23,871 bases of DNA from Sarea resinae (taxonomy: Eukaryota). Of the stretch, positions 1 through 23,871 are shown one piece after another. How positions within the stretch are numbered: the stretch's first letter is position 1; every line of letters begins with the position of its first letter. The notes under the pieces were generated by a model. It was not told where the DNA came from. It saw only the letters and a program-made list of their open reading frames with translations, and did not search any database. The stretch spans positions 62,001 through 85,871 of the forward strand of contig JAPEUD010000098.1 in the NCBI GenBank assembly GCA_026026165.1, written 5' to 3'. Position numbers and translations under genes: made by a program.

Positions 1-378
1 AGATATACAGAGTGCAACCCGAGGCGCCTCTCTTTGAGACCCTCAACACCTAGACCGGGACGGACTGGCATCGAATTTTTGTCTTGTTGCTTTGGGGGTT
101 TGTTTCCTTTCTTGTTTGCTGTGTGGCAAGACATCTTCTCACGCTTTTCTTTTTCTGCACTCTCTATCAAACTGGTTGTCCCAGCAGCGGCAGTGGTGGG
201 CGCCTGCTGATGTTTGCCTGGGATATTTTGGGTTTATTTAAACGCGAAACTTCGTAGTCTTTTGAATCTTTTTACCTGTATAAGATCAGGCACTCTCAAC
301 TTCTCCAGTCTCAGGACAACACTCTACTCGCACTAGTCTCCAATACCGTTTTCACTTCCTCAGAAGTGAAGATAAAGC

Positions 379-1656
379 ATGGAACTTTTCATCCGCAGAT
401 CAAGCTACGGTCGAGCAAATCTTTTCTACTTCACTGTAGGAGGAAGATCTTATGAAATCTCTCTCGAGACTGTCGCCGCATATCTGCCAAAGCTGGGTAG
501 ATCCATGCACTTACAGTTTTCTTACGCCTATGCCGACGCCTATCGAGATAGTGTCCAACCTCAGGAAGACGTGCTGGCTTTTAATTACGATCTGCGCCTT
601 TGGAGAGATCAGAGAGCCGCCCAATGGATCTTGAAACACGTCGAAACCTGCGACAAGGATGGTGTCTCGAAAGAGCTATCCAAGTCTCTCGAGAAATATT
701 TGAAGCGGAGAAAGGAAGAGAGGCGATATGGAGACGAGTGGAGGACCATGAAAGAGCTCCTGCAGATGTTTCTATCTGTCAGCAAGTTGTTGGGGCACCA
801 CGCCTTTGGAAGTCACAACAGCCTGTTCAAAGAGCTAAGTGGGTTCTATATTCGCAACAGCCGTCAGCTCATCCGCCACATGCCACTGAAGATGTCACTG
901 GATTACATCTACGCTCTCGAGAAGCTCGGTGATGTTACTGAGGCAGCCAAGTGGTTCGTCGTCGACCTTCCTCGTGAACAAAAGGAAAGACTCTGCAGAA
1001 GAGGAAGGGACTACAGGAGAACAAGGCTCGGCCACAAATTGTCATCCAGAACTATGAATATTCTCCAGACACTGGCATCGGCCAATCAATCCAGTCCTTA
1101 CCCAACGTATTATGAACCAGCCATCTTCCCACCCGGTGTGGGCCATTGCGTTGGAAATCTTCCCGTCGCCACCTACCGCCAACGTCCTTACAATCTTGAG
1201 CGCGGACCTCGGTGGGGTGCTGATATAGATCCCGAGGAACTCCACGAGATCGTGGAAGAAGAGCGAGAGCGCATCTTCGTCTTCGATGATATCTCCCCTT
1301 ATCGCCAGCACGCCTATCACCGCCGCCTTCAAGGACATCGCCGCGAGCTTAACTTCGAGAGCGATTTCGATAATCTGTCCCGACGCCGTCGTCGCCTTCG
1401 GGATGATTCGAGTGACGATGACGACGACCTCGCGGGCCCGCACGGCAGACGGGGACATCGGTATCCTTCTCGACAGACTCTCGATGATACTGATGTCTAC
1501 TACGGAGGGGAGGGGGTCCGTTATGGCAATCGAAGAGCATTAGACGATCTGGATGACGGGTGCCAGGGCTGGGGCTATCCCCAAAGTCGTTATCCAATGG
1601 GGGCCATTGAGCCTCCCCGTGGTCCATGGATGAGGGGAGGAGTGGCAAGAATCTAA
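379..1656 (+). CDS. Hypothetical 425-aa protein, apparently intronless; possible degenerate BTB/POZ-like N-terminus, low-complexity R/D/G/Y-rich C-terminal tail
   Basis: Long uninterrupted ORF, ATG in AAGCATGG context (A at -3, G at +4), stop TAA at 1654-1656. FTVGGRSYEISLETV loosely resembles the start of T1/KCTD-type BTB domains. No family recognised with certainty. Confidence 0.75.
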   Translation: MELFIRRSSYGRANLFYFTVGGRSYEISLETVAAYLPKLGRSMHLQFSYAYADAYRDSVQPQEDVLAFNYDLRLWRDQRAAQWILKHVETCDKDGVSKELSKSLEKYLKRRKEERRYGDEWRTMKELLQMFLSVSKLLGHHAFGSHNSLFKELSGFYIRNSRQLIRHMPLKMSLDYIYALEKLGDVTEAAKWFVVDLPREQKERLCRRGRDYRRTRLGHKLSSRTMNILQTLASANQSSPYPTYYEPAIFPPGVGHCVGNLPVATYRQRPYNLERGPRWGADIDPEELHEIVEEERERIFVFDDISPYRQHAYHRRLQGHRRELNFESDFDNLSRRRRRLRDDSSDDDDDLAGPHGRRGHRYPSRQTLDDTDVYYGGEGVRYGNRRALDDLDDGCQGWGYPQSRYPMGAIEPPRGPWMRGGVARI

Positions 1657-2265
1657 GTTGGTCGTGTCCCGGCGTCCCTGAATTCTAGGGCCCGGATCAG
1701 AGAGCCGGGCAACGTCGCCGAGGCTCATCTCTGGTGGTCGGCAGTTCGTAGGGACTTTTTTTAGAGGGCTAGAGACACGCAAGGAGACTACAGTACTTGA
1801 CCGTGCATTACTCAAGATAGATCGTTCGAAACAATTTCTACATTACACCTTTGCGATTTCGCAAATCGATTTCTTTTTTTCAGCATTAATGATTTTCCTT
1901 GGCTGGAAGCCTTCGATGACCATGGTACCGATGAAGAAACGTTCTAGATGAATATATTATATTCTCTCAGTGCTATTTCTTCTGCTGCAGTTTGTCTTTT
2001 GTGTCTGGTTTTCCTACCATCATTGTCCGCAGCTCTCAATATTGTTTTTTCATAGCTTGATAAACAATTGACCATTACTGATGCTATCAAGATTCATAGA
2101 CTGAAATTTGCATGTCAGATATTCTCCACCTCGTCTGCAGAACCGACCTCGTCCAATCGCATATGTTTTAGTATCTCATCACTCCACCATCCCTCGTCAC
2201 CTCAACTGCCGCTATGCCATCAGGTAAATTCTAGGGAAGATAACCCGCGCCATGGATGCGAGGAC

Positions 2266-3504
2266 TTACAGCTTACTCGTCGTCTCGCCCGCGACATCCT
2301 CGCCCAAGATATCGATCACCAATTTCCCAAACTGGCTCCCAGCCTTCATGTCTTCGAATAGCGCGTCCACCTTTTCAAGGTCATCCATACCCTTCTCCAA
2401 GCGCACAGTGCGCGAGATGATGGGTCGGAGTTGCTTAGTAGCGACGAAGGAGACCATGGAGGCGAATTCGGCGCGCGAACCCATGGTTGACCCGCGGATC
2501 TCGATGTTTTTAAGAACGGCGCTCATGAGGTAAGGGAGAGAGGGGCCGGTCGTCATGCCATAAGATACTATCACGCCACCAGGCTGACAAAAGGTACTCG
2601 TTAGGAAATGTTGGAGAACAATCAACAAAAGGAAGACCAATTCGAATACCTTGAGGATCTTTGCACCCTTCTCGACAATATTGCCACCTGCACCATCGAT
2701 GATGGCGTCGATGTACTTTCGATCACTCGGCAATTGCTCCACGAGCTTCTTCTCCCATCCTTCCGCCTTGTAGTTCACCCCCCCTTGCGCACCCAATTGC
2801 TTCGCCCGCTGCAACTTCTCCTCGCTCCCGCTCGTGACAAAGGCATTGCAGCCTGCGGCCGCGGCAAACAGCAACGCCATTAGCGCTACACCACCTCCTA
2901 TACCTGTAATCAAGATATTATGCCCAGGCTTTGCATTCCCGCTCTTGGTGAACAGCGCCCTGTACGCCGTCAAGCCCGTCAAGGGAATCGCGGCACTCTC
3001 AACAGAGTCGAGATGCAAAGGCGCCTCCTCGACCTCGCTGGCATCGATACAAACAAGGTCCTGCAGCGTGCCTAGCGGGTGCAATTTGGTGCCTCCCAGA
3101 ATTCGATATCCAGACGGGTCTTCGGGCCCCTCGGCGCTGTCGGCCCAGCCGGAGCCCGGGTTCAGAATCACGCGCTTGTGAAGCCATGACTTAGCAGTCG
3201 GGGACGAGCCCGTGGAGATGACGAGGCCGCAGCCATCGGCGAGGAGCGGCACCGAGAAGGTGGTGCCTGGGTAGAGGTGCTGCCGGATGAAGAGGTCGCG
3301 GTGGTTGACGGAGGCGGCGGTGAGGCGGATTAGAAGCTGGTTGTCTGAAGGAATGGGAGTTGGAACTTCTGTCGTTTGGAGGCTGGGGCCAGGGAAAGGG
3401 TTAGCTCCTTCTCTACGAATGATCTCTGAGAGAGAGGATGCTCACGGGTAGTACACCTTGCCGGGCTTGCCGTCGACTTTTTTGATGGTGATGGCTTTGG
3501 GCAT
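2266..3504 (-). CDS. Medium-chain dehydrogenase/reductase (zinc-type alcohol dehydrogenase-like / quinone oxidoreductase-like), 369 aa, C-terminal PTS1 (SKL)
   Basis: Exons 3504-3446, 3382-2650, 2583-2266. Introns 3445-3383 (GTGAGC..GCTAAC..CAG) and 2649-2584 (GTATTC..CCTAAC..CAG). Protein MPKAITIKKVDGKPGKVYYPLQ...LIRLTAASVNHRDLFIRQHLYPG...LADGCG...AAIPLTGLTAYRAL...ILITGIGGGVA (Rossmann loop)...GSTMGS...QFGKLVI...TTSKL*. Confidence 0.92.
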
Positions 3505-4472
3505 CGTGAATGCCGTTTGTCCCTCAGGTGCGATTGCGCCGGGCGGTGCAAGGAGCGAAGCAAACAATTGCCTTGTTCTCGTGAACAAACTAATAGGGGA
3601 TTATTCTTCTATACGTTGGAAATGTGAGCAGTCCTTGGTGTTGTTATCTCCGAGGTCCTCACTCTCACTCGATGCGCTCGATGATGGTGATTGTTTCGGG
3701 TTCGTCATCACACAAGCCGAGGACGAAGTCGGTTAGATCTAGGCCTTGGTGCCTTATCGATAAGATAAACCCCCGTCGACATCATCATCGTCGGATAAGT
3801 CACATTGCGGGGTAGATCCGCGCGATAACCACCCGTGCAGCATACATACTCCGGAGTAGAGCGCCTACCTCGCAGTAAGGTATCTCCGGATTCACAAGGC
3901 ATATGGTTCTGGAAGTCGCGTCAGCCAAGTCAGCCTCGAACTGTTGTCGGAAATCATTGCTCATGATCGATCTGCTCTTCAGTCGCAAAGGGGCAAACAA
4001 ATCCATTTCTAACTGCAGCTCTCGTGCGTATCTAGGAACACGGGGAGACCCTCCGATATCATCATCTCTGCCGTTCCACCTACGAAATTAACAAGCATTG
4101 TTGCAGCAGCCATCTTCCTAATCGCTGAAGGTCACTACTAAGGTCGCAATCACAGCTCTAGCTCCGGGAACACCAGCGCTTGCCGGATTACTGTAAATTG
4201 CTGTCCGGAGATCCCGATCTTACTTCCCCGCGGTGGCTGCGGGAAGGAGGTGCGGGGATCGCGAGCAACTACAATCTGTCAAGCCACCACCAATCACTGA
4301 TTTGAATCTGTACTAGAAGATTGCTCCCTGATCATATGCCGCTTTGCTCCCCGTTTATAACCTCCTTTTCCTACTTTTCTGTTTTGGCTATTTATCATGC
4401 TATATTCCTCCCTTGCTTCTTCGCTGCCTCTCTACTACTAAGTCTACTCACACTACTCTGTCAAGCATCAAC
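3505..4472. promoter_or_regulatory. Bidirectional promoter between the MDR and FMO genes
   Basis: Head-to-head ATGs at 3504 (-) and 4473 (+). Clustered GATAA sites 3754-3828, SYGGRG (CreA-type) matches at 3807, 4205, 4226(-), 4252, and CCAAT near 4290. Confidence 0.6.
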
Positions 4473-6139
4473 ATGGCGGCTGCAGCTGTTCGTAGTGCTC
4501 CAATCGACAATACCACTATCCCTTCCTACAACCGCGTGGAGGCAGGCTCCAAACAGCTAACCGCGGCCTCGTACCCCCAGTCCAGTTCTTCGTCCACGTT
4601 CGACGCGGCAGAAGTAGTCTCAGCATGGGTCGAATCGTTCAATGCAGTTCTTCTCAACATTAGCGCCACGTCTCTCAAGAGTCTCTTCCTCAAAGAATAT
4701 TACTGGCGTGACCAGCTGTGCCTCTCATGGAACTATCATACTTTGAATGGGCCCGAAAAGACGGCTTCCTTCTTCAAAAATGCCGAAAAGGGATGTCGAC
4801 TTCAATCCGTAGCCGTCGATGACAGCAACGCCGCTCATCGCGCCCCTACATCCTCCCCGGTCGACTTCAACGGGAACGTAAAAGGCGTGCAAAGCTTTCT
4901 GACACTGGAGACAGATGTTGGCCGTGGGCGGGGCTTGGTGCGATTGCTCCAGGACCCCGAGGATAATGGCAAATGGAAGGCGTTCACGCTGTTTACTACT
5001 CTGCGCGAATTGAAGGGGCATGAGGAGATGACGGGCCCTAGACGACCGCAGGGGGTCGAGCATGGTGGGCATCCGGGAAGGAAGAATTGGCAGGAGAGGA
5101 GGGAGGCCGAGGAGAATTACGAGGGGGTAGAAGATCCTACCGTTGTGATAGTCGGTCAGTATCATCATCGTCCATTCATTCTATTCCATGCGGAAAGTGC
5201 TGATAGTGGCGAATTGTGCAGGTGCTGGCCAAGCCGGACTAGCGGTTGCGGCACGCCTGAAACAACTCGGCATCAATTCCCTCATCATCGATCGTAATTC
5301 TCGAATTGGGGACAATTGGCGTAACCGGTACCATCAGCTGGTGTTGCATGACCCAGTATGGTACGACCATCTGCCTTACTTGGAATTTCCCAAGAACTGG
5401 CCGGTAAGAGCTTCCGTTCCTTTCCCCAGATTAAGGCAAAAATTCCCTTCAATCACTCTATACGCCGCTGTCTTACAAGCTCGTCCACTCTGGGCCTGAT
5501 TCGAGATCCAAACGTACTGACTTTTGCTTTCTCAAGGTTTTTACCCCAAAAGATAAACTAGCAGAATGGTTCGAGTCATACGCCAAGATCCTCGAGCTGA
5601 ACGTATGGACCAATGCCACGCTCACCGACACGGCATGGAACGAGACGGAAAAGAAATGGACAATCACGGTCCATCGAGCAAAAGACGACGGCAAGAAGAT
5701 AACTCGTCAGATTTCCTCGCCCTTTCCACCTGGCCCCTCCTCTCGCTCCTCGCTGACTTTTTGAGAAAGGCACGTTTCACCCCGCCCACATCATCCAAGC
5801 GACTGGCCACTCCGGCGAGAAGAACTTCCCATCCTCGATCCGCGGCCTCGACACCTTCACCGGCACCACGCTCTGCCACTCGTCCGAGTTCAAAGGCGCC
5901 AGCGAAAATGGGAAGGGTAAGCGCGCCATCGTGGTCGGCTGTTGCAATTCCGGCCACGACATCGCCCAGGACTTTTATGAGCACGGCTATCACGTCACCA
6001 TGGTGCAGCGCAGCAGCACATATGTGATGAGTAGCAAGAACGGACTGGATGTGCTGTTGGGGGGGTTGTACGCTGAGGACGGGGTAAGTGGGAGTCTTAT
6101 CTGAGCTCTTGTGCCTTTTCCCCTCTTGCGCATGTGTGT

Positions 6140-6179
<40 letters not shown>

Positions 6180-6829
6180 ATCACGCTCTTCTTGTGGGGA
6201 GTGATATATCATCGAATCCACTAACAAGCACATCCATCCCACAGCCCCCAGTCGACGACGCCGACCTGACCTTCATGTCCGTGCCCAACCCGCTCCTCAA
6301 ACGAATGCACGTGGACGCGACCACAGAGATAAGCCGGCGCGACCACGCGCTGCTCTCGTCGCTGCGATCCGCCGGCTTCAGCCTGGACACGGGCCCGGAC
6401 GCCTCGGGCTTCTTCATGAAGTACTTCCAGCGCGGCGGCGGCTACTACATCGACGTGGGCGCGTCGGCGCTGATCGCCGACGGCCAGATCGCCATCAAGC
6501 AGGGCCACGAGATCGAGGCCGTGGAAGGCCGCGTCGTGCGCTTTGACGACGGCTCCGAGCTCGAGGCCGACGAGCTGGTTTTTGCTACAGGGTACCTGAA
6601 TATGCGCGGGACGTGCGCGAAGATCTTCGGGGAGCGCGTCAGTGACCGCGTCGCCGACGTGTGGGGGTTCGATGACGAGGGCGAGATCAGGTCCATGTGG
6701 CGCCGCAGTGGCCATCCTGGCTTCTGGTTCATGGGCGGCAATCTGGCCCTCTGTAGGTATTATTCGAGACTTTTGGCGTTGCAGATTCAGGGACTGGAGA
6801 CGGGGGTGATGGGATATGGGGATGAGTAG
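4473..6829 (+). CDS. Flavin-containing monooxygenase (class B flavoprotein, type II FMO-like) with N-terminal SnoaL/NTF2-like extension, 643 aa
   Basis: Exons 4473-5154, 5222-5403, 5537-5705, 5770-6083, 6245-6829; frame closes at 1932 nt. FAD motif VIVGAGQAG, GDNWRNRYHQLVLHDPVWYDHLPY, ATGHSG, FMO-like fingerprint FTGTTLCHSSEF, second nucleotide motif VVGCCNSGHD, and DELVFATGY. Confidence 0.92.
6133..6176. repeat. Compound microsatellite (TG)5(TC)17 in FMO intron 4
   Basis: Read directly; lies within intron 6084-6244. Confidence 0.95.
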
Positions 6830-9044
6830 GTGGGAAGTAGGGGATCAAGGGATCACACCGAGGCAGGGTGGGTTAAAAGGGAGATGGCAATTACGTATGC
6901 AAGAAGAAGTCGATTGAGAACCTTTCATGTTTCAGCTAAGCAGTCTGAGCAATGTATCTGATATTCCGGTCAATATCGTGTTGTATTTTTTTTTTGGTGG
7001 GGTTCAGCTATCTACTCTGATGCACACTCGTTTGCCTTGCAATATTTACTCTGGACATTTCGGATATATAGCAAAGCGTGAGGGAGGAATAATATCGAAG
7101 TGTGAGGTAGACTGCCGGCATATAGACATGTTACAAGTGATCTTGAAATTCTAGTGCAGAAGCTGGACATGTGTTGATCCTGGGTGCAAGGAAGTGGTAA
7201 TAGATGGACATGCGTAGATTTTCTAGACAGGCGAAGCATTCGCAATCTACCTGCAGCAGATCCAACCAAGTAACAACGACCCGCCGGGGCAGCCGTTTGC
7301 ATCCAACGACAACAAAAAAGAAGATGCAATAAAATCACGAGAAAGAGATAGAGTATGCACGTCATCGATATTGCACGGTTTCCCCTCATCTCGTGCTCGT
7401 GGGGGTCTGTTGAAAGGAGCCGCTCGGAAGACGGCTGCCAAGCTGGGACCGGGTGGCTGCATCTCGCTCCCAAGGGCCTGGTCGAGCGTGGCCGTCATGA
7501 GGCATGTAGGGTAGGTAATTGAACGCGTGCGAGATGCAATCCGCCTGGCACAAGCGGGCCAAATACTTTGCAATCTCGAATCAACTTCTTCTATGCGTAC
7601 CTTATGTTGGGCATCTGAGCCTATAGCTTTGTCCAAAAAGTAATTCTGATAATAAGCAAACCGGGCACTCTCGTCTGAGTGTGCGGCTCGGGTATTATCA
7701 GGGCATCTCTATTGTCCCCAGTGCTAGGACGGAAATGTTAATCTTAAAGCGTCGGTGTGGCTTTATTGAATTAAATGGTGAGTATTTACACATGCACCAT
7801 TGCACCAATAATGGCTCGATGTTCAGTGTCGTTCGCGCCCTTCCTGCCACCTGCTATCGAGACGAAGAGGACTGGAGATGAGGATGAGGATGAGGATGTG
7901 GTGCTTTGTCTAGCTAATACGTTTCTGCGCGACGGAAGCTTGCTAGTAGTCCGAGCTTGTTGTCAGCTTCAAGTCGGCCTTGACCAGAATCATGTGTCGT
8001 TCGGTTGGCCACCGGAAATTACTAGTAGGTAGGTAGGCAGCGTGGTTGAAGTCTCGCGTGAATTGGCTGAGGTACGCAGTATGGTGATGAGTGGCATCCG
8101 CCGAATTGCAAATCAAAGTCATTAATCTTGTCTACGGTAGCATCTACCAAGTAGCGTCCATGACGGCGGAAGCTATGATCGTAGTAGACTTGGCGCTCGG
8201 CCGGACCCTCGCGACGAAACAGAAATCGACAGATTGCCTTGGTAAACAATGGAATCGTTGGAAGGCAATCGATGCAGCGCTGTCGTCCTCGCGCTCTGGA
8301 ATCCACACTCGGCCACTGCCACTCTGCCACTCTGCCACTCTGCACTCGGCAATCTGCACTCTACAGACGTTGAATCTTGAGGCGGCATCATCGGAATGCC
8401 ATGAAGTGGTGACGCGCATGCTGCGCCGTAACAGATAGTTTCCAGCTGTCTTCACCAGGTTCTGATTCGCTCGAGCGTGAAGGAATAGCCCGGACGGTCG
8501 TGATCAGCGAGGCGCTGCTCCAATGGAACAGGCCTTCCTACCGATGCATCTTACTCGATCGAGGACAGATGGAAGCTTTCCAATATTATCGCGCATATGG
8601 TGTCCACTCAGAGAGGGTGCCATTCCTGCTGACATGTCCTCGCTCCTCCCGTCTCCGCCGAGCCCTGCGCATTTCAAAATCTTTCATCTCTCAATAATCA
8701 TGTCCTAGCCCAGCCGAGCGAGAGAGATCGAGGCTGTGCTTCCCGAGCCGCAATTTGCTGCACGAAGGACGGCGTACGGCATTGGCCGTACCAGACAGGG
8801 TCGCTCCAGCCCTTCCATCATTCCAAAGGGCCCGTCCTGATCTGGACGGGCGCGCCTCGGACTTGGACACTCGAACCCTAAACAGCCGGTCGCGGTTCCA
8901 TTGCGTAAGATCGGTCGGTACCTACTTCGTACTGTACTCTGCGAACCGTGAGGTGCGATCGGAGAACTGCGACCTGCGACCTGCCTGCGAACTGCGAACT
9001 GCACGAGAGTTCGGGTCCCAGAGATACCTCGGTCATGATACGAG

Positions 9045-9064
9045 ATACTACTCCGGAGTAGTAT
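9045..9064. repeat. Perfect 20-bp palindrome ATACTACTCCGGAGTAGTAT
   Basis: Sequence equals its own reverse complement. Confidence 0.9.
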
Positions 9065-10898
9065 TGGGGCCCTATTTTTAGCCACTGGAGCCGGATGCCG
9101 CATGCAAGGGCAAGACTTCCAATCCTCTTCCCCTTCCTTCGACCTACTCGACTCGGATAGTGGTACGACCGAAACTCGTACTCTCTCGATGGCCTCTCCA
9201 TCATCGCATTTTGCATTTTGCATTTTGGGGATTTCGTTGATCGCATACATAGTACATGGCACAGTCATCCGTATCGGTCAACGGGAAGAGATGGATCAAT
9301 GTTGGGAGCTGAAGGCCATGGGCCACGCCATGTCGTGTCCTGGCCCGACGCTCTCTGATGATACCGCGATAAGGCGAACCGAGTCTCACGAGTGCGGAGT
9401 GGCGGAGCTGGTCTGCAGACAATCGTTTAAGTCTGCTCTAGCACTACACAACATAGTACTCCGTGAAAGAGGCATTAACACCAACAGGAGTACATAGTAC
9501 TGGACCTTCGGGCCTTGGCCTGGGATCTTGCTGGGCCTGTGGAAAGGAACCTACTCCGGAGTCAAGGACTAGATATTAATGGGTGGCATTAATGGATCTG
9601 ATCGAATGGACGGAGTCGTCCGAGCCGACGCCGTCTGTAACAACCGACGACGAGCTACTCGGTACACCACTCCCTCCATTTTCACCTGATTCTGCTGCAG
9701 AGTCCAGAACACACACCCACACCCACACATCCATCGCTCATGAATTTGGGTCCTTCAGTTGACTCCATGTTACTTTTGACCGCTCATGCGTATACCGATC
9801 CGAGTCGGATCTGGATTTTGACTTCTCTCATACCGCAGGTAGATGGACCGAAATAAACAGAAAAAGAAGTCACACAATCACAGTAGGTCAGTGCAAGCTG
9901 GAGGTCCCATCTGGATGTTTCCCCAATCAATGGACGACTTGGCGAGAGAGAGCCTTTCGGATTTAAGTTCTAAGCGAAGTCTTCGCATTCGGTACTGGGT
10001 CCTTCTTGCAATGCTGGCCTTACCCTGGGACAACCTCGAGCAGCATGAGGTAAGATAACTGGAAACGTTGCTGACAATGATACGGCAATAATAGTAGTGA
10101 TGACCGCTTTGGACTCGTCCTTTGGACTCGTCTCTGATGGCGAAGACTGGCTGGCGGTACTGGATCCGTACTCGTAGGGCCGAGAATGATCGGGGCCAGG
10201 GCTTCCAACTCGCTCCCCTTAGCTTACCATAGAGGCCCTAGGGGCTCGGACCAACAGGGGATGGATCAACGCCGAGGGCATGGGGGCAGAGACCGGCTCG
10301 TCGTCGCTGCTGCATCTTGCTGCATCGTGCTGCATCGTCCTGCGTCTTCAGGCATCTTCTGATGCATCATGGATGCCCTCCCAGCATTTGCAGGCTGCAG
10401 GACGGCTACTTCCCTACTAGGGCAGCAGTAGTCGGTCGAGGACTTCTATCTTTAGGCATCGATTTCTCGCTTCTCGGCATCTGCCCATGCCCATGCCCAG
10501 GTCATTCATCCCTCCATGCCGTCGCTCTCTGGTGTCTGGTGTCTGTGTCTGGTGGTGTTCGCGGCTCGAGTGCGCCCGAGTCTGTCTGCGTACCGTACCC
10601 ATGACTGCAGCGGACGGGCGATCATCCACCCATAGGTAGAGTAACTGCACACGGTGGTATCTACCCTCCTCCTTGGGCGGTGAAGATACTAAATGCGTAC
10701 GACCCAAAGTACGAATACCTGACCTGGCTCCGGCTACGATGATGGCATTCCGAGTGCCGCCACTTGGTGTTTTTCTCAGCCTAGGGGGGTCAGTCTGTCA
10801 GGGTCGATGGATCTGACGCCGCTCGCTCGCTCGCTCATCCTCGCTCATCCCGTGAGCCGCTTCCTTCACCATCCGTGACATCCCATCCCCTCCTCCAG

Positions 10899-10964
10899 TC
10901 CCCTTCCCTCCCCTCCCCTCCCCTCCCCTCCCCCTCCCATCCCATCCCATCCCATCCCATCCCC
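10899..10964. repeat. (CCCCT)n followed by (CCCAT)n pyrimidine-rich pentamer tract; G-quadruplex-capable on the minus strand
   Basis: tccccttccctcccctcccctcccctcccctccccctcccatcccatcccatcccatcccatcccc read directly. Confidence 0.9.
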
Positions 10965-11359
10965 ATTCAAACATGTAAGAGGTATGTAGGTAAGTAGTGT
11001 GAAGTGACACCCTTAATCCGGTATGTGCAAAGTGCCGCCCCAAATGAGGCGGAGCTTAGCCTTTGGGCACACGGACCTGCACCAGTCACATCACCAAGCT
11101 TCATTCACGCAAGCTGAGTGGGCGATCGACTCCAAGCGTACGTTGCTCGTTTTCCATGAAGAGACTGCAATGGCGGCCATCCTTGGATAGTCCATCGATA
11201 GCCTCTACGCCTTTTCGAGAATCCGATAGCCTTGCTCACCTTGCTCACCTTTTCTTACCTTTCTCACCTCTGCTCACCACACCCTCGGAGAGATATAATC
11301 TGTCGCTCTTGTCTCTACTAACTCTCGCTATGCTAATGCCCGTCTTCGATGAATGAATG

Positions 11360-13000
11360 AATCCCATTGATCACGAACACACCACGCTCGCTCGCTGTCT
11401 TACTCACGCTCGCTCACTATAGCTTTCGCGTCTCTCGTTCAGAAGCACCAGACAAGATATCATTATTTTAATTTACGATAGCCACCTTCAACTTCAAGCC
11501 AGCCAGCCAACCAGCCCTTCTTGCGCCTTCGATCGATCTTCTCGCGTCGGGGCCAGCGTCATTACGCATCTCCTCTAGAGACCTTCTTCATTCGGACGTC
11601 TTCTGCTCGGTACCTAGTAGGCATCGCTCGGCGATCCATTTCCATTCGTCGCACCGTTCGTGTGGAAAGCAAGAGGGCATCCGCTTTGGTCGCCTTCTGG
11701 GACGGTCATCTATCATATAATTACTCAGACCTCGATTTGCGACACAAGCAAGCCGTTGCCTGACCCCCAACGACGACGGAACGCATTACCGAAACCACCG
11801 CCTTCCTACCTGAGTACCATTTAGGAATACCCATTATCTCATCGGGCTATTGTTTGCATAGGTAACTTTCAGAAACGCCGGGGAGAAGCCTTCTAAGCCG
11901 AAGTCCATTACGCATTTCTCGCCTCTTGTGCGCCGCTTTGTGGGGTCACATTTGTTGTGGCTCACGAGGCAAGCCGTAGGTTAGGGATTTCGAGGTCAGC
12001 AGAGGTCATCCCTTGCAGATCTACCTGCACCTCACTTCCTAGCTCTGCCGTACACACCATTCCCGTCGAACACACTATCGCGCTTCGAGCCGTGCGAGAT
12101 CCTGCACTCAGCGGCAGATAACCCGATAAACCGATTTGTGAAAGACGCCTTTGTGTTCCAGGTGAGTCTACTCCTACCGTTCATGCAACCATGCGACGCC
12201 AAATTTCCGCCCATTGTGATACTCATTGATCGACCAGGCTGTTCTTCAAACCAATTTGTATTGTCGTTGTTTGGGCTACGTCGGCTTCCCGAGACCTTTT
12301 CAGTCAGCTCACGGCGACCTTGCCGTTAGTGGCAATCCAGGAAAGTCCGAGCTTCTTCCTCTGGCCGCGTGTATTAAGTGCTGGAATCGCGTCGATTCTT
12401 CGTCGTCCCCAGAGTTGGATAGAGTCATCTGCCATCTACTCCTTGGTTGAAGTCGTCGCTGGGGTTCGATAGGCAAGCTTTTTGCCTTCGGAATCGTCTT
12501 CTCGACCTCCATCCTTTACGGGCTGGTGGCTAGATGTAAACCTGGCGGTATTTCCTTTGCCATAATTTTCTTCCAACTACAGCCGACTCTCGTTGTTCGC
12601 CCTTACATTCGTTTCTTCTCTACCACCGATCAGTTGGTCCGCGCACCACGATTTCTAGCTTACATCACTACTTTACTCTCTTTCCTCTTATATCGGCGTT
12701 CAGCCTCAATACCGGCAAGCTGGACTCCCTCTATGATCAACGTCTTCAAGTGAGTTCATTTCCTCCCTCAGGAACGTGTTATTCATGCCAGTGACTCTGT
12801 TTGGCCTGCGAGCATATATAGTCTTCAATGGTACATGGCTGATACGTAATTAATCTTTCATGATGCAGGCTTCGGACTTAGGCATACCTTTCATATTAGA
12901 CGAGCAAAACGATCTGTCGGAATCGATAGATCTACGATACGGAGAATATAGCGAAGACGGCCTTCTGGCCAGGGCTGGCTTCCCGGCTGCGTTGCTTTCA
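11360..13000 (+). promoter_or_regulatory. Putative long spliced 5' leader of medA with uORFs and an in-frame non-AUG extension
   Basis: Only three ATGs in 11360-12732 (12183 and 12191 inside a putative intron 12162-12237; 12534 is ATG-TAA). Intron 12750-12868 (GTGAGT..GCTGAT..CAG). In-frame CTG at 12720. Spliced uORF 12733-12881. Confidence 0.6.
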
Positions 13001-15289
13001 ATGTCAGCCTACGGGAAGTCCCCTCAATCTCACATGTACGGTAAGTGAGGCTCATCTGACCGCTTTAGCACAGCCATATAAAGCTTAAAACGGCGCGGTC
13101 CGGTAAATCGCACGTGAGACTAGTCCTTGCTGACCGGCTCTTCGTACCAGACTTCGATGCCACCCGACCACTCCAAGAACCTACGTATGCCGCCGCACCG
13201 CCTCCGTTCGTCACGCATTTCCCTGGCCCGCAGCCTAGGGCGCCTCATGTGTCGGGCCCCGAGCAGCTGTCGCTCATGACTACGTCGCCCTATGTTCCCC
13301 GTTCTTCTTTTGTAGAAGAGTCCGAACCTTTCATCGACCTTCGAACTAGCCAGCTGCCTGAAGTAATATCTATTCACCCAACGACAGGGCCTCAAGGGAC
13401 CAAAGTTCGAGTTCTCGTCGAGTCCGTTTATGATCTCAGCTCGCAGCCACCGCTCTTTTTCTTGGTGATGTTTGGGTCACGGCGGTGCAACAGTGCTCTG
13501 ACCCGAGTCGACCATCAGAGTCTTTACAGCTACGTAGTAGCCGCAGAGGCGCCACCATTAAATACCACTGGCTGGGTCGAGACGACCGTTCCAATGTATC
13601 TGAAAATGGAGGACGAAAGGGGGGAGGACCTAGGTTCAACTGAGATCGGCAACTATTCGTATACAGACGGACTGTCCCAGCCGATTTATAATTCGACTCT
13701 GGACGCTTCGCGAAAAAGAAAGATCTCACTCGAGTCGGCCGAGTCGATAAAAACACCAGCAAAGCGGCCCTCCAACCAGCAACTACAAGCCAGGCCGAGT
13801 GAAGGATATAATTCGTATACCTTTTCTCAAAGTGGTGCAACACCATACTCTCCAAACCTTCAATCTGTGGCAAAAGGCACCTATACCTCTTCGTCAGGTT
13901 ACAACAGACCTTCGATAGATCCGAGTTATCAGCCGCAGCAATTCTCTCCTCGACAACTTTCATATCAATATCCTCCGGTTTCGTCAATGGTCCCGTCTGT
14001 CCCAGCCCGCTCACCAGCAAGCTCTCCTGCTTGGAGCTCATATTCGGCCCTCAGCCAAGCTGGACGAAGTCCCGGGCGAGTTGCTTCGACTGCGATGGCG
14101 CGTGGACCTGCATCAGCGCCATCCCCTCGGTCTGTTAATCCTCCCCTCATTCGAACGTCGACTCTACAGCATTCTCCTAGTCCTGCCACTACGCCGGCCG
14201 GGATCGCTCAGACCAGTCAAGCCTTCAACCCGTACGCAATGTACCCTCACAAGGCAATTTTGAAAATCGAGGGTGACCTTGATACGATGGCGGAGAACTG
14301 GAGTCGAGATGAATGGGATGCTAAACGGCGCCTGGTGCAATTTTCGCGCCAGCAGAACGGGAGTACCATCCAAACGTCATTCACGCCTATTTCACCCGAG
14401 GACCGTCCACCTAACAGTATCTGCATTAGCTGCATCTGGTGGGAAGATAAACAAGGGTGCTATGTCACCAGTGTTGATACTATCTATCTACTGGAATCTC
14501 TCGTGGCCGTCCGCTTTACGGTTGAGGAAAAGAATAGGATTCGCAGGAACCTCGAAGGCTTCAGGCCGCTCACAGTATCCAAAGCTAGATCCGATAGTGA
14601 GGATTTCTTCAAAGTCATCATGGGTTTTCCCAACCCTAAACCGCGGAACATCGAGAAGGACGTCAAGGTCTTCCCTTGGAAGATTCTTGCTCATGCTTTG
14701 AAGAAGATCATCGGCAAATACGTAAGTATTACTGTTCGACAAATCCATCTCAATACTAACGAGGCTCCAGTCCGCAAGCTACTCATCCACCGCCGGGGCC
14801 TTGCTCACCCCAATAAGCTCTACTGGGTATGCCAGTGGAGGACCATCCGACTCCGGCAACGACCACCGTGTGACAGCCTCCCCATGCTCCACTACGACAT
14901 CCATCTCCCCGGCGGCCTATGCCACCACTATGGCCTCAACGAATCTATCCCCGAAAGCGAGATCGTCAGCAGGGCATCAAGTAACAGTAGTCTCACGCGA
15001 TCTTCGCCCGTCGGTGGCCCCAGTACAAACATCTTCCAATCCCTGGGCACAACACCAACAATATTCACACTTACAACAACCCCAAAGTCTGCCTGAGCTG
15101 AACTTGCAAAATGCGAGTGGTCGGAGTTCGTGGGATTTTGGAGCCTATGTCAATACAAGCCCAACCGCATCCGCGGCTCCTGGGTCATCACAGTCTATCT
15201 TCTATCCACGCAGCTCTATCAGCGTCAAAAGGGAGTCATGTGCGGGCATGGACGATTATCCAGGAAGCCACCGGACTTCTCGTTCCTGA
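13001..15289 (+). CDS. medA: Medusa developmental transcriptional regulator (MedA / ACON-3 / Ren1 / Acr1 family), 709 aa from AUG 13001; possibly 763 aa from CUG 12720
   Basis: Exons 13001-13040, 13151-14721, 14771-15289 (introns GTAAGT..GCTGAC..CAG and GTAAGT..ACTAAC..CAG). Family-typical C-terminal block NPPLIRTSTL...KAILKIEGDLDTMAENWS..EW..KRRLVQF...CISCIWW...VTSVDTIYLLESLVAVRFTVEEKNRIRRNLEGFRPLTVSK...FFKVIMGFPNPKPRNIEKDVKVFPW..L.HALKKIIGKYSASYSSTAG. IPT/TIG-like segment PEVISIHPTTGPQGTKVRV. Confidence 0.93.
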
Positions 15290-16528
15290 GCGTTATAGCG
15301 GCGACCAAAAAGCCGTCGATCTTCGGGGTCATGCGGCCTAGCCGAGCTAGTCTTCGTCTGGGCAAACCTGACCCCCACCATACTAGCTTCTTCCACCCCA
15401 CCACAACCACCGATGCATTTAAATACATCTCTCGACAATACCCTTTAACATTGATATTCTCTGATTTCCTCATTAGTGTAGCATTTATCCGGGGTCTTTC
15501 TCGGCGCATGCATTTCTTCTGTAACTCGGAATCTCTTACACTGGGTCTTAATACCATAGCATATGAGGCGTTTACTGGATACACCTATTTAGGGCGCAAG
15601 CTAGGAGACCTGGAGATATGATTCACTGCATTTCCATTTGTTTGAGCGAAGCATTAATCGGCGTCGTATACCTCTTCCTATCAGTCTGTTCATCTGTACT
15701 TGCATATGCTCTACGAGGCGGCGTGGGTTCTTCATTGATCTACTTTTCTTTACTGTATTTGCATGGCCCCGGGGGAAGGGGGCCGGATTTGCGAGATCGG
15801 GATAATGTGAGGGAAACGGTTCCATTCGGGCACTTGCCCTTTGGGATGTATGCAAAGCACTGCTATATTTTCTATCGGTGATGCTTGCCAGCGCATCATC
15901 TATTAATCTTACGAGCTATACGATACGCGTGCCTTCAGTTCTCTGCGAGCGTCGAAATAGCATATATTAGTAGGTGCTCCGTACAATCCATAGTGATACA
16001 ATTCGATTGCCGCGTTCCATTTGCTTAGTTCCATTTGTTTACAGTGACGTCAATGGCTCGTTAAGCCAGAGCGCCCCGTGCAGGTGCCAGTGGCCGTCAC
16101 AGGCCGTGGGCGGCAGTAACCGCAAAGGGACAGTGATACGTTCCTTCGGTCTGCGAATCATGGCAGTTCCGCTCGGTAGCGCATGTGAAGCCTGGCGATC
16201 CCCGTACTTCGTACATACGGAGTAGTCGTAGTACTTCAGTACTCCAGGGCTCCTAGGCCGTTCCCAGTTTCTCGTCTCCTGCGGCGCGAAGGACACTTCC
16301 CTACTTCGTCACACGACTGCTTTCTCGCGGGACCGCCAACCTCACTCTCATCCTACACTACCCGATCGCAAATCTCGACCACCAACTCGTTCACTTCATC
16401 ACACCCTCTCGCCACATCCCCAAGTCTAACCTGTGAGTCTGATAAGATCAATCTCCCATTCTCGCTTTGACTGTCCGTCTCACAGTAACCAGCACAAATC
16501 TCGAAACCGCTTTCGTCATCGCTACACC

Positions 16529-17436
16529 ATGTCGTACGCTCAAGCTGCAGCTCGAGGACCAAAGCAATCCCCTGAAGATGTATGTCATCCCTCTGCTCCC
16601 CTTCGTGTTGGCTTCATGCAGTCCCCCATCATACTGACTTGTTTCCCAGGCGTGAGTCGGACCCCACTTGTGTTCTTTACAATTCTCAGCCCGTCAAACA
16701 TGTTCACCTTCTTTCACAAGTCCGTGTTTGTGTGATGATCCTACGGGTTGAAATGATGGATCCTGCCGGCATCTCCCGATGGAAGAATCCCAATGGTCAT
16801 CTACATATATATCCCTTTGATCTGCGATTCTTTTACACCGAATTGCCGTTTCCACTCAGCACCCGTCTCTTTTCAGCTTTCACTTCTGCACTCAGTGTCC
16901 AGTTCACCAGCTGACAGTCCTCCAGCCGTGCTCCTGCGCCGCCGGAAGTGAGCCACAGCGACGAGAGCACCGCATCTCTCATCGACGTTGACAGCCCTCA
17001 TGTCTCGAGCGTCCCATCCGACTTCGAGTCCCAAGAGATCAAGACTGATACCCAGGCGACACGGCTCGAACGTGAAGAGGAAGATGAAGCTAAGGCGGCC
17101 GAGCAGAAGCTAGCTGAGGGCAAGAAGAAGGCCAAGGGCAAGGGAAGCAAGGCCAGCCGGAAGATCCGCGAAAACGCCGACAACCCAGTCGTGATTGGAA
17201 ATGCCGTTTTGATTGCTGGACTGGGCGGAGCCCTTGGCTTTGGCGCGTACCGAAAGTATGCCGCGGGCCAGCTGACGTGGAAGCTTGCCGGTGCTTGGGC
17301 CGGCGTGGTGGGTTTGTTCGCTGCTGGCGACTTCTATCTCAGCCAGTACGTCTAGTCCCTAGTGGTTATCTGGTAGACAGGCAATGCTGATCCGATGAAC
17401 AGATATCTCTTCAAGAACAAATACCCCAAGAAATAG
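16529..17436 (+). CDS. Small membrane protein, mitochondrial outer membrane OM14-like, 168 aa
   Basis: Exons 16529-16579, 16650-16651 (2 nt), 16926-17345, 17403-17436. Protein MSYAQAAARGPKQSPEDARAPAPPEV...SLIDVDSPHVSSVPSDF...NPVVIGNAVLIAGLGGALGFGAY...AWAGVVGLFAAGDFYLSQYLFKNKYPKK*. Acidic-then-basic linker, two C-terminal hydrophobic segments and a basic tail. The OM14 assignment is from recall of the family pattern. Confidence 0.8.
16687..16808 (+). ncRNA. Candidate intronic box H/ACA snoRNA
   Basis: Stem CAGCCCGT (16687-94) / ACGGGTTG (16743-50), immediately followed by ANANNA box AAATGA (16751-56), a weaker second hairpin (16757-16802) and ACA at 16803-05. Located in the longest intron predicted in the window (274 nt). 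No target identified. Confidence 0.5.
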
Positions 17437-17764
17437 AGGTTGGTCTGAGTCTGGAAGTGTCGTCGAGGTCAGACGGCAGTCGAGGTGGTCTTTAGGCGAC
17501 GTTAGGCGGATCCCTTTGGCTCTCCGATTCATGTTTTCCTCGGTTGATTTCAAGTGTCTCCGGCTTTCTTGATTGTACCATCAGTCTACAGCTCGTGTCA
17601 TTCATGCCAGCGTTACATGCGTCTTGAAGATGAGACCGTTGATAGGATTTCTACTCATCATCATGAAAAGATTGAAACGATTGCAGTCCCTCACTCGCTC
17701 AGCTGCGGTCGTCTGTTGGTGAATCGAGCTCTATGAAGTACTCGGTCGAAGTAGAATGAGCCAA

Positions 17765-17821
17765 GGCACTGGGCACTGGGCACTGGGCACTGGGTACTTG
17801 GCACTTGGCCTGGGCACTTGG
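17765..17821 (+). repeat. Tandem 7-mer array (GGCACTG)4 plus ~4 degenerate copies
   Basis: Read directly. Confidence 0.9.
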
Positions 17822-18102
17822 TTGTACTGCGCAGTACCTCGAGGCACGACGATGGGTGGATCAAATACCTTGCGCAGTAGCTGGCGGGAGCCAAGACTTA
17901 GTAAGCGCGTCACTGGGACCTGGACACTCCGCATGTCCGTGGTGCGTGCCGAAGTGTCCGGTACCAGCTGACGTAGGGTAGGGAGCACTGCAGCCTCAGC
18001 GTTAGCCACAGCAGCTCTTCGCACCAGCCAAGTAGCCAGTTGCAAATAGCAGCGTAAGGTATGCTCCGTCAGATCCACGGCGATCGATCAACTCCGTGTG
18101 TT

Positions 18103-18151
18103 CAGTGTTCAGTGCCCAGTGTTCAGTGCCCAGTGTTCAGTGCCCTGTGTT
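18103..18151 (+). repeat. Tandem 7-mer array (CAGTGTT CAGTGCC)3 CTGTGTT, inverted relative to the 17765 array
   Basis: CAGTGCC is the reverse complement of GGCACTG. Confidence 0.9.
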
Positions 18152-18243
18152 ACTGTAGAGTACAAGCTTGTGAAAGCAAATGACCAGCCAACCAAGCGAC
18201 CAGCCAACCATCCATCCGTCCATCATCCATCACTCTTTGCAGG

Positions 18244-18283
18244 CCCAGCGACCCAGCGACCCAGCGACCCAGCGACCCAGCGA
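18244..18283 (+). repeat. Tandem 8-mer (CCCAGCGA)5
   Basis: Read directly, ~340 bp upstream of the CDS1 ATG. Confidence 0.92.
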
Positions 18284-18621
18284 CCCCAGTGGACACGAGC
18301 AGCCATCAATCTGTACTCGGTCTGTCATCCTGACCCTCAGGCACTGCTACTGCCGCAAAGGCACACACACTCCTTCTTCAGCTTCACCTTCAACCCTTGA
18401 CAACGCAATCGAATCGGTCACTGGTCCCTAGTCGGACTTGCGTCGTCACATCTTCACCGTTTCAATCGCTCCCTTACCTTCCCGTCACCTCACTCCTTCG
18501 CTTTCGCGTCTCTGCTTGCTTCTCGACGAGTCGCTGTCGGATCAACAATCTGGTCCGATCGATCGCTGGTATCGGACAACGCGCAGCTTGCGCATACCCT
18601 GCGCTCTCTTCTTCATCGAGC

Positions 18622-20285
18622 ATGGCCAAATCACGGAGAAATGTCAAATTCCAACACCGGGGAAACAACACGGTGGACGGGAGGAGACAGAGCTTCTCCG
18701 AGGTCAGCGAGGCCGCATCGGAGCCGGGCAGTCCCTCCAGGCATGGATCACACACAAAGGCCGAGGTATGCAGATAGCTTCCCCCTCCTCCAAGTCTGAA
18801 TGCATGCTGAGCTGTCTTGCTGCGTGAACATGACATCGCCCGAGCCGAAAGAGCCGTTGCTGACCGTGCCATGGACATTCTAGCACGATGCCCCTCCAGT
18901 CTCAGACTATGAGAAGAAGAAGGCAACCTTCATCACTCGCACGATATGGACCTTCATCATGATTGCTATCTTCTTCGGTGCTCTGTTTGCAGGGCACATC
19001 TACATGGTGGCTATCGTCACTGCCGTCCAGATCATCTCCTTCAAAGAAGTCATCGCCATCGCCAATGTTCCGAGTCGTGCAAGAAGACTCCGCTTTACCA
19101 AGAGCCTCAATTGGTACTTTTTGGCCACGACAATGTATTTCCTATACGGCGAGAGCGTCATCTACTACTTCAAGCATATTGTCCTGGTTGACAAGGTGCT
19201 CTTACCGTTCGCTACTCACCATCGATTCATCAGCTTCACACTCTACGATATTGGTGCGTCCATCGTTCCGCCCTCAGTCCATGTAGCCCTCGCTAACTAC
19301 ATTTTAATATTTGTGTAGGCTTCGTATTCTTCGTGGCCTCCTTGCAAAAAGGTCACTATCGATTCCAGTTTACGCAATTCGCCTGGACGCATATGGCGCT
19401 CTACCTTATCGTGGTCCAAGCACACTTCATCATGAACAACATCTTCGAAGGGATGATCTGGTTCTTCCTGCCAGCTGCTCTCGTCATCACCAATGATATC
19501 TTTGCCTACGTCTGCGGTATCACTTTCGGCCGCACGCCACTTATCAAGCTCTCTCCTAAGAAGACCGTTGAAGGCTTCATCGGAGCATGGGTCTTTACCG
19601 TCATTTTTGCCGTCGGCCTGACCCACTTCCTCAGCCAGTACAAATACTTCATCTGCCCTGTGAACGTAAGCCAGTCCTCACATCCCTTTCACGTCCTTTG
19701 CGGAAGCACTCTTTACTTACCTTATTCCATAGGACCTGGGAGCCAACATCATTTCCGGCTTACAATGTACTCCCAATCCCGTCTTCATTCCTCATACATA
19801 CCACCTCCCCGCCTTCACCCAGTACATTCCGTGGGCCCACCTCCCCCCAACTCTCAGCATCGCCCCGATCCAATTCCACATGCTCATTTTCGCGTCCTTT
19901 GCCTCTCTCATCGCCCCCTTTGGCGGATTCTTCGCTTCGGGCCTCAAGCGTACCTTCAAAGTCAAGGACTTCGGCGAGTCCATTCCAGGGCATGGTGGCA
20001 TCACCGATCGAATGGATTGCCAATTCATCATGGGATTTTTCGCCTACATGTACTATCATAGCTTCATTGCGGTCTACAAGACGAGTGTGGGTGGGGTGAT
20101 CGAAGGTGCGATTACCGGGTTGAGTCCGGAAGAGCAGTTGGAGGTTGTGAAGGGGCTGAGCAGATACCTGTACAACCAGGGTATCGTTTCTGAGAGGGTT
20201 AGTTTGTTCTTACATATATGAGTATTACCTTCAAGCTTACCATTTCTAGGTTCTCGACTGCATCACGACGGAGATCAAGAGATGA
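18622..20285 (+). CDS. CDS1: Phosphatidate cytidylyltransferase (CDP-diacylglycerol synthase), 453 aa
   Basis: Exons 18622-18765, 18884-19253, 19319-19665, 19733-20197, 20250-20285 (1362 nt). Motifs NDIFAYVCGITFGRTPLIKLSPKKTVEGFIGA and FASGLKRTFKVKDFGESIPGHGGITDRMDCQ; multiple hydrophobic segments. Confidence 0.96.
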
Positions 20286-21249
20286 TATATTCTCCAGACT
20301 GTCTTCTAGCATCTGGAAGGATGGGGTTGGCCCCCCCGTTCCGGATTCTCTCCGTCCATCCCGGACCTTTTCTTCATCCACTTTTACTTTTCCCTTTCTA
20401 TCTATCCCCTTCAAAGGTTTATATTCCATCTCTATCGACATCAGCTTTCTTGTGTCAATACCCTCTTCTTTCTTGATTCTTTCCTCATCCTCCTTGCTGT
20501 TCCACTTGGTCCACCTCGCCCTCTATTCCTCTTTCCCAAAATTTACCCTGCGCCCTACTCCCCCCTGCCTCCTCTATGGTTGTCACATTTCATCACAAAT
20601 GTCCTGATGGGAATGGCCATTAGTCTCGTATTGTGGTGTTCTTCACGGCGGTGAATATACGGTACTAGCCAACTCGTAAGCAAACTATTTTCAGTGCAGG
20701 AACGATATGATGAGGGACGAGAGCGACACCCTCAGCCTGCGAGCGAGGGACGATGACTCCGGAGGCGAGAAATGAATAGACATCCGTAAAAGTACTCTTG
20801 CAAGTCGATCAATGTCGTGGTTGAATGTCAGGACTTTGTGATCTGGAACCTTGTGCTCATCGTAGGTCACATTTCTGTACGAGATGTGTCCTTTGGTATT
20901 CAGGAGCTATAGCCTCCAGCTACCGTCCAGTAGGTCTCCCATTAGACGCATCTGCTCGTTCCGAGCCCAAATGAAATATACCTACTGCACGCACAGAAGA
21001 TTCACCGATGGACGTTGTCGACAACTTCGAGCCCAAATTTGAAAATGAACGTTCGGGTTTCGCTTCGGATGTAGCTGCTCATGCCGCTAGTGCAACGTCA
21101 GACTTGCCGTCCTCTCAGGTATCGTCTTAAGCTACTATACCTTGCCTGACAGTCGATGGCATTGCCCAAGTGGCCACTGATCCTCAAGATGCGATACGAT
21201 TCCGCAAACGTGGACAAACCAACTTCATGAACTCGATCACTTCGGCATA

Positions 21250-23079
21250 ATGGCTCCTGTCATGGCACAGGACCGGAACCTCGATCCTGACGGTGGCCCG
21301 CCAGGACCTCATCCATCCTTCATTCAAGTCGCAAAGCCATATGTCTTTGAGCAGAACATAGAGGAATGTCTAAAGGCGACGGGGGCGACTGAGGCCAAGG
21401 AAGACAATGTTAGATTGCAGGGAGTCGCATGGATAGACAATGTGCGGAAGGCTTTACAGCTGTAGGCGCATCGACGGAGCCGTGACAACGGCGCACCACC
21501 ATACTAACTGGTGATCTAGGCCTGTGCGCACCTACAATACGGCAGTTGTCTATTATCACAAGTTTCGGCTTGTGCACCCAGATGTGGAATACAACTTCAT
21601 TGTACGTCGGTTCCCCTCAGGTTCTTGGATCAAGAGGATATCGTTTAACAAGATGGAGTAGGATGCGTCGGCAGCGGCGCTGTTCACGGCGTGTAAGATC
21701 GAGGACACGTTGAAAAAGTCCAAGGAGATCCTCTGTGCAGCCTACAATATGAAACTGAGTCCATCAGAACATCTCACTCCAGATGACCCCGTCAGTCGCC
21801 CCGCTCTTGTCTCCACGTTCAACGACAGTCCTCTAACCTCTGATGCTCTAGCTATTCGAGAATCATTCAAAAGCCATCATCGGTCTAGAGCGTCTGATGC
21901 TCGAAGCGTCGGGTTTCGATTTCCGCAATAGATATCCGCAAAAGCTACTCGTCAAACTGCTCAAGTACTACCATCTTGATAATGAAAGGGTCAGGCGGAC
22001 GTCCTATAATATGTGTCTGGACCTCTACCGGACGTTTGCGCCTGTTAAACAAACGACCGCTGCAATGGCCATAGCATGCATCGAGCTGTCGGCGCGTATG
22101 CACGGCTCCCCGATAGGGAGGCTCGCAGAGATCAAAGAATACAGACGATGGAGTACCAGCCGAGCCCAGGTGATGGGTATGCCTCCCTCTCTATTGTCTC
22201 TTATTCGAGACCCCCTTCCCCCCTCCCCCCCGGTCGCCCATGATCATAGCCCGCGCCTACCGGAACTATCACTATTTGTAAGCTAATTTCCATGCAGAAA
22301 CCATCCTCGACCTCCTAGACCTCTACACGCACCACCGTGCCGCCACAATTGTAGGCCAAGACCATGCCCTCGAATCTTTTATCGCCATCCGCATTACCTT
22401 CAACCAGGAGTCCGCTTCTCTCAACCTTCCCCGCCATACGGAGCGCTTTAAGCATCCCTCGGCCAGCAGCTCCGATGCCACTACCAGAACTTCACCAGCC
22501 ACAAACGGCACCACTACCCATCCGTACAAGAAACCTCGCCTAACATCCCCGGACGACCGCCGAGAAAAAGAAAGAGAACGAGAACGAGAACGAGAAGGGG
22601 CCCGAGACAGAGATACGCCCACCCGAGCGAGAGCAATAAAAACAAGCCCCTCACTCTCCCCGCCTCCACCTGCCCATCCCCAAACGCAAACACCCCTCTC
22701 TGCCCCGCTATCGGCGTCCGCCACCGCTACGTCCCTCACGCCATCCAGTGCTCTCGGCACCACCAGAAACATCCATCGGTCCGGCGGTGCCCGCGACGGC
22801 GGCATCCGCGATGGCACCGTGCGATTCATGCTCGATGCCGAGCGGGCACGGGACGAGAAGAGAGTCGTCGAGACGTTTTTCAAGGTCGAGGAAGAAGAGG
22901 TCGAGATTGATGTCGAGGTTGAGGTCGAGCCTGAAGGTGCTCCTGCTGCGGGCGCGGGCGGGTTCGTGCGGGAGAGAGAAAGGGAGAGAGAAAGAGAAAA
23001 GGAGAGGGACAGGGACAGGGACAGGGGGTGGGAGCGCGAGCGGGAGCGCGAGAGGGCCAGGAGCCGACGGCGGAGTTGA
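21250..23079 (+). CDS. CTK2: Transcription-type cyclin, RNA Pol II CTD kinase (CTDK-I) beta subunit Ctk2 / cyclin K-like, 509 aa, with RE/RD-repeat tail
   Basis: Exons 21250-21461, 21520-21601, 21662-21790, 21852-22176, 22298-23079 (1530 nt). Cyclin box RLQGVAWIDNVRKALQLPVRTYNTAVVYYHKFRL...AAALFTACKIEDTLKKSKEIL...ERLMLEASGFDFRNRYPQ; second box DLYRTFAPVKQTTAAMAIACIELSAR; DLLDLYTHHR; late DGTVRFMLD motif. Confidence 0.85.
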
Positions 23080-23703
23080 ATCTCGTCGGATCTCAATCTA
23101 CGGACGGAAGGGGGAGGGGGGGGGCGCCGGAGGGCGGGGCAGGAAGAACGTCCGTCATATCAGCAGGGGATATGAGGACACATTGTTTCCATTCTATTCC
23201 ATTCGGGCTCATCTCATGAAATATCCCGCCTTCTTACCTTACAGTAGTAGTAGTGTGTGTGTGGGGGGGCAAACGGCGCATAGGAAACCTCTTTTTCTTT
23301 TTTCTTTTTTCTTTTTTCTTTTTGCGCACCATCGGGCCCTCGAATCGTGCGGATTTCGCTTTCTCCCTTTTCTTTTTTCTTTTTTCTTCTTTTTTTTTCC
23401 CTCCGTCCTTGATCCATCCGTCTTTTTTCGTCCTTTGTGTGCTCTGCTCGGCGGATATTGCGTGAGTGCCTATGTAGTACTAGACTACCTATACTACCAC
23501 CTATTACTACCTACCTACTATGACGCAAAGAGTACCCGATGGATGAATCCATACCTTCCACATCGGCAGGGAGGTACGCCAAGGTCGAGATGACGATGGC
23601 GGTGGCGGTGGCGGTGGCCGGCCGGTGGACGCGTTTCCTCGCATCGTCACAAACGCGGGGCCCTTCTTTGAAATCTTGGAAATCCATCCTCGGTCCTTGG
23701 TGC

Positions 23704-23746
23704 AGTCAGTCGGTCAGTCGGTCAGTCAGTCGGTCAGTCATTCAGT
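23704..23746. repeat. Imperfect (CAGT/CGGT)n tetranucleotide repeat
   Basis: agtcagtcggtcagtcggtcagtcagtcggtcagtcattcagtc read directly. Confidence 0.8.
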
Positions 23747-23843
23747 CTATCAAGCGGATTTCGCATGTCCAAAATGGGTCAAGGAAAGGAAAGTAGAGTA
23801 GTCGTACGAAAGGAGTTGTTGTTTTTTTTTTTTGGTTTGGGGC

Positions 23844-23871
23844 GGGGGGGGGGGGGGGGGGGGGGGGGGGG
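23844..23871. other. Terminal poly-G run; probable contig end or sequencing artefact
   Basis: The window ends in an uninterrupted G homopolymer, shortly after a poly-T run. Confidence 0.6.

What the first reader, a model, noticed from the sequence alone, without database searches (positions are those of the whole stretch)
12534..13003. medA leader has a cpc-1/ATF4-like translational control cassette: start-stop uORF, in-frame CUG, overlapping spliced uORF, then AUG
Seen in sequence: (a) ATG-TAA at 12534-12539, whose TAA is the last stop in the MedA frame. (b) After splicing GTGAGT(12750)..CAG(12868), that frame stays open from 12540 into medA with no in-frame AUG until 13001. (c) An in-frame CTG at 12720 sits in AAG-CTG-G context (A at -3, G at +4) and would add 54 aa: (M)DSLYDQRLQ|ASDLGIPFILDEQNDLSESIDLRYGEYSEDGLLARAGFPAALLS. 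Another in-frame near-cognate, ACG, is at 12648. (d) An out-of-frame AUG at 12733 gives uORF MINVFKLRT* across the same splice junction (stop 12879-81). Established: Neurospora cpc-1 and mammalian ATF4 use a short uORF1 plus an inhibitory uORF2, and cpc-1 has a near-cognate-initiated N-terminal extension. Inference: MedA amount and isoform choice are set by start-codon stringency and reinitiation. I am not aware of this being described for medA, but cannot check the literature.
Basis: partly seen in the sequence, partly recalled or inferred. Interest (0 to 1): 0.85.

Follow-up and report, generated by a model that had tools for sequence, protein, structure and literature searches.

The report
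MedA protein starts at conserved CUG
The fungal development regulator MedA seems to be translated from a deeply conserved CUG codon, downstream of a long AUG-poor leader that holds one small upstream reading frame, and most genome annotations miss this true beginning of the protein.

Summary
The window is the medA (DUF7082) locus of a Sarea resinae assembly. Eighty metagenome loci and 336 database proteins support the core of the interpretation. In 28 distinct lineages the codon at the position of 12720 is CTG (27) or GTG (1). A at -3 and G at +4 are invariant, and the codon lies exactly 30 nt before a phase-0 intron. mRNA-like contigs show that intron spliced, with an in-frame stop upstream of the CTG and no in-frame ATG. 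The peptide encoded after the intron evolves like coding sequence. One clade (Mycosphaerellales-like) has gained an AUG six codons downstream, and some of its members have lost the CTG. A weak-context uORF AUG lies 124-234 nt upstream in 25 of 27 lineages; it is a start-stop in Sarea and two Acarospora-like lineages. Leaders are about 1 kb or longer and strongly AUG-depleted. The out-of-frame uORF at 12733 is not conserved, so the ATF4-like two-uORF logic is not supported. There is no direct translation evidence. No paper in the held library describes this for medA.

The parts
11358..12161 (+). Probable upstream part of the medA 5' leader. The transcription start is not mapped.
   Evidence: There is no sense ATG between 11358 and 12182, against 36 CAT in 11000-12720. 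mRNA-like contigs of relatives have leaders of at least 987-1223 nt.
12162..12237 (+). Putative 5'UTR intron (GTGAGT...CAG). It removes the only two other leader ATGs (12183 and 12191).
   Evidence: It is flanked by blocks conserved in L002, L010 and L040. The L040 counterpart is absent from the mRNA-like contig L039.
12534..12539 (+). Start-stop uORF (ATG TAA), 186 nt upstream of the CTG, in weak context (T at -3, T at +4).
   Evidence: Shown. A homologous uAUG (core CTGGATGT) occurs in 25 of 27 assessable lineages, and it is a start-stop in L002 and L010 as well. An RNA-library contig covers 12512-12691.
12708..12725 (+). Conserved initiation context block around CTG 12720-12722.
   Evidence: The consensus is ACCGTCAA[A/G]CTGGC. 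A at -3 and G at +4 are present in 28 of 28 lineages. The start codon is CTG in 27 and GTG in 1.
12720..12749 (+). Coding part of exon 1: the CUG plus 9 codons.
   Evidence: There are exactly 30 nt to the donor in every lineage with a model. Frame 0 has 0 stops in 280 codons, against 13 of 252 in frame 2.
12733..12881 (+). Out-of-frame 9-codon uORF across the splice junction (12733-12749 plus 12869-12881). It is specific to this lineage.
   Evidence: Shown. An out-of-frame ATG inside exon 1 occurs otherwise only in L007 and L034, at +20.
12750..12868 (+). Intron 1, phase 0, 119 nt: GTGAGT donor, gCTGATa branch-like site, CAG acceptor.
   Evidence: The orthologous intron (48-257 nt) is present in 22 genomic lineages and absent from mRNA-like contigs. 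L039 against L040 shows this directly.
12860..12865 (+). In-frame ATG ATG in the intron tail. It is an alternative start only if the intron is retained or a transcript begins inside it.
   Evidence: Shown. An in-frame ATG in the intron tail is seen in only 2 of 22 genomic lineages, the window and L007.
12869..13000 (+). Exon 2 part encoding the conserved N-terminal peptide (motifs P-x-I-[IL]-D-E, DGLLA, LSMS).
   Evidence: An HMM finds it in 61 of 81 sources. Identity by codon position is 0.57/0.58/0.37. dN/dS is 0.09-0.41 in 8 of 10 pairs.
13001..13003 (+). First in-frame AUG (the conserved Met of LSMS), in weak context. It is the probable start of a shorter isoform.
   Evidence: The Met is present in 28 of 28 lineages, with a pyrimidine at -3 in 27 of 28. 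36 of 120 Eurotiales-set proteins are annotated from it.
13004..13040 (+). Rest of exon 2.
   Evidence: The splice phase was read and agrees with P0002 and P0003.
13041..13150 (+). Intron 2.
   Evidence: Read. The orthologous intron is absent from L039 relative to L040.
13151..14721 (+). Exon 3, holding an Ig-like beta-sandwich region and DUF7082.
   Evidence: Pfam PF23305 matches with E 1.7e-75. P0001 is 100% identical.
14722..14770 (+). Intron 3. The deposited protein model reads through it.
   Evidence: The signals are GTAAGT...tactaac...CAG. Orthologs continue KY|SASYSSTAG.
14771..15289 (+). Exon 4 to the stop codon.
   Evidence: ORF 14801..15289 is in the same frame, and ortholog C-termini agree.

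Best explanation
Full-length MedA is initiated at the CUG of 12720, which sits in an optimal start context. After 10 codons a conserved phase-0 intron (12750-12868) is removed. Translation then continues through a conserved, probably disordered, acidic N-terminal peptide into the known protein (763 codons from the CUG). Scanning ribosomes reach the CUG through a leader of at least about 1 kb that has been kept nearly free of AUGs. Its single conserved AUG opens a very short uORF about 180 nt upstream; in Sarea this is a start-stop. That uAUG has a weak context, so many ribosomes should pass it, and those that use it can resume scanning. Ribosomes that leak past the CUG meet almost no AUG until the conserved in-frame AUG at 13001, which would give a form 54 residues shorter (709 codons). 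Shown by comparison: the gene structure, conservation of the CUG and its context, coding-type evolution of the extension, AUG depletion, and conservation of the uORF. Inferred: that the CUG is actually used, the ratio of long to short form, and any regulation of that ratio.
For: The start position is CTG in 27 of 28 distinct lineages and GTG in 1 (L063, Thermoascus-like). A(-3) and G(+4) are present in 28 of 28. Conserved Leu columns further on use 3-4 synonymous codons, and codon 2 uses all four GCN codons, so the CTG is fixed beyond what a Leu codon requires. There are exactly 30 nt from the CTG to the donor, while intron length ranges from 48 to 257 nt. Exon 1 has 0 stops in 280 frame-0 codons, against 2 of 252 and 13 of 252 in the other frames. 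The mRNA-like contig L039 lacks intron 1, intron 2 and two 5'UTR introns that are present in genomic L040 (93-95% identity). In 5 of 6 mRNA-like contigs of CTG lineages an in-frame stop lies 7-29 codons upstream of the CTG with no in-frame ATG; the sixth, L035, has only 51 nt of leader. The exon-2 peptide shows identity of 0.57/0.58/0.37 by codon position and dN/dS of 0.09-0.41 in 8 of 10 pairs. The Mycosphaerellales-like clade has an in-frame AUG 6 codons after the CTG, and the annotated proteins of Zymoseptoria, Dothistroma, Cercospora and others start there and carry the peptide. In L012, L013 and L046 the CTG is then lost or out of frame. There are 10 ATG in 4386 nt between the start and the conserved Met, against 0.0163 per nt in the main exon (71.7 expected). 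Without the AUG clade the count is 4 in 3903 nt. Leaders hold 119 sense ATG against 439 antisense CAT in 23,978 nt. mRNA-like leaders of 987-1223 nt hold 1-2 ATG, all between -172 and -204. Eurotiales gene models disagree on the N-terminus: of 120 proteins, 45 carry the peptide behind unrelated predicted starts and 36 start at the conserved Met. An RNA-library contig covers window 12512-12691 with 1 mismatch.
Against: No ribosome-profiling, proteomic or reporter data were available, and no splice-junction read exists for Sarea itself. Exon-1 codons 3-10 show no codon-position pattern across deep lineages (0.41/0.41/0.44). Only the Eurotiales-like pairs show dN = 0 with dS 0.17-0.69, on 1-3 differences. 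The window's second codon is GAC where the 27 others have GCN. Two close Leotiomycete-like pairs gave dN/dS of 3.4 and 0.9 on very few changes. The conserved Met is also kept in the AUG-start clade, so it need not be conserved as a start. The window has an in-frame ATG ATG in the intron tail. One lineage (L059, L061, L062, L068 and L071) could not be resolved. The lineages are related, so the P values are inflated. Exon-1 models were found with a pattern that demanded CTG plus 27 nt plus GT. The mRNA nature of contigs other than L039 is inferred from uninterrupted ORFs, and L039's own ORF breaks after 103 codons.
Confidence: 0.75

Rival explanations
1. In Sarea the protein starts at ATG 12860 or 12863, from transcripts that retain intron 1 or begin inside it. 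The CUG is not used.
For: The two ATGs are in frame, and the unspliced ORF 12860..13048 encodes the conserved peptide. Some annotated relatives begin with a Met a few residues before the peptide, for example Xylona P0003, Acarospora P0006 and Lachnellula P0117.
Against: The donor, branch-like site and acceptor match those of relatives. The orthologous intron is removed in mRNA-like contigs. An in-frame ATG in the intron tail occurs in only 2 of 22 genomic lineages. In an intron-retaining mRNA, ATGs at 12733, 12785, 12828 and 12835 precede it. The Acarospora-type 'MAQG' start maps to an ATG inside the intron of L010, which suggests gene-predictor artefacts.
Confidence: 0.1
2. Only AUG 13001 is used. 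The conserved sequence upstream is an RNA or DNA regulatory element of the leader and is not coding.
For: Many database models start at this Met (36 of 120; P0002, P0050 and P0087). The leader holds other conserved non-coding blocks and strand-specific CTCG[CT]T repeats.
Against: The third codon position varies most in exon 2. dN/dS is below 0.45 in 8 of 10 pairs. The frame and the 30-nt length are kept in 28 lineages. A whole clade translates the same peptide from an AUG.
Confidence: 0.07
3. The cassette works, by ATF4/cpc-1-type delayed reinitiation. After the start-stop uORF, ribosomes reinitiate at the out-of-frame AUG 12733 (repressive) or, under stress, bypass it.
For: Both uORFs exist in the window. 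A few other lineages have a second uORF that overlaps the CTG out of frame: L001 and L022 (from -212 and -215), L005 (-80) and L020 (-86).
Against: ATG 12733 lies downstream of the CUG, so it cannot gate CUG initiation. It has a weak context (T at -3). Its position is not shared by any of the 27 other lineages, and 19 of these 27 have no ATG at all between the start and the conserved Met. Second uORFs differ in place and frame between lineages.
Confidence: 0.12

Closest known systems
Neurospora crassa cpc-1 leader: two uORFs plus near-cognate-initiated N-terminal extensions (PMC5487733; abstract and passages read)
   Same: It encodes a fungal transcription regulator. The leader is long (more than 700 nt) and has uORFs. 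Conserved in-frame near-cognate codons upstream of the AUG give extended isoforms.
   Different: cpc-1 has two conserved uORFs that act like those of GCN4, and several near-cognate starts. medA has one conserved uORF and one dominant, invariant CUG in optimal context followed by an intron. The genes are unrelated.
Mammalian ATF4 / yeast GCN4 delayed reinitiation (recalled; GCN4 as summarised in PMC5487733)
   Same: A short 5' uORF lies well upstream of the regulated start.
   Different: The defining inhibitory second uORF is not conserved here, and in the window it lies after the CUG.
CUG/AUG dual-start regulators such as C/EBP isoforms (passage in PMC5487733) and c-Myc (abstract start of bioRxiv 10.64898/2026.06.01.729300)
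   Same: An upstream near-cognate in good context gives a long form, and leaky scanning to an in-frame AUG gives a short form. These are transcription regulators.
   Different: Here the AUG itself has a weak context. An intron splits the extension. In most lineages no AUG can give the full-length protein.
Podospora anserina IDI-4, proposed to start at a CUG that is conserved in N. crassa (passage in PMC5487733)
   Same: A filamentous-fungal regulator whose main product is proposed to start at a CUG.
   Different: It belongs to a different protein family (bZIP). I saw no data on its leader.
Hox mRNAs with conserved poor-context uORFs that sense start-codon stringency (PMC8892498; search listing and start of abstract only)
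   Same: These are developmental regulators with conserved weak-context upstream starts.
   Different: There the uORFs repress an AUG main ORF. Here the main start itself is non-AUG.
Start-stop (AUG-stop) uORFs, for example plant NIP5;1
   Same: An AUG is directly followed by a stop codon in a leader.
   Different: Only 3 of 27 lineages have the start-stop form. Elsewhere the same AUG opens uORFs of 3-22 codons.
brlA uORF in Aspergillus nidulans (passages of bioRxiv 10.1101/627414)
   Same: A conidiation regulator with translational control by a uORF in its leader.
   Different: brlA uses an AUG main start and alternative transcripts. brlA is confined to Eurotiales-related fungi, while the medA cassette spans several classes.

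Membership tests
MedA / DUF7082 developmental regulators | Pfam PF23305 (DUF7082) domain and overall similarity to proteins named medA/medusa. | tested here: met
   PF23305 matches with E 1.7e-75. Hits are named 'transcriptional regulator medusa/medA'.
Non-AUG-initiated N-terminally extended proteoform | An in-frame near-cognate codon in good context, with an open frame to the AUG and no in-frame AUG upstream before a stop. | tested here: met
   Shown for the window. In 5 of 6 mRNA-like contigs a stop lies upstream with no ATG. A(-3) and G(+4) are present in 28 of 28 lineages.
Non-AUG-initiated N-terminally extended proteoform | The extension evolves as coding sequence. | tested here: met
   Identity by codon position is 0.57/0.58/0.37. 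dN/dS is 0.09-0.41 in 8 of 10 pairs. For the 9 codons of exon 1 the evidence is weak, apart from their fixed length and absence of stops.
Non-AUG-initiated N-terminally extended proteoform | The start codon itself is conserved, or is replaced only by start-competent codons. | tested here: met
   CTG in 27 lineages and GTG in 1. An AUG was gained nearby in one clade before the CTG was lost.
Non-AUG-initiated N-terminally extended proteoform | Initiation at the codon is observed directly (footprints, protein N-terminus or reporter). | not testable with these tools
   The only RNA data were contigs of one metatranscriptome run.
ATF4/GCN4/cpc-1-type delayed-reinitiation cassette | A short 5' uORF that allows reinitiation. 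| tested here: inconclusive
   A short uORF is conserved in 25 of 27 lineages. It ends 80-205 nt before the start codon, except for the second uORFs of L034, L001 and L022, which reach or overlap it. Reinitiation itself was not tested.
ATF4/GCN4/cpc-1-type delayed-reinitiation cassette | A conserved inhibitory second uORF, placed before or overlapping the regulated start. | tested here: not met
   ATG 12733 lies after the CUG and is not shared. 19 of the 27 other lineages have no ATG between the start and the Met. Overlapping uORFs in L001, L022, L005 and L020 are not positionally conserved.
ATF4/GCN4/cpc-1-type delayed-reinitiation cassette | Induction when eIF2-alpha is phosphorylated. | not testable with these tools
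   No expression data were available.
Start-stop uORF elements | An AUG immediately followed by a stop codon, conserved as such. | tested here: inconclusive
   This form is present in the window, L002 and L010 only (3 of 27). The AUG and its CTGGATGT core are far more widely conserved.

The most novel reading that the evidence does not exclude
In most Pezizomycotina the full-length MedA protein can be made only from a CUG codon. The cell would then set MedA dose, and the ratio of a long form (with the acidic N-terminal motif) to a short AUG form, through start-codon stringency and the single conserved weak uORF. This would tie asexual development to the state of the translation-initiation machinery. 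Published work and most gene models would then have used an incomplete or artificial MedA N-terminus.
Probability: 0.3. Interest if true: 0.85.

Novelty: new member of a known kind. Interest (0 to 1): 0.7.

Why it matters
MedA (Acon-3, Acr1, Ren1) is a dose-sensitive regulator of conidiation, adhesion and virulence in many fungi. If its full-length form starts at a CUG, the conserved N-terminal motif has been missing or replaced by predicted artefacts in most annotations. The deposited Sarea model and most of the 120 Eurotiales-set models show this. Constructs built on annotated ORFs may not express the native protein. The cassette combines a leader of about 1 kb or more that is AUG-free, one weak uORF, an optimal-context CUG, an AUG-free spacer and a weak AUG. 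It gives a directly testable route by which translation state could tune a developmental switch. It also offers a clear comparative example of exchange between CUG, GUG and AUG starts in evolution.

Tried and rejected
**RNA evidence for Sarea.**
- One run was offered (X1, a wood-decay metatranscriptome kept as contigs, 0.11 of the sampled words).
- When laid on the window it gave a 180-nt contig on 12512-12691 and a 457-nt contig on 15541-15997.
- No contig crossed 12749/12869, so the intron is untested in this species. The lack of cover elsewhere says nothing.

**Hairpin after the CUG.**
- Folding +4..+63 of the spliced mRNAs in 28 lineages gave a mean z of -0.2 against shuffles.
- There is therefore no support for a conserved downstream structure.

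**Structure of the extension.**
- AlphaFold2 on the first 260 residues of the L006 protein, with 27 aligned sequences, gave pLDDT around 50 for residues 1-130.
- The extension is therefore probably disordered, and no fold-based function could be assigned.

**Earlier notes of this scan.** The search returned nothing.

**Literature.**
- Searches linking medA or acon-3 with uORF, CUG, non-AUG, near-cognate, leader or isoform found no relevant paper. One search was swamped by unrelated hits and is uninformative.
- The main text of Ivanov 2017 does not mention medA or acon-3.
- Busby 1996 (Genetics) and the 1998 Aspergillus sporulation review are not held. An older description of the medA leader therefore cannot be excluded.

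**In-frame ACG 12648.**

**Frame of the start-stop.** Reading the start-stop as in frame with MedA by design is also rejected. In other lineages the uORF is in any of the three frames.
Full report
**What is in the window**

The locus encodes the MedA homologue of a Sarea resinae assembly.
- The main exon is 100% identical to a deposited 650-residue protein (P0001).
- It carries Pfam DUF7082 (E 1.7e-75).
- Relatives are named 'transcriptional regulator medusa/medA'.

The deposited model is truncated.
- It starts at the ATG of 13035.
- It reads through a small intron near the 3' end (14722-14770).

- ATG TAA lies at 12534-12539.
- GTGAGT lies at 12750 and CAG at 12866-12868, and the frame stays open after that splice.
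- CTG 12720 sits in A..CTG.G context, 54 codons before ATG 13001.
- An out-of-frame 9-codon uORF runs from 12733 across the junction.

It lies in the last nine bases of the proposed intron and, unspliced, opens the same frame. That made 'ordinary AUG start, no intron' the first rival to test.

**Ortholog proteins**

Annotated relatives carry the same N-terminal peptide (P-x-I-[IL]-D-E ... LLSMS) behind assorted Met-starts, or they begin at the Met of LSMS.

The 120 best hits to a Penicillium-like relative show disorder at this end:
- 45 have the peptide behind unrelated predicted N-termini.
- 8 include the exon-1 peptide.
- 36 start exactly at the conserved Met.
- 39 start further downstream.

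Gene predictors behave this way when no AUG is available.

**Ortholog DNA**

- A metagenome scan returned 80 loci (317 confirmed matches, best 80 kept).
- An HMM of the peptide found it in 61 of 81 sources, counting the 80 loci plus the window.
- In most loci the frame upstream of the peptide runs into a stop with no ATG.
- About 50-260 nt further up lies a conserved block, ACCGTCAA[A/G]CTGGC, followed by exactly 27 more bases and a GT donor.

Fifty of the 61 sources have this arrangement. The other 11 are:
- 3 contigs that end before it (L023, L042 and L054);
- 3 members of a clade that uses an AUG (L012, L013 and L046);
- 5 loci of one divergent lineage that I could not resolve (L059, L061, L062, L068 and L071).

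Collapsing near-identical loci leaves 28 lineages, including the window. By best protein match they include:
- Penicillium-like and Thermoascus-like Eurotiales;
- other Eurotiomycete-like lineages;
- Acarospora-like and Letrouitia-like Lecanoromycetes;
- Lachnellula-like and Mollisiaceae-like Leotiomycetes;
- Cenococcum-like Dothideomycetes.

**The intron is real**

- Six contigs of CTG lineages lack the intron and read straight through (L006, L016, L019, L035, L039 and L070). ORFs from the CTG run 645-747 codons in five of them.
- L039 aligns at 93-95% identity to genomic L040. It lacks precisely intron 1 (donor 30 nt after the CTG), intron 2 and two 5'UTR introns.
- The window's donor, gCTGATa branch-like site and CAG acceptor resemble those of L002 and L010.
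- I could not test splicing in Sarea itself.

**The CUG behaves as a start codon**

- The codon is CTG in 27 lineages and GTG in one.
- A at -3 and G at +4 are invariant.
- Conserved leucines of the peptide use three or four synonymous codons.
- The alanine codon right after the CTG uses all four GCN forms, so the CTG is fixed beyond what coding for leucine requires.
- In five of six mRNA-like contigs an in-frame stop lies 7-29 codons upstream with no in-frame ATG.
- Exon 1 keeps its 30-nt length while the intron varies from 48 to 257 nt.
- Exon 1 has 0 stops in 280 frame-0 codons, against 2 of 252 and 13 of 252 in the other frames.

**The extension is coding**

- Identity by codon position is 0.57/0.58/0.37.
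- dN/dS is 0.09-0.41 in 8 of 10 comparable pairs. Two further pairs were dropped for unequal length. The two exceptions rest on very few changes.

A natural experiment supports the reading.
- Mycosphaerellales-like lineages have an in-frame AUG six codons after the CTG.
- The annotated proteins of Zymoseptoria, Dothistroma, Cercospora and others start there and carry the peptide.
- In L046 and L012/L013 a 2-nt length change then puts the CTG out of frame or replaces it.

**Leader and uORF**

- mRNA-like leaders of 987-1223 nt hold only one or two ATGs, all between -172 and -204 from the CTG.
- Over the 28 lineages, the (up to) 1 kb upstream of the start holds 119 sense ATG against 439 antisense CAT in 23,978 nt.
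- Extra ATGs in genomic L040 fall inside 5'UTR introns that L039 lacks.
- The window's only other leader ATGs (12183 and 12191) lie in a homologous GTGAGT...CAG interval, 12162-12237.
- The window has no sense ATG from 11358 to 12182.

An ATG 124-234 nt upstream of the start is present in 25 of 27 assessable lineages.
- It often sits in a shared CTGGATGT core.
- It always has a pyrimidine at -3, which is a weak context.
- It opens uORFs of 1-22 codons in any frame.
- The start-stop form is shared by the window, L002 and L010.

Its start-stop form and its being in frame with MedA are lineage details.

**Between the CUG and the AUG**

- Ten ATGs occur in 4386 nt, against 71.7 expected from the main exon. 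Without the AUG-start clade the count is 4 in 3903 nt.
- This fits selection for unobstructed leaky scanning to the conserved AUG, and hence a shorter isoform.
- That AUG has a weak context in 27 of 28 lineages, and it stays conserved where an upstream AUG exists. The short form is therefore an inference.
- The window's out-of-frame ATG 12733 has no positional counterpart. L007 and L034 have one at +20 and L005 one at +64.
- Some lineages have a second uORF overlapping the CTG (L001, L022, L005 and L020), but at varying places.
- The ATF4-like two-uORF design is therefore not a conserved property.

**Limits**

- There is no direct evidence of translation.
- The lineages are not independent, so the probabilities are indicative only.
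- The exon-1 search pattern presupposed the 30-nt spacing.
- Sordariomycete and section Nidulantes genomes were not clearly sampled.
- The extension is predicted to be disordered, so its role is open. It may be an acidic activation or interaction motif, or it may affect stability. Faster accumulation of N-terminal truncations in A. fumigatus hints at the latter (PMC3503810, passages).

**Novelty**

- Conserved near-cognate-initiated extensions are known in fungi: cpc-1 (PMC5487733) and aminoacyl-tRNA synthetases, with exchange between weak AUG and near-cognate starts (PMC7049704, passages).
- I found no paper linking medA or acon-3 to a non-AUG start or a conserved uORF.
- The older medA literature is not held.
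- I file this as a new member of a known kind.

Noticed in passing
window 13035 and 14722-14770: The deposited protein model for this gene (P0001, 650 aa) starts at an internal ATG (13035). It also reads through intron 3, which gives it a false C-terminal tail. The model from the CUG has 763 codons, and from ATG 13001 it has 709.
   Followed up: partly
intron 1 of loci L001, L002, L005, L007, L010, L014, L020, L022, L034, L045, L047, L055, L075, L080: A motif close to (C/T)TG(C/T)TGCCTA(C/T) recurs inside intron 1. TGCCT occurs in 15 of 22 genomic lineages, across Lecanoromycete-, Leotiomycete- and Dothideomycete-like loci. It is absent from the Eurotiales-like loci and is not clear in the window. 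Its function is unknown; it could be an intronic regulatory site or an alternative promoter.
   Followed up: partly
window 11380-11440 and 12589; leaders of all lineages: The hexamer CTCG[CT]T is strongly strand-biased in the leaders: 75 sense against 8 antisense in the 1.3 kb upstream of the start. It clusters at about -40 to -135 and again near -1100 to -1290. Two conserved blocks (TCGTCGCTCGTTTTG and CAGTCACTCGCTT) contain it.
   Followed up: partly
L063, L064, L066, L069 (Thermoascus-like), start position: These four loci have GTG where all other lineages have CTG, in the same context and with the same downstream peptide.
   Followed up: yes
L059, L061, L062, L068, L071: This divergent lineage lacks the P-x-I-L-D-E motif. 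It has ATGCAG at the likely acceptor and an upstream ttcaaACG, and its first exon could not be resolved.
   Followed up: partly
L006 protein residues about 135-240 (equivalent to window exon 3, about 13330-13650): AlphaFold2 predicts a confident beta-sandwich (pLDDT 90-98). It has generic immunoglobulin-like matches in the PDB, among them the C-terminal Rel-homology domain of NFAT1 at rank 47.
   Followed up: partly
window 15541-15997: A 457-nt contig of the same metatranscriptome run lies downstream of the medA stop codon, with 9 differences. It could be 3'UTR of a related strain or a neighbouring transcript.
   Followed up: no
Penicillium proteins P0132 and P0144: Their annotated N-termini begin with the three residues of the conserved uORF seen in L048 (MVI, then a stop). 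This suggests that gene predictors spliced around the uORF stop codon to obtain an AUG.
   Followed up: partly

What the first reader, a model, noticed from the sequence alone, without database searches (positions are those of the whole stretch)
11360..12732. ~1.37 kb strand-specific AUG desert upstream of medA
By manual count there are only three ATG on the + strand in 1373 nt, versus roughly 20 at a naive 1/64 expectation, while CAT is common. Two of the three (12183, 12191) lie in a plausible intron (GTGAGT 12162 .. CAG 12237) and the third is the start-stop uORF. The depletion starts abruptly after an ATGAATGAATGA run at 11349-11360. Inference: a very long scanned 5' UTR under selection against upstream AUGs, with a TSS near 11360-11450. 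A second, weaker intron candidate is GTAACT 11862 .. TAG 11979.
Basis: partly seen in the sequence, partly recalled or inferred. Interest (0 to 1): 0.7.

Follow-up and report, generated by a model that had tools for sequence, protein, structure and literature searches.

The report
Long AUG-free medA leader, CUG start
The ATG-poor stretch is real and is most likely the 1.3-kb 5' leader of the fungal developmental regulator gene medA, kept almost free of AUGs in many distant fungi and ending at a deeply conserved CUG codon that probably starts the protein.

Summary
Observation confirmed. Window 11360-12732 (+) holds three ATG (12183, 12191, 12534) against 12.0 expected from dinucleotide shuffles (P=4e-4). 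No 1373-nt window on either strand of 1000 whole-window shuffles was as poor.

The pattern is conserved. In 12 other distinct medA loci, ATG runs at 0.52 of expectation from 0 to -1500 nt and at 1.03 beyond. CAT stays near 1 throughout. Six intron-free, cDNA-like orthologous contigs carry 889-1391-nt leaders with 16 ATG against 65.5 expected.

ATGs 12183 and 12191 lie in a positionally conserved 5'UTR intron (12162-12237). The ATG-TAA at 12534 is a positionally conserved upstream AUG.

The main revision concerns the start codon. The coding region does not begin at 13001. A conserved CTG (12720; A at -3, G at +4; 28 CTG and 1 GTG in 29 loci) lies exactly 30 nt before a phase-0 donor (12750) and joins in frame (acceptor 12868) to a conserved N-terminal extension. 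No locus has an in-frame ATG upstream of it. ATG 13001 is the first in-frame AUG and probably gives a shorter isoform.

There is no RNA evidence from this organism. The TSS (about 11350-11365) is inferred by homology only.

Verdict: a new variant of a known kind. Interest 0.65.

The parts
11293..11299 (+). TATA-like ATATAAT, candidate core promoter of the distal medA transcript
   Evidence: Read. It lies about 55-70 nt upstream of the inferred TSS. No functional test was possible.
11350..11365 (+). Inferred TSS zone and distal edge of the ATG desert (last upstream ATG at 11357)
   Evidence: The cDNA-like contigs L005 and L018 begin 24-37 nt upstream of a conserved YTCGCT block. In genomic L069 that block lies 37 nt downstream of the last ATG before that locus's desert. 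The equivalent block in the window is 11383-11419. This is an inference by homology.
11383..11419 (+). Conserved leader 5' block with repeated YTCGCT motifs (hits at 11387, 11391, 11409)
   Evidence: Across 13 loci the motif occurs 28 times in sense and 0 times in antisense at -1500..-1000. Background is about 2-4 per bin at -4000..-2000 (11 sense at -2000..-1500).
11360..12161 (+). Leader exon 1 (ATG-free, 802 nt)
   Evidence: for the window; for the comparative deficit.
12162..12237 (+). 5'UTR intron (GTGAGT .. branch-like TACTCATTGAT .. CAG) holding ATGs 12183 and 12191
   Evidence: the donor, the branch-like motif, the acceptor and the downstream exon line up (by eye in the printed sequences) with L008 and L002, whose own ATGs also lie inside; the downstream exon 12252-12295 is 84% identical to L008 over 45 nt (E=1.5e-6).
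12238..12719 (+). Leader exon 2, with conserved blocks at 12252-12295 and 12600-12614
12534..12539 (+). Start-stop uORF ATG-TAA, 186 nt upstream of the CUG; a positionally conserved uAUG
   Evidence: An ATG lies at -171..-195 in 16 of 28 loci with enough upstream DNA, in a shared context (CTGG/CTGC)ATGT. It is a start-stop in the window, L002 and L008, and opens a uORF of 3-22 codons with non-conserved peptides elsewhere.
12708..12722 (+). Conserved initiation context plus CTG (12720-12722), the probable start codon of the long MedA isoform
   Evidence: The codon is CTG in 28 and GTG in 1 of 29 loci. A at -3 and G at +4 hold in 29 of 29, and 0 of 29 have an in-frame ATG back to the preceding stop.
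12720..12749 (+). First coding exon segment: 10 codons from the CTG to the phase-0 donor. It contains the out-of-frame ATG 12733.
   Evidence: the 30-nt spacing from CTG to GT is exact in every intron-bearing locus listed. One search gives the spliced models.
12750..12868 (+). Intron (GTGAGT .. CTGAT .. CAG) holding ATGs 12785, 12828, 12835, 12860 and 12863
   Evidence: The orthologous intron is precisely absent from cDNA-like L035 relative to genomic L077 and L073.
12869..13040 (+). Exon encoding the conserved N-terminal extension (P-F-I-L-D-E .. G-L-L-A .. L-S-M-S) and the first in-frame AUG at 13001
13041..13150 (+). Intron (GTAAGT .. CTGAC .. CAG)
   Evidence: tblastn HSPs resume at 13150.
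13151..15283 (+). Remainder of the medA (DUF7082) CDS, with a 49-nt intron at 14722-14770. The 3' end was not mapped exactly.
   Evidence: (PF23305, E=2.7e-75).

Best explanation
Window 11360-12719 is the 5' leader of a distal medA (DUF7082) transcript. It is about 1.36 kb genomic and about 1.28 kb after removal of the conserved intron 12162-12237.

The leader is kept almost free of AUG because 43S complexes must scan its whole length to reach a weak but optimally placed start codon. That codon is a deeply conserved CUG at 12720 (context A-A-G CUG G).

Ten codons after the CUG, a phase-0 intron (12750-12868) is removed. The reading frame then continues into a conserved N-terminal extension of about 54 codons that has no AUG of its own.

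One upstream AUG is tolerated and conserved in position. It is the start-stop ATG-TAA at 12534, in weak context. It probably meters or conditions the ribosome flux reaching the CUG.

Ribosomes that scan past the CUG reach the first in-frame AUG at 13001, the conserved L-S-M-S Met, and would make a shorter isoform.

Shown here:
- The ATG deficit, its strand specificity and its conservation.
- The conserved intron.
- The conserved uAUG.
- The conserved CTG, its context and its spacing.
- The coding signature upstream of the first AUG.
- Intron-free orthologous contigs with long leaders.

Inferred, not shown:
- Transcription of this interval in this organism.
- The TSS.
- Actual initiation at the CUG.
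- The existence and roles of two isoforms.
For: Deficit in the window:
- 3 ATG against 12.0 expected, P=4e-4.
- 0 of 1000 whole-window shuffles were as extreme.
- The spliced leader has 1 ATG against 10.2 expected.

Conservation of the deficit:
- In 12 other distinct loci with >=4 kb of upstream DNA, ATG obs/exp is 0.32-0.73 in every 250-nt bin from 0 to -1500. The sum is 107 of 204.4 expected, Poisson P=5e-14.
- From -1500 to -4000 the ratio is 1.03 (549 of 535).
- CAT is 0.83-1.29 throughout.

Transcript-like evidence:
- 7 contigs (L005, L016, L018, L019, L035, L021, L072) have an uninterrupted 698-748-codon ORF from the CTG. Genomic loci are interrupted after 14-34 codons.
- The leaders of six intron-poor contigs (L005, L016, L018, L039, L021, L072; L039's ORF breaks after 103 codons) are 889-1391 nt long. 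They hold 16 ATG against 65.5 expected, and CAT 121 against 113.4.
- L035 lacks exactly the predicted intron relative to L077 and L073, with the breakpoint at CTG+30.

CUG start:
- The codon is CTG in 28 and GTG in 1 of 29 loci. A at -3 and G at +4 hold in 29 of 29, C at +5 in 28 of 29, and the +6 position is free.
- 0 of 29 loci have an in-frame ATG between the upstream stop and the CTG. The stop lies only 4-11 codons upstream in 10 loci.
- In L006, L016 and L017 there is no AG and no near-cognate codon between the stop and the CTG, so no upstream exon can supply an AUG.

Coding signature upstream of the first AUG:
- Codon-position entropies are 0.93, 0.89 and 1.46, P about 1e-5.
- 21 of 27 spliced models have no ATG in any frame between the CUG and the first in-frame Met.
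- Deposited protein models disagree wildly at the N-terminus, as expected for a non-AUG start.

Literature: a review states that A. nidulans medA is transcribed from two initiation sites (PMC3563288, passages seen).
Against: - No RNA run was listed for this organism and no whole genome was held, so transcription, TSS and splicing of this very locus are unobserved.
- The window departs from the consensus after the CTG. It has GAC rather than GCN at codon 2, and an out-of-frame ATG at +13 (12733) that most orthologs lack.
- The patterns I used to locate the CTG required A at -3 and [CGA]TGG, or Leu/Val-Ala. The 29-of-29 figures are therefore partly by construction.
- The motif was not found in the L058 clade, which has an in-frame ATG just before the conserved exon. 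It is unclear in L046.
- An in-frame ATG-ATG (12860) at the end of the intron would give an almost identical protein from an intron-retaining or proximal-promoter transcript.
- Two loci (L006, L024) show only a weak deficit.
- That the intron-free contigs are transcripts is inferred from their structure. Their origin was not established.
- The Dothideomycete-like leader L072 keeps 5 uAUGs in its proximal half.
Confidence: 0.7

Rival explanations
1. One reading: the long AUG-poor leader is real, but the only start codon is AUG 13001. The conserved sequence upstream of it would be untranslated leader, or be translated only as short uORFs.
For: AUG 13001 is the first in-frame AUG, and it is conserved as the L-S-M-S Met. 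Many deposited models start there: my N-terminus pattern tagged 23 of the 121 proteins on file as starting there. The tag is loose: at least P0007, P0015, P0070 and P0117 among them do not begin at that Met. In the window the spliced mRNA carries an out-of-frame AUG (12733) ahead of it.
Against: The 39 aligned codons upstream of that Met show a clear coding signature: third-position entropy is 1.46 against 0.93 and 0.89, P about 1e-5. Stops total 31 and 32 in the other two frames. The motifs P-[LI]-I-L-D-E and G-L-L-A are conserved at the amino-acid level across loci whose MedA proteins are only 43-57% identical.
Confidence: 0.12
2. The principal medA mRNA starts proximally, inside or near intron 12750-12868. 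A TATA-like CATATATAG lies there at 12813-12821, and translation would begin at the in-frame ATG-ATG at 12860. The distal ATG-poor zone would then belong to a minor or regulatory upstream transcript, in a brlA alpha/beta-like arrangement.
For: ATG 12860/12863 is in frame with the conserved exon. A few other lineages also have an in-frame ATG just before the acceptor: L045, the L058 clade, and the deposited Xylona and Coniosporium models. The review PMC3563288 (passages) reports two initiation sites for A. nidulans medA.
Against: Only 2-3 of about 20 acceptor contexts carry such an ATG, close to the chance expectation. The cDNA-like contigs all carry the long leader and the CUG exon spliced in. 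This model does not explain the conserved CTG, its context, or the exact 30-nt spacing. The two models are not mutually exclusive.
Confidence: 0.1
3. The conserved N-terminal extension is initiated at an AUG in an unrecognised upstream exon, spliced in just upstream of the conserved CTG motif.
For: In some loci an AG lies between the in-frame stop and the CTG (L007, L020, L034, L045, L075, L080).
Against: L006, L016 and L017 have no AG in that interval. The intron-free contigs L005, L016, L018, L021 and L072 read continuously from a long leader through an in-frame stop (4-33 codons upstream) into the CTG without any in-frame ATG.
Confidence: 0.04
4. The deficit is a chance or compositional effect of a C/T-rich intergenic region.
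For: The interval is pyrimidine-rich (C 417, T 387, G 291, A 278). This lowers the expected ATG count from about 21 to 12.
Against: The deficit is significant after dinucleotide correction and after a window-wide scan. It is strand-specific, since CAT is not depleted. It recurs in 12 of 12 independent loci with a common boundary near -1500.
Confidence: 0.02

Closest known systems
Neurospora crassa cpc-1 (GCN4 homologue) leader with near-cognate-initiated N-terminal extensions (Ivanov et al. 2017, PMC5487733; abstract and passages seen)
   Same: It is a fungal transcription-regulator mRNA with a leader of more than 700 nt and upstream ORFs. It has evolutionarily conserved initiation at non-AUG codons that gives N-terminally extended isoforms in addition to an AUG-initiated form.
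   Different: The protein is unrelated. In cpc-1 two AUG uORFs dominate control. Here the leader is about twice as long and almost AUG-free, with one conserved uAUG. The CUG sits 10 codons before an intron. Nothing has been tested experimentally for medA.
Aspergillus nidulans brlA and stuA transcription units (PMC3563288, 10.1101/627414 and PMC3730340; passages seen)
   Same: They are developmental regulators in the same conidiation network. They have large upstream regions, two transcription start sites, introns in the 5' UTR, small uORFs that give translational control, and isoforms that differ at the N-terminus.
   Different: As described in those passages, these genes use AUG start codons. 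An AUG-depleted leader of more than 1 kb and a CUG start are not described there.
CUG-plus-downstream-AUG alternative initiation as in C/EBP-beta and c-Myc, and the proposed CUG start of Podospora anserina IDI-4 (PMC5487733 discussion passage; c-Myc from the listing abstract of 10.64898/2026.06.01.729300)
   Same: A near-cognate codon in good context is followed by AUG-free sequence and then an in-frame AUG, which allows long and short isoforms by leaky scanning. In the window, as in C/EBP-beta, a short out-of-frame AUG ORF lies between the two.
   Different: The proteins and kingdoms differ. The out-of-frame AUG is not conserved among medA orthologues (3 of 27 models).
Minimal AUG-stop uORFs (for example plant NIP5;1; recalled from memory, not from any call)
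   Same: An AUG is followed directly by a stop codon in a long leader.
   Different: Only the AUG position is conserved here. The start-stop state occurs in 3 lineages (window, L002, L008), and other lineages have uORFs of 3-22 codons. No stalling or ligand dependence is known.

Membership tests
MedA / DUF7082 developmental regulators (the downstream gene) | A PF23305 (DUF7082) domain above the gathering score | tested here: met
   E=2.7e-75, 251.8 bits against a cut-off of 27; relatives include a Diplodia protein named 'transcriptional regulator medusa'.
Scanned 5' leader under selection against uAUG | A strand-specific ATG deficit relative to a composition-matched null | tested here: met
   for the window; for orthologues.
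Scanned 5' leader under selection against uAUG | The interval is part of the mature mRNA | tested here: inconclusive
   Intron-free orthologous contigs carry 0.9-1.4-kb leaders, and there is a conserved 5'UTR intron. No RNA evidence exists for this organism (one search listed none).
Scanned 5' leader under selection against uAUG | The residual ATGs are intronic or conserved regulatory uAUGs | tested here: met
   ATGs 12183 and 12191 lie in the conserved intron. ATG 12534 is a positionally conserved uAUG.
Non-AUG (CUG)-initiated N-terminal extension | Conserved protein-coding sequence upstream of the first in-frame AUG | tested here: met
   codon-position entropies 0.93, 0.89 and 1.46; stops 0, 31 and 32 by frame (the zero in frame 0 is by selection of rows). 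The extension was found in 24 of 29 loci.
Non-AUG (CUG)-initiated N-terminal extension | No in-frame AUG between the upstream stop and the conserved region, and no possible upstream exon | tested here: met
   0 of 29. L006, L016 and L017 have no AG; the intron-free contigs are continuous.
Non-AUG (CUG)-initiated N-terminal extension | A conserved near-cognate codon in strong context | tested here: met
   CTG in 28 and GTG in 1 of 29; A at -3 and G at +4 in 29 of 29. This is partly by construction of the search patterns. Two further loci (L021, L072) have the motif, the L058 clade lacks it and L046 is unclear.
Non-AUG (CUG)-initiated N-terminal extension | Direct evidence of initiation at the codon (profiling, N-terminal peptide or mutagenesis) | not testable with these tools
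   No ribosome-profiling or proteomic data were available.
AUG-stop minimal uORF | An AUG immediately followed by a stop codon, within the leader | tested here: met
   ATG-TAA at 12534-12539.
AUG-stop minimal uORF | Conservation of the start-stop state itself | tested here: not met
   Only the window, L002 and L008 are start-stops. Elsewhere the conserved uAUG opens a uORF of 3-22 codons.
Dual (alpha/beta) transcription units of conidiation regulators | Two mapped transcription start sites | not testable with these tools
   This is stated for A. nidulans medA in PMC3563288 (passage). The primary papers were not held.

The most novel reading that the evidence does not exclude
Across Pezizomycotina, MedA is made as two isoforms from one long, AUG-free leader. 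A long isoform starts at an ancient CUG codon, and a short isoform starts at the first AUG about 55 codons downstream. The positionally conserved uAUG about 180 nt upstream of the CUG (a bare start-stop in this fungus) sets the ratio according to initiation-factor status. This would couple nutrient or stress state to the timing of conidiophore development. Nearly all deposited MedA models would then have the wrong N-terminus.
Probability: 0.4. Interest if true: 0.8.

Novelty: new variant of a known kind. Interest (0 to 1): 0.65.

Why it matters
MedA (Acon-3, Acr1, Ren1) is a widely studied regulator of conidiation, adhesion and virulence in filamentous fungi. Its mode of action and its regulation are poorly understood.

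A leader of more than 1 kb purged of AUGs would point to a translational control layer for this gene. So would a conserved uAUG and a CUG start conserved among loci whose proteins are only about 45-55% identical. The papers I could search do not describe any of this.

The result also explains why gene callers give MedA inconsistent N-termini, and it predicts an unstudied conserved N-terminal domain (P-L-I-L-D-E .. G-L-L-A).

Methodologically, it shows that an ATG desert read from raw sequence can locate both a TSS and a non-AUG start.

The predictions are directly testable in A. nidulans or N. crassa by mutating the CUG and the uAUG in a tagged allele.

Tried and rejected
- RNA evidence: the look-up of sequencing runs (kind rna) on 10500-14500 listed no RNA holder. 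None was listed, which is not the same as none existing. Read laying could therefore not be used.
- Whole genome: none was held.
- Earlier scan notes: none.
- Rfam on 9000-15500 at E<=1: no match.
- Protein search with the 57-residue extension among longer proteins found nothing, which is weak evidence because it is a word-index limit.
- Supplements of the A. fumigatus UTR-mapping paper (PMC12810187) could not be read. They may hold a measured medA 5'UTR length.
- Busby et al. 1996 (PMC1207250) and Adams et al. 1998 (PMC98905) are not held. They may describe medA transcripts, so my statement that the CUG start is not in print rests only on searches and on passages of PMC5487733.
- PMC4631450 uses 'UTR' only for cloning flanks.
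- Rejected idea: ATG 12733 as the true start. Its local resemblance to L061 misled me at first. Spliced, it is out of frame and gives a 9-codon ORF.
- Rejected idea: the conserved uAUG as a split start codon at a donor. The GT that follows it has poor donor contexts.
- In-frame ATG just before the acceptor: 2-3 of about 20 loci, which is near chance.
- My automatic acceptor choice was wrong for L073, as shown, and probably for L059, L050 and L067. L007 was mis-modelled and L051 had no model.
- blastn of the window leader against the other leaders gave only one significant block. Most of the leader is not alignable at this divergence.
- A downstream-hairpin (structure-assisted initiation) test was considered but not run.
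Full report
**1. The observation**

On the + strand of 11360-12732 there are exactly three ATG, at 12183, 12191 and 12534, and 31 CAT. Five ATGs crowd the 30 nt before the interval (11330-11357), and the next one after it is at 12733.

The interval is pyrimidine-rich, so the fair expectation is 12.0, not about 20. In 20,000 dinucleotide-preserving shuffles the mean was 11.99 (sd 2.84), with P(<=3)=4e-4. ATG is the most depleted of all 64 trinucleotides (obs/exp 0.25). CAT is not enriched (31 against 26.3, P=0.11).

No shuffle had any 1373-nt window with <=3 ATG on either strand, and one had a gap >=826 nt.

**2. What gene this is**

The ORF downstream carries DUF7082 (PF23305, E=2.7e-75). It is 100% identical to a deposited hypothetical protein of a Sarea resinae metagenome-assembled genome. 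Relatives include a protein named 'transcriptional regulator medusa'.

No whole genome was held and no RNA run was listed. Everything below about function is therefore comparative.

**3. The coding region starts upstream of 13001**

Translating upstream of ATG 13001 in frame gives a peptide that aligns with the N-termini of the Xylona, Acarospora and Diplodia proteins. The shared motifs are P-[LIF]-I-L-D-E, G-L-L-A and L-S-M-S.

I fetched 80 medA loci from metagenome contigs: 292 stretches encoded a relative and the best 80 were kept. tblastn found this extension in 58 of them plus the window at E<=1, with some weak rows.

Over the 24 distinct loci where it could be delimited, the 39 aligned codons upstream of the first Met have codon-position entropies of 0.93, 0.89 and 1.46 (third greater than first or second, P about 1e-5). 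Stops total 0, 31 and 32 in frames 0, +1 and +2. The zero in frame 0 is a condition of selection. The extension is therefore translated.

**4. The extension has no AUG; it has a conserved CUG**

In most loci the extension exon is preceded by a stop and an acceptor, with no in-frame ATG. A further upstream exon carries a conserved element with consensus A-C-C-G-T-C-A-A-N CTG G-C-N.

In the intron-bearing loci listed (the window included), the CTG lies exactly 30 nt before a GT donor in phase 0. In the intron-free loci it is contiguous and in frame.

After removing near-duplicates there are 29 distinct loci. Among them:
- The codon is CTG in 28 and GTG in 1.
- A at -3 and G at +4 hold in 29 of 29, and C at +5 in 28 of 29.
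- The third position of codon 2 is free (T14, A7, C7, G1).
- None of the 29 has an in-frame ATG between the preceding in-frame stop and the CTG.
- That stop is only 4-11 codons upstream in 10 loci.

Two caveats apply. The patterns used to find the element demanded A at -3 and [CGA]TGG, or Leu/Val-Ala. Of four further distinct loci, L021 and L072 have the element, L046 is unclear, and the L058 clade lacks it and has an in-frame ATG instead.

Upstream of the CTG, conservation falls on what would be third codon positions (-7 and -4). This fits an initiation context rather than coding sequence.

In L006, L016 and L017 there is no AG and no near-cognate codon between the stop and the CTG. No upstream exon can therefore supply an AUG in those loci.

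In the window the element is at 12708-12722. The CTG is at 12720, the donor GT at 12750, and the acceptor CAG at 12866-12868. The frame continues at 12869 into the conserved exon.

**5. Transcript-like evidence from relatives**

Seven contigs (L005, L016, L018, L019, L035, L021, L072) are 2.6-4.6 kb long. Each has an uninterrupted ORF of 698-748 codons from the CTG, whereas genomic loci break after 14-34 codons.

L035 aligns to genomic L077 and L073 at 90-92% identity up to CTG+30. The alignment resumes after a gap of 138 nt in L077 and 157 nt in L073, which is exactly the predicted intron.

I take these contigs to be assembled mRNAs on structural grounds only. I did not establish their origin.

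The leaders of L005, L016, L018, L021 and L072, plus the partly intron-free L039 (ORF interrupted after 103 codons), are 889-1391 nt long. They hold 16 ATG against 65.5 expected (P=3e-13) and CAT 121 against 113.4. In each, an in-frame stop lies 4-33 codons before the CTG with no ATG between.

**6. The desert is conserved and has a common distal edge**

Twelve other distinct loci have >=4 kb of upstream DNA. In them, ATG obs/exp per 250-nt bin is 0.50, 0.32, 0.73, 0.57, 0.37 and 0.57 from 0 to -1500. The sum is 107 against 204.4 (P=5e-14). From -1500 to -4000 it is 0.94-1.15 (549 against 535). CAT is 0.83-1.29 throughout.

All 12 loci have fewer ATG than expected in -1400..0, though L006 (18 of 21.1) and L024 (13 of 18.1) only weakly.

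The cDNA-like contigs L005 and L018 begin 24 and 37 nt upstream of a conserved block. In genomic L069 that block lies at -1361..-1304, and the last ATG before the L069 desert is at -1398. L072 maps similarly onto L020.

The block consists of repeated YTCGCT motifs. Over 13 loci these occur 28 times in sense and 0 times in antisense at -1500..-1000.

The window has the same kind of block at 11383-11419, with motif hits at 11387, 11391 and 11409. This places the TSS by homology at roughly 11350-11365, at the edge of the desert and 55-70 nt after a TATA-like ATATAAT at 11293-11299. The block match in the window was made by eye and by motif, not by a scored alignment.

**7. The exceptions inside the desert**

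ATGs 12183 and 12191 lie in GTGAGT 12162..CAG 12237. The two Acarospora-like loci L008 and L002 have an intron at the same place. It has a similar branch-like motif (T-A-C-T-[CT]-A-T-[CT]-G-A-T) and a conserved downstream exon. In each, two ATGs lie inside the intron. The window's downstream exon, 12252-12295, is 84% identical to L008 over 45 nt (E=1.5e-6).

ATG 12534 is ATG-TAA. An ATG lies at -171..-195 from the CTG in 16 of 28 loci with enough upstream sequence, in the shared weak context (CTGG/CTGC)ATGT. It is a start-stop in the window, L002 and L008. Elsewhere it opens a uORF of 3-22 codons with unrelated peptides.

ATGs 12785, 12828, 12835, 12860 and 12863 all lie in the intron 12750-12868, which is 5 ATG in 119 nt.

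**8. Beyond the CUG**

In 21 of 27 spliced models there is no ATG in any frame between the CUG and the first in-frame Met, a span of 132-267 nt. Three models (L075, L045, L080) have an in-frame ATG at codon 7 of the first exon. Three have one out-of-frame ATG: the window at +13, L034 at +20, and L006 at +64. L007 was mis-modelled and L051 had no model. Some automatic acceptor choices were wrong.

This is the layout expected if ribosomes that pass the CUG are meant to reach the L-S-M-S AUG (13001 here) and make a shorter isoform. In the window the spliced mRNA would carry a 9-codon out-of-frame ORF from 12733, which is in weak context.

**9. Mechanism, and what is inferred**

Shown:
- The deficit, its strand specificity and its conservation.
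- The conserved intron and the conserved uAUG.
- The conserved CTG, its context and its spacing.
- The coding signature upstream of the first AUG.
- Long leaders in intron-free relatives.

Inferred:
- That this interval is transcribed here from about 11350-11365.
- That the CUG initiates translation.
- That two isoforms exist.
- That the uAUG modulates them.

Rivals are given with odds in their own section. The most serious one is a proximal transcript that uses the in-frame ATG-ATG at 12860. It is compatible with the reported two initiation sites of A. nidulans medA (PMC3563288, passages) and does not exclude the distal one.

**10. Comparison with the literature**

Long leaders, 5'UTR introns, uORFs and dual start sites are described for the network partners brlA and stuA (PMC3563288, 10.1101/627414, PMC3730340; passages). 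Conserved near-cognate-initiated extensions are described for N. crassa cpc-1, and a CUG start has been proposed for P. anserina IDI-4 (PMC5487733; abstract and passages).

Searches combining medA or acon-3 with non-AUG, CUG or near-cognate listed nothing relevant among the rows shown. PMC5487733 does not mention acon-3 or medA in its main text. The primary medA papers and one supplement set could not be read. 'Not in print' is therefore provisional.

**11. Verdict**

This is a new variant of a known kind: a long AUG-purged leader combined with a conserved non-AUG start.

Noticed in passing
window 13034-15096 (deposited model P0002) and 14722-14770: The deposited protein model starts at a late Met (13034). 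It therefore lacks the conserved N-terminal region. It also reads through a 49-nt intron (GTAAGT 14722 .. CAG 14770), so its C-terminus is out of frame. tblastn with the Pycnora and Xylona proteins resumes at 14771 and runs to about 15283.
   Followed up: partly
window 11387-11414 and 10822-10845; loci L005, L016, L018, L039, L069 leader 5' ends: A strand-specific repeated motif YTCGCT (often CACTCGCT) clusters at the 5' end of medA leaders: 28 sense against 0 antisense at -1500..-1000 in 13 loci. It clusters again near -50. The window has a second cluster about 540 nt further upstream (10822-10840), which could mark another start site. The function is unknown.
   Followed up: partly
window 12813-12821 and 12860-12865: A TATA-like CATATATAG lies inside the coding intron, about 40 nt before an in-frame ATG-ATG that abuts the acceptor CAG. 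This is a possible proximal promoter or intron-retention isoform giving MedA without the first 10 codons.
   Followed up: partly
L002 at -733 and L008 at -646 relative to their CTG: A second upstream start-stop (ATG-TGA) is shared by the two Acarospora-like loci. The window has no counterpart.
   Followed up: no
L075, L045, L080 (first coding exon): One clade keeps the conserved CTG but also has an in-frame ATG at codon 7 of the 10-codon exon (M-R-[HQ]-Q). Deposited Botryosphaeriaceae models start M-I-H-T-S in what appears to be the same place. This looks like an evolutionary switch between a CUG-only start and an AUG start.
   Followed up: partly
window 10878-10965: A long C/T-rich microsatellite-like tract (repeats of CCCCT and CCCAT) lies about 400 nt upstream of the inferred TSS. 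Such polypyrimidine tracts are reported upstream of large-intergenic regulator genes in Aspergilli (PMC3730340, passages).
   Followed up: no
window 23844-23871: The window ends in a run of 28 G preceded by a T-run. This looks like a sequencing or assembly artefact at a contig end.
   Followed up: no
window 7700-11290: About 3.6 kb upstream of the inferred TSS has no ORF with a Pfam match. This is a large upstream intergenic region, as described for fungal developmental regulators.
   Followed up: no
window 2266-3441 (-) and 19297-20061 (+): The neighbouring ORFs match zinc-binding alcohol dehydrogenase domains (ADH_zinc_N, ADH_N) and the cytidylyltransferase family CTP_transf_1.
   Followed up: no
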